A stretch of DNA of 64,000 nt from Sphyrna mokarran (lineage: Eukaryota). Every line of letters starts with the position of its first letter. The stretch's first letter is position 1. Positions 1 through 64,000 of the stretch are shown in pieces. The translations under genes and the position numbers were made by a program. Location of the stretch: the NCBI GenBank assembly GCA_024679065.1, contig JAGIQG010000040.1, positions 3,348,001 to 3,412,000 on the forward strand. The letters run 5' to 3'. The notes below the pieces were generated by a model. That model was not told where the DNA came from, ran no database searches, and was given only the letters and a program-made list of their open reading frames with translations.

Positions 1-384
1 AGCAGTTTGTAACGGGAAGGTGTTTGTAGCAGTTAAATGAAACTCAGTTCAATGGACACATTCTGAAGAGATCAGATCATCGTCTTCGTTTCACGTTAGT
101 TGATAAAGAAATAAAACTGCCCGTGGGTTTAAAGATCTCAGGTTTGACAAAGCTTTTATCCAGATTTCATCCTGTTTGTCAAAACCCCTCACTGGCTCCA
201 GCGGGGCCTCACTCTTATCAACCTGAAGTATTTTGCTTGCTCCCTTGCTGAGGACAAGGTGGAGTCTAATTCATATTAGAATATTTTATTTTATATTTTA
301 ATAAATATATATTACCAATTTATATATATTTTACCAATTTGTTAATTGCTCAACTGAATGCAGTGAATGCTAAATATATGAAAT

Positions 385-581
385 GATGTAGAGATGCCGG
401 AGTTGGACTGGGGTAAACTCAGTAAAGTTTTACAACACCAATTTTAAATCCAACCAATTTATTTGATAGTAAATCAACACAACACTGCATTTGCCTGACG
501 AAGGCGCATAGCGTCGAAAGCTCGCTGATTTACTATCAAATAAATTGGTTGGATTTAAAATTCGTGTTGTAAAACTTTACT
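385..581. mobile_element. Penelope-like element terminal fragment forming a 56-bp inverted repeat
   Basis: 421-476 and 526-581 are inverted repeats (1 mismatch) around a hammerhead-like core. It starts GATGTAGAGATGCCGG..TTGGACTGGGGTAAAC, as does the copy at 55587. Flanked by a 13-bp direct repeat TAAATATATGAAA (371-383, 581-593). Confidence 0.65.
490..528 (+). ncRNA. minimal hammerhead ribozyme motif (Penelope-associated), stem I degraded
   Basis: CTGACGA-A-GGCGC ATA GCGTC-GAAA-GCTC: CUGANGA and GAAA boxes, a paired stem II and a palindromic AGCU stem III. Confidence 0.55.
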
Positions 582-620
582 AAATATATGAAACACAGGG
601 TTTGTAACTTGTGAACCTAC

Positions 621-672
621 GTGTTAATAGAGCTGCCGCGGTGAGGGTTAAGCATAGAGTCAGAGGAGACAT
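621..672 (-). CDS. TCR V leader exon (V exon not found in window, probably upstream of base 1)
   Basis: ATG at 672, MSPLTLCLTLTAAALLT, then a phase-1 donor GTAGGT. Paralogous to the leader at 21670-21721, with the same upstream promoter module. Confidence 0.7.
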
Positions 673-3600
673 GTTTGCAGAGAGTTCGAGGCGGATGTGA
701 GCAGAGAGGATTGAAGCTGAAATTTTAATTGTCAAGAGCTGGTAAGGAGTTGAGTTACATCCGAGCCGTTGTTGATTGGTTCACTGCTGACAGCGTCATT
801 CATTGACATCCAAGCTTAAAAGTTCCATTGTCTTCAAATGACCCAATCAGCGCACGGCTCCTTTGGCTGTCAGCGCCGGGAGAAAGATACTAACTGGGTT
901 TGTTTACCTCTTGGGGACCAGGACGAGGATGAAATCTAAACTTGTCCATTTAACTGCTTCAACTGTGAGGCGGAGAGAGAGCAGGAAATCAGTCAATTTT
1001 ATTAAATTTTTAACTGTTTTCTACCTTTTATTCCTTTATTGTCTTTCTTATCCGCCCCCACTCTTTCCCCTTTTCTTACTTTTTCTCCCCCTTTGCTTCC
1101 TTTCCTTCCGCTTCCTCAATTTTTCCTCTTGCCCCTCTTATCTTCATCTGTCACAGCTTACCCTTGATTTCAGCTTCGCTGCCGTTTGGTCATTCACACC
1201 TACTATTATCTCTATGGACTGCCATTGGCAGCCTTTCCCTTTGTTTTGTGTGGCTATGGCTCATCTTTCATTCCCTCACCCTGCATTATAAGTATCTCAC
1301 ACTTTTTGTGCAGTTTAGCTTTGACAAAGGATCAGCCTGACCCGAAACGTCTCTTTTTGTCTTCTCACAGGTACTGCCAGACCAGCTGAGTGTTTTTAGC
1401 ATTTTATCTTTTGGTTTCAGATTCCAGCATTGCATTAATTTGCTTTACTTTTTAGATTAGTTAATGTTGTTCCTGGATCATAGCAGGAGCCCAAATTAAA
1501 AGAACTGATCTCTGACTGTGAAAACTCTTCGTAGCTGATGCAACAGGCCACTGAGTCCTGAGAGAATTGAATACAACGAAGTGATAAATAGTCAAACACC
1601 GTGTTTTAAATGAAAGGCTAGAATTGGCTATTTAATAGATTTATGCAGAATAAGAGTGTGTGGACTCCTCATGTAGACCCTGACCTTAGGATCTTGATCA
1701 CTTGCAATATTCGCAGCATACTTATTCAAAAAATCGTGTTCACAGTGAAGGATTAGTTCGTCCACATAGGCTTCACATCTGAGGAAGTACTTGCACCAGT
1801 GTTCAATTGTTTACGAGCACTGTGAGAATTGGACGCAGAACTAAGCGAAGTTTTGCTCAGTTGCAGCCCAGAGTTGGTTAACATAATGATTATTTTTCTA
1901 ATGTTGGGTTGCGCAAATTGCTTGATCATCAATCAGTTGGGTATTTTGTCAGAATTAACTGGCTGTGCTTCATGTTAAACCCAGTGACAACTATTTCTCC
2001 AAACCCGCATCTTGTATTAGAAATAGATTTTAACATCACCCCTTCTACTACCTGAATTCCTGAAGTTAGAGATGGAGTGACACAATATCCATAATCCGCT
2101 CTGAAAAGATTGTTGAAACATCGGATGATCAATGAGTTGCAACTATGAAAATCAGATTCAATACCACCAGATGCATTCAAAAAGAAGAAAAATTGAAAAT
2201 ATATTTCATACTGAGGAGAGTGTATGATCGTCAGTTGTTGGAATCAATCTTGGTTCCAGAAGTGAAACAGGTTGTTTTAAAGTCTTATATTGTAATGCTT
2301 CTTTCCTACCAGGAGAGGGCAGAAGGACACTGCATTAAGTTCATTATCCGAGCGAGTGTCTTTAGTGAAGAAAATTTGATTGAAGTACAAATGCAGAAAT
2401 ATAGTTTTAACACGGATAGCAAACTTAATATTTTTTGAAATATTGTTATGAGTTTTCAATGTTGCCATTCCAATAGTTATGTAAAAAATGTTCGATAGAT
2501 AGACCAGTTCCCATTACACAAGATCCCAAATTACCGAACGACTTAGGACGAACATCAGGGCCTTCTTTTTGTCACACAGCGACTGATCCCAGTGTAGAAT
2601 AAAACGTCAGCTCGAACGAGAGAGGAAAATACACCGCAATTGTTGGATAGTAAAATAAACGACTGTTGTAAGCACTCTTCCAATAAAAAAGCAAAAGCAG
2701 GAAGGAATAAACAGCAGGTCTCATTTGTAACTATCTTGTGAACTGCAACACGTCGGCAGTCCAAATGAAGAATTGTATCCCGCAATTACCAGTATACACC
2801 AGCAGAGAGCAATGTGAGACGTGAGAAATATTTAATCTGGGCGGGTCAAGTGTGTACTCGGAGGATGCATGAGCTGTTGTCTGTTTGTAGTGCTCAATGT
2901 GGTTGGTTAAAGGAGAACTCGCTTTTGGTCATTCTGATCCTACTGATGTCAGTTCAACATAAAACATGGCACTGAATTGAACCTGCAGTATTTGGCTGCC
3001 AGTTAATTTTCATGTCCTGGTTCGAATATTTACAATTTATACGAATGATTTGGTGACGGGACCGAAAGTATGGTTACTAAATCTACTGACTACATAAAGA
3101 TATGTAGTTACGTAAATAATGAAGAGGAAAATCGGAAGACACAAATAGAAGTGCATGGACAAAGATCAGGACAATCAAGTATAATGTGGGTAAATGAGAA
3201 ATTATTAATTTTGGCAGGAAGGAACGCAAAAAAATCAGATAATTAAATGGAGAGGATTGCAGAGCTGTGAGATTCAGGGGTAACTGGGAGCCTTATTGTG
3301 TGAATTGCAAACGCTAGAATATAGGAACAGCAAGTCGTAAGAATCTTGCCATCTATTGTGAGGCGATATCATTATAAAAATCGGTGCGGTAAAGTTTCAG
3401 TTGTAGAGGGCATGAGTGGCATCATATCTGCGTTTTGCAATTTTACAATGGTCGCTTACTATGACTGTGGAGATTGGATTAGCTTTTGTTTCGGGAGTCG
3501 CTTCAGTTCAGTTGGCTACACAGCAGGCTTGCGATTCAAAGCAGCTCTGAGAGCACAGGTTAAAATCGCATACTCTCTGAGGTTACTGATGCCTCCTTAG

Positions 3601-3693
3601 CCTTACCTTACAGGTGTAGAGTGATCCTCAAGTTAAATCACCATCAGCCTGCGGTTATCTGGGGCCTTTATTGTTTCTGTCCACTGGCGTGAG

Positions 3694-3708
3694 AGCGCCC
3701 TCTGCTGG
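3694..3708 (-). promoter_or_regulatory. CTCF-binding motif just downstream of a V RSS
   Basis: Minus strand reads CCAGCAGAGGGCGCT, a close match to the vertebrate CTCF core, 26 bp beyond the nonamer at 3735. Confidence 0.65.
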
Positions 3709-3772
3709 TCACTAATTGGAACTCTTACTGTGGGAGTTTTTGTATGGGACTCACTATATCTGCAGCAGTGTG

Positions 3773-4404
3773 GGGTCCAACGCACAGATATATGCCGCAC
3801 CATCAGTCATCACCGTCCTGCCGATCGTTAGCTGGGATATCTTGGAAGCTTTATTTAATGTAGCTGAAAAGCGATCGCTGATGTCGGTGTGTCTGTACAG
3901 GTTTTCTCCTACAATACGAAGTATGAAATGTGGAGATTGCCCGGGGCTCTGACTGTACCAGTACACATAAGGGTTAGCAGTGCTTGTTTTCAAGTTGCAA
4001 GTTATTGTTGCATTATTTTCCTCTCCAACTGTTATTTCAGCATCCGGTTGCTGCACTGTGTCTTGGTGACTCCATTCTAACGCAAAATAAGAGTAAAAAT
4101 GAAATTAGGAAATAGTATTAACCGAACATTTCAGAACAAAATCATCCATCGTCATCAAAGAGATTCCTATTATTTATTATCAATAACGAGTGGTTTTACA
4201 GGAAAGGAAATACACAAACACATAGAAGCAGGAGAAGGTAATTTAGCCCATTGAGCCTACCCCGCATATTATCGTGATCATGGCTGATCATACAATTCAA
4301 TAATATGATCCTGCGTTTCCCCATTTCTTTGATCCCCTTCGCCTCAAGAAATACTTACTGAGAAATGAGATAGTGATGAGAATCAGAGTGAGGCGGTTAT
4401 CCAT
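3773..4404 (-). CDS. TCR alpha/delta V segment (leader 4404-4359, V exon 4076-3773)
   Basis: Leader MDNRLTLILITISFL/GTAAGT. V exon has ..ATITC..YVYWYSQ..DRFSA..DGAAYICALD. RSS CACACTG(3772-3766)-22-ACAAAAACT(3743-3735). Confidence 0.9.
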
Positions 4405-5091
4405 GATTCTTCCTGAGTGTGCAACTCTGAAGTGAGAGAAACCCTCTATCAGAGACACAAATACAGATGCATGCCCTATTGCACTGCTGAGCCAACCAAT
4501 TCGAGAAATGGAACAGCGACATCAATCTGTCCTATCACATAGTCGGGTCAGAATGAGAGCAGCAAACGGAAGCTGTGGGCGAGGATACGGCAGACTCAAT
4601 ATTGAGTGAAGTGTGCGGTAACTTTGAGCTGCACTGGGAGCTGATGGAGCGAAAAATAGCGACTGTTGACCATTCTGCACCTGTTCATTGTTTAGGTATC
4701 TAAGAATAAGTAGAGTGACCGAGGCATGAAGCAAAGAGAATCGTACAAGTTTGAGCACGGAATAAGGCTGTTGGTTCGACATTTGGCTCTTTGGAAGAGT
4801 TTTCCAAATCATCTTTCATCCCTACATTTTCCACACACACAAGGATTCTTTGTTCAAAATATATGTAATTTCCTTCTAAATATTTCCGTTGAAAACACTG
4901 CCACCATTTTAGGCAATGTGTTTCTAGCTTTGAACAATTAGCAATGCAGCAAGTGAATACGATCATTCTATGATTTTCCTTCTCTTTAACTGGTCTACTT
5001 GGATTATCAAATGATGTACTGATTGAAACAGTTTTGCGTGACCTATCGTCATTTAAAAAAAATATTCTGAGAACTAAATACAGAGATACAG

Positions 5092-8000
5092 AGATGGGTG
5101 GAGTTGAGGAATAGGAAGGGAGTGGTTACTCTGTTGGGTGTTTACTACAGACCGCCCAACAGCCCGCGAGCCGTGGAAGAAGGGATATGCAGGGACATTT
5201 TAGATAAGTGTAGGAAAAATAGGGTAGTAGTAGTGGGAGATTTCAAAGGAGAGGCGGGGGAGTGGCTTTATTAGTTAAGGACAACATCATAGCAGTGCAG
5301 AGCGAGGGAGGTATGGATGATTTAGGAATTGAGTCTCTATGGGTGGAGTTGAGGAATAGGAAGGGAGTGGTTACTCTGTTGGGTGTTTACTACAGACCGC
5401 CCAACAGCCCGCGAGCCGTGGAAGAAGGGATATGCAGGGACATTTTAGATAAGTGTAGGAAAAATAGGGTAGTAGTAGTGGGAGATTTCAATTTTCCTGG
5501 AGTAGATTGGAGAGGGCCTAGAGCTGTAGGAGTGGACGGGGAGGAATTTGTACAGTGTGTTTTGGAAGGGTTCTTGGAGCAGTATGTGGATGACCCGACT
5601 AGAGATGGGGATATACTGTATTTGGTTCTGGGGAATGAGCCAGGCCAGGTGGTTGACGTCGAGGTAGGAGAGCAGGTGTCAAATAGTGATCACAACTCTG
5701 TCTGCTTTAGGATATTAATGGAAAAGGACGAGACCTGCCCAAAAGGGAAGGTATTTAACTGGGGGAGGGCTAGATACAGCCAGATTAGGCAAGATCTTAA
5801 AGATACCGACTGGGATAAGCTTTTCGAGGGCAGGTCGACGAGATACATGTGGGAGTCTTTCAAGGGAAAACTAAACTCTCTGCAGGAAAGATACGTGCCG
5901 GCAAGGAGGAAGGATGGGAAAGGTAGGATTAGAGAACCGTGGCTTACCAGGGAGATTGAGGACTTGATCAGGAAGAAGCGAGAGGCTTACATTAGATCTA
6001 GGCAATTGGGGACTGAGACAGCGCTGGAAGCTTATAGAGAGTGTAGACGGGATCTTAAAAGGGGTATTAGAAAGGCAAAAAGGGGCCACGAGTTGGCTCT
6101 GGCAGGTAGGATTAAGGAAAATCCAAAGGCATTTTACGCCTATGTAAGGAGCAAAAGGATGGTTAGAGGCAAGATTGGACCTCTCAGGGACAGAGGAGGG
6201 AGATCTATGCTTAGAGCCTGAGGGAATGGGGGAGATCCTGAATGAATACTTTGCATCGGTATTCACGCAGGAGACTGGACAGATGTCTGTGCCTGATGTT
6301 GACAAAGTTGAGGATCGGTTGAGGGAAATAAGGATTACGAGGAAAGAGGTGTTGGGGCTGTTAGGCAGCTTAAAGACATATAAAGCTCCGGGGCCTGATG
6401 GCATTTACCCCAGGCTGCTAAGGGAGTTGAGGGAAGACTTGGCTGGGCCTCTGACGCAAATCTTTGTCTCTTCCTTGGACACAGGTGAGGTCCCAGAGGA
6501 CTGGAGGATAGCAAACGTAGTACCGTTGTTTAAAAAAGGTCAGAGGGATCACCCAGGGAACTATAGGCCGGTGAGCTTGACTTCAGTTATAGGTAAGCTA
6601 ATGGAGAGGATCCTTAGGGACAGGATGTATGAGCATCTGGAGCGCTGCGATCTGATCAGGGATACGCAGCATGGCTTCGTCAAGGGGAAGTCTTGTCTTA
6701 CAAATCTAGTGGAATTTTTTGAAGAAGTGACAAAAACAGTTGATGAAGGACAGGCTGTTGATGTCGTCTACATGGATTTCAGTAAGGCGTTTGACAAGGT
6801 TCCTCATGGTAGACTGATAGAGAAGGTGAAGGCGCATGGGATACAGGGTCGGGTATGTAGATGGGTCGAGAACTGGCTCGGGAGGAGGAGACAGAGGGTA
6901 GTAGTGGAAGGCTCTTTTTCCGGCTGGAAGCCTGTCACTAGTGGAGTGCCACAAGGCTCAGTACTAGGTCCTCTTCTATTTGTGGTCTACATAAACGACT
7001 TGGAAGTTGGGGTAGGTGGTGAGATCAGCAAATTTGCTGATGACACCAAGATGCTTGGATTGGCGGGTACAGAGGAGCAGTGTCAGGCAATACAACAGGA
7101 CATAGATAGGTTGGTAGACTGGGCAGATAGATGGCAAATGGAATTTAATCCGGATAAATGCGAGGTGATGCATTTTGGCCGGAAAAATGTAGAAGAGAGT
7201 TATAGGATAAAAGGTAAAACTATACGGAGCATAGAGACGCAGAGAGACTTGGGGGTGCAGGTTCACAAGTCTCTGAAGGTGTCCTCACAGGTGGAGAAGG
7301 TGATAAAGAAGGCGTATAGTATGTTAGCTTTCATAGAAAAGGGTATAGAATACAAGAGTAGGAGTTTGATGTTGCAGTTGTATAGAACTTTGGTTAGGCC
7401 TCACTTGGAATACTGCGCCCAGTTCTGGTCGCCGTACTATCGGAAGGATGTGGAGTCCTTGGAGAGAGTGCAGAGGAGGTTTACCAGGATGCTGCCTGGT
7501 ATGGAAGGACTGTCTTATGAGGAACGATTAAATAGACTGGGGTTGTTTTCCCTTGAAAGACGTCGGCTTAGAGGGGATCTCATAGAGGTGTATAAGATTA
7601 TAAGGGGTATAGATAGAGTAAATGGAGGTAAACTTTTTCCACCTTCAGAAATGGATAGGACGAGGGGTCATGGCCATAGGGTGAGGGGGGCTATGTATAG
7701 GACGAATATTAGAGGGCAGTTTTTCACACAAAGGGTAGTGGGGGTGTGGAATGCACTGCCGAGTAAGGTGGTGGGAGCAGGCACGCTGGGGCTGTTTAAG
7801 GGTCTCTTGGACAGCCACATGAGCGGTATGCAGATAGAGGGATATATTAGGACTGTTTAACTACGGCTTTTTTCCACAGGTAATTCGGTCCATACTTGAC
7901 CACTGAGCATGCATTCGGCAGGTGGTGCGGGTACAGCTCTTGGATGTTGATTCATGGGTTGCCTGGTACCTCATGTCGTAAATGAGTGCTTTATGTGGAC

Positions 8001-8323
8001 CATCTGAAGGGCACCATGACAGCTCAGAGACTATCGATGTGGCTGTGCAGACACTTGGAATTGGGCCGGTGTCTGCGGGAGTTTGCGCGTTCTCCCGTGG
8101 TTGCGTGGGTTTTCTCCGGGCACTCCGGTTTCCTCCCACAACCCAAAAATTCGCTCTTAGGCTGATTGGGAAACAAATTGTCCCTATAGTGAGAGTCTTC
8201 CATATTAGGAATAACCTAAGTCTATAATAGGATAATGGAATTGCTACTATATAGTTATGACGGCGGCGTGGGCTCGTTGGGCCGAAGGACCTGTTTCCCG
8301 TGCTGTGTTGCTCTTAAAAAAAA
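5092..8323 (+). mobile_element. CR1-clade LINE, 5'-truncated, with long 3' UTR
   Basis: APE endonuclease motifs (GVYYRPP, GDFN, SDHN) and RT motifs (QHGF, DFSKAFD, PQGSVLGP, FADD). CR1 tail GGGCCGAAGGACCTGTTTCC followed by an A run. Possible TSD AGATACAG (5084-5091, 8324-8331). 5094-5245 duplicates 5339-5490. Confidence 0.95.
5262..7860 (+). pseudogene. CR1 ORF2 (endonuclease/reverse transcriptase), one frameshift near 6200, N-terminus truncated
   Basis: ORFs 5262-6221 and 6175-7860 overlap and join as RDRGG/DLCLEPE across a G-rich run. Confidence 0.9.
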
Positions 8324-8399
8324 AAGATACAGGAGACTTTTCTAAATAAAGACTGATAAAATCCATTATTCTATGATTTTTATAGACTAAATCGGATTT

Positions 8400-8815
8400 A
8401 GGATTATATTCACTGGAATTCAGAAGGGGCATTTTATATAATCTTATAAAATTCCATAGGGTTAGACTGGACAGATTAAAAAAAAGGTCCCCAGTGATAG
8501 GGAACCCAAAACTAGTGGTCATAGTTTGAGGATAAGGGGTAAACCTTTTTGAACAGAGGTGAGGGAAAATTCCTCCACACAGAGACTGGTGAGCGTTTCG
8601 AATTCAGTGGCATAGAAAGTAGTTGAGGCCAAAAATGTTGCCTGATTTCAGGAAGAAATTAGAAATAGCTCTAGGGGCTTAGAGGGTCAAGGGATATGGG
8701 GGGATGGGGATCAGAATATTGAACTCAAGAATCAGTGATTTTCAAAATGAATGGTGGAGCAGGCTCGAAGGGCCGATTGGCCTACCCTTGTTTCTAGGTT
8801 CCATATTTCTATTTA
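8400..8815 (+). mobile_element. older CR1 (HER1-like) 3' fragment
   Basis: Degenerate ..RGHSLRIRGKPF.. coding end and the tail GGAGCAGGCTCGAAGGGCCGA..GGCCTAC; the same family recurs at 12715, 26630 and 44500. Confidence 0.7.
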
Positions 8816-8936
8816 ATATGGTTAACTCTTTAACATACGCTTTTCGGGACAGGTTGGAAAGTTGAAATTCACGCACACTCATACAGGTAAATCGATCCTC
8901 TTTATTCTTGTTTTCTTTTATTTATCCACATCTACA

Positions 8937-9152
8937 GGTGCAGTCAATCAGCCTGCGGCGTCGGAAACTCTTGTCAGAAAAGTGTTCGGCAGATTGTAAA
9001 TATACAGACCAGCTTGTAAACGCCATGCAATGGCATCGACAGAAAACGGCAGAAACGCCAAAGTGGATAATTAGCAATGTCGTAGAACTGAAGAAAGATG
9101 ACATCTCAGGACGATGGCTGGCGGGTGTTGACGCGTCTATAAAGTCTGGTTA
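8937..9152 (+). pseudogene. TCR V pseudogene fragment truncated by a LINE insertion
   Basis: After the acceptor CTACAG: ..ADCKYTDQLVNAMQWHRQKTAETPKWIIS..GRWLAGVDASIKSGY, then LINE sequence. No second Cys and no RSS. Paralogous to the pseudogene at 32573-33103. Confidence 0.7.
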
Positions 9153-10430
9153 CAGGTGAAGCACTAGACTACTTTAGAAAAATCCAAGAGCAGCCCTCGC
9201 ACGACCCACCGCGTGTATGCCCCTTGTTGGACAACAAGGCGGACCGAAGCACCCATGGAATAAAAGAGAAAAACATCAATAACATGCACACATTCAAGGG
9301 AATCCCCAGAAGCTCAAAACTAAAGCAAATGAGCCAGGAAATATATTGGGAAGTCTATAGGAATCAATTAATTCCCAGGAACGTCCCAAGGCTCTTGATC
9401 CCTATTTCAAACAGTCTTCTATATCCCTCCATCTCTATTCCGCTCATGTGCCTATCTAAGTATCCCTCCAACGTGCCTGCCTCCACCACCTTACTTGGCA
9501 GTGCGTTCCATACCCTCACAACCCTCTGTGTGAAAAACCTCCTTCTAACATCCAAATTATACCTCGCCCCCCTCACCTAAGCCCGTGGCCCCTCGTAATA
9601 TTTGTTTCCAAACTAGGAAAAAGCTTACCACAGTGTACTCTATCTGTACCCTTCATAATCTTATATACCTCTATTAGATCTCCTCTCAGTCTCCGTCTTT
9701 CTAAAGAAAACATTCCCAATTTGCCCACCCTTTCCTTGTAACCCAGACCTTCCATACTAGGCAGCATCCTGGTAAACCTCCTCTGCATCCTCTCCAGGGT
9801 CTCCACGTCCTTCTGGTAGTAGGGTGACCAGAACTGGACGCAGTATTCCAAATGAGGTCTAACCAACGTTCTATACAACTGCAACCGCCAACTCTCGTAC
9901 TCTATATCCCTTCCTATAAAGGCTAGCATACCATAAGCTTTATTCACAACCTTCTCCACCTGTATTTCCACCTTCAAAGACTCGTGCACTTGTACCCCTA
10001 GGTCCCTCTGCGTTTCTATACTCTTAATAGGTCATTTATCATATAACTCCTCCGCCTACATTATTTCTCCCAAAATGCATCACCTCACATTTCTTAGGAT
10101 TAAATTCCATCTGCCATTTATCTGCCCAATCTACAAGCTTATCTATGTGCTGCTGACACTGCTCTTCACTGTCTGCAAGTCCAGCTATCTTCGTGTCATC
10201 TGCAAACTTGCTGACCACACCACTTACTCTCTCTTCCAAGTCATTTATGTATATTACAAATAGAAGACATCCCAGTACTGAACGCTGTGGCACACCACTA
10301 GTGACAGACCTCCAGCTAGAAAAAGACCTTTCCACTACTACTCTCTGTCTCCTATTACCAAGCCAGTTACTAATTCGTCTAGATACCTGTCCTTGCATTC
10401 CATGAGGTTTCAACCAACCTCCCATGAGGG
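9153..10430 (-). mobile_element. CR1 LINE fragment (RT C-terminus plus part of 3' UTR)
   Basis: Minus-strand ORFs 10039-10425, 9573-9989 and 9364-9576 are frameshifted RT pieces. The UTR at 9155-9400 matches 29580-29770. Confidence 0.9.
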
Positions 10431-11861
10431 ATCTCGGGACTTTGCCATTGTTTCCTGCAACGAATTGCAGAATCTTCTAATTATCTGGTGGAAGGCACTC
10501 AAACAGACAGTGACAATTTAAACACAGACTCACCAGGCAAGAAAACCAACAACATTAGTGAAGAAATTGGGAGAACATGCTTCTGGCTTAAGAATTCCAC
10601 GAAAACAGCAAAATTTTAAAATTATGACAACTCTTGTTCTCTGAAGTGTAGAAGGAATTTTATATAATCGACTGTCTACATTTTTGGGAAACTAAAGAAC
10701 TTTGTCCAATGACCTACTTCTCAGTTTTGTCAAGGATTGACTACCGAACAACGTTGATTGTAGCCCAATGGCTTTATCTGACTATTTCTCTATCTGCTCC
10801 TGTCTGTCTTTATTGCGCCTCCTTGGTGTCCACCCTGCACTCTCAATCTTTTGGCCACTAGTGCCAATGTCCTCTTTGTATCTCAGAGTCCCGCCTCTCC
10901 CAACCTTGTTCCGGGAAAGACCAGAATGTAGAACATGTAATTTCTCCCAGTCTCCCGTTTCAATAAATTCCCCAAGCCTCGTTCGGGCATTGCTGATAAA
11001 TTGGACAAAATATCAGCTATCCACAACTCCGAGAAAAGCCTAAAATTGAAGTAGGTACAATAAATCCGGCAGTCTGTCAGATAAATGTGAGGAAGGAGCC
11101 AAATTCACATCCTTCCGATGTGGGGAGAGAGCTTTATTCAGAGTTCGAATCTTATCTGTATTGCTGTGGTTTCAAAATTGTGTAAAACGCATTTAGTTTA
11201 ACAGAAAGGTCTGGGACATTCGAAACAGATGAAGCAATCGATAAGGATTCAAACTGAAATTCATATTAGTTCCATGCATAGTTCAATCTGAATTTAAGGA
11301 TACCATAATAAGACTAATAGGAAGAAAAAATACGGCAGTATATTCTTGCTTGATTCCTTATCTAAAGAAAAGTTGTAATGCGTTAGAAAATGTCCAGAGA
11401 AAGTTTGCTATAGTATTAGCAGGTATAAGCGTATTTTCTGGATAAGCAGAAGGGTACTGATCCTGGATTTGTATTCGCTGAATTTCGAAGATTGAGAGAT
11501 GACTTTCTTGAAGCCTTAAAACCCAAAGGGGTATTAATGGTGTGGATGTGGAATGAATATTTCCTCTTGTCCGTATTGTACCTGCGCCAGATATTTCTAA
11601 GCCTTTATATTTCCCAGCCTATACATTTTTGGGTTCTGTGTCTGTTCCGAATGTGGTTAAACTGTCCACGGGAGGGCGCGCTCTGATCACTTCCCAAAGT
11701 CGCCTTCTGCAGAGAGTGAGTTTTTGCAGATATAAAAATGGGCGAGGAAAATAAATCCCAGCCAATCGCATCGCTCCTTGCTAACTCTTTCAATTTCTCA
11801 TATTCCGGGTCTCTTTCAGACAGAGATCACTCTCCCTAATTCTGGAGCTCAGATTGGAACC

Positions 11862-12330
11862 ATGGCAGTGAAGATGTTCCTCACCCTGGTTATTGCTCTG
11901 ATCCTAGGTCAGTGATTCTGATCATATACTGTAAAGTATATTTCAGTCCTTTCCAAGCTCTGTGTGACTGTTGTCTTCCTCTGTCTCCTAACCCGCTTTG
12001 TATCCGATATATATTTTCAGAGATGAGTTATGGAGACTCAGTTTCCCAATCAGAGCCAAGAGTTGAAGCAGCAGAGGGTGAAGATTCAATAATGCCCTGC
12101 AGTTACTCACTATCGAGCTCAGCTATGCAACATTCCCTATTCTGGTATCGCCAGTATCCACACCGAGCTCCTCAGTATCTGCTGAGAGCCGATAGCTTTG
12201 GGTTTAACGAGACGGCTCCCGGCTTTGAGCATTTCAGCGGGAATCTCAACCAGAAACAAAGCACTTTTCACTTGACAATGAAAGATTTGAAGATGCCAGA
12301 CAGCGCCGTGTATTACTGTGCACTGAGACC
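11862..12330 (+). CDS. TCR alpha/delta V segment (leader 11862-11907, V exon 12021-12330)
   Basis: Leader MAVKMFLTLVIALIL/GTCAGT. V exon GDSVSQ..MPCSY..LFWYRQYP..DSAVYYCALR. RSS CACAGTG(12331)-23-ACAAAAACT(12361-12369). Confidence 0.95.
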
Positions 12331-12714
12331 CACAGTGAATGAGGCTTCCATAGTCCTCATACAAAAACTAAAGCAGGTCGATAACCAAATGTTCTCTGTC
12401 AGGGAAAAAAAGATTCGGATCTCATCGAAAATGCGCAGAAAATGAAGGGGACAGTATAGCCCCAACTTAACGATATTCCCCCGCAGACCTCACCCATTAT
12501 CAGTGTTGTGAAATGTCACATTTGGCGGTCATATCAAATCCAATCATTCTCCAATCCAAATCGCACAAATTTGCAGATTACCCTGGCAAATAACTTCATT
12601 GATCTGTAGTTAGGTGTCATACTTTAAAAGTGATCTATTATCAAATGCAGCTTCTGAATTGTCCCATTTTAAAGTTCGTGGAGTAGAAATAGTGACTGAT
12701 TTGAAATCAGAACT

Positions 12715-13212
12715 TTACTATTTGAGGAAGGATATCCTTGGTATAGAGGCAGTAGAGCGAAGATTTACCAAGTTGATGCTCGGGATGGCAGGTTTATTAT
12801 ATGAGAAGAGATTACATCGGTTAAGATTATACTCACTGGAGTTTAGAAGAGTGAGAACCGATCTCATAAAAATTCTGACAGGGGTAGGTAGGGTCGATTC
12901 AGAAACAATGTTCCCAATGGTAGGGGAGTTCAGAACAAGGCGTCATAGTTTGAGGATAAGGGGCAACTTTTTAGAACTGAGGTAAGGAGAAATGTCTTCA
13001 CCCGGAAGGTGATGAATGTGTGGAATTCATTACCACAGAATGTAGTTGAGGCCAAAAACGTGGTCTGATTTCAAGCAGAAATTAGAAAGGTTCATGGGAG
13101 GAAGGGGAGATCAGGGTATTGAAATCGATGATTAGCCATGATTACGCTGAATGGCGGCGAAGGCTCGAAGGGCCGAATGGCCTACTCCTACTTCTAGTTT
13201 CTATGTTTCTGT
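12715..13212 (+). mobile_element. CR1 (HER1-like) 3' fragment
   Basis: ..RKDILGIEAVERRFTKLMLGM..SLEFRR.. plus the GGCTCGAAGGGCCGAATGGCCTACTCC tail. Confidence 0.85.
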
Positions 13213-13339
13213 TCCATGAAAGATTTCCCGGTGCAGAGTTGGATAACTACTTATCTTCGGTATACGGAAAGCACCAACTATTAATTATGTTAAGTCGTGG
13301 CTATTTCTCATTTATATCTGCATGTTAGGCAGCTGTTAA

Positions 13340-13655
13340 TCATAGAATCCCTACAGTACAGAAAGGAGCTATTACGCCCAAGAGTCTGCACCGATAACAA
13401 TCTCTCCCAGGCTTTATCCCCATAACCCTACATGTTTAGCCTGGTAATCCCCTTGACATTAAGGGACAATTTAGCATGACCAATCCAGCAAACCTGCAAA
13501 TCTTAGGTCTGTGGAAAAAACAAACCGGAGCACCCCGAGGACAACCTCGCCGAAGAATGTGCAAACTCCACACAGGCAGTGACCCGAGATTGGAATTGAA
13601 GCCGGGTGCCTGGCACTGAGGCAGCAATGCTAATCACTGTGCCACCGTGTCGCCC
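13340..13655 (-). mobile_element. HE1-like V-SINE
   Basis: tRNA-like head (GGCACAGTGATTAGCATTGCTGCCTCA..), central TGTGTGGAGTTTGCACATTCT..GGGTGCTCCGGTTT domain and a CR1-like tail. Confidence 0.8.
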
Positions 13656-13887
13656 ATAAATGATTAAATTAGTTTCACTTTTCACCTGAATTAGGAAAAA
13701 GGATCCGCCTTAAGAAAGATTAATGGAGTGAGTTCTGAGGAAAGCGATTAATGAAGCAGAATTACTGGTTATGTGGGAGAGAGCAGAGAGAGAGCAAGGA
13801 ATTTAGAAATGCGTTTACGGCCAGAGAAGAAATGTGATTGGGAAAAATTATATTAAATCATTAACTAACTATGATTAACACTGGTTA

Positions 13888-14200
13888 CGGGGCGGCCTGG
13901 TGCCACAGTGGTAAGCACTGCTCGCTCACAGTGTCAGGAACCGGGATCAATTACGGCTTGGGATCACTTTCTGTACGAAGTTTGCATGTTCTCCCCGCGT
14001 CTACGTGGGTCTCCTTCGGAACATTTGATCCTGCTCCCTCCCATAATCCAAAGATGTGCAGGTTAGGTTGATTGGCCATGCTAAATTGACCCTAGTGTCA
14101 CGGGATACGCAGAGTTGCGGGAGTGAGGCTTGAGTGGAATTGTGGGTGCAAACTCGATGCGACGAATGGCCTCCTTTTGTACTGTAGGGGTTTTATGATT
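13888..14200 (+). mobile_element. HE1-like V-SINE
   Basis: Same tripartite structure as 13340-13655, in the opposite orientation. Confidence 0.8.
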
Positions 14201-14203
14201 CGC

Positions 14204-14235
14204 AGCTGACGTCAGCTCAGGGAGATGAGCCAATC
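14204..14235 (+). promoter_or_regulatory. V promoter: palindromic CRE plus CCAAT box
   Basis: AGCTGACGTCAGCT (TGACGTCA at 14207-14214) followed by CCAAT, about 150 bp upstream of the leader ATG at 14368. Confidence 0.6.
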
Positions 14236-14367
14236 GCAGCGCTGAGTAACGCCCCCCAGTTTCCTAATAATTGAAGCTGCCTTGCATCTGAGTTCACTCT
14301 GTGATAACAGACTCGACTCAACAACATATTTTAAACGTTGTCGCTGCTTACTGTTCAAACTGGAATC

Positions 14368-14797
14368 ATGTGTCCCCTGTGTGCTGTACTGATAATGATG
14401 GCCACGCTGCCCGGTGAGTCTGAGCTCAAACCCTCAGTGTGTCATCGTTATAGTTGCTCACGGATTTCTTATACATTTTATATTTTATTGCAGGAATCAA
14501 TGGCCAAGATTCAGTTTCCCAGTCGCCCGAATTAACGGTTCAGGAAGGATTGGACGTTACAGTGAATTGCAATTACACAGCAAAAGATGCTGTTCCAACT
14601 CTTTTCTGGTACGTCCAGTATCCTGGGGAAAATCCAAGATATTTACTGAAGAAATATAGCACACGTGGCGGAGAAAAGTTTCCAGATTTCCCTGACCGGT
14701 TTTCTGCCGATTTGGACAAGGACAAGAAAACAGTTCGTTTAAAAATCACCGGGGTCCGTGTCTCTGACTCTGCCGTGTATTACTGTGCGCTGAACCC
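14368..14797 (+). CDS. TCR alpha/delta V segment (leader 14368-14413, V exon 14494-14797)
   Basis: Leader MCPLCAVLIMMATLP/GTGAGT. V exon GQDSVSQSP..VTVNCNY..LFWYVQYP..DSAVYYCALN. RSS CACACTG(14798)-23-ACAAAAACC(14828-14836). Confidence 0.95.
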
Positions 14798-15425
14798 CAC
14801 ACTGTTGCAGGGGCACATTCAGCCCGTACAAAAACCTGCAAAGGCATTCTCACCTCCTCTCACTGAATCAGATCTGTGACCTGGATTGTGAATTGTTAAT
14901 ACAAGCAAAACAATGGCATAACGAAGAGTTAGCCCGAATGCTCTCTTTTTCATGGTGCTCAAAGTATCATTCTATATAAATTCCATTTTATAGCTGTTTG
15001 GAGCAACCTTTGAAATGGAAAACTGTCGCTGTTATCAGAACGTTAAGCAGGATCCAACTATGTGCTATCTCAAAGATTAACTCCGGAAAATGGCCAATAT
15101 TTATTTCCATGTCTCCACTTTGTGAAAGAGAGCGATATCTTCATTCGGTCCTTTAGCTTCTTCGAGTTCAGTTCATTGTTCTGAGAACAGATTCAAATGG
15201 TTCCTGCTCCTCTGTCTGACGTCATGCATTGGAGAACAAAGACACTCTGAGATGATTGGATGAAATGTAGGACAAAGAAGCCATCAGCTGATTGGGTGTC
15301 TCCTGCTGGCGCTGTCAGGAATGAACCAATCGCCAATGAGGCCGGATATTACTCAGCATCTTCCGAACTCTGAACTAAAAGAGTTTTAACTCACTGAGTT
15401 CAAATCCCGCACCAGCTCTGCGAGA

Positions 15426-15958
15426 ATGCTGCCTGTTAGTTTTTACTCATTCGTCATAGCTGCAACTCTCTTAACTGCTAAGTTCCCAAATTGCACAATC
15501 CCCAGCCTGCTCGCAATGCTGAGATAAAAATCTTCCCATGTAATTTTTTCCTCTATTTGTAATATATTCAGTCACCCTGAACACATTTTTCCCGACAAAG
15601 TGATGATAAAACGTTAAGTTTGCATTTCTATTTTTTGTAGGTGTGAGTGAATCTGTATTTGTCTCCCACGGTCCAGTTACAACGATGGAGGAGAATCGGT
15701 ATCCATTGACTTCAGCCACTCGACCACAGATAGTGCATATTCTTCACAGCTATACCGCCGGACCGGGATAAAGCCACCAAATTCTTGACTTCCATCCATA
15801 ACTACGGAAATGATTTCAGAGCAGAAGGCGCGGGGCTCGGTTTTTCTGCATCTATGAACACTTCGAAAAATGAGAAATTTCACCACCTGTGAGCTGTTTG
15901 ATAGCAAGGTGTATTACCGCAGACATGGTAACAGGAACCAGAGGCTCGTACAAAAACA
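15426..15958 (+). pseudogene. TCR V pseudogene
   Basis: Leader-like MLPVSFYSFVIAATLLT with a dead donor (CT in place of GT). Frameshifted V exon after TTTTGTAG ending ..DSKVYYR. Residual nonamer ACAAAAACA at 15950; CRE at 15217. Confidence 0.65.
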
Positions 15959-16687
15959 CTGCTGCGGAGTGACTAAGAGAATAGCGGGCAGAATTTCGAT
16001 TTCCTAAATTCATCGGCAGCTTGTTCTGATTTAACATGAGCCCAAAATATGACCAAGCCAAAGGCAGCTCTAGAAAATATTCCTTCTGTCCAACAAAAGC
16101 TGTCGAAAATGTTTTGATATGTGACACGTAGCACAGAGAAAAACGACATAAGAAATGACGATAAATGAAAAGAGAGTGGGTGAACCAGAAGCAGAGACCG
16201 TGGTAGATATCGAGGTATACATAAGGAGAAATAGATTGAGATTCGAGGGGTAGACAAGAAGAAAGGAAATGATAGCAATAAGGGAGAAAGAGGGACATAA
16301 ATAGTGAGGCAGCCAGGGAAAGGAAAGGGAGAGAGACGGAGGCAGGAAGGGAATTAGATGAACAGACGGTGAGGAAACGGGGAGAGAATAGGTACAGATA
16401 ATTTGAAATAGTAGCGATGGAGGAGCGAAGAGAGATAAGCGGACAGAGAACACGAGAAACACAGAGATAGTCGGTGCGAGAAACAAAGCAAGCATTGAGA
16501 AATGCAATATCCGAAATGGAATCAGGAATCCCAGGAGAAGAAATAAAAATAAAATAACATAACGTAGCAAGTGAAAGAAAAGGTAATCTCAGAGAGCCTC
16601 TTGTCCCTGTGAAATACCAGACCAGCAAGAGACCCATAATGCTATTGTTCTCATACCCATGGCAGTAAACATACAAACATGGTGAGG

Positions 16688-16703
16688 CAGCCCCATCTGG
16701 TGG
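16688..16703 (-). promoter_or_regulatory. CTCF-like motif
   Basis: Minus strand reads CCACCAGATGGGGCTG. Confidence 0.45.
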
Positions 16704-17631
16704 CGATCTGGCCAATTACAGGAAAATCATTGAATTCTCAACATTCTGAAGAGGGTCACTGCACGATTATGTTGCATTATTCTTGCACGTTTTTCCCTAT
16801 TTAACCGCAGTGAATGTATACATGAGAGCTAATCCCACCTTTATGTTAAACCATGACGATTCTCTTTGTTTAGTGTAATATCCCAGCCATTCTCTTGAAA
16901 GACTGGAATCATGAAAGAATCATGAACTCGGAGAAAACTCGTGCAGAAACAAGGAGAACGTGCAAACTCCACACAGAAAGTCACGCAAGACCGGAAATGA
17001 GCCATGGTCCCTGACGTTTTGAAGCAGGAAGACCCTGCAGAAATACAATTTTCGACACTCTGAACTTTCGGGAAAATCGGGCAAACGAGTAATTCAACCT
17101 TGTCAGTTGTAGATTTATGAGACAATTTAGCGACATTCTTATATTTATACTCAGCAATATGTGCCTTATTAGTTTTTTTTGGGATGCCAGCTAACGAGCA
17201 AAAAGAATATCGGGAATAATATTAAGTAGTAAACGTGACCAAAGCAAAATAACGAGAAAGGCAAAAGCAGCAGGAATAATAAAATCAAAACAATAAGGTG
17301 CGTTATTCGCTGAATTGGTAACATTTCAGTAACATCGTGATGCAATATTCGAAAATAAATATATTTACAGAGAACATGGTGGCTCTCCAAGATGTTATGT
17401 ATAAATAAAATTGCATAAAAATACAATTCACCGCTTTTGCAGGTGTCAGATGTAAATTACAGGAAATACTTTTGCGATGTGACACTTCATATGAACGACA
17501 ATGTAGCACCTGCAGATAAATGTTAATTTTCTATATTTCTGTAACGTCGTCAGTTCTCACGAAGAAATTAAATATAGCTCTTGATATCTAAAGGGATCTT
17601 GGGATATAGGGGAAGGGATTCAGGATTTTAG

Positions 17632-17860
17632 ACGGTGTTGTGCACAGTGGTTAGCACTGCTGCCTCACAGCGCGAGGGACCCAGGTTCAATTCCCGGCTT
17701 GGGTCACACTATGCGAGCCTGCATGCTTTCCTTCGGGTGCTCCAGTTTCCTTTCTCAATCCGAAGATGTGCGGGTTAGGTGGATTGGCCAAGTTTTATTG
17801 CCCCTTAGTATCAGGGGAACGTGTTAAGATAAAACATCGGGAGTTATGGCGATAGGGCCT
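17632..17860 (+). mobile_element. HE1-like V-SINE
   Basis: A box CACAGTGGTTAGCACTGCTGCCTCACAGC, B box GGTTCAATTCC, and the V-domain. Confidence 0.8.
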
Positions 17861-17861
17861 G

Positions 17862-18703
17862 AGTAAACATAAAACATACAGCACTACAGCACAAACAGGC
17901 CCTTCGGCCCACAAGTTGCACCGATGATATCCATACCTACTCCATATCTGTAACTATCCATATCTGTAACCATATCCATATCCATATCTGTAACTCCCAG
18001 TCCCATTAACTCCTATGTACACATCCAGAAGTCTTTTAAAAGATCCTAGCGAGTTCTCCTCTGTCACCACCGACGGCAGCCGATTCCACTCTCTCTCCAC
18101 CCTCTGAGTGAAAAACTTACACCTAACATCTCCTCTGTACTTGCTTCCCAGCACCTTAAACCTGTATCCTCTTGAGCGACCATTTCAGCCCTGGGAAATA
18201 GCCTCCGAGAATCCACCCTCTCTATTCCTCTCTTTTATAAACCTCTATCAGGTCGACTCTCAACCTTCGTCTCTTCAGAGAGAAGAATCCGAGCTCCCTC
18301 AACTGTCTTCATAGGGCATGCCTCCCAATCCAAGCAACATCCTTGTAAATCTCCTCTGCAATCTCTCAATATCTTCCACATCCTTCCTGCAGTGAGGCGA
18401 CTAGAACTGCACACAGTACTCCAAATGGGATCTGACAAGGATCTTATAAAGTTGCAGCATTACCTCCCGGTTCCTAAACTAAATCCCTCGATTCATGAAG
18501 GCTAGAACACCATATGCCTTTTTGATCATATCCTCCACCTGCGAGGCCGGTTTAAGAGTCCTATGGACCCGGACCCCAAGATCCTTCTGCTCCTACCCTT
18601 GGTATTGTACTCCTTCATCCCATTGGTCCTGCCAAAATGGACCATTACACACTTATCCGCATTGAAGTCCATCTGCCACTTCCCCGCCCAGTCTTGCATC
18701 CTA
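17862..18703 (-). mobile_element. CR1 LINE 3' fragment
   Basis: Minus-strand RT C-terminal pieces (WAGKWQMDFNADKC, KFFTQRV). The UTR has short TATCCATATCTGTAAC repeats. Confidence 0.85.
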
Positions 18704-19409
18704 TAAGTTGGTGCGGGCTTGGTGGGCCGAATCGCCTCCTTTACACTGTAAGTTCTATGATCAGCTGTGATCAAAACAAATAACGGAACAGGTTCGAAGG
18801 GCAGAATGGCCCACTTCTGCTTCCGGTTTCCATATTTCTAAGTTGTCAACGTTATAGCGTAGGAGAGTTAGAAAGTGACCTATTTAAACCATTGTATTTC
18901 ATGGCCCAATACCAAAGTTTTGTGGATGAAAATATTAACCCACTATTTCTAATTAATAGCGTTGATCAGAAAACTGTGTGTGTTTGCATGTTTGTGTGTG
19001 TGAGGGAGAGGCAGAGACTGAGGGGTGAGGGGTGGGGAGGTCGATTAGATCTTATTTTCATGCTGAAAGATTTTGGTTACTATTGATCACAAACTCAAAG
19101 TACCCAGAACATAATGCAACTCGCAAATCTCTTCACTCTACGGTGAGGGTCAGTGTTAAAAATCCTTCTGGCAGAGATCCACAACGCCTGTAGAATAATT
19201 TAATCATATAATCCCTACATGCAGAAGGAGGCCATTCGATCAAGTCCTCTGTGGAAATAACGTTTCAAAGAGCAAAACAGAAGTTACTCTAAAAATCCAC
19301 TCCCGTAGCGTATAAACTGCTTTCCGATCTCCAGGGTCCATAAACCAGTTAAAACTTCTCTTTCTTTCTCACGGAGCAATATTTGATTTGATCCGATTAA
19401 TTATTTTAG

Positions 19410-19810
19410 CAAATATTAGTATACAGTGAAAAGTATTGTTTCTTGCACGCCATACAGACAAAACATACCGTTCATAGAGAAGGAAACGAGAGAGCGCAGA
19501 ATGCAGTGTTATGGTCATAGCTAGTGTGTAGAGAAACATACACTTAATGGAAGATAGATTAATTCAAAAGTCTGATGGCAGCAGGGAAAAAAAGCTTTCT
19601 TGATTCTATTGGTACGTGACCTCAAACTTTTGTATTTTTTTCCCGACGGGAAGATGGTGGAAGAAAGAATTTCTGGGATTCGTTGGGTCCTTTATTACAC
19701 TGGCTGCTTTGCCGAGGCAGCGAGAAGTGGAGACAGAGTCAGTGAAATGGAAGCTGGTTTGCATGACCGATTGGGCTACATTCACAACCTGTTGCAGTTT
19801 CTTGCGTAAT
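19410..19810 (-). mobile_element. Rex1/Babar-like LINE 3' fragment
   Basis: KLQQVVNVAQSVM..SRCLGKAASVIKDPTNP..FHHLPVG resembles the Rex1/Babar ORF C-terminus. Confidence 0.65.
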
Positions 19811-20181
19811 AGTTGATTCAAGGGTTAAACTTCTTGTCCAGCTGTTTGCATCGGGATGAGCATTGATTTCCATGATTCCAGTTTCCAGTTGAGTACTTTT
19901 GTTTCTCTCTTCACAAGACTATCGATTATTTCTGTAAAAAACAATCTGGGCAGCTATTGTGTGAATCTGATGGAAACTGACCGCCTGTTCAAGGAGAGCG
20001 GAGTGACTGAGGCGCCAAGAGGTGATTCCTATCTAAGCCTCAGTTATTAACCTGATCATCTCCGCAAAGCTTTACACTAATCCACCCGCACGTGCAAATA
20101 TGAAGTAAGTATTCATTGCAATTCATGAATTCATGAATTGCAATGCATTCAATTGCATTGCAATTTGCATATTCATGCAAA

Positions 20182-20551
20182 TAGAACATAGAACATAGAA
20201 CATTACAGCACAGAACAGGCCCTTCGGCCTTCGATGTTGCGCCGACCAATATAAAAAGCAATGCCCCTCCAAACTAAACCATTCCCTTCTCTTCCATATA
20301 CTTATCAACTAACCTCTTAAACGCCACCAAACTTGGCGCATCTACAACTGCTGCAGGCAGGGCATTCCACTCCCTAACCACCCTTTGGGTAAAGAACCTA
20401 CCTCTGATATCCGTCCTATAACTATCACCCCTTAATTTAAAGCTGTGTCCCCTCGTGCTAGCTTTCTCCATCCTAGGAAAAAGGCTATCACTGTCCACCC
20501 TATCTAAACCTCTAATCATCTTATATGTTTCGATTAGGTCCCCTCTTAGCC
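20182..20551 (-). mobile_element. young CR1 3' end with (TGTTCTA)n tail
   Basis: LRGDLIETYKMIRGLDRV..KYMEEKGMV. TSD GCAAATA on both sides. Confidence 0.9.
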
Positions 20552-20965
20552 GCAAATATCTCAAAATGAACACTACAGTTAATCAACAAACATCATTTGC
20601 CAGGGGAGGTTTAGTTGCTCGCTCTATCGCCTGTGAAGCAGATGTTTTCACAATCCCAGTCTCACGATGCATTTAGATGACCCAGTGTAGTCCGGGAGGA
20701 AGGGTGAATTGTGAGAGATGTCGGATTTCGGATGACATGTTAAATCGGATACATCAACTACCCTCACAGCTGGGGGTTGCCAATATAAGGATGCTAATTC
20801 GAGGACGAGGTGTGGAATTTATCTTACATGTAAACGCACTGTGGGTTATCAAGAAAGGCTTCATATAAATACTCAATTCTCAGTCACTCAACTGCCCGCA
20901 TTTGTATACTGAGTGATGCTGTGGAGAGTTTTTGTACAGGTTCAGCCCAGCTCTATATCTCTGTG

Positions 20966-21721
20966 GGTCTCAGTGCGCAGTAATACATCCCAGAGTCTGC
21001 CAACTCTGTTTTAGACACTTTCAACGGGACGGTGCTCTTCACAAAATCAAACTCCGCAGAGAAACGGTCCCCTACGAATCTCTCTGTGTTCCCGCTGTAT
21101 CTATGTCTCTGCAACAGAAACTCCATGGAACTGCTGGGATACTGACGGTACCAGAATGTGTTTGGATTGTCGTTGGCGACTGCAACAGTAAAGTTACAGA
21201 ACAACTGAACATCATCTCCTTCACTCACTGTGACTGCAGCCGGTGTCTGTGTAACACGGTCTCCTCCACAATGTCCTGGAAAAGTAACATCAAATAAACC
21301 GACGTCAATTACATACTTTTGTACGACGGAATCGGCTTTTTTGTCGTGAATTACAGCGCGATAAATAATTCGGCGCCACTCAAATAAAATATATTCCCCA
21401 CAGGTCGGGGACTGTACTGGGAAGGTTTTTGAATGGGTAATAAACACACAGTCTATCGGAATTAGTTCACTGTCTGTGTTTTCTATAATTTGAAAGGGGA
21501 ATTAAAACAACTATCTATGGGTTTTAAACTCCAGTGTTCGTCACAGGGTTGTTGCTACAAAGTGGATGGGGTGAAATTATTTGGCTTGTGATGAATCCAT
21601 TTTTCTCGTGTATGAATACAATGTCCGGTAAAGCTGTGGAACACAGAATTGAGCAACTTGTGAACTTACCGGTGAACAGGGCTGCCGCTGTGAGGATTAA
21701 AGCCCAAGTTACGGGAGACAT
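20966..21721 (-). CDS. TCR alpha/delta V segment (leader 21721-21670, V exon 21275-20966)
   Basis: Leader MSPVTWALILTAAALFT/GTAAGT. V exon GDRVTQTP..QLFCNF..FWYRQYP..DSGMYYCALR. RSS CACAGAG(20965-20959)-23-ACAAAAACT(20935-20927). Confidence 0.95.
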
Positions 21722-22146
21722 GTTTGCAGAGAGCTCCTGGCACAGTTGACAGCAATGAGCTGAGGCATAAATTGGTTCATTCAAGAGTGGCGAAGAAAGT
21801 GAATAACACCTACTACACTGCTGATCTATTCATTACCGACAGCGTCATCAGCTAACATCCAATCATCTTATTCCACCAATGGGATCAAACGCTTTGGATA
21901 TTCAAATCCTATAAGCAGCGCGGGGTGAAAGCAATAAAATGATTTGTTCAACTTTGAACTAAGTACTTAACGAGGAATAAATCAAAAATTGGTACTCTGA
22001 TAGGTTCAGTCTCAAAGGCGTAGACAGAGAGGGAATTCACTGAATATTGTTCTGATAGCAAAGCCTGAGCCTGCAGTGGGAGCTGCTCTCTATGTTACTG
22101 TGTTGCAGCTCATACAGAGGCCTCCGAAGGAAATGAATTCAACAAT

Positions 22147-22531
22147 GAACTCAATAGAAGCACACCATATTTTAGTGAATTATTTAGTGCGCAGAGGGTG
22201 GGGGCGGAACGGGGCTGGGGCTTGATCTGTTGATAGACTTGAGCATTCATCCAGCGATCCCCGTTTAATTGATCATTAGCAATATTCACAGTGTTCTTCT
22301 GATAAACAATAACTCTGCTCAAGGTAATTTATCGCTCAATAGAACTCAATAGAAGCACACCATATTTTAGTGAATTATTTAGTGCGCAGAGGGTGGGGGC
22401 GGAACGGGGCTGGGGCTTGATCTGTTGATAGACTTGAGCATTCATCCAGCGATCCCCGTTTAATTGATCATTAGCAATATTCACAGTGTTCTTCCGATAA
22501 ACAATAACTCTGCTCAAGGTAATTTATCGCT
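22147..22531 (+). repeat. recent 195-bp tandem duplication
   Basis: 22147-22341 and 22342-22531 differ at one base that I could see. Confidence 0.9.
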
Positions 22532-23161
22532 TAAATATCAGAACCACAGCCTTCATTCGATATTGAGTTCCGTATTAAAGAAAGCAACTGTTTAAACATG
22601 CAGTTCGGGATTTTTTTGCCAGCACCTCCCAAACCCACAATCCCTTCCACCAGCTGATACATGCGCGCATTACTACATACCCTTCCAAGGAACATAGAAA
22701 CATGTTGGATTCCTTTCACTGGGTACAACAGGGGCGATGTCAACGCACAATTCTAGAGTTGTTCAAATGGGCAATGGGAACTTTGAAGATAGAAATAGAG
22801 AAAACATTTTGAACAATTATGTTGATCAGAAGTGAGGAAAATGCGGCAGGTCCTGCAGATTTGAAGGAATCACAATGGCAAGGAAAGGCGGGAAAGCAGA
22901 AACAGCGAAATACCGATCAGTAATTCGGTGGAAGACAGGATATGTTAAATGACAAAGGTGATGTAGTCATGTGACAAATTATCAAACAATTAATAATTGT
23001 GGTGGCCGTTTACTCATGTAAAACATATTGGCAATCACAAGACGCCGTCTAAAATGTGAAGAGGCAACATTTAAAAACTCTTGCAGAGATAAGGATCAAA
23101 GCAATTTTGATCCCCGGAGATGAAAATACTTGGGCGTCGTAACTTGATTTTAATTTCGACG

Positions 23162-23175
23162 CCACCAGAGGGCAG
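23162..23175 (+). promoter_or_regulatory. CTCF-binding motif
   Basis: CCACCAGAGGGCAG; an identical core occurs at 34002-34015. Confidence 0.6.
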
Positions 23176-24106
23176 TGAGAGATTGTTTGGGTTCAATGTT
23201 GGAATAAGTTCCAGACCCACAAGTGTTCAGTAACTTTATTAAATAAAAAAAAACGAGCAGCTGTGGAAACGAACTATTACTAAGTCAAACAGGATGTTTA
23301 TATTTTACGCAATGTATTCTTAGCATTGTTAATGCTATTATTACTGTTGGTAGGTTGGAAATATTAAACATTACATTTCAGAATTTTCGATTTCGAAAAG
23401 CACATGGTTTAAATTATAAAATGAGCCGCTTTTTATAACATCAGCATATTACGCTTGTCAGGGTAAAATGATGAGTGTGGAATAAACAACTAACCAGAAC
23501 GGTAAAGGAGATCGTCTAAATTGTTGACGATTCATTGAAATACCGAGGGTAACGGGACCAGAGCTGAGAAGCAGGGGGAGCTGCATGTTTAAACAGTTGC
23601 TTTCTTTAATACGGAACTGCAACTTGGGCAGTATTTATATGAATAATTACCTCAATTTGAAATCAATGCCTTCATTTGAACGGTTAAATTTTAAAACCCT
23701 TCCATCAATTACGGGATCTGCAGGAAAGCAGTGTCCTGGTTTATATAAAATTGATTTGTTCACACGTGACCCGAAAGAAAAGCAGCAGCGGGTCAACAAA
23801 CTGCATCTTCATAAAATCTGATTCCAGCCAATCAATTGCAGAAAACCAGAGTGTCTGAAACTTTAATTGGTGCATCTTACATGAGGGGAATATTGCAGTT
23901 GTTGATTCACTTCGCACTCTTTTATTGTGAGCTGTGCTTCGTTGTTCTATTGACATTCTTATTGTATCCACGCGGTGCAAATGCATCTGTGTCTTTGTCA
24001 TTTTGGTTTTATTAATTTGATAGTGCAGTGAAATTACACTGTAACTTACAGAGAGTGTTTCCTTATTCACCTTGTTCCAGACCTCATTGTCTGAATGTTT
24101 TTATAG

Positions 24107-24425
24107 ATCGGTGTTTTTCGGACCATGTTTCACAAATTCCCACAGCGAGAACAGCCCAGAGCGGGGATTCGATGCAGATAAACTGCAGCTTTGACATGTC
24201 CAGGAATGTATTTGGACAGACAAAAGCCCTGTCAGAGTCCGAAGTGCATAATAAACAGACTCTCGAATGGCAAAGAGAGAAATGGCTGGTTCGAGTTGGA
24301 ACTTTCCACTGCAAGCAAATGTGGCCAGTTGATTATTGAGAACACGGAGGGAGTGGATCCCGCTGTGTATTACGGTGCGATAAAACTCACACTGAGAGGA
24401 AAGACGGCAGTTACTGTCCAAAACC
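24107..24425 (+). pseudogene. TCR V pseudogene
   Basis: DHVSQIP..SMQINCSF, then a frameshift, then ..RQKPCQSPK..DPAVYYG (second Cys lost). Heptamer CACACTG at 24388 with a degenerate nonamer. Confidence 0.8.
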
Positions 24426-24775
24426 TCATGTGTACATTTGCTGCAACAATTTAACAAACAACACGCTGCAGGCAAGATGTTTCAGAATGAGAGCAGAAAA
24501 TGGAGCATGTGAGGGGTGTTACCCGGGGCTTTGCAATTCCCTAACATCTGACAGCAGCTTTGACCAGACATGTTGACAGTCAGTGTTGAGAGCCAGAGCA
24601 TAACTTATCAGATTAAAGAAACGCTCACTCAATGATTGTGAACAATTTTCCGCATTGTTTAATTGTATGCTGAAAATCTATTGTTTCAAATCATGTAATT
24701 GATCTGTGTTCAAAAACAGCAAAATCTGAAAATATTCAGGTTTGGCCTGACAGGTGACATTCACGCCACATACGT

Positions 24776-25065
24776 TCATAGAATCCTACAGTGCAGAAAG
24801 AGGCCATTTGGCCCATCAAGTCTACACCAACAACAATCCCCCAACACCTCACATATTTATTCTGCTAAGCCCCAGACATTTAGCAGCAATTTAGCATGGC
24901 CAATTAACAGAACGTTTTTGAAATGTGGGAGGAAACCGGAGCACCCGTAGGAAATCCACGCATACACGTGAGAATATGTAAACTCCACATAGACAGTGAT
25001 CTGAGGCCGAAATTGAGCCCGGATCTCTAGCGCTGTGGGGCAGCAGTGTGAATCACTGTGTCACC
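24776..25065 (-). mobile_element. HE1-like V-SINE
   Basis: Reverse complement of the SINE head, V-domain and tail. Confidence 0.75.
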
Positions 25066-25097
25066 CTAACATCGCAGATCTTCAAATGAGAGAATTT

Positions 25098-25770
25098 AAC
25101 CATTGCCCCTTGACATTCAATGGCATTATCGATACTGAATCCCTCACTATCAATATCCTGCGGATTTACCACTGATCAGAAACGAAACTAGACCAGTAAT
25201 GTAAGTACTGTGGTTATTAGGTCAAAGATTCGGCGTCCTGCAGGGTTTAACTCATCTCATGCCCCACACCTCTTCCCCACCACAAAACCTGCCCAAATTT
25301 ATAAGGCACAGACTTGTAGTGGAGTATTGTCCACTTCCTGGATCCATCGCAGCTCCAATAAAAATCAAGGAATTCGATTCCATCCAGAAAAACGTGGCTC
25401 GCTTGATGCAATGAATGTACCCCGACAAGTCAACCCTTTTGAAAATATTTTTTTAGTGAGAATTTGGTGCATCCATAAATATTCATTCTCTCCACCACCG
25501 TCGAACAATGGCGATTGTGGACACCATCTACAAGATACACAGCAGCGACTCACCAAGGCTCCTAAGAGAGAGCCTTTGGTCACCACCATCTGGAAGGACA
25601 GGGGCAGCAGATATCTGAGTATGCTCACCGACTGGAAATTCTCCTCCAAGGCAATAACCATCCTGACTTGGAAATATATCACAGTTCCATCGCTATCATA
25701 GAATCCTAAAACACTAGGCCTCCTTCACAAACAAGAAAATGCCTAAGACCCAGAAGGCAGCTCAATACAC
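25098..25770 (+). mobile_element. degenerate non-LTR LINE 3' fragment (CR1/L2-like)
   Basis: Homologous to 34830-35435 (CCCCTTGAC..CAAT..ACCATTGAC..AAACT; CTTGGAAATATAT..GTTCC). Confidence 0.55.
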
Positions 25771-25809
25771 ATACTCAGCAGTAAGAATAGGCTATTGTCC
25801 TGCTGCCTG

Positions 25810-26085
25810 GCGAGTCTGTGTCCGGATAGATAATAATAATTGTGTTGCTGGATAAATCTCTGTGTCCTAGATTGATAATAATTGCCATGTTGTGGGACAG
25901 TCCCTGTGTTCTGGATTGATAATAATAGTCGTGTTGCTGGATGAGTCTCTGTGTCCCAGATTGAAAATAATTGCCATGTTGTGGGACAGTCCTTGTGTTC
26001 TGGATTGATAATAATAGTCGTGCTGCTGGATAAGTCTCTGTGTCCCGGATTGATAATAATAGCAGTGTTGCTGGGTGAGCCTTTG
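25810..26085 (+). repeat. ~40-bp-unit minisatellite
   Basis: Alternating GATTGATAATAATAGTCGTGTTGCTGGATAAGTCTCTGTGTCC and GATTGATAATAATTGCCATGTTGTGGGACAGTCCCTGTGTTCT units. Confidence 0.8.
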
Positions 26086-27294
26086 GGTCTGGTATTGACT
26101 CACTGGACCGAATGACCTCCTTCTGTACTGTAGGGATTCTATTCAATCTATTCTGTCTGCCTGGAATATTTCTACAATGCAGTAAATTAAAGGTATTGCG
26201 ATAGAAATGCTGAAAACAACATTTGATATCATATTCCATCCTTCAGATACAGAGAACGGCTAAATAACTCTGAGAGCGGGGAGAGAAAGATGGCTGAACA
26301 AACTCGTTGACCATAAACACTTATCCAGCGTTTTTAGGTTTCCCAAATCGCTTCTGGTGATTACTGCAAACTTTAAAAAAAATCATTTCCGTGATATGTA
26401 CATCGCTGGTTCGGCTGGCATTTGTTGCCAATTTCTAACTGCGTTTCAGAAAATTTCCGATGTTCTTCCCAATCAGAGATTTCCATTAAATCGATTTTCT
26501 TACCAAATGTTCTACTGTCTAGAACGCAACAAATCTTTTCTTAGGGATTTTATATTTATTAGTCAATGCTGATCAGAATCTAATCATGTCTTGAAAATTT
26601 AGGATAAAGTCGTTTATCAAAGACTGATGAATTTGTAGAATTCACGACTGCAGGAAGTATTTGAGATGTTGCGTAATTTCAAGAAGAAATTACATATAGG
26701 TCTTGGCGCTAAAGTGGTCAGAGGATATTGGGGGAAGGAGGGAATAAGGATAATGAATTTGATGATTAGCCATGATCATAATGAATGGAAAAATGAGATG
26801 AAAGTGCCGAATTGTCTACTTCTGCTTCTAATTTCAACATTTCGAGAATCTTTGGTATTTCTATGTTAGTAATTCCTAGTTTTAATACGTGCAAGTGACT
26901 GCGAAATTGAGAGATGTTAAATCATGTTCTTGTTCTAGGTAAGTAATACCTGAGACTAATCGTGAGTCAAAGTACACCAAGTTTATTAGAAAAGGTTTTG
27001 GGAGGGGCCTGGCACCTAATAGCAGTTCTCCGGGCTTCTCCCCGAAAACAAATGGAGAGTAAATATGTATACCCCCTTAGTCACGTCCGCAATTTCTCAG
27101 ACTCTGCAAGTTCCCAGGCTGTAGCTTGTCCTCCATCATGTGAACATTGCTGCCTTGGCAGTATCTTCACGGTCTCAAGGACTTGATTGTCTCAGCCATG
27201 CTCCTCTTTCCAATCAGCCGGTATCATATCGCAACACTTGTGGTGTGATTAGGTAACTTAACAAGCCGGCACAAACAAGTTAATTGGCATACAA

Positions 27295-30200
27295 CAAAGA
27301 ACAATGAAAAAAACAGCGCAGGAAACAGGCCCTTCAGCCCAACGAGCCCGCGCCGCCACCCCGATGTTCCCACCTCTACCCGTGATCCCTGTCTATGTTT
27401 AGAACATAGAACATAGAACATTACAGCGCAGAACAGGCCCTTCGGCCTTCAATGTTGCGCCGACCAATTATGAAAAAAGCAATGACCCTCCAAACTAAAC
27501 CATTCCTTTCTCTTCCATATACTTATCAACTAACCTCTTAAACGCCACCAAACTTGGCGCATCTACAACTGCTGCAGGCAGGGCATTCCACTCCCGAACC
27601 ACCCTTTGGGTAAAGAACCTACCTCTGATATCCGTCCTATAACTATCACCCCTTAATTTTAAGCTGTGTCCCCTCGTGCTAGCTTTCTCCATCCTAGGAA
27701 AAAGGCTATCACTGTCCACCCTATCTAAACCTCTAATCATAGAACATAGAACATAGAACAATACAGCACAGAACAGGCCCTTCGGCCTTCGATGTTGTGC
27801 CGACCAAAATAAAAAGCAATGCCCCTCCAAACTAAACCATCCCCTTCTCTTCCATACACTTATCAATTAACCTCTTAAACGCCACCAAACTTGGCGCATC
27901 TACAACAGCTGCAGGCAGGGCATTCCACTCCCTAATCACTCTTTGAGTAAGGAACCTACCTCTGATATCCGTCCTATAACTCATACCCCTTAATTTAAAG
28001 CTGTGTCCCCTCGTGCTAGCTTTCTCCATCCTAGGAAAAAGGCTATCACTGTCCACCCTATCTCAACCTCTAATCATCTTATATGCTTCAATAAGATCCC
28101 CTCTTAGCCGCCTCCTTTCTAACGAAAACAACCTCAAATCCTTCAACCTCTCTTCATAGGACCTGCCCTCCATACCAGGCAACATCCTGGTATATGTTTC
28201 GATAAGGTCCTTATATAAGGTCGATAAGGTTCTTATATGTTTCGATAAGGTCTCCTCTTAGCCGCCTCCTTTCTAACGAAAACAACCTCAAATCCCTCAG
28301 CCTCTCCTCATAAGACCTGCCCTCCATACCAGGCAACATCCTGGTAAACCTCCTCTGTACCCTCTCCAATGCCTCCAGATCTTTCTTATAATGTGGCGAC
28401 CAGAACTGCACACAATACTCCAAGTGCGGCCGCACTAGAGTTTTGTACAGTTGCAACATGACGTTGCGGCTCCGAAATTCAATCCCCCTACCAATAAAAG
28501 CTAAGACTCCATATGCCTTCTTAACAACCTTATCGACTTGACTGCCTACTTTCAGGGATCTATGCACAAATACACCAAGATCCCTCTGTTCATCAACACT
28601 ATTAAGAATCCTACCATTAGCCCTATACTCTACACATTTATTATTCCTGCCAAAGTGCATTACCTCACACTTTTCCACATTAAACTCCATTTGCCACATC
28701 TCAGCCCAGCTCTGCAACTTGTCTAAGTTTCTCTGCAAACTATAACACCCCTCTTCACTATCTACCACTCCACCGACTTTACACATCTATGGATTAAAAA
28801 CGAAATTTGAGACAATTTAGGGAGAATTTGTTTTGCCAATTAGCCTAAGAGCACATCTTTGGGATCTGGGAGGAAACCTTGTCAGACCACACTTGGAGTA
28901 CTGTGCGCAGTTCTGGTCGCCTCACTATAGGAAGGACATGGAAGCTATTGAAAGGGTGGAGAGGAGATTTACAAGGATGTTGCCTGGATTGGGAGGCGTG
29001 CCTTATGAAGGCAGGTTGAGGGACCTGGGACTGTTCTTCCTGGAGAGACGAAGGTTGAGAGGCGACCTGATAGAGGTTTACAAGATGTTCAGAGGAATAG
29101 ATAGGGTGGACTCTCAGAGACTATTTCCCAGGGCTGAAACGGTCGCGACGAGAGGGCACAGATTTAAGGTGCAGGGAAGCAAGTACAGAGGGGATACTAG
29201 GAGAAAGTTTTTCACTCAGAGGGTGGTGAGTGAATGGAATCCGCTGCCGTCGGTGGTGGTCGAGGCGAACTCGCTGGGGTCTTTTAAAAGACTTCTGGAT
29301 GAGTATATGGGATCCAATGGGATTGGGGGTCATAGATAGGTCTATGGCTGGGTAGGTTTTGATGTGTTCGGCACAACTTGTGGGCCGAAGGGCCTGTTTG
29401 TGCTGTAGTGTTCTATGTCCTATGAAACCGGAGCACCCGGAGAAAACCCACGCAAGCACGGGGAGAATGCGCAAACTCCCACAGACACAAGCCCAAATCC
29501 ATGTATCTGCATAGCACAGCGATAGTCACTGAGCTGTCGTGTTGTCCATCAAACGGTCCAGGTCAAGCGTACACTAACAACGTGAAGCACTAGGATACTC
29601 TTGAAAAAAATCCAAGAGCAGCCCTCTCACGACCCATCGCGTTGTATGCCCCTCGTTAGACAACAAGGTGGACCAAAGCACCTGTAGGATAAAAACAAGT
29701 ACATCAATGTCATCATCTATTTACACACTTCCCAGGGACTCCCAAGGCTCATGATCCCTATTTTAAATCAGTTTTTGTGTGGGGTTGGTTGTGTTGTGGT
29801 GTGTTTTTTTTTTTTTTTTTGTTGGGTTGTGGGGGGTTTTTTTTGGTGTTTGTTGTTTTTTTTTTGTGTGTTGTGTGTTTTTTGGGGTTTGTTTCTCTAA
29901 TATCTTATATGTTCATAAGATCCCCCTAGCCGCCTCCTTTCTAACGAAAAACCTCAAATCCTTCAACCTCTCTTCATAGGACCGCCCTCCATACCAGGCA
30001 ACATCCTGGTAAACCTCCTCTGTACCCTCTCCAATGCCTCCACATCTTTCTTATAATGTGGGACCAGAATGCACACAATACTCCAAGTGCGGCCGCACTA
30101 GAGTTTTGTACAGTTGACATGATGCTGCGGCTCCTAATTCAATCCCTACAATAAAGCTAAGATCCATATGCCTTCTTAACAACTTTATCCACTTGACTGC

Positions 30201-30513
30201 CTATTTCAGGGATCTATTGACACATACACCAAGATCTTCTGTTCCTCAACACTATTAAGAGCCCTACCATTAGCCCTATACTTACACATTTATTGTTCCT
30301 GCCAAAGTGCATTACCTCACACTTTCCACATTAAACTCCATTTGCCACCTCTCGGCCCAGCTCTGCAACTTGTCCAAGTCACTCTGTAAACTAAAACACC
30401 CCTCTTCACTATCTACCACACCACCATACCATCCATTCCCATTCTGTTCATGTGCCCATCTAAGTATTTCTTAAATAACTCCAGAGTGCCTGCCTCCACC
30501 ATTTTACTTGGCA
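27295..30513 (-). mobile_element. nested LINE stack: host CR1 (long-UTR family) interrupted by younger CR1 insertions
   Basis: Host pieces at 27295-27398, 28786-28878, 29425-29770 and 30430-30513. Inserts at 27399-28785 (-, tandem 3' ends), 28879-29424 (+, TSD GAAACC) and ~29895-30425 (-). Confidence 0.8.
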
Positions 30514-31278
30514 AGGTGGCAGGGGCCTTATAACAATTTTACGTCTGGATATACCTGTATAGAATATAGTATATCAGTAAGTATATCATTTCATATATAG
30601 TAAGTAACTACTTATGAAAGCGTGAATGTAAGCTCCATTATATTAAACAGAAGTCCATAATATTGAAAGACACAAAGTCGATACTAGTTGGGTTAACCAC
30701 ATTCCTGGACACAATTTAACTGGGAAAATCATAAGCTCGTGTACAACAGCAGGGACAGTTGCTTCTCTTATCTGTTTTTGGATACTTGAAAATACGTCTT
30801 ACAATACTTTTTACAAATCTCTAACTATTAGAAAGTTCATTAACGCATTCCCTTCTTCATTGTCAGTATTAGGATTTGCCTCAGCTGGCGTGCTTCAGTT
30901 TATAATATTGATTAATATTTCAATCAATCCTTAAATTATTTGTTCCTTTACCATGAATGTATTTTTTTCTGAAACACCAGAACAAGGACACAACAGTTAC
31001 ACAGATTCTATTCTGAATGTTTATGGCTTCTTACCCATGAGCCTCAAATAAACGGCAGTAAATTCTTCCCTCGCACACTGAATGCAATAATCAGATGAAA
31101 TTTGTGAACAATTTCAGATGGTGTCTGTATGATTTATTATTGGAATTGCGGTCACGGGAATGTATTCAAGTGTCAGTGTGTGGCGCACTGTCGTGAACAG
31201 GTCTCAGCAAACTGCAGCTATGACCCAGAAACATGTGGCAGTTTTTGTACGAGGATTTCCCTCGTTTTGATCGCTGTG

Positions 31279-32251
31279 AGATCTTGTGCACAGTAATAGA
31301 CCGCGGTGTCAGACAGCCTTAACTCCGAGATTTTCAGTTGGTACAACTTGTCTGACGGCTGGACTGAATCAGAAAACCGGGTCTGAGCGAAATCTGCTTT
31401 AAAAGGATCACTGCCGTCCGTGTACCTGCCGACCGCAAACTCAGGGTTTCCGTCTGGGTATTGACGGGACCAGGATAAATGAACATTGTCGCTGTAGGTG
31501 CAATTTAAAGTGATATCTTCTCCCTCTGTCCGTGTGAATGATGATTCCCGCTGAGTATCAGAATCTAGAACACACGGTTAAAGGAAGAAAAGCATTTATC
31601 AAAAGTTCAACTGAACTGAGGGTGAATATTCATATAACATATTCATGTAACATAAAGACATAACATTCGCTCCAATTGACCCTTGTCCTCTCCATCCAAC
31701 CTCATCTCAAATGCCTATGTTTCTTTCTTCCTCAGTTGTTTGTCGAGTTTACATTTAAATTAGTCCGTGCACTCTACTGGAGTATTAATTGTGTAACTGT
31801 TTCTGAAAAAGTTTCTCTCCATTTCCCTGTTGACATTTTTGTTTGACTTAGATTTGTGGGACATAGATTTGAAATTCTCTCAACGTGTAATCTTCTCTCT
31901 CCGTCCATCGCACCAAACCTCTTCATCATTTTAAATACAGCAATCAGGTTAGCCTTTAGTCTTCCCGCCAGGATAGAAATTAACCATAATCTTCACATTG
32001 CTTTTTGCTAGAGGTCATCTTCGAATACTGGTATCGGTTTCCTACGCGTTTTGCCAAACTGTAATCCCGTAAGGAAAATCCAAGCGCAAAGACACAAATA
32101 TGGCAGGCCCCACACCTGTTTAACAGGAGTGCTCTGCTTTTCAAATTTATTCCTTCGGAAATTACGCTCGTGTTTACTGCTTTTTTTAAATTTTAAACTT
32201 CTTACCAACAAGGAATGTCACCCAGATCACAGTGAGAATAGAGAGACGCAT
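31279..32251 (-). CDS. TCR alpha/delta V segment, open frame (leader 32251-32206, V exon 31564-31279); absent from the ORF track
   Basis: Leader MRLSILTVIWVTFLV/GTAAGA. V exon DSDTQRESSFTRTEGEDITLNCTYSDNVHLSWSRQYPDGNPEFAVGRYTDGSDPFKADFAQTRFSDSVQPSDKLYQLKISELRLSDTAVYYCAQD. RSS CACAGCG(31278-31272)-23-ACAAAAACT(31248-31240). Confidence 0.88.
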
Positions 32252-32572
32252 TGTTGTTGCTGTTACTGGATTCCAGGGATTTCTTGTGCCTCCGAAACCT
32301 TCAGAATATCAGACAAGATAAAGTATTGGCTGTGGCTGGCCTGCCGTCACATACTACAGAACCTATGGTAAGAAGAGCTGAGATCATTAGATCGAGAATA
32401 AAAAGCTGATTGGATGCCACTATCTGCCAATTGTTTCTTTTCCTGACAGAGTCATCAGGTGGCATCCAATCATCTCTTTGGTCCAGTTCTAAATAGACAT
32501 TCCTGCCTTCTTGAACCCCGGTGAAACCATTCGCGCTGAAGGTAGCTGACAGGTACCGGAAATACTCTCTGA

Positions 32573-33103
32573 GACTTTTGTACGGATTTTAGCAGTAATC
32601 TAACGCTTGTGCCTCACGACACAGCAATAGAACGCTCCATCCCCCACGTTGAGGGCGCTTATAATGAGATAACCGTTCTGTTTAGACTCGTCATCAGCCG
32701 CCAGATGTCATCCTGAAATTTCATTTTCATTCAGAATTGCTAATAATCCATCTCAGTGGCTGTGCCAGTTTCTGCTGATGCCGTTCATGCTGTACATAAC
32801 CTTGTCTATATATTGACAATGCAACTGCACCAAACTCTTTTCTCATGCGGTTATTGTGAGTGGTGACTGAGTTACTGGATCTGCGCATAATCCGTCTGTG
32901 AAGGTAGAGGAATGAAACATCAAGGGTCAATGTAAGATTGCTTATATCTGTCATAGTTTGTGGTGCGTCCCATCTGCGACTCACATGGATGTTTCTGATG
33001 GTTAACTATTTTGTCATCTATGTGCATAACTATGTTCATCTGGATTGATGAACATTGCCCAATATTTACTGTGCAAGAATGCCACCACTATGATCAGGCA
33101 CAT
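32573..33103 (-). pseudogene. TCR V pseudogene
   Basis: Leader-like MCLIIVVAFLH/GTAAAT. Frameshifted V ..HQQKLAQPLRWIIS..GYLIISALNVGDGAFYCCVVR. Degenerate RSS CACAAGC..ACAAAAGTC. Confidence 0.75.
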
Positions 33104-33359
33104 GGTTGAGCGAATCTTTCTCAATGAATGGGAACGGAATGAGTCAGAGATTGAGAAGGAGAGAGGGAACCCAGGCTCTATTCAAATGATTGCAGAGGGC
33201 GTGTGTGTGAGTCTCTGTGTGCGTGGGTCAGTGTGAGTTTATATGTGTGTGTGTGTGTGTGTATGGGGGTGGGGAGTCTATTGTGACCTCATCAGCCAAC
33301 CATCCATACAATTTTCAGTGATAATATCACGAGAGTTTCTGGCAGCTCGGCTAGAATGT

Positions 33360-33374
33360 GGCGTCATCTGCTGG
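33360..33374 (-). promoter_or_regulatory. CTCF-like motif with upstream TGCAAT module
   Basis: Minus strand reads TGCAATAatcagaatccgCCAGCAGATGACGCC. Confidence 0.5.
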
Positions 33375-34001
33375 CGGATTCTGATTATTGCACGCTGAAA
33401 TTTGGCTGTTGATTGGATTCCTGACTGCAATCATACCAAATTATATATGCTGTCGAAAAATCTAAATTGGGGTTCTTTGACACTGGCTTCGTTATTGTTG
33501 ATATTTATTTGGGAAAATAATGCTGATTAAAATAATGGCTGGAATTCGCTGTTCAAATTCTGGGCACAATGAAGCTGAGAGAACGCCCATACTTTTGAAT
33601 AACTATGGAGGTTACAAATCAAAATAGTGTCAAGGATTAACAGATTAATTTGGTTTACTTTGCTTATAACTAAGAATGTGCAAAAAGCGACTCAGTTGAC
33701 GTGTTCAGAATGTTGCACTTTTCAGAGAGTAAAATGTAGTCCTTTATAAATTCACCTCCTCTTCTGTTTTAATTTCTGCGGGCAGTGGCTGAGTGATAGG
33801 ATCTCCAAGAGCCACATCTGGAAAAGTTTACCTTTTCTAGAAGAGTTAGACTAATGAAAAATTGTTCTCCACCACAAGTGCAGTCTCAAATTTGAAAAAG
33901 GGAATATATAAAAATGCGATAGAATTTATGAGCAGAAATTGTTGAACACAAACATGAGTTCTGAAGATTCACGGGTGATAAAAAGCTGCACTTTGTCTCC
34001 A

Positions 34002-34015
34002 CCACCAGAGGGCAG
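34002..34015 (+). promoter_or_regulatory. CTCF-binding motif
   Basis: CCACCAGAGGGCAG, preceded by CTGCAC. Confidence 0.6.
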
Positions 34016-34455
34016 GAAGCTACTGTGTTGCGCTCAGCGTCGGGGCTGATTGCAGTCTCACCACACCGGCCAAGTAACAGTATTGAGAAAATGTACTTAA
34101 AAGAGTAAATGTTGGAACAGAAATAGTATTTTACCATTGATAACAAAATTATATTGTTTAACGAGATATGTTATGAGGTTTCAAAGTTGCTGTTACTGTT
34201 GATTTCTCGTTCTTCAGTTGGCTCTTGACATTCTTTGTGTAATGTAGCGAGTTATATAGGTACTTTATAAACAAAAGCTCCCAGTTCCAAATAATCGAAT
34301 TAGCAATATTGGGCGGATATTTTGCTTGAGCTTTAAGTCTTCAAATGCTGATGTGCTGAGTTATTCTAACAATTTCAGCTCTTGCTCGAGATGTCTGAAC
34401 TAATTTGGAGAAAGAGAAATGAGTTGTATTTTGGTCACGTTTAGGTACATTACGT

Positions 34456-34545
34456 ACATCGTCGGTCAAGGGTTATGATTCTCGCTGAGAGAATTTTAAT
34501 TAGCGAGCATGCGAAAGATGTAGGTTTCAAATCCCAGAGAAGTCC
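34456..34545 (+). pseudogene. degenerate tRNA-Pro-like relic with an insertion after the anticodon
   Basis: TCGTCGGTCAAGGGTTATGATTCTCGCT..(insert)..TGCGAAAGATGTAGGTTTCAAATCCCAGAGAAGTCC aligns by eye to vertebrate tRNA-Pro. Confidence 0.5.
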
Positions 34546-34829
34546 TTTGACTGTCTCCTTTGGGTAAAGTCAGGTATTATGATTTGTTTACGGCGCATAC
34601 CGCATCCGCTGGCTAACTCCGAGAAAGGGTCATAGAGGCACACAGTTTTACAGCACAGAAAGAGGCCATTCGGTCCAACGTGTCTGGGCCTGCCATCCGA
34701 GGTCTGGACTGGAAACGTTAACTCTGTTTCTCTCTCCACAGATACTACCAAAACTATTGAAATAACCCAGCATTTTCTGTTTTTATTTCAGATTTGCAGT
34801 GTGCTGCATTATATTAGGCTTTATATTTT

Positions 34830-35435
34830 GGGCTGACAAGTGACATCCACACCACACAAATGCCAGGCAATGATCAAGACCAATAAGAGACAATCTAACT
34901 ACCACCCCTTGACGGTCAATTGTGTTGCCATCACAGAATTATCTCTGTTAATATCTTTGTGATTACCATTGACTAAAAACTCAACTGCACGCAGACAAAC
35001 AGAGTGGCTACGAGAGCAGGTCAGAGGCTAGGAATACTGTGGCGAGTAACACACATCCTAACTCTCTATAGTCTGTCCGCCATCTGCAAGATACAAATGG
35101 AGTGTGACGGAATACCCGCCATTGGCCTGGATGAGTGCAGCTCCAAAAACATGCAGGAAGCTTGCCACCATCCAGGACTAAGCAGATTGTATGATTGGCA
35201 CATATCCACAAAAAAAATTCTTCCTTCCACCGACGATTAGTAGCAGCGGCAAGTACGATCTACAAGATGCACTGCAACAATTCATCAAATACCCTGAGAT
35301 AGCATCTTCCAAACCCCGATCACTTGCACCTAGAAGGACAAGGATAGTAGATACATAGGAACACCGCCACCTTGGAAGTTCTCTTCCAAGCCACTCATCA
35401 CCCTCGCTTGGAAATATATTGCCGTTCCTTCACAT
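34830..35435 (+). mobile_element. degenerate non-LTR LINE 3' fragment (CR1/L2-like)
   Basis: ..ATRAGQRLGILWRVTHIL..LSAICK..; homologous to 25098-25770. Confidence 0.6.
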
Positions 35436-36246
35436 GGCCTCATTCTGTGGTGAAATAATTCTCTGACTCAATGTTTACCTCACCCTGAAGCCGTTAACTA
35501 TAAAGTCTTTTCTTATTTCATCTCTCTTGACTATCAGAGCCTATTCCAGTGACTTAACTTTTCTCCCTCCCGAATTTCGCTTGTTTCAAACTTCTAAAAG
35601 AGGAAATGTTGGAAACTCTCAGCAGGTCTGGCAGCATCTGCAAGGAGAGAAAAGAGCTGACCTTTCAAGTCCAAATGACCCTTTGTCAAAGCTGTCGGAG
35701 ATAAAAGCAGTTCTTCTTCAGGGTAAGCATTGCGGGAAGAGAAATGGCAGTGAGTTAAACACTGTTCAGAAGCGATTTACTGCGGATGCTGGAATCTGAA
35801 ACCAAAAAAGGAAATGGTGAACAATCTCCTCAGTCTTGCAGCATCTGTAAGGGGAGAAAATAACTGATCTTTCGACCCTTTGTCAAACCCGGATGACAAC
35901 CCAAAATTGTCAACTTTGTCAACCCAAAATATAAAGCCTAATATAATACTAAAAATACTACGGATACTACGGATTCTGCAAATCTGAAATAAAAACAGAA
36001 AATGCTGGGTTATTTTCCAGCATTTTCTCTTCTGGGATCAGATTCGAGCATCTGCAGTAATAGGCTTTTATCCCACCGTTTTAACCTTCCCTGGTTGTAA
36101 AGTCATAGAGGTGTAAGATAGGCTTTGTTTCCCTGTCCACAGGGAATTTCTAAGTTTCTGCAACATCGTCTATGTTCGCTGCACATATGCGATTGGCGTC
36201 GAATGGCAATGAGAGTAACATTTCGTTCAATCAGTGCCTGCTTCTC

Positions 36247-36325
36247 GGCCCTTGGTGTAGCAGTCTAATTCTCACTTTGGCTGTCTTAAGCACCGAGATC
36301 CTGACTTCAAACCCGGGACGAGCCC
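36247..36325 (+). pseudogene. degenerate tRNA-Pro-like relic
   Basis: GGCCCTTGGTGTAG..ATTCTCACTTTGG..(insert)..TTCAAACCCGGGACGAGCCC; the 3' end GGACGAGCCC is typical of tRNA-Pro. Confidence 0.5.
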
Positions 36326-36417
36326 TACTGTGTCCTCTTGTCCCAGTTACATCAAAAAAAGAGTAGGTCATTTGAAAATCATCTACTATTCATTGTTCAT
36401 GACTGATAAGATCATGA

Positions 36418-37430
36418 ACGGCGCTGTAGCACAATGGTTAACACTGCTGCTTCACGGGTCCTGGTTTCGACTACCGGCTCGGGTCACTATTTGTGAGGAG
36501 TTTGCACATTCTCCTCGTGACTGCGTGGGTTTCCTTCGGGTACTCCCGTTTCCTCCCACAGTCCAAACATGTGTTGATTAGGTTGATTGGCCATGTTAAG
36601 AAATTGCCCTGTAGTGTCCGGGGATGAGTACCTTAGAAGAATTACTAAGGTTAGATGGATTAGTAGGCATAATATTAGGGATATGGAGGGTAGGGCCTGG
36701 GTAGGATTGTGTTCGGTGCAGACTCAATGGGCCTCTTTCTGCACTGTAGGGTTCTATGATTTGATTTTTTCCTATGGCAGTCAAATTCAATATTCTGATT
36801 TGCCAGATAGCTCCAAAAACGGTATCAAATTTCTTCTTGAAATCATGCAATGTTTGGCCTCAACTACTTTCTGTAGGAGTGAACTCTGCAGATTCACCTC
36901 CTTGGCTGAAAGAATTTCTCCTGATCTCAGCCCTTATCATGAAACTACAATCCCCAATTCTGGACTCGCCCACCATCGGGAACACTCTTTCTGAATCTGT
37001 CCTGTTTAATCCGGTCAGAATGTTACAAGATTCAATTAAAGTCATAGAACAGAATCACAAAATCCTTACAACGCAAAAGGAAGTAATTCTGCCCACCGTG
37101 TACCGACCACAATCCCACACCAGTCCCACTCCTGTAACCCCACATATTTACGCTCTTAATCCCCCTGACACGAGGGTCAATTTAGCATGGCTAATTAACC
37201 TAACCCGCACATCAGACCACAATCCTACCTAGGCCCCACATCTGTAATCCTAAGAATGTATCTTGCTAATTCCCATGACATTAGAGTCAATTTAGCACGG
37301 CCAATCAATCTAATTTGCATTTTTGGACAAAGAGAGGAAACTGGAGCACCCGGAGGAAACCCATTCAGACATAGGGAGAAAGTGCAAAATCCACACAATC
37401 TGATTCGAGGCCAGAATTGAACCTGGTGGT
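36418..37430. mobile_element. cluster: V-SINE (+, 36418-36760), CR1 3' fragment (-, 36765-37040), V-SINE (-, 37050-37430)
   Basis: SINE head and V-domain motifs, plus the CR1 peptide ..RTDSERVFPMVGESRIG.. Confidence 0.7.
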
Positions 37431-38177
37431 ATTATCCCTAGATGCTTAATCCAAAAGCTCAGCTCAAATTCTATAGAGCCAATTCAATAAAAAAATTACA
37501 CTGAAGGAGCTGGTTCAGTAATGCACGTTAGGGAAGGAAAACTGCATTCTTTACCTGGTCTGGCCAATATGTGACATTACAGTCACTACAATGTTGGGCA
37601 ATAAATGCCGGCCAACCAGTGGCAGCCATGTCCCATATACAGATCAAAATTTCACTGGAATCACGATTGAAATTGTCCTGAAAGTAAGGCTAATGGGCGT
37701 ATTAAAAAAAAAAGATAGAATTATTTAGCCTTCCTTAGCTTTCGGGTCACAGTAACAAAATAAGCTGGTTTTTGTGGAATGTGAATTATTGAGCATGTTG
37801 AATCAGTAGTTTTATGGAGGAAATGAAGAGCTATGCAGATAGCGCGGGAAAGTGGCGTTCAGGCTGATCAGTCCTGATCTAACTGAATGATAAAACAGAA
37901 TCGAAGGGCAGAATGGCCTACTGCTGTTCTCATGTACCTACACCCGATTTACCCATTTTCTTCCCACGTCAATCATTATATCTAGATATTCTCTCTGCAA
38001 GGATAGTGATTGTCACCCAGCTGACTATGTCTCTGTTCACTGTCTGTTATCTCACCACCTAGGTGTTACGCAGCACCACTGGCGACGGCGCTGAGAACAT
38101 CTGGAGACAGGAAGCTGACGATTGAGAGGAAGGTTTAGACTTGATGAAATCAATCTTCTACAGCGTGGACAGCGACA

Positions 38178-38640
38178 ATGTGGCTTCTCGGTGTGTGGGT
38201 AATGTGGGGATCATTCCTGACAGGTAATTATGTGCAAAATGCATTGCACCGTTTGTCACGTTTCCCAAGCTCGATTCCAGACCATTCTTTCATGACCCAC
38301 CCGTCTGAATATGTTCTATTTTGTAAATTTCAGATCTGATTCATGGAGATTCTGTCACCCAGTCGCTCTCATCAGATGTTAAGACAGAAGGCGAGATCGT
38401 GACTTTAACTTGTAACTATCAAACCACAGAGAGCGACTATAGACTGTACTGGTACCGGCAACTTCCAGACACGCAGCCCGTCTTTATTCTGCGGAAAGAT
38501 CCTGATGGTTATGAAGATAAAGCAGATGTTTTTAAAAGTCGGTTCTATGTGGATCTCCAGGCCTCGAACAAATTCATCAGTTTGAATATATTCGACCTGA
38601 GCCTAGCGGATGCTGCTACTTACTACTGCGTGTTCAGACG
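38178..38640 (+). CDS. TCR alpha/delta V segment (leader 38178-38223, V exon 38334-38640)
   Basis: Leader MWLLGVWVMWGSFLT/GTAATT. V exon GDSVTQS..VTLTCNYQT..LYWYRQ..DAATYYCVFR. RSS CACAATG(38641)-23-GCAAAAACC(38671-38679). Confidence 0.95.
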
Positions 38641-39950
38641 CACAATGATGGAAAGAAGGTCCACCTCCGTGCAAAAACCTGCTTACATTGGAGGAATGAC
38701 GTTTGAGGGTTGCTTAATGGCCAGATGTTAACTGAGCTGTCAGCTCTCAAATACACACACTGAGGAAACCAAGATAACGTCAGATGAAACCACCACCTAA
38801 CCGTTCCCAGCAGCAGTGGAGAAAACCAACTGCAGAGTCGAATCTGTCAGGCTGATCCAGCACAGAACTATATCAGACTCATTCTTTTAAAAAAAACATC
38901 ATGCACATTTGTGATCTTGCTCTACCAGTCAGTAATGAGCTGGAAGCCAATGAATGGAAATACATCGAGCTACGATACAATTAGTGTCATGGTAATGTGA
39001 ATACACCCGTTGTTTGAGACTGCGGCTTGGAATTAAAGACTTATTTCTCAATTGGAGAACTTCCGCAGAACATTGCAAGCATTGAACCCAACGTTATTGC
39101 ACTGAACAGCAAATTTCAAAGCTATCTCTGCAGAAAAAAAACTCGCATTCAGTTTCACTTTAGTCCTACAATCTATAGGTTACACTACACTAACAATAAT
39201 ACAAATCAGGAAACATGTGGCATTGACACAAGTTGAGAATATAATAAATACAGTGAGTCTCCAGAAATAAGGCAATTTAACAGCTACCACTAACAGAGGA
39301 GCCCATTCATCACGTATTCTTGACTACTGTGCCTAATCAATCAATATACCGCATGGTATTGGGGAATGAGGACTCTCAGTATTATCATTATAAATCACCA
39401 GTTGAGAAAACAGCACCATCTTTATAATTTGCCTTATTTGTTTCGGACTCTGTTACACTGGTCAACTTCCCTGACCTGTGTCTCAAATTTAAATTTATTT
39501 AAATAAACGAGTGGTTTTATGCTCCACAGTCACAGTTCAATTTAAATGATATTTCAAGATAAATTATTCCCATATCAAATTATATATTATATTGTTGATT
39601 TTATATCTCACCTTCCTTGAACTTATGTCATCTCAACCATTGCTACCCTCTTTGTCTATATACTTTTCTCACTGTATCTCTCCCTAACTCTCTTACTGAC
39701 TTGTCATTATCATTGTCATTGTGTTTCTGTCCATTTCACTCCCTATTATTCTGTGAATCCTATCCCCCTAAGTCCATCTCTCCTTATATCAGGTGAACAA
39801 TATCCATTTCCAACCATTGCAATAGCAGAGAGCTCAGTGACCTTCAAAGGGTGTTGCTGACTTCACTTATCCATTTCATATTTACTGCGGCATCCTCATA
39901 CTCTCTGATCTTTATGGATTCACTGACATTTATTGATTATCAAGCGCCAA

Positions 39951-39992
39951 GTATGTGGAGTGTAATGGTTGTCATGTTTGCTTCCCACGCGA
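39951..39992 (+). pseudogene. tRNA-Val-like 5' half relic
   Basis: GTATGTGGAGTGTAATGGTTGTCATGTTTGCTTCCCACGCGA resembles the 5' half of tRNA-Val; the T arm is missing. Confidence 0.35.
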
Positions 39993-40264
39993 TTTGAAAT
40001 TAGGCAGAAACATTATCCGAAATTTTTAATTAAGCTTGAGCAACATTTGTTGCGGAAGATTACCAATTTGTGATGTTACATCCATATTACATTGATGTCA
40101 CCTCGGCCTCAAATGCTTCAGGAAAATCAGAAATGCTGTATTTCAAGATGCAATGGTCGGATAGAAATATTACTATTATTTGTACACATTCGCAACTCGT
40201 TAAATTCACAACAGAATTTGATGGGTTTATAGATGCAGATTAACATTATTAATCACCATAGAAT

Positions 40265-40992
40265 CATTGTGTCATAGAGAGTCATAGAGATCTACAGCAT
40301 GGAAACAGGCCCTTCGGCCCAAATTGTCTGTACCACCTCTTTTTCTAACCCCTAACCTAGTCCCAATTGCCTACATTTGGCCCATATTCCTCTGTACCAT
40401 CTTACCCATGTAACTGTCTGAAAGCTTCTTGAAGGACAAAATTGTTCCTTCCTAGTCTACTATATCTTGTTACATGAGTAACTTGTTCCAGATACCCACC
40501 CTCTGTGCGAAAAGAGATTGTCCCTCTAGACACTTCTGTATCTCTCCCTTCTCAATTTAAACTGATGCCATCTCTTTTTGAACTCCCCAACTCTGGAAAA
40601 AGGTGTTGACTATCTAGTTGACTTATGCTCCTTATTATTTTATAGACTGCTATACGCTCACCCCGAATCCTTCTATGCTCTAGAGAAAAAAGTCCCAAGT
40701 ATTGTCTTGTCTAAATTCAACAAGACGTCCCAACTCCCACATTCAGTGTTCTGGCCGAAGAAACCAAGCATGCCAAATGCCTTCTTCACCAATCTGTCCA
40801 CTTGTGACTCCAATTTCAAGGAGCGATGAACCTGTACCCCTAGATCTCTTTGATCTGTAACTCTTCCCAACACCCTACCATTAACTGAGCGAGACCTGCC
40901 CTGGCCCGATTGACTAAAATGCAACATCTGGCATTTATCTGAATTACACTTCTTCTGCCATTCATCAGCCCACTGCCCCAATTGATCAAGAC
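40265..40992 (-). mobile_element. older CR1 LINE 3' fragment
   Basis: LDQLGQWADEWQ..RDLGVQVHRSLK..KKAFGML, plus a CR1 tail. Confidence 0.85.
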
Positions 40993-41631
40993 CAAGCTGA
41001 AACATGATGAAGATCATCTGAAACATATTTAATGGTATTGTGTGCTCATGAATACACAGGTGGAACTGTAACTGAACAAAAGGAAATGGCCAAAATTTCC
41101 AAGAAGCATCTATTAAAAATTGTTCTTCATTATAAAGAAATGGGGAAAAGAAACATTCAGACAGACGAGGAAATCGAGAATCAGCGCGGATCTGCTGGAG
41201 TTCCTATAGGTGAACGAGCCAGAATGTTTCACACGCAGAATAAAGGGCGATCAAGTATAACGAACAGATTATCCTGAAATGTCTTCCCTTTTAACATGTT
41301 TGATTTTGCTTAAAAGCTGACTGTGTTGTTTCTCAAATAAGCACCAGGGGATGTGTATGACCCAGTGACTTTATTTCTTTTGTTGGCCTTTCAATGCTGT
41401 ATATTTCATAGATATTCAATTCGGAATGAGGAAATATGTGTTAATTAAATGTATAGATATTAAATGCCGAATAAAGAACAAATATTGAAAAGAACTGTTT
41501 GAAATTATTCAACAGAAGAGGAGAATGATGCATTAATGACTAAGCATAACACCGTGGAATCACCTTCAACATTCACACTGACGAGGTTCAAGATGAGACC
41601 ACAATGTGTTTATGGGAGATTCACGTTGGAC

Positions 41632-42591
41632 ATAGATAGAACATAGAACATAGAACATTACAGCGCAGAACAGGCCCTTCGGCCTTCGATGTTGCGCCGA
41701 CCAATTAGGAACAAGCAGTGACCCTCTAACCTAAACCATTCCCTTTTCATCCATAAACTTATCTACTAACCTCTTAAAATGCCACCAAACTTGGCGCATC
41801 TACAACTGACGCAGGCAAGGCATTCCATACCCTTACCACCCTCTGGGTAAAGAACCTACCTCTGACATATGTCCTAAAACCACCATCCCTTAATTTAAAG
41901 CTATGTCCCCTCGTGCTAGCTTTCTCCATCCTAGGAAAAAGGCTATCACTGTCCACCCTATCTAAACCTCTAATCATCTTATATGTTTCGATAAGGTCTC
42001 CTCTTAGCCGCCTCCTTTCTAACGAAAAAAACCTCAAATCCCTCAGCCTCTCTTCATAAGACCTGCCCTCCATACCAGGCAACATCCTGGTAAACCTCCT
42101 CTGTACCCTCTCCAATGCCTCCACATCTTTCTTATAATGCGGGGGACCAGAACTGCACACAATACTCCAAGTGCGGCCGCACTAGAGTTTTGTACAGTTG
42201 CAACATGACGTTGCGGCTCCGAAATTCAATCACCCTACCAATAAAAGCTAAGACTCCGTATGCCTTCTTAACAACCTTATCGACTTGATTGCCAACTTTC
42301 AGGGATCTATTAATATATACACCAAGATCCCTCTGTTCATCAACACTATTGAGAGTCCTACCATTAGCCCTATACTCTACACATTTGTTATTCCTGCCAA
42401 AGTGAATTACCTCACAATTTTCCACATTAAACTCCATTTGCCACCTCTCGGCCCAGCTCTGCAACTTGTCCAAGTCTCTCTGCAAACTATAACACCCCTC
42501 TTCACTATCTACCACTCCTCCGACTTTGGTGTCATCCGCAAATTTACGAATCCATCCTTCAATACCCTCATCCAGATCATTTATAAAAATT
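41632..42591 (-). mobile_element. young CR1 3' fragment with (TGTTCTA)n tail
   Basis: RT C-terminus FADDTKVGG..WNALPASVVDAPSL with one frameshift. Confidence 0.9.
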
Positions 42592-43182
42592 ACAGTGACC
42601 TTATAAATAGTGACCTTAATATAATCGCCAAAAACTAGAGAAGGGATAGAACAAAACAAAAACATATGGCACCTTATGGGAATCAGCACATAATTTATTC
42701 CTCGGTTTGCATTATACACCCGTTTCTTTTTAATTGTATCTTGCTCGCTCTCGCTTTTTTCTTCTATTTCGAGACTGTTACGTCCCTGCCAATTTCTTTC
42801 ATTCATCATTTTCATTTCTTTGCATCCATAGTCAAGTTCAATGACAGATTACAAGGCCAAATGCTTTATTTTCTGAACAGGTGGGATGAGGAGGGAAGAG
42901 GCGGGGCTGATTTCCAAGCACAAGCCGCGCCCAGAGCAGTGACGCGGTCAGATAGTGTAACAGGAGGTAGAGCGACTGTATTTGACCAGTGAGCACTCTT
43001 AGGAACATACTGCTCCCCCGTTATCGCATTGCTACTTTGTATTGGCAAACGATTTCTCGAGACACTTCCTTGCCTTCTGTTTTAGCTTTCTGTACAACAG
43101 TCGCTTAATTTAAAGGATTACAATAGTAAATATATCCATATCTCCACACATGCGATTCAAGGGGATCATTGGCCAAGAAATA

Positions 43183-43633
43183 ATGGGGTTCTTCTATTGT
43201 TGTCATCTGGTTATATTGTGGAAGTTGTTCGGTATGTAACACCATAACTTTTTATCTGTTGGCAGTATTGTGATGTTAACAGACTCCGCAGCTCAGTGTT
43301 GCGTTAACCTTTCTTTGTGTTTTATTCAGGGCTGATTCAAGCAGATTATGTGTCGCAACCTCAGACTGAACTGTATATTACTGAAGGAGATAGAGTGAGA
43401 ATGGACTGCAGCTACACGACAAGTCACAGCGATCCTGATCTTTACTGGTACAGACAGCACACGGATCAGGCTCTGCATTTTATTTTGTACCGAGATAGAG
43501 ACAGCAGAAAAGACGCAGATTTTGCCCAGGGAAAATTCGAGGCCGATCAGACAAATGCAGAAAATAATTTTCCTTTAACGCTTATTCGAGCAGAAACCCA
43601 AGATACCGCTGTCTATTTCTGCGCGTTGAAAGA
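43183..43633 (+). CDS. TCR alpha/delta V segment (leader 43183-43231, V exon 43330-43633)
   Basis: Leader MGFFYCCHLVILWKLF/GTATGT. V exon ADYVSQP..VRMDCSYTT..LYWYRQ..DTAVYFCALK. RSS CACAGAG(43634)-23-ACAAAAACC(43664-43672). Confidence 0.95.
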
Positions 43634-44499
43634 CACAGAGATTTAAAATTCATCTATCGCTGTACAAAAACCTTATCAAACAGAACAGGCACAGATGGTG
43701 CCGCGAATTCAAGTTCTATCTCCGGTTCCGTGTTAACAGTTCCATTTCTGAATTCTATCGCGTCTAATTCAGGAAACTGTGAGTTCCGGTCTCCCTCCAG
43801 AGACATTCTAGCTGCCACTTACACTGCCAGACCTATAGAGTTCGAGTGTCTCCGCAAATGAATTGCTCAGATAAAGTACTAAATAGAGCGTTCTCCTGGC
43901 TTTTCTGGAGGATCTTAAACACTTCAACGCATTGGCCTGTAAAGCAACCCAATTCTCCAAGACATTTATACCTCCGTCGACAAGCTACAGTAGATGATCA
44001 TGTTATGTGGAATCATGTTTTGTTCATAATAGCTCTTTCCGACATTAAAATAGTGACTGCAATTCAGATTCATTTCATATTTGTTGCGAACATGCTGAAT
44101 GGTGTCGGCCATCTTTCTTTGTCATTGTTGGTAGCAAGAGAAAATAATGCAACTTGCGGTCCTGCAAACATTTTTTTCTGTTTTCCACTCAACAATCACG
44201 CAAACAATGCCAATTGCCTGACTGGGCCTTACGTCCGGTCCTGGGGATTCTGAGTTTTCAAATAACCTAACTGAGGTTTCTGTACTAATCCAAGGAAAGC
44301 TCTTGAACTCAGTCCTCTGAAAGGTCTTTAGCTCCTCACATGCAATATTTGACTGGATCGCAAACCGCTTTTCTTTACCTTTAAAATCAGTCGTTTCATT
44401 AGCCTGCTCATGTTTCTCTTGGCCTTCATAGCGAGTGGATTTGAGTTTAGGGATAGGGATGTTTTGTTGCTGTTGTATCGGGCGTTGGCAAGGCCAAAC

Positions 44500-45430
44500 T
44501 TGAAGAATTGTATATAGGTTTGGTGTCCTTATCTGAGGAACAAAGTCCTTGTTATCGAGGGAACAGCGAAGATTTACCAAACGATCCTTGTGATGGATAG
44601 TCTGTCATATAAGAGGGACTATGTCTGTAGGATTGTATTTATTGGAGTTTAGAAGAGTCAGAGAGGATCTCACAGAAATTTATAAAATTCTAATAGAGTT
44701 AGAACATAGAACAGAGAACATTACAGCGCAGAAGGCCCTTCAGCCTTCGATGTTGCGCCGACAATTAGGAACAAGCAGTGACCCTCTAACCTAAACCATT
44801 CCTCTTTCATCCATAAACTTATCAACTAACCTCTTAAACGCCACCAAACTTGGCGCATCTACAACTGACGCAGGCAAGGCATTCCATACCCTTACCACCC
44901 TCTGGGCAAAGAACATACCTCTGACATCTGTCCTAAAACCACCACCCCTTAATTTAAAGCTATGTCCCCTTGTGCGAGCTTTCTCCATCCTAGGAAAAAG
45001 GCTATCACTGTCCACCCTCTCTAAACCTCTAATCATCTTATATGTTTCAATAAGGTTAAGTTCGACAGGGTAAATTCAGAAAGAATGTTCCCATTGTATG
45101 CAAGTTCAGAATTAGGGGTCATAACGTGAGGATGAGGGGTAAACCATTTAGAACTGAAGTGAGGAGAAATGTCTTCAGTCGGGCGGGGGTGTGGTGGGGA
45201 AGTGGTGAATGGATGGAATTCACTGGCACCGGATGTAGTTGACGGCAAAACGTTGCCTGATTTCAAAAATGAATTAGATATAGCTCTTGATGCTAAAGAG
45301 TTCAAGGGATGTGGAGGGAAGGGTGGATCAAGATATTGTATTTCATGATCAGCCATGATCAAGATGAATGGAGGAGCAGGCTCGAAGGGTCAAATCTCTT
45401 ATTCCTACTTCTAGTTCCTATTTTTCTATA
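44500..45430 (+). mobile_element. older CR1 3' fragment with a nested young CR1 3' end (-, ~44703-45055)
   Basis: The host coding end resumes after the minus-strand insert, which carries a (TGTTCTA)n tail. Confidence 0.8.
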
Positions 45431-45558
45431 CATCAATTAACGGAGGCAATTGGATATCCTTCTCTATGTGTTTGAGTGACTGACAGCCTCGCTGTGATTG
45501 CACCTTTCCAAGATTCTAGACGATTTCACTAGGCAGGAGTTGCAGTTTCAATCGGAAG

Positions 45559-46047
45559 ACGGTTTGTATTGGCTTAATACTATTTTCTATTACTGTGAGT
45601 CCCAAAGCGCAGTAATAAACAACGGCGTTGGTCGGCTGCAAGCCCATGATGGTCACATTGTGGTGGAGTCTGACAGCTGGAGGTCTGAAGCAAAACGCTT
45701 TCCTAACGCTGATCCTTTCCTTTCCATTCCATAACATCTCAAGGCCATCTCCACACAACAAACTGGGGCTCTTTGGCTGGTTGCTGTAGGCACCAATGTA
45801 CATAATACCTTTCTTCTGTAGTGCGATAGGTACACTTGATAGTCACAGCTTCACTTTCTTTCATGCTCACTGATGTCCGGGACTGAGTAACTCAATCTCC
45901 AGCACGCTGATCTGCACTGTGTTCAGGAACAAGACAAGACTGCACATTAACAAGAAAGTAACACTTTAGTTTGAATAGAACATTGGTGAAGTCATTCTTA
46001 CCATCAAAAATCATCCCAAACACAATCCAGATTCTGAATATCTGCAC
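45559..46047 (-). pseudogene. TCR V pseudogene
   Basis: Leader starts GTG (VQIFRIWIVFGMIFD/GTAAGA). V exon from 45911 has an early TGA (AGD*VTQS..TIKCTY..YVHWCLQ), a frameshift, then ..NAVVYYCALG. RSS CACAGTA-23-ACAAACCGT. Confidence 0.85.
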
Positions 46048-46864
46048 GGCCGCTGCTGAGTCTGAACCTCTCTCTTCCTTTGCGATGTCAAACCCGGTGC
46101 TGTTTAAACACCAATACTGGATTGAATTGGTCAAATTCTCTTCCTCCTGCCATCATTTGCCGGCAATGATGCAATCCCACAAGATACTTATATTAAATTC
46201 AAATTAAGGGTTAGCTAATGTTCTTTCACCGACAGGATTAAATATTTCCTTGTGGAGTCAGTCATTCAGTGAGTACACTCAAACCAGCAAGTTAACTCCA
46301 TCTTTACTGAAGTCTATGATTCATTTCCTGAGGCCACTGATCTTATTCCATTGATGTGCGATTATATTTAGTGGGGCCATTGTTAAAGTATAATCAGACA
46401 TCAGAAATCGAATAAGATGATATGTTTATCTCTCTTTCTTTGTCTCAGGTCCTTTCGCGCTCTTTCTTATTATGTCCCTATTTCTCCCTCTCCCTCACCC
46501 TATATTCTTCTCTTAGTTTCTTCTTTTCTATTTTTCTGATCCTATCTCTCAGACAGCCTTTCTTAAACTATCTCCGTCCATCTTAGCGCCCAGAGCGCTA
46601 TCTCTTTGTGTTTCACGGTCTTTTGCTCCTTTTTTCGCTGCCTTCCTGTTTATTTTTCCTTGCCTTTCTCCCACCCTATTTCGTTAGAGACTCAATCATT
46701 CAGAATGCCTTTTCACATCGATTAACTCTATTTCCGACTGCATTCACACAGTAATAAACGGTCTCGGTCAGATTCTGCAGTTGTCAGAAGTGAAGGTTCT
46801 GAGTTCACAAACTTGAACTCCTATCACTCGGCTGATGTGGCATTCCAGTGATAGTTTCCGTGCG

Positions 46865-48028
46865 AGGTTTGTATTAGATTGTATCATCGTGAATGATCAG
46901 CGCACAATAATACACCCCACTGTCACTCAGCTGTACATTTGTCAGGGTTAAACTGAAAAAACGATTCAACACTTGGAGTGTTGAAAGCCTCCCACACACT
47001 CAGCTTTCTCTGCTTCTCCCTCTGAATTCCTTTCGATTAAAAGTTCTGGCTTCTCCCTCGGTTTTTGTCGGTAACAGAGCAGATCATAGCAGTGGCTGTC
47101 TGTGGAGAATGAATGGAGCAACACCACGCGTTCTTGCTCCAAACATGCGGCTTGCTTATCAGTTTTAGAATAACACAGTCCTTCAAATGGTAACTAGAAA
47201 TTGGATATACGCTTAAATGTGGGGAATCCCAGTCAACATTCATTCATTCTCCCCTCGACAAAGGGTCATTGAATGTAATAGCAAATAAGGAGAACATTCA
47301 GCATATATTGCCTGCACTGACAGATGATGGAGCTGCTATTTCACCACGCAGTCTGTACTTTCCGCAGAAGTACTGAAAATCTATTGCCTTTAAATATTCG
47401 TGCAGTTTCTTAACAGTTAAGATGAAATTTACTTTAACTAACATTTCACTCAGCATATCGAAACAGCATCTGCTGCATCAGCTCAGCAGGTCTGTGAAGA
47501 TAAAAACAGAGTTAGCATCTGGAGTCCATATAACTTTTGTTCACATTCTGTAGAATAATCAGGTGGGCTAGAAACATTCTCTTCCTCTCGAGGTTGACAT
47601 AATTCAAGTGAAGCCTGATTATCTATTGAAGAACCTTTTGTTTTTGTATTTGCACATTATAAATAGAGGTAAGAAGCCTGTATGGTTTTTAAGGTGCAAT
47701 TGAACAAACGCCTTCAGCGTTTTCCATACATACATTCAATGCTCTTTCCCTTCAATAACCTGATTTTTCACTACAGCAAACTATTGTAAATTTTAGTCCA
47801 ATCGAAGTGAATGGTCATTCAAATCTCGCTTCCGTCCGCCCATCCATTCATCCTACTTTTCGTCCATTAATCCATCCATCCTCTATTATCCCCTAAAAGG
47901 GTCTATAGTCCACTCCTTGTGTACACATCCACGCCTCTTACAATAGTAATATTGCAAAACAAGGTTCTACAGGAGGCTAAAGGACTCACCAAGTGTCAAA
48001 ACAAGAACCAAAACGGGAGCCCAGACAT
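46865..48028 (-). pseudogene. TCR V pseudogene (broken leader 48028-47990, V exon ~47185-46895)
   Basis: ..LLCYRQKPREKPELLI..FFSLTLTNVQLSDSGVYYCAL with a frameshift and a decayed RSS. The leader MSGLPFWFLF* precedes GTGAGT. Confidence 0.75.
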
Positions 48029-49223
48029 TCTTTCACATTTTCTCTCAAAATTGAATTTCCCACAGACTTAGAACATTTCCGGAAGTCGAGCTACAATCGA
48101 ACTATTAGAATCCCCAGAAATGTCCCGCTGTTTTACAGTTATTATCTCTGTTTCGGGACTCTCTATTTGATCCTGTGAGCTGCAATTTGACTGAGACTGA
48201 GGCTAATAAGGAGTGTAGACTGTGTCTGCTGCCTTAAATAAAACAGGAACTAAAATTAGCAGGATGCGCCTCCAGTGAAGCTGCCTTGCTGACTGAGACA
48301 AAGCAGGTGGTTCTCAAGCTTCACACTGAGATTCCACTTTATAGATTGTCCCATTCAGGACAAAGCGGCCCGTTTGACTCGTGCCCCTCGCACAAATATT
48401 CATTTACTTCATCAGCGACACCCAGTGGCAATCTTCTGTACCACATACACGAAGAACTGCAGGAACTCACCAAACCACTTTGGGCGCTACATTTCATAGA
48501 AACCGTACAGTGAAGAAAGAGGCCATCTGGTCCATTGAGTCTGCACAGACCCCAATCCGACCCAGGCCCTACCCCCTTTTCACTACACATTTACCCGCTA
48601 TGTCTCTAACCTACTCAACTCAGGACACTGAGGGGCAACTTTAGCATGGCCAATCAACCTAACCTGCACATTCTTGGATATTTCAGACTCAGAACAGCTA
48701 CAGTTTAGAACGACATGAGAACACTACCATTGTACGGACTTGGAAATATTCTTCATTCCTTTACTGTCCATTGGCCTCTATATATTCTGGAATTCCCTCC
48801 CTGAAAGCGCGGTGTGTGTACTTGCAGTGCAGGGACTGCAACCGTTCCAAAAGGCAATTCACTACCATCTTATCAAAGGCAATTAGAGATTGGAAATATC
48901 TGCTGCCATCGCCAGCCAAGTCCACATCCCCTGAATTAATAGCAATAAATAATCTACTCGAGAGCAAGTAGAGCATGAAATTCACTGCTGTGGGTCGTGC
49001 GATGAGCGTGTGTTGTGGCTGCCGAGAAATTTCGACCGAAAGTTCACAGCTATATTCACCATTTAAATTCTTGAATTTAATTTGAAGGATGGGCGTGGCC
49101 TAACTTGTCAATGTTCGGGTCTGAAGCATTTCAATTCAGCTCTGAGATCCAGACTCCCAAAGCAGTCCAACTCTGCAGTCTCCGCTCCCCGTCATTTAAA
49201 ACTCAGTTCCAGGCAGCAGAGCA

Positions 49224-49705
49224 ATGGGAATCCTTCTTGTTTTCACCGTGTGTGCCTATTTACCCCGTGAGTACCGATCAAGCTAACCTACATTGTGTGG
49301 ATTGAACATAAAGCTGCCCCAGTCCATCACAATTACAGACAGTGTGTGGGGTGTTAACCCGGTTGTGCGGTTCGGCTCTGCTTGTCCATTAAACTCTATG
49401 TGTTTAATTTGCAGGATTTTTCAGTCAGTCGGTGACACAAAGCCCGGCAGCGGCGACCAAGAAGGAGTGTCAGTCTCTCACCATCACCTGTGTTTTCAAT
49501 AGTGTTTATGATTTACAAAACGGCCATTTCTTCAGACAAACCCAGACCGGGACAGAGCGGGAGCGGATCTCCAGCGGAGGGAGGTTTATTGTGTTGGTGA
49601 ATAAAGCAGAAAAGACATTTTCGCTGGAAATTAGGGGTATGAGAATTGAAGACACCGCCACCTATTACTGTAAAGCTCAGCACTGGTACTACACACATGG
49701 GACTC
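49224..49705 (+). CDS. NARTCRV: NAR-TCR V segment (IgNAR-like V; leader 49224-49266, V exon 49415-49705), cassette 1
   Basis: SVTQSPAAATKKECQSLTITC..RERISSGGRF..KAEKTFSLEI..DTATYYCKA. This is the IgNAR-like short FR2/CDR2-less pattern with a non-canonical FR1 Cys. Confidence 0.92.
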
Positions 49706-49733
49706 CACAGTGGAAGAGAGGAGAACAAATACT
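49706..49733 (+). other. 12-bp-spacer RSS of NAR-TCR V1
   Basis: CACAGTG-GAAGAGAGGAGA-ACAAATACT; identical in cassette 2. Confidence 0.85.
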
Positions 49734-50062
49734 TCAATATTTCTGAACAGACGAAGAAATAATTTTCAGGTCACGGACCACAGCTTGCGAGCTCTTGTTA
49801 CTATCGTTGCAACATGGTTGAATTTCGTTGAAATTTCCTCCATTGAGTTATCTTCCTTTATCGTTTTATTCTATTTATACGAAGTGTCCATCTCCGCCCC
49901 GTTCCTGGGCCATTTTGCCAAGAGCTCAGAATGTCCCAAGGAACAGTTTGTTTCAATAGCAGATATAAAACAATCATTCTTCATTATTGGTCAATAGACC
50001 CTGAATAATTGATAAACACTAATTATTCCGTGTTTTTTTTCCCGGTAGTTTACGTTGCAAGT

Positions 50063-50101
50063 CATTCTTGTATTGGGCTAACTGAGAGTGTTGACACTGT
50101 G
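50063..50101 (-). other. 23-bp-spacer RSS of NAR-TCR J1
   Basis: CATTCTTGT-23-CACTGTG, i.e. CACAGTG-23-ACAAGAATG; identical in cassette 2. Confidence 0.8.
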
Positions 50102-50154
50102 GGGAGAATGGAGATTTACAGATGGGTCTGGGACAGTGGTGAATGTCTCAGCTG
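50102..50154 (+). CDS. NARTCRJ: NAR-TCR J segment, cassette 1
   Basis: GEWRFTDGSGTVVNVSA (IgNAR-like DGxG motif), then a phase-1 donor GTAAGT. Confidence 0.88.
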
Positions 50155-52317
50155 GTAAGTGACTCCAAATCCGCCCGTGTTGCAGACTATCCAGGTTAGT
50201 TTTCACAGTCAGCTCTTTCTTGTAATCTGATCATTTCAATCCTCTGCGACTACAACAGCAAAGTGGAGGAAGAGGGTTCCTGTGAAAGATTTTCAACCGC
50301 AGTTTTAGATTTGGGAGCAGAATAGGAAGCTGGAGTCAGGTCCCAGTGTGAGACCAGATTGAAGAGGTGTGTGACTACCAAAGGTGAAACATCGTACGGG
50401 GAAGGCAATGTCATTGACCCCATAATGACATTTAATGATTTAATGATGGTATCGGATAATACTAATAACATCCTGAGCATTCTGTCTCCCAAGTGGTTTC
50501 AAATGGCACACATTCTGAACACTATTCTGTCCTAATGTCAACTTTGATTCTTTCTGTGGCTCTTACAAAGGGTCATCCAGTCTGGAAACGTTGGCTTTAT
50601 TCTTTTACAATAGATGCTCTTGAGGTTTGCCAACATGTTCCGGTTTTTGGTGTTGATGTAAATCTTTAGCATTATTTTATAGGTTTATTAATATACGTGT
50701 GGAAAAAATGATTCAGATTAAAGAATGCTAGTGAGATAAAAGAAAGTGAAATTAGGAAGAGTGTGGAGCGCGCTGCCATATGGAGTGGTTGCAGTAAATG
50801 GCATAAGGATTTTTTGTGACTGTGTGGAAAATCGAACAGGACACAGTGCTCAGTGTACAAAGGTTTCGTTAGGGATGGAGTGTGAGAGGGGAGTAGGCAC
50901 GTGTGCAGTGCAGACAAGCGTACTGTGAGCCCAATGACCTATTTCTGTTCTGTAGAATCTACAGAATATAAAATGCAGAGAGGATTCTGACCACGAAGCA
51001 TGGGGGAAAATCAACCAATGGATGGAAGGAATTGAAAATCCCAGGCAGCTTGAAAAGGCAATTTTCACAGTGAATAATAGTGAGCTAGTCAAATGGGGAA
51101 ACTGAGCTCGCTGATCTCAACTGACATTGGAGAGTGTCTTGGGCAGGTCCTCATGTTGGCAAGAAATCGCAAGCAGCACAAAGAGAACAACTCAGATTTA
51201 GAAAGCCACTGGTGTTAACTGTAAATAATTCTAATATATAACATAAATTATGGAATTGATGGACGAAACTGTGTAAAGAGTTAAACTGTATCAAAATTTG
51301 ATCTTTGACACAGATATGCAATATCAGTTTCACTTAATCAGTTTCATTGGGCGAGTATGACTGTCTTAGCCTGAATCTTGCTGTGGGCCAAGATATAAAA
51401 AGGAAGGTTTCTCACAGTCAATCAACTCTGGACAGCCATTGTTATAGTGAGAAGAGTGAACTTTCATATAATTTCCTCAGATTTGTAAATTGCCAAGAAG
51501 CAGATACATAGAAAGCATAGAATGTAAAACCAGAGAAAGACATCATTCTGGTCAAGTGGCTATTCTTTGCACGTGCTGCTGAACTTTGCCTATTTTACCT
51601 TCCTGCTCTTCAAAACCCCGGAATTCTAACTTGATTCCGTATATTTCTTTCATTTGCGGTTTTAAAATGAGTACTGAATATATTTCCAACATCACATTTC
51701 CAAATGATCCAGCTGAGCAAAATTCGCTGTGTGATAAAATAAGAATCATCTAAATATTTGCCTCTCGCTCTTTTCCTTTCTTTTTTCCAATTCATTCTCG
51801 CGATGTGAATGTCCCTAATTGCGTTTGACCTGGATGGCTTATGATGCTCTTTTTAGAGGTCATTTAAGAGGCAACGATAATGTTATGGATCTGGAGTCAC
51901 TTGTGGGCCACACCAGATAAGAATGGCAGATTTTCTTCCCTAAGGGACCATAGTGAAACAGATGTGGTTTTAACGACAAATGACAATGGTTTCATGGTCA
52001 TCATTAGTCTTTGGTTCAACATTTTTTTATGCAATTCAAATCAAGATTGAATTGAAATTCACATTTCACCATCTGCCGTGGCACTATTCGCACCTGTGTC
52101 CTCAGGGTATTCCGTGGATTACTAAATCCGTGGACTAACTAATCCAGTGATAATATCAGTGTGCCGCCCTCTCATCAACTTTAGTTAATAAATGTCGAAC
52201 ACCCTTCAATGAAACAATTGGCAAAATTGACGAGATTATGTTTCCCCGGGCAAACTAACATGCAACGCAGGTAATGGCATCATAGAAATATTGTACATTA
52301 TTTTATGTGTTCTGCAG

Positions 52318-52623
52318 AATCCAGTTCATCTGTGTCACAGACTCCGTCTCTCCAAATTTGTGCTGCTGGCGACACCATTACTTTAACCTGCAAATATCAG
52401 GGAGTTTGTCAACACGCACTCTACTGGTACCGTCATTCTCCAGGACAGAGCCCAAAATACCTGCTTAAGGGATACACGTCAGGCGAGGAGAACAAAGAAA
52501 ATGCTGCCGGGGGGAGAATTTCTGCTTCTGTCCACCCAGTCGAAAAAATCAGCTGGTTAAAGATCACCAAGCTGCAACTGAGCGACTCCGCTGTGTATTA
52601 CTGTGCACTGAGTCGGCGTACAG
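52318..52623 (+). CDS. STCRDV: leaderless supporting TCR-delta V, cassette 1
   Basis: Phase-1 acceptor TGCAG matches the J donor and no leader lies upstream. CDR1 Cys (YQGVCQHALYWYR), ..DSAVYYCALSRRT. RSS CACAGTG(52624)-23-ACAAAAACC(52654-52662). Confidence 0.92.
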
Positions 52624-52919
52624 CACAGTGATGCAGAACACGGGGAAAGCTGTACAAAAACCTGAACCTGGCGAGGATTACAGACACAGTGATACAAAAC
52701 ACGGAGAAAACTGTACCATAACCTGGACACGGTGAGGATTTCAGACAGTGATACAGAACACGGGAGCAATACAATAACATAGACATAGTGAGGATTTCAG
52801 ACAGTGATACAGAACAAGGAAAGAACCGTACAGAAACCCAAACATGGTGAGGATTATAGACACAGTGATACAGAATAAGGAGAGAGTTGCACAAAAACTA
52901 AAGATGGTGAGGATTTCAT

Positions 52920-53260
52920 GAAAGTTTGACAACACCGATTTTAAATCCAACCGATTTATTTGATAGTAAATCCACGAGCTTTCGGCCTTTGTGGCCTTCG
53001 TCAGGCGAATGAGATGTTCTGGTCTCCAAAAGCACACATATCAGCACAGACAGTTTACAGATTGCAGATTAGAATGCGAATCCTTACACCTAACCTGCTA
53101 TTCAAGTCTTACAGTGGCTAACAGCAGAGGTTAGAGAAATGTGTATTGTCTCCAGACAGCACAGTAAGTGAGGTTTTTTGCTAACCCAGGCAAGTCATGG
53201 GGGTTACAGATAGTGTGACATGAAGCCAAGATCACTGTTAAGACCGTCCTCATGTGTGTG
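52920..53260 (-). mobile_element. Penelope-like fragment inserted into the RSS array
   Basis: Same terminal sequence as 421-476; bounded by GGATTTCA on both sides; absent from the mirror array. Confidence 0.65.
52970..53010 (-). ncRNA. minimal hammerhead ribozyme motif, all stems pairable
   Basis: Minus strand reads ATTCGC-CTGACGA-A-GGCC ACAAA GGCC-GAAA-GCTC-GTGGAT; stem I is AUUCGC/GUGGAU. Confidence 0.7.
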
Positions 53261-53464
53261 GATTTCAGGCACAGTGATACAGAACACGGAGAGAGCTGTA
53301 CAAAAACCTGGACATGGTGAGGATTTCAGACAGTGATACAGAACACGGGAGCTGTACAATAACCTAGACATAGTGAGGATTATAGACACAAAGATACAAA
53401 AGACGCGGATAGTTGTACAGAAACTTGAACATGGTGAACATTACAAGAATCTGTAATTCATATT

Positions 53465-53742
53465 CAGGCTTTTGTTGAGCTCCCCGTGTTCTGTATCACT
53501 ATGTCTATAATTCTCACAAAGTTCAGGTCTCCGTCTACCTATTTCCCCTGTTTGAAATCACTGTGCCTATAAACTTCACTATATTCAGGGTTCTGTACAG
53601 CTCTCTCCGCATTCTGCATCACAATGTCTACAATTCTCAGTGCGTTCAGGTTTCTGTAAAGCTGTGTCCGTGTACCAAATCGCTGTGCCTGTAATCCTCA
53701 CCATGTTTTTGTACAGCTCTCTCCGTGTTCTGTGTCACTGAG
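53465..53742 (-). repeat. tandem array of 23-RSS units (5 units) behind the pseudo supporting V
   Basis: Includes CACAGCG(53687-53681)-23-ACAGAAACC; converges on the plus-strand array. Confidence 0.85.
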
Positions 53743-54052
53743 CTGTGCGCCAACTCATTTCACATTAAGAAACAGCAGAGTCCCTTAGTTGAAGTTTGGA
53801 GATCTTTAACCGACTCATCTTGACTGAAGAATCGATAGAAGCAGAAATTCTCCCCCTGACAGCATTCGCTTTGTTCTCCTCCCCTAAAGTGGGTGCCTGA
53901 ACTCGGCATTTCGGAGCCTGTCCTGGGGTCTGACGGTACCAGTGCACTGTGTACTGACAGAGACCTGAATATTCATAGATTAAAATAAACGTGTCATTAG
54001 CAGCAGAGGTTTGTACACAGGAACGTGGTGACAGAGGTGAGCTGGAATCTGC
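53743..54052 (-). pseudogene. supporting TCR-delta V pseudogene
   Basis: ..HWYRQTPGQAPK..GEENKANAVRGRISASID..KISKLQLRDSAV* with frameshifts; first heptamer reads CTCAGTG. Confidence 0.85.
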
Positions 54053-55586
54053 GCTGTAGAAATAAAATGAATTGTTTGTTTAGTCACAGTTTGTCCCGGA
54101 AACTTGTCAATCGGGTGAATACCTGTCAGTTGCGGCAAAATGTTTAATGGAATTTGGGAGCCTGCCGAAAGCGCCAAGGACCCAGGTTCAGTTGCAGACT
54201 CGGGTCACTGTTTGGGTTTCCTCTAAGTGCTCTGGCTTCCTCCCACAAGTCCAAAGATGTGCAGATTTCGTTGGTTGACATTGGTCCCAGTGTCAGAGGG
54301 AGATTGGAAGGGTTTATGGGAATAGAGTCTGAGATTGGGTGGAGTGTGGCCTCTTTCTGTACTGTAAGAATTCTATGAATTTGTTTCAAGATGCATTGAT
54401 TATTGGGGAAAAAAGAAGCGTGGCAGACTTTTTTTCACCGAGAATTGCAGTCACCTGAATGGCTTGCGGAAGGCGTGGTGCTGGGAAGAGGCTTAACGTT
54501 AACTTTAAAACTTTAAAGAAGAAACTTCTGGGACAGGACAGTATTCCAGTGGGGACCAAAGGAGAGGGAATGGGTACATTGACAGCAACTTCACATTCTG
54601 TCATTATTGATTGTTACTGTTACTCATTATTACAGAATTGTGTTTTTTTTGATGAGTATGACTCCATTTTTAGTAAATATTTGCCAATCAATATATTGGT
54701 GCAGTGCGAACCGGAAAACTAAGCCGTAAATTTCACTCTTCTCTTCAATGAATCAATTGTTGTCTCGATTTGATTGCCCGAAGGAAAATCAGCAGTCTTG
54801 TGACCCTCTAGATATTAAGGTTCAGCACAAAATCAAAGATTTTCATCCGCACCTATTATTCCGAAATGACAATGTAATGCCTGTGGGTCAAAAATTGGCC
54901 TTTGGCCTCAGTTCAACACGACAAGGTAACTCCTGCTTGCTGTAGGGCTTTTATCTATTTCAATCATCAATTCAAAGGTTTTACTTTTATTAGACATATT
55001 TGCAGATTGATTTCATTTTATTTCTACACCTGAGTTGTTTTCTGTCTATTCATGGCGGTTTCTAACCGTCATAAAAACATGCCCTAATTTCTCTCAGTTG
55101 TTGGTTTGTTCAGACTGTTTAGTTTCCACAGTGGTTTTGCTGTTACTCACTAGGAACTGCCTTCAGAATATGTGAGAATTTCAATCTCTTCAGTCCATTG
55201 GCTGATTGTTCCCTGCCCTTTCCGAATGGAATAGTTCATAACACAAATCGGCCACTTGGTCCAGCTGGTCGAAGATCGTCCTCGTACGCCCCTCCTCCAC
55301 TCGAACCCGAAATATCCATTTACATCCTGAACTGTGTGTCTATTTATTCCTCACTCCCGCCAATAGTTTTCAAGCTGTGCCATAAATTCATCACGCCGTT
55401 TCCCCAAAGGGCACGTTTCACATTCTGAAGTGTCTGCGTATAAATATACCCGAATGTTTCTATCTCTTCTGATAGACATTTCATATTTCATTTATAAATG
55501 TCTAATTCTGCCAGCGATCAGCAGTTGATGGAATTTGATTTCAATTTTTAAAAATCTGAAGTTATGTATCTGCTGCTGAGAATAAA

Positions 55587-55760
55587 GATGTAGAGATGCC
55601 GGCGTTGGACTGGGGTAAACACAGTAAGAAGTCTCACAACATCAGGTTAGAATCCAATCAGTTTACTTGGTAGTAAGCTCGCAAGCTTTCGGAAACATTA
55701 TTCCTTCGTCAGATGTGTGGAAGGTTCTGATCAGAGAAGAGCATAAATGAAAGCTCGAAA
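55587..55760 (-). mobile_element. Penelope-like terminal fragment with degraded hammerhead (mirror copy at ~56262-56425)
   Basis: GATGTAGAGATGCCGGCGTTGGACTGGGGTAAAC.. Hammerhead cores CTGACGA..GAAAGCTT (-) at 55678-55718 and CTGATGA..GAAAGCTT (+) at 56301-56338. Confidence 0.6.
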
Positions 55761-57997
55761 CATTCTCTTTCTCTCGAGGTTCACATAATTCCTGTATTGA
55801 TTCTTGTTCTGAAACTCGATGAGTCCTTTTAGCTTCCCATAGAACCTAGTTTTGCAACATAACTATTGAAGGAAGTGTGGATGTGTACACAAGGGGTGGA
55901 CTATAGGCCCTCTAAGGGGATAATAGAGGATGGATGGATGAACGGACGAACAGTAGGATGAATGCATGGACGGACGGATGCGAGATTTGGATGACCATTC
56001 ACCTTGATTGGAGTGAAATTTAGAATAGTCTGCTGCAGTCAAAAATTAGGTTATAGAAGGGAAAGAACTTTGAATGTATGTATGGAAAACGCTGAAAGTT
56101 ATTCAAATTGTTCAAATTATTCAAATTATTCGAATTGCACCTTAAAAACCATATAGAATTTTGCCTCTATTTTTAATGTACAAATACAAAAACAAAAGTT
56201 TTTTTCATAGATAATTAGGCTTCACTTGAATTATGTCAACATCGAGAGAAAGAGAATGTTTCCTGCTTTATATACGCTCTTCTCTGATCAGAACTTTCCA
56301 CAGACCTGATGAAGGAACAATGTTTCGAAAGCTTGTGAGATTACTACCTAATAAACTGGTTGGACTCTAACCTGATGTTGTGAGACTTCTTACTGTGTTT
56401 ATCCCAGTCCAACGCCGGCATTTCACTGTCAGCAGCAGATAGTTAACTTCAGATTTTTAAAAATTGAAATCAAATTCCACCAACCGCTGAGGCAGTATTC
56501 AAACCAGGGTCCCTGGTCGCTGGCAGAATTAGACATTTATAAATGAAATATGAAATGTCTATCAGAAGAGATAGAAACATTCGGGTATATTTACACGGAG
56601 ACACTTCAGAATGTGAAACCTGCCCTTTGGAGAAACGGCGTGATGAATTTATGGCACAGTTTGAAAACTATTGGCGGGAGTGAGGAATAAATAGACACAC
56701 AGCTCAGGATGTAAATGGTTATATCGGATTCGAGCTGAGGAGAGCCGTACGAGGACGATGTTCGACCAGCTGGACCAAGTGGCCGATTTGTGTTATGAAC
56801 TATTCCATTCGGAAAGGACAGGGAACAATCAGCCAATGGACTGAAGAGATTGAAATTCTCACATACTCTGAAGGCAGTTCCCAGTGAGTAACAGTAAAAC
56901 CACTGTGGAAACTGAACAGTCTGAACAAACCGACAACAGAGAAATTAGGGCATGTTTTTATGACGGTTAGAAACCGCCATGAATAGACAGAAAACAATGT
57001 CAGATGTAGAAATAAAATGAAATCAACCTGCAAATATGTCTAATAGAAGTGAAACCGTAGAATTGATGGATTGAAATAGATGAATTAGCAGGCAGGAGTT
57101 ACCTTGTACTGTTGAATTAAGGCCAAAGGCCAATTTTTAACCCACAGACATTACATTGTCATTTCGGAATAATAGGTGCGGACGAAAATCTCTGATTTGT
57201 GCTGAACCTTAATATCTAGAGGGTCTTCGGGCAATCAAATCTAGTCAACAATTGATTCATTGAAGAGAAGAGTGAAATTTACGGTTTAGTTTTCTGTTTC
57301 GCACTTCACCAATATATTGATTCGCAAATATTTAATAAAAATAGAATCATACTCATCAAAAAATAACACAATTCTGTAATGATGAGTAACATAACAATCA
57401 ATAATGACAAAATGTGAAGGTGCTGCCAATGTACCCATTCCTTCTTCTTTGGCCCTCACTGGAATCCCGTCTGTCTTAAAAGTTTTTCCTCCTCACTTAC
57501 CGTTTTAAAGTTAACGTTAAGCCTGTTCCCAGCACCACGCCTTCCACAAGCCATTCAGGTGACTGCAATTCTCTGCGAAAAAAATTCTGAAGGTCTGCCA
57601 CTGTTCTTGTTTTTCCCCAATATTCAATGCATCTTGAAACAAATTCACAGTTTTCTTACAGTACAGTAAGAGGCCACAGTCCACCCAATCTCAGACTCAA
57701 TTCCCATAAACCCTTCTAATCTCCCTCTGACGCTGGGGCCAATGTCAATTAACGAAACTTGCATAACTTTGGACTTGTGGGAGGAAGCCAGAGCACGTAG
57801 AGGAAACCCTCACGGACACGGGGAGAACGTGCAAAGAGTGTCCCAAGTCTGCAACTGAACCTGGGTCCTTGGCGCTTTGGGCAGGCTCCCAAATTCGATT
57901 AAACATATTGCCACAACTGACAGGTATTCACCCGATTGACAAGTTTCCGGGAGAAACTGTGACTAAACAAACAATTCATTTTATTTCTACAGTGCAG

Positions 57998-58304
57998 GTT
58001 CCAGCTCACATGTGTCACCACGTTCCCGTGTACAAACCTCTGCTGCTGATGACACGTTTATTTTAATCTATGAATATTCAGATCTTTCTCAGTACTCAGT
58101 GCATTGGTACCGTCAGACCCCAGGACAGGCTCCGAAATGCCGACTTCAGGACACACTTTAGGGGAGGAGAACAAAGCGAATGCTGTCAGGGGGAGAATTT
58201 CTGCTTCTATCGATTCTTCAGTCGAAATCAGCCGGTTAAGGATCTCCAAACTTCAATTAAGGGACTCTGCTTTTTTTTTTATTGTGAAATGAGTTGATGC
58301 ACAC
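57998..58304 (+). pseudogene. supporting TCR-delta V pseudogene (mirror of 53743-54052)
   Basis: ..GHTLGEENKANAVRGRISASIDSSVEISRLRISKLQLRDSA with frameshifts; heptamer CTCAGTG at 58305. Confidence 0.85.
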
Positions 58305-58590
58305 CTCAGTGACGCAGAACACGGAGAGAGCTGTACAAAAACCTGAGCCTGGTGAGGATTGCAAGCATAGTGATTTGGTACACGGACACAGCTTTACGGA
58401 AACCTGAACGCACTGAGAATTGCAGACATTGTGATGCAGAATGCGGAGAGAGCTGTACAGAACCCTGAATATGGTGAAGTTTACAGGCACAGTGATTTCA
58501 AACAGGGGAAGCAGCTAGACGGAGACCTGAACTTTGTGAGGATTATTTGACATAGCGATACAGAACACGGAGAGCTCAACAAAAGTATGA
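58305..58590 (+). repeat. tandem array of 23-RSS units (5 units)
   Basis: Mirror of 53465-53742. Confidence 0.85.
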
Positions 58591-58614
58591 ATTACAGAGT
58601 TTTGTAATGCTCAC

Positions 58615-59263
58615 CATGTTTGGGTTTCTGTGCAACTATCCGCGTATTTTGTATCGTTGTGTCAATAATCCTGCCCATGTCCAGATTATTGTACAGCTCT
58701 CCCCGTGTTCTGTATTACTGTGTCTGAAATCCTCACCATGTTTAGTTTTTGTACATCTCTCTCTTGTTCTGTTTCATTGTGTCTGAAAGCCTCTCCATGT
58801 CCGAGTTATTGCACAGCTGTCTCCTTGTTTTGTAGCACTGTGTCTGTAATCTTCACCATGTTCAGGTTTCTGTACCGCTGTCTCTGTGTTCTATATCACT
58901 GTCTGAAAACCTCAACATGTCCAAGTTTTTGTACAGCTCTCTCCTTTTTATTTATCACCGCGTTTGTAATCCTCGCCATGTCCGGGTTATTTTACAGCTC
59001 TGCCCGTGTTCTGTATCACTGTGTCTAAAATCCTCGCCATGTCCGGGTTATTTTACAGCTCTCTCCGTGTTCGGTAATACTGTGTCTGTAGTCCTCACCA
59101 TGTTCAGTTTCTGTCGAGCTCCCTCCGTTTTCTGTATCATTGACTGTAATCGTCGTCATGTCCGAATTTTTGTACAGCTCTCTCTTGTTCTATATCACTG
59201 TATCTGAAATCCTCACCACGTCCAGGTTTTTGTACACCTTTCTCCCTGTTTTGCATCACTGTG
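58615..59263 (-). repeat. tandem array of 23-RSS units (~11 units) behind supporting V2
   Basis: Heptamer-like sites at ~59257, 59197, 59138, 59079, 59017, 58956, 58897, 58836, 58775, 58716 and 58655, with a ~60-bp period. Confidence 0.9.
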
Positions 59264-59569
59264 CTGTGCGCCGACTCAGTGCACAGTAATACACAGCGGA
59301 GTCGCTCAGTTGCAGTTTGGAAATCTTTAACCAGCTGATTTTTTCGACTGGGTCGACAAAAACAGAAATTCTCGCTCCGGCAGCATTTTCCTTGTTCTCC
59401 TCGCCTGATGTGTGTCCCTTGAACAGGTATTTTAGGCTCTGTCCTGGAGAGTGACGGTACCAGTAGAGTGTGTGTTGACAAAATCCCGGATATTCGCAAG
59501 TTAAGGTAATGGTGTCGCCAGCAGCATAGGTTTGGAGAGACGGAGTCTGTGAGACAGATGAATTGGATT
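59264..59569 (-). CDS. STCRDV: leaderless supporting TCR-delta V, cassette 2
   Basis: ESNSSVSQTP..TLTCEYPGFCQHTLYWYR..DSAVYYCALSRRT. RSS CACAGTG(59263-59257)-23-ACAAAAACC(59233-59225). Confidence 0.92.
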
Positions 59570-60333
59570 CTGCGGAATCTATAAAATAATGCACAATATT
59601 TCTATAATGCCATTACCCACGTTGCATATTAGTTTGCCGGGGGAAACGTAATCGCGTCAATAATTGGCAATTTGTCGCAATTGTTTCATTGAAGTGTGTT
59701 CGACATTTATTAACGATAATGGGAGAGACTGTGGCATAATGATATTATCACTGGATTGATTAGTCCAGAGATTTAGTAATCCACAGAATACTCTGGGACA
59801 CAGGTACGAATGGTGCCACAGCAGATGGTGAAATGTGAATTTCAATTCAATCTTGAATTGAATTCCATAAGAACAATGTTGAATCAAAGTCCATGACCAT
59901 GAAATTATTGTCACTTGTCCTTAAAATCACATCTGCTTCACTAAGGCCCTTTAGGAAAAAAAATCTGCCATTCCTATCTGGTGTGACCGACATGTGACTC
60001 CAGATCCATAACAATGTAGTTGCCTGTTAATTGCCCTCTAAGATGAGCTTCACAAGCTACCCAGGTCAAACGCAATTAGGGACATTCACATCGCTAGAAT
60101 GAATTGGAAAGAAAAAGCAAAAGAGCGAGGGGCAAATATTTAGATGATTTTATTTTATCACACAGCGAATTTTGCTCAGTTGGATCATTTGGAGATCTGA
60201 TGCTTGAAACATATTCAGTACTCATTTTAAAACCGCAAATTGAAGAAATATACGGAATCAAGTCAGAATTCCGGAGGTTTTGAAGAGCAGGAAGCTAAAG
60301 TAGGCGAAGTTCAGCAGCACGTGCAAAGAATAG

Positions 60334-61506
60334 AACATAGAACATAGAACATAGAACATTACAGCACAGAACAGGCCCTTCGGCCTTCGATGTTGCGCCG
60401 ACCATTATACAAAGCAATGCCCCTCCAAACTAAACCATTCCCTTCTCTTCCATATACTTATCAACTAACCTCTTAAACGCCACCAAACTTGGCGCATCTA
60501 CAACTGCTGCAGGCAGGGCATTCCACTCCCGAACCACCCTTTGGGTAAAGAACCTACCTCTGATATCCGTCCTATAACTATCACCCCTTAATTTAAAGCT
60601 GTGTCCCCTCGTGCTAGCTTTTTCCATCCTAGGAAAAAGGCTATCACTGTCCACCCTATCTAAACCTCTAATCATCTTATATGTTTCAATAAGGTCCCCT
60701 CTTAGCCGCCTCCTTTCTAACGAAAACAACCTCAAATCCCTCAGCCTCTCTTCATAAGACCTGCCCTCCATACCAGGCAACATCCTGGTAAACCTCCTCT
60801 GTACCCTCTCCAATGCCTCCACATCTTTCTTATAATGTGGGGACCAGAACTGCACACAATACTCCAAGTGCGGCCGCACTAGAGTTTTGTACAGTTGCAA
60901 CATGACGTTGCGGCTCCGAAATTCAATCCCCCTACCAATAAAAGCCAAGACTCCATATGCCTTCTTAACAACCTTCTCGACCTGACTGCCTACTTTCAGG
61001 GATCTATGCACATACACACCAAGATCCCTCTGTTCATCTAGACTACTAAGAATCCTACCATTTGCCCTATACTCTACACATTTATTATTTCTGCCATAGT
61101 GCATTACCTCACACTTTTCCACATTAAACTCCATTTGCCACCTCTCGGCCCAGCTCTGCAACTTGTCCAAGTCCCTCTGCAAACTATAACACCCCTCTTC
61201 ACTATCTACCACTCCACCGACTTTAGTGTCATCTGCAAATTTACTAATCCATCCTTCAATACCCTCATCCAGATCATTTATAAAAATTACAAACAGCAGG
61301 GGCCCCAAAACAGACCCCTGAGGTACACCACTTGCCACCGAACTCCAAGATGAATATCTCCCATCAACCACCACCCTCTGTCTTCTATCTGCTAGCCAAT
61401 TCCTAACCCAATTAGCTAAATCACCCTCTATCCCATACATCTGCATTTTCTGCAGAAGTCTTCCATGGGCCATTTTATCAAACGCCTTACTAAAGTCCAC
61501 TTTAGT
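60334..61506 (-). mobile_element. young CR1 LINE insertion in the J-to-supporting-V intron of cassette 2
   Basis: Uninterrupted RT C-terminal frame, (TGTTCTA)n tail, TSD AAGAATAG (60326-60333, 61507-61514). The empty site is at ~51560 in the other arm. Confidence 0.95.
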
Positions 61507-62946
61507 AAGAATAGCCACTTGACCAGAATGATGTCCTTCTCTGCTTTCACAATCTATGTTTTCTATTTAGTGTCTGCTTCTTGGCGATTTACAAACCCGA
61601 GGAAATTATATGAAAGTTGATTCTTCTCACCAAAACACTTGCTGAATAGAGTTGATTGGCTGAGAGTAACCCTGACTGTTTATATCCTGAGTCACAACAA
61701 GATTCAGGCGAAAACGGTCATACTCGCCCAGTGAAAGTAATTAATTGAAACTGATACTGCATTTCTGTGTCAAAGATCAACTTTTGACTGCATTTTAACT
61801 TTGCACAGTTTCGTCCAATAATTCTATAATTCATATTACACATTAGAATGATTTACAGTCAATACCAGTGGATTTCTAAATCCGAGTTGTTCTGTTTGTA
61901 CTGCTTGCGATTACTTGCCAACATGAGAACCTGTCCCAGACACTCTCCAATGTCAGTTGAGATCAGCAAGCTCAATTCCCCCCGATTGACTTGCTCACTA
62001 TTAGTCACTGTGAAAATTGTCTTTTCAAGATGCTGGAGATTTTCAATTCCCTCTATCCATTAGTTGATTTCCATCATGCTCTGTGGTCAGAATCCTCTCT
62101 GCATTTTATATTCTGTAGATTCTACAGAACAGAAATAGGTCATTGGGCTCACAGAACGCTTGTCTGCACTGCACACGTGCCTATCCCCCTCTCACACTCA
62201 ATCCCTAACGAAATCTTTGTGCACTGAGCACTATGTCCTGTTCGATTTTTCACACAGTAACAAAAAAAATCCTTACGCCATTTACTGCAACCACACCATG
62301 TGACAGCGCGCCCCGCATTCTTCCTAATTTCATTTTCTTTTATCTCACTAACATCAGATTCAACGTTTCTTTAATCTGAATCATTTTCTCCACACGTATA
62401 TTAATAAACCTACAACATAATGCTAAAGATTTACATCAACACCAAAAACCGAAACATGTTGGGAAACCTCAAGAGATCTGAAAGCGCCAGTGGGAAAAGA
62501 ATAAAGCCAACGTTTCCAGACTGTATAACCTTCCGTAAGAGCCATAGAGAGAATCAAAACTGACACTAGGACAGATTAGCATTCAGAATGTGTGTCATTT
62601 GAAATCACTTGGGAGACAGGACGCCCAGGATGTTATTAGTATTATCAGATACAACCACCAAATCATTAAATGTCATTATGGAGTCAATGACATTGCCTTC
62701 CCCGTACGATGTTTCACCTTTGGTGGTCACACACCTTTTCAGTCTGGTCTCACACTCAGACCTGACTCCAGTTTCCTACTCTGCTCCTAAATCTAAAACT
62801 GCAGTTGAAAGTTTTCCACAGGAACCCCCTTCCCCCACGTTGCTGTTGTAGTCACAGAGGATTGAAGTGATCAGATTGCAAGAATGAGCTGGCTGTGAAA
62901 ACTAACCTGAATAGTCTGCAACACGGGCGGATTTGGAGTCACTTAC

Positions 62947-62999
62947 CAGCTGAGACAGTCACCACTGTCCCAGACCCATCTGTAAATCTCCATTCTCTC
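62947..62999 (-). CDS. NARTCRJ: NAR-TCR J segment, cassette 2
   Basis: REWRFTDGSGTVVTVSA/GTAAGT. RSS CACAGTG(63000-63006)-23-ACAAGAATG(63030-63038). Confidence 0.88.
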
Positions 63000-63354
63000 C
63001 ACAGTGTCAACACTCTCAGTTAGCCCAATACAAGAATGACTTGCAACGTAAACTACCGGGAAGAAAACACGAAACAACCAGTGTTTATCAATTATTAGGG
63101 GTTTATAGACCAATAATGAAGAATGATTGTTTTATATCTCCCATTGAAACAAAGTGTTCCTTGGGGCATTCTGAACTCTTGGCAAAATGGCCCGGGATTG
63201 CACATTTCGTATAAGTAGAATAAAAAATTAAAGAAGGCTAACTGAATGGAGGAAATTTCAACAAAATTCAACCAGGTTACAACAAAGTAGCAAGAACTCG
63301 CAAGCTATGGTTCGTAAGCTGGAAATTATTGCTTCGTTTGTTTAGAAATATTGA

Positions 63355-63382
63355 AGTATTTGTTCTCCTCTCTTCCACTGTG
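63355..63382 (-). other. 12-bp-spacer RSS of NAR-TCR V2
   Basis: CACAGTG(63382-63376)-12-ACAAATACT(63363-63355). Confidence 0.85.
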
Positions 63383-63865
63383 GTGTTCCGTGTATGTAGT
63401 ACCAGTGCTGAGCTTTACAGTAATAGGTGGCGGAGTCTTCAATTTTCAGATCCCTAATTTCCAGCGAAAATGTCTTTTCTGCTTTATTCACCAACACAAT
63501 AAACCTCCCTCCGCTGGAGATCCGCTCCCGCTCTGTCCCGGTCTGGGTTTGTCTGAAGAAATGGCCGTTTTGTAAATCATAAACACTATTGAAAACACAG
63601 GTGATGGTGAGAGACTGACACTCCTTCTTGGTCGCCGCTGCCGGGCTTTGTGTCACTGACTGACTGAAAAATCCTGAAAATTAAACACACAGAGTTTAAT
63701 GGACAAGCAGAGCCGAACCGCACAATCGGGTTAAAATCCAACACACTGTCCGTAATTGAGATGCAATTGGGGCAGCTTTATGTTCAATTCATGCAATGTG
63801 GGTTAGTTTGAACGGTACTCACGGGGTAAATAGGCACACACGGTGAAAACAAAAAAGATTCCCAT
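63383..63865 (-). CDS. NARTCRV: NAR-TCR V segment (leader 63865-63823, V exon 63673-63383), cassette 2
   Basis: Leader MGIFFVFTVCAYLP/GTGAGT. The V is nearly identical to V1 and ends DSATYYCKAQHWYYIHGT. Confidence 0.92.
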
Positions 63866-64000
63866 TGCTCTGCTGCCTGAAACTGAGGTTTAAATGACGG
63901 TGAGCGGAGACTGCAGAGTTGGACTGCTTTGGGAGACTGGATCTCAGAGCTGAATTGAAATGCTTCAGACCGAACATTGACAAGTTAGGCCACGCCCATC

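Follow-up and report, generated by a model that had tools for sequence, protein, structure and literature searches.

A NAR-TCR cassette of Sphyrna mokarran whose V segment is probably fused in inherited DNA to the 3' part of a D segment

Introduction

How does a NAR-type V segment come to end in a 12-RSS that faces a J directly, with no D between the two? This question is raised by a stretch of 64,000 nucleotides from Sphyrna mokarran (assembly GCA_024679065.1, contig JAGIQG010000040.1, positions 3,348,001 to 3,412,000 of the forward strand), hereafter called the window. NAR-TCR, reportedly described by Criscitiello in 2006, is said to be a doubly rearranging TCR-delta of cartilaginous fish. 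The original prediction, made from the letters of the window, held that D sequence had been fused to V in the germline, leaving a single V(D)-J junction. The analysis presented below leads us to consider it highly probable that the window holds an intact NAR-TCR cassette in which V was fused in inherited DNA to the 3' part of a D, probably by one old RAG-mediated join in a germ cell, and in which one VD-to-J join would be left. Within this reading, a germline join is very likely the origin of the inherited VD-J variant, and RAG is the likely enzyme, as inferred from the precision of the seam.

Two inverted copies of one NAR-TCR cassette

The window contains two inverted copies of one NAR-TCR cassette, which are 89% identical across 2,512 nt. 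Their features are as follows.

49224..49266, + strand: leader exon of the NAR-TCR V, copy 1 (MGILLVFTVCAYLP, phase-1 GT donor)
49267-49414, + strand: leader intron, copy 1, present
49415..49695, + strand: V-derived part of the NAR-TCR V exon, copy 1; germline V end KAQHWYY(T), 3' border within about 3 nt either way
49696..49705, + strand: probable remnant of D, in frame with V, copy 1, placed by D profile and alignment; length 10 nt, or as much as 13 nt in case of V trimming
49706..49733, + strand: 12-RSS, copy 1; heptamer CACAGTG at 49706, 12-nt spacer, nonamer ACAAATACT ending at 49733
49734..50062, no strand: 329-nt spacer, copy 1, with homology to the sequence between D and J in split cassettes; it contains no D
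50063..50101, - strand: 23-RSS of the NAR J, copy 1; perfect heptamer, nonamer ACAAGAATG with three mismatches
50102..50154, + strand: NAR-TCR J, copy 1 (GEWRFTDGSGTVVNVSA, phase-1 GT donor)
52318..52623, + strand: leaderless supporting V-delta exon, copy 1; CDR1 Cys, open frame
52624..52915, + strand: perfect 23-RSS of the supporting V, then a 61-bp tandem array of 23-RSS-like repeats
63823..63865, - strand: leader exon, copy 2 (inverted)
63383..63673, - strand: NAR-TCR V with fused D remnant (likely), copy 2; end KAQHWYYIHGT
63355..63382, - strand: 12-RSS, copy 2, identical to that of copy 1
63000..63038, + strand: 23-RSS of the NAR J, copy 2, from the RSS scan
62947..62999, - strand: NAR-TCR J, copy 2
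59264..59569, - strand: leaderless supporting V-delta exon, copy 2; perfect 23-RSS from 59263, RSS array to about 58606

According to the available text of PMC1845163, NAR-TCR is marked by a leader, a Cys in the a-b loop, the lack of the WYRK Trp and a leaderless supporting V-delta with a Cys in CDR1. All of these marks are present here. The NAR V of copy 1 has its leader at 49224-49266, the a-b loop Cys in KKECQ (within KKECQSLTITC), GHFFRQ without Trp at the WYRK site and its second Cys codon at 49669-49671. The best 24 PDB matches of the window NAR V are all VNAR-type single domains, with a top E value of 1e-18. The supporting V (52318-52623) carries its CDR1 Cys in YQGVCQH, has a splice phase compatible with the J, and is preceded by no leader-like exon within 500 nt upstream. 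The two V domains carry separate recombination signals, a 12/23 pair in the NAR module and, for the supporting V, a 23-RSS. Neither copy shows damage to its leader, splice sites, frames, two heptamers or supporting V. Downstream on the strand of copy 1, at a distance of about 450-470 kb, there is a TCR C exon together with five J motifs and a D that bears 12/23 signals, and the supporting V therefore has delta partners; for copy 2, an inversion would be needed to bring them within reach. Protein searches for expressed NAR-TCR sequences returned only gene models and ORFs, with no named NAR-TCR cDNA product.

The window has further features of its own. The 61-bp arrays of 23-RSS-like repeats behind the supporting Vs span 52619-52915, 53251-53388 and 58606-59263, with 5, 2 and 11 copies respectively. 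Decayed copies of the supporting V, about 71% identical, lie at 53480-54052 and 58033-58576, one beside each intact exon and in the opposite orientation. A 195-bp tandem duplication at 22143-22531 contains two orphan 12-RSS-like sites (22287 and 22482), each preceded by a GC-rich promoter-like stretch, and no V, D or J was recognised there. Six kilobases past the window end (L051), a third, broken VD-joined cassette (L022) is found without its own supporting V before copy 2; its V contains a stop, and its leader donor and J heptamer are defective.

A long V end, a 12-RSS and no D

Both NAR-type Vs do run 34 nt beyond the second Cys, as had been claimed, with KAQHWYYTHGT plus one nucleotide in copy 1 and KAQHWYYIHGT in copy 2. 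The other Vs had been described as shorter and as bearing 22/23 spacers; the nine RSS-bearing ones do have 22/23 spacers and end 11 nt (seven) or 19 nt (two) after the Cys. The excess of about 15-23 nt that this comparison gives has nevertheless to be revised, since the proper comparators are the split NAR-TCR Vs of this genome, which extend 16-24 nt past the Cys and reduce the excess to 10-18 nt. The predicted 12-RSS on both NAR-type Vs, facing the 23-RSS of J some 330 bp away, is found with an exact spacer of 329 nt in copy 1. Scored against the consensus RSS, the window holds four 12-RSS matches at two mismatches or fewer, against 0.08 expected, and none of 100 shuffled sequences reaches four; chance does not explain the 12-RSS.

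A D in the spacer would require an inverted 23-RSS followed by a forward 12-RSS. In copy 1, the RSS scan of 49734-50062 yields four heptamer-like sites, all with at least five nonamer mismatches. In the spacer of copy 2, two of six sites stand at 2+3 mismatches, both with 12-nt spacers, and no 23-RSS is found. A cryptic D in either spacer is ruled out by this lack of an inverted 23-RSS or of any credible D, as the original prediction had it. The window cassette thus shows neither the 22-RSS on V nor the free, RSS-flanked D that define the split type, and the long V ends with a 12-RSS and without a D are confirmed as a real feature of the locus. The J nonamer of copy 1 has three mismatches, one of them within the A-tract, whereas that of the split cassettes is perfect.

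NAR-TCR join states in the genome

A genome search with the window V gave 31 matches, of which 30 were treated as loci, 28 of NAR-TCR type and two of IgNAR type; as 150 of 203 candidates were scored, the locus counts are lower bounds. At least 14 of the 28 NAR-TCR loci are in the split state, a V with a 22-RSS followed by a 16-nt D between two 12-RSSs. An intact V and a J with its 23-RSS are found in 13 of these, the V of L029 being truncated. The VD-J state of the window is represented by at least six loci, three of them intact (the window copies L001 and L002, and L003) and three broken (L022, L026/L033 and L027/L036). In the distant L003, the V, the RSSs, the J and the supporting V are all intact. 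At least seven loci (L004-L007 and L009-L011) are fully joined, some on small contigs and perhaps redundant. At least one, L021, is joined between D and J, its V with a 22-RSS facing a 12-RSS that leads directly into D-J sequence.

The locus L021 (C994:4004436-4004714, - strand) combines a free V, a germline D-J join behind the 5' 12-RSS of D, and an intact supporting V. The fully joined V-D-J exons (L004-L007 and L009-L011; L057-L058 on C1271) carry a CDR3 Cys. Four such exons stand in tandem on C1271, upstream of one supporting V, and models of the great white and the basking shark (P0006, P0010, P0013, P0021) have CDR3s that resemble those of the fully joined loci.

The supporting domain is affected as well. 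Among ten supporting Vs examined (13 were given and three were unmatched by the script), four end in the 3' 23-RSS of D-delta and its D-J spacer, and these, L064, L066, L067 and L068, lie about 300 nt from a J. They represent a second, independent germline V-D join. Thirteen TCR C-exon matches were found in the genome (C994 at 10.4-12.3 Mb, C47, C180 and C1271), and most cassettes of the split and fully joined states are followed by a J and a C exon of their own, no more than about 25 kb downstream; the arrangement is that of TCR miniclusters and not of one translocon. A metagenome scan for related loci gave 194 pattern matches and no confirmed case.

The signal and the spacer follow those of D

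The question of whether the end of the window V corresponds to that of a V or of a D was addressed by comparing its flank with the two spacers of split cassettes. The window spacer was compared with four of the 13 split cassettes, with z scores taken against 200 shuffles. It is 73-76% identical to their D-J spacers over aligned columns (z 8.4-10.0), against z -1.0 to 1.5 for the V-D spacers. Extended to five joined copies and 20 comparisons, the result is the same, with z 6.1-11.1 for the D-J spacer versus -1.6 to 1.5 for the V-D spacer. The window 12-RSS matches the 3' RSS of the split D at 21 of 28 nt, with eight of nine in the nonamer and the variant nonamer ACAAATAC included, versus 16 of 28 nt for the 5' RSS of D. 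The locus L021 gives the converse picture, the 160 nt before its 12-RSS matching the region that precedes D (z 23-25) and not that which precedes J (z about 0).

Since the 12-RSS and the whole spacer are homologous to what follows D in split cassettes of the same genome, V is therefore best explained as fused to D in the germline, in agreement with the original prediction. The V 22-RSS, the V-D spacer of about 350 nt and the D 5' 12-RSS of split cassettes are absent from the window cassette. It retains the 3' 12-RSS of D, the spacer between D and J, and the J itself, and neither the leader intron nor the reading frame has been lost. The V appears to occupy the place of D, with the loss of the sequence formerly between them. 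With the inner RSS pair and the V-D spacer gone, a single V(D)-J junction would be left, again as predicted.

What is V and what is D in the 34-nt extension

Attribution of the extension itself leads to a correction. The V of L021 extends 23 nt past the Cys and ends in KFQYWDI, and split-type V ends elsewhere, known at the protein level only, read KARYWYYT in a bamboo shark (P0005) and KAQYWYW in Mustelus (P0016). The residues that follow these two ends match, at the protein level, the translated 22-RSS of the split cassettes of this genome. The assignment of the aromatic HWYY to D is rejected, since split-type V ends already bear WYY or WYW; V itself most likely encodes KAQHWYY(T), which leaves about 10-13 nt for D. 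The proposal that 49681-49733 consists of a D and its 3' RSS is accordingly not supported, as only the last 10-13 nt of the extension look derived from D. The breakpoints then fall within a few nucleotides of both lost heptamers, with a V part of 21-24 nt and a likely D part of 10-13 of 16 nt.

A D profile was built from six of the at least 14 D cores and applied to the last 16 nt of the joined ends, against shuffled sequences. The five joined ends, which are related to one another and offer a short match, gave p 0.0015 (copy 1), 0.019, 0.003, 0.011 and, for copy 2, 0.11, and five control V ends gave p 0.06-0.91, the lowest being that of L021. Given the modest strength of this match and the relatedness of the ends, the case for a V-D fusion rests on the homology of the RSS and spacer.

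Common origin of the join

The 34-nt end is found in five of the six VD-J copies, and a broken one has 32 nt. Identity among the six is 68-88% over the region (79% for L036, over a short match). In an unrooted tree, five VD-J copies fall on one side of a branch supported at 97/96 with J and intron, and at 99/99 with V added. The fork is unresolved in the tree of V alone, made without L036 (truncated) and L029 (truncated V), where 4% of the bootstrap trees bring the VD-J copies together. Of 79 NAR V ends obtained elsewhere, three share the VD-J end and read on into the 12-RSS, namely the Mustelus asterias models P0007 and P0092 and the record P0001, which are automatic gene models or ORFs compared at the protein level. 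The VD join is inherited and, with its leader intron kept, is not a retrocopy, and the six copies probably stem from one old V-D join.

Selection, gene conversion and functional state

Selection on the junction peptide had been proposed because, of the four positions at which the window copies differ within the extension, three are synonymous (CAT/CAC, GGG/GGA, ACT/ACA). These counts are right, and the inference drawn from them is weak. The synonymous excess has p 0.019 over 11 codons and 0.059 over the four junction codons, in a test chosen after seeing the data, and it is not repeated in five other pairs (p 0.19-0.79). Purifying selection on the whole V is better evidence. Between the two window copies and L003, the V has a pN/pS of 0.36-0.38 (p 0.0007 and 0.0016), and such values among copies that share the join point to function after it.

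The two window copies give a pN/pS of 1.1 between themselves, on only five changes. Their V codons 6-73 (49432-49635) are identical, as are the 12-RSS and the J RSS, versus 89% identity over the block, and gene conversion between the inverted copies is likely. Since these identical codons suggest conversion, the window copies are poor witnesses of selection.

An unlikely alternative is that the join is real and that the cassettes are weakly rearranging or decaying relics, whose intact look is kept by this conversion. The three mismatches of the J nonamer and the breakage of three of the six VD-J copies argue against function, and the same reading would account for the stretch of identical V codons within the 2.5-kb block and for the pN/pS of 1.1 with its five changes; joined H-chain genes of the horn shark, moreover, were not found expressed according to the available part of PMC2193156. 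Decay is, however, hard to reconcile with the undamaged leaders, splice sites, frames, heptamers and supporting Vs of the two window copies, with the intact V, RSSs, J and supporting V of L003, with the low pN/pS against this locus, or with the open orthologous models of Mustelus.

Origin of the join

For the fusion of V to D, a RAG coding joint formed in a germ cell would remove at once the V 22-RSS, the V-D spacer and the D 5' 12-RSS. Germline activity of RAG in sharks has been argued for light chains (PMC2193156, available part). The equally precise D-J, V-D-J and supporting V-D-delta joins of the same genome support this origin. An ordinary deletion, through microhomology repair or unequal crossing-over with selection of the in-frame outcome, would give the same end product, and neither a P (hairpin) nor an N signature is demonstrable at the seam. 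It is nonetheless improbable, because both ends lie within a few nucleotides of the heptamers across an interval of about 430 nt with no RSS remnant, and because at least three other joins of this genome are just as precise (D-J in L021, V-D-J in L004-L007 and L009-L011, and V-D-delta in four of ten supporting Vs).

The direction of the change may also be questioned. If a D-less V-12RSS/23RSS-J cassette were ancestral, the split cassettes could derive from the insertion of a signal-ended fragment into the V end, cutting off a D. This would account for the same RSS and spacer homology, and the trees are unrooted. It is very improbable all the same: the IgNAR-type loci L030 and L028 of this genome have a V with a 22-RSS followed by Ds with 12-RSSs, and V ends read into a 22-RSS in bamboo sharks and skates (P0005, P0053, P0064, P0073). 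The VD-J, V-DJ and VDJ states, in addition, each miss a different interval, and all the intervals are present only in a split ancestor; no duplicated target is apparent by eye between split V ends and D starts. Finally, somatic rearrangement in lymphocytes or mis-assembly of the genome sequence, for which there is no specific indication, can be set aside, because the seam is common to six diverged copies (68-88% identity) and to gene models of another species.

Comparison with known systems

The inherited VD-J cassette shares with NAR-TCR, as given in the available text of PMC1845163, the leader, the IgNAR-like V, the J, the supporting V-delta and separate signals for each domain; it differs in that its V bears the 3' 12-RSS of D with no free D, so that the NAR domain is left with one join and not two. 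Partly germline-joined VD-J and VD-DJ clusters are standard for shark IgH in the available parts of PMC5192425 and PMC4279169. To judge from these, the same precise loss of an inner RSS pair, with frame and introns kept and split and joined forms side by side, is seen there in immunoglobulin clusters and here in a T-cell receptor cassette. In the nurse shark, type III IgNAR shows a D1-D2 fusion, a restricted CDR3 and neonatal expression (PMC4622739, available part). It is likewise a partial germline join in a NAR-type cluster that leaves fewer joins, but on this description D1 is joined to D2 in an antibody gene with three joins left, whereas the window joins V to D in a TCR with one left in the NAR domain.

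Germline joins in TCR genes have been described in other vertebrates. The part available of PMC7615758 (2023) names TCR-mu as the sole germline-joined TCR case and attributes V-mu-j to retrotransposition; a V-J germline join of newt TRD (PMC12698447) and a claim of germline joins in catfish TCR (PMC6170632) appear in the parts available of these papers. As there described, marsupial V-mu-j, newt TRD and catfish TCR have in common with the window pre-assembled TCR segments, but theirs are complete joins. V-mu-j moreover concerns the supporting domain, whereas the join described here is partial, lies in the antigen-binding domain and keeps its introns.

A further comparison is offered by the great white gene LOC121270133, to which Table S1 of PMC12227049 (2025) gives the label 'NARTCR V(gj)V(gi)V'. 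We read 'gj' as germline-joined, as that paper uses it for IgM, and on this label complete germline joins in NAR-TCR are already on record. The great white protein P0006, which has the same automatic name, shows joined-type CDR3s like those of L004. The great white gene has a complete V-D-J join under a table label without analysis; the window cassette is half-joined and is predicted to rearrange. No VD-J entry is marked in the whole of Table S1. A literature search, whose coverage did not extend to the primary NAR-TCR descriptions and which does not establish absence from print, found no VD-J NAR-TCR. Joined NAR-TCR is not mentioned in the available parts of PMC6795676, PMC2275272, PMC3149040, PMC5931798 and PMC3457774, nor does the term NAR-TCR occur in the one supplement checked of the elephant shark genome paper (PMC3964593). 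The surprise is limited, since germline joining is an established mechanism in shark Ig and the 2025 supplement already bears a label for a fully joined NAR-TCR V.

Predicted assembly and significance

During somatic rearrangement, the 12-RSS borne by the V would pair with the J 23-RSS across the 329-nt spacer, and the single junction so formed would undergo trimming and N addition; either trimming or N addition would be needed, because a blunt VD-J join is out of frame. In the resulting NAR CDR3, the start would be fixed and encoded by V (KAQHWYY), WRF would come from J, and diversity would be limited to the single junction. The NAR J would then splice to the supporting V, which would use its 23-RSS to join the D with 12/23 signals and the Js that lie downstream at about 450 kb. 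The predicted product is a three-domain delta chain made by three somatic joins rather than four, with a narrower, aromatic-rich tip loop. By analogy with joined shark Ig genes, the VD-J cassette may be favoured early in life.

A broader proposal may be put forward tentatively. RAG may have acted repeatedly on the germline of shark TCR genes and left all the join states of NAR-TCR (V-D-J, VD-J, V-DJ, VDJ and V-D-delta), and the VD-J state may represent a semi-invariant receptor of ancient origin, maintained by selection, whose CDR3 begins with a fixed aromatic stretch and which marks an innate-like, early subset of gamma-delta T cells common to sharks.

The presence of split, half-joined and fully joined NAR-TCR in one shark genome shows T-cell receptors to be shaped by germline joining in the same way as shark antibodies. 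Such a genome further offers a natural series of joins, in which the benefit of joining in advance, be it earlier expression, narrower CDR3s or a fixed ligand, can be tested.
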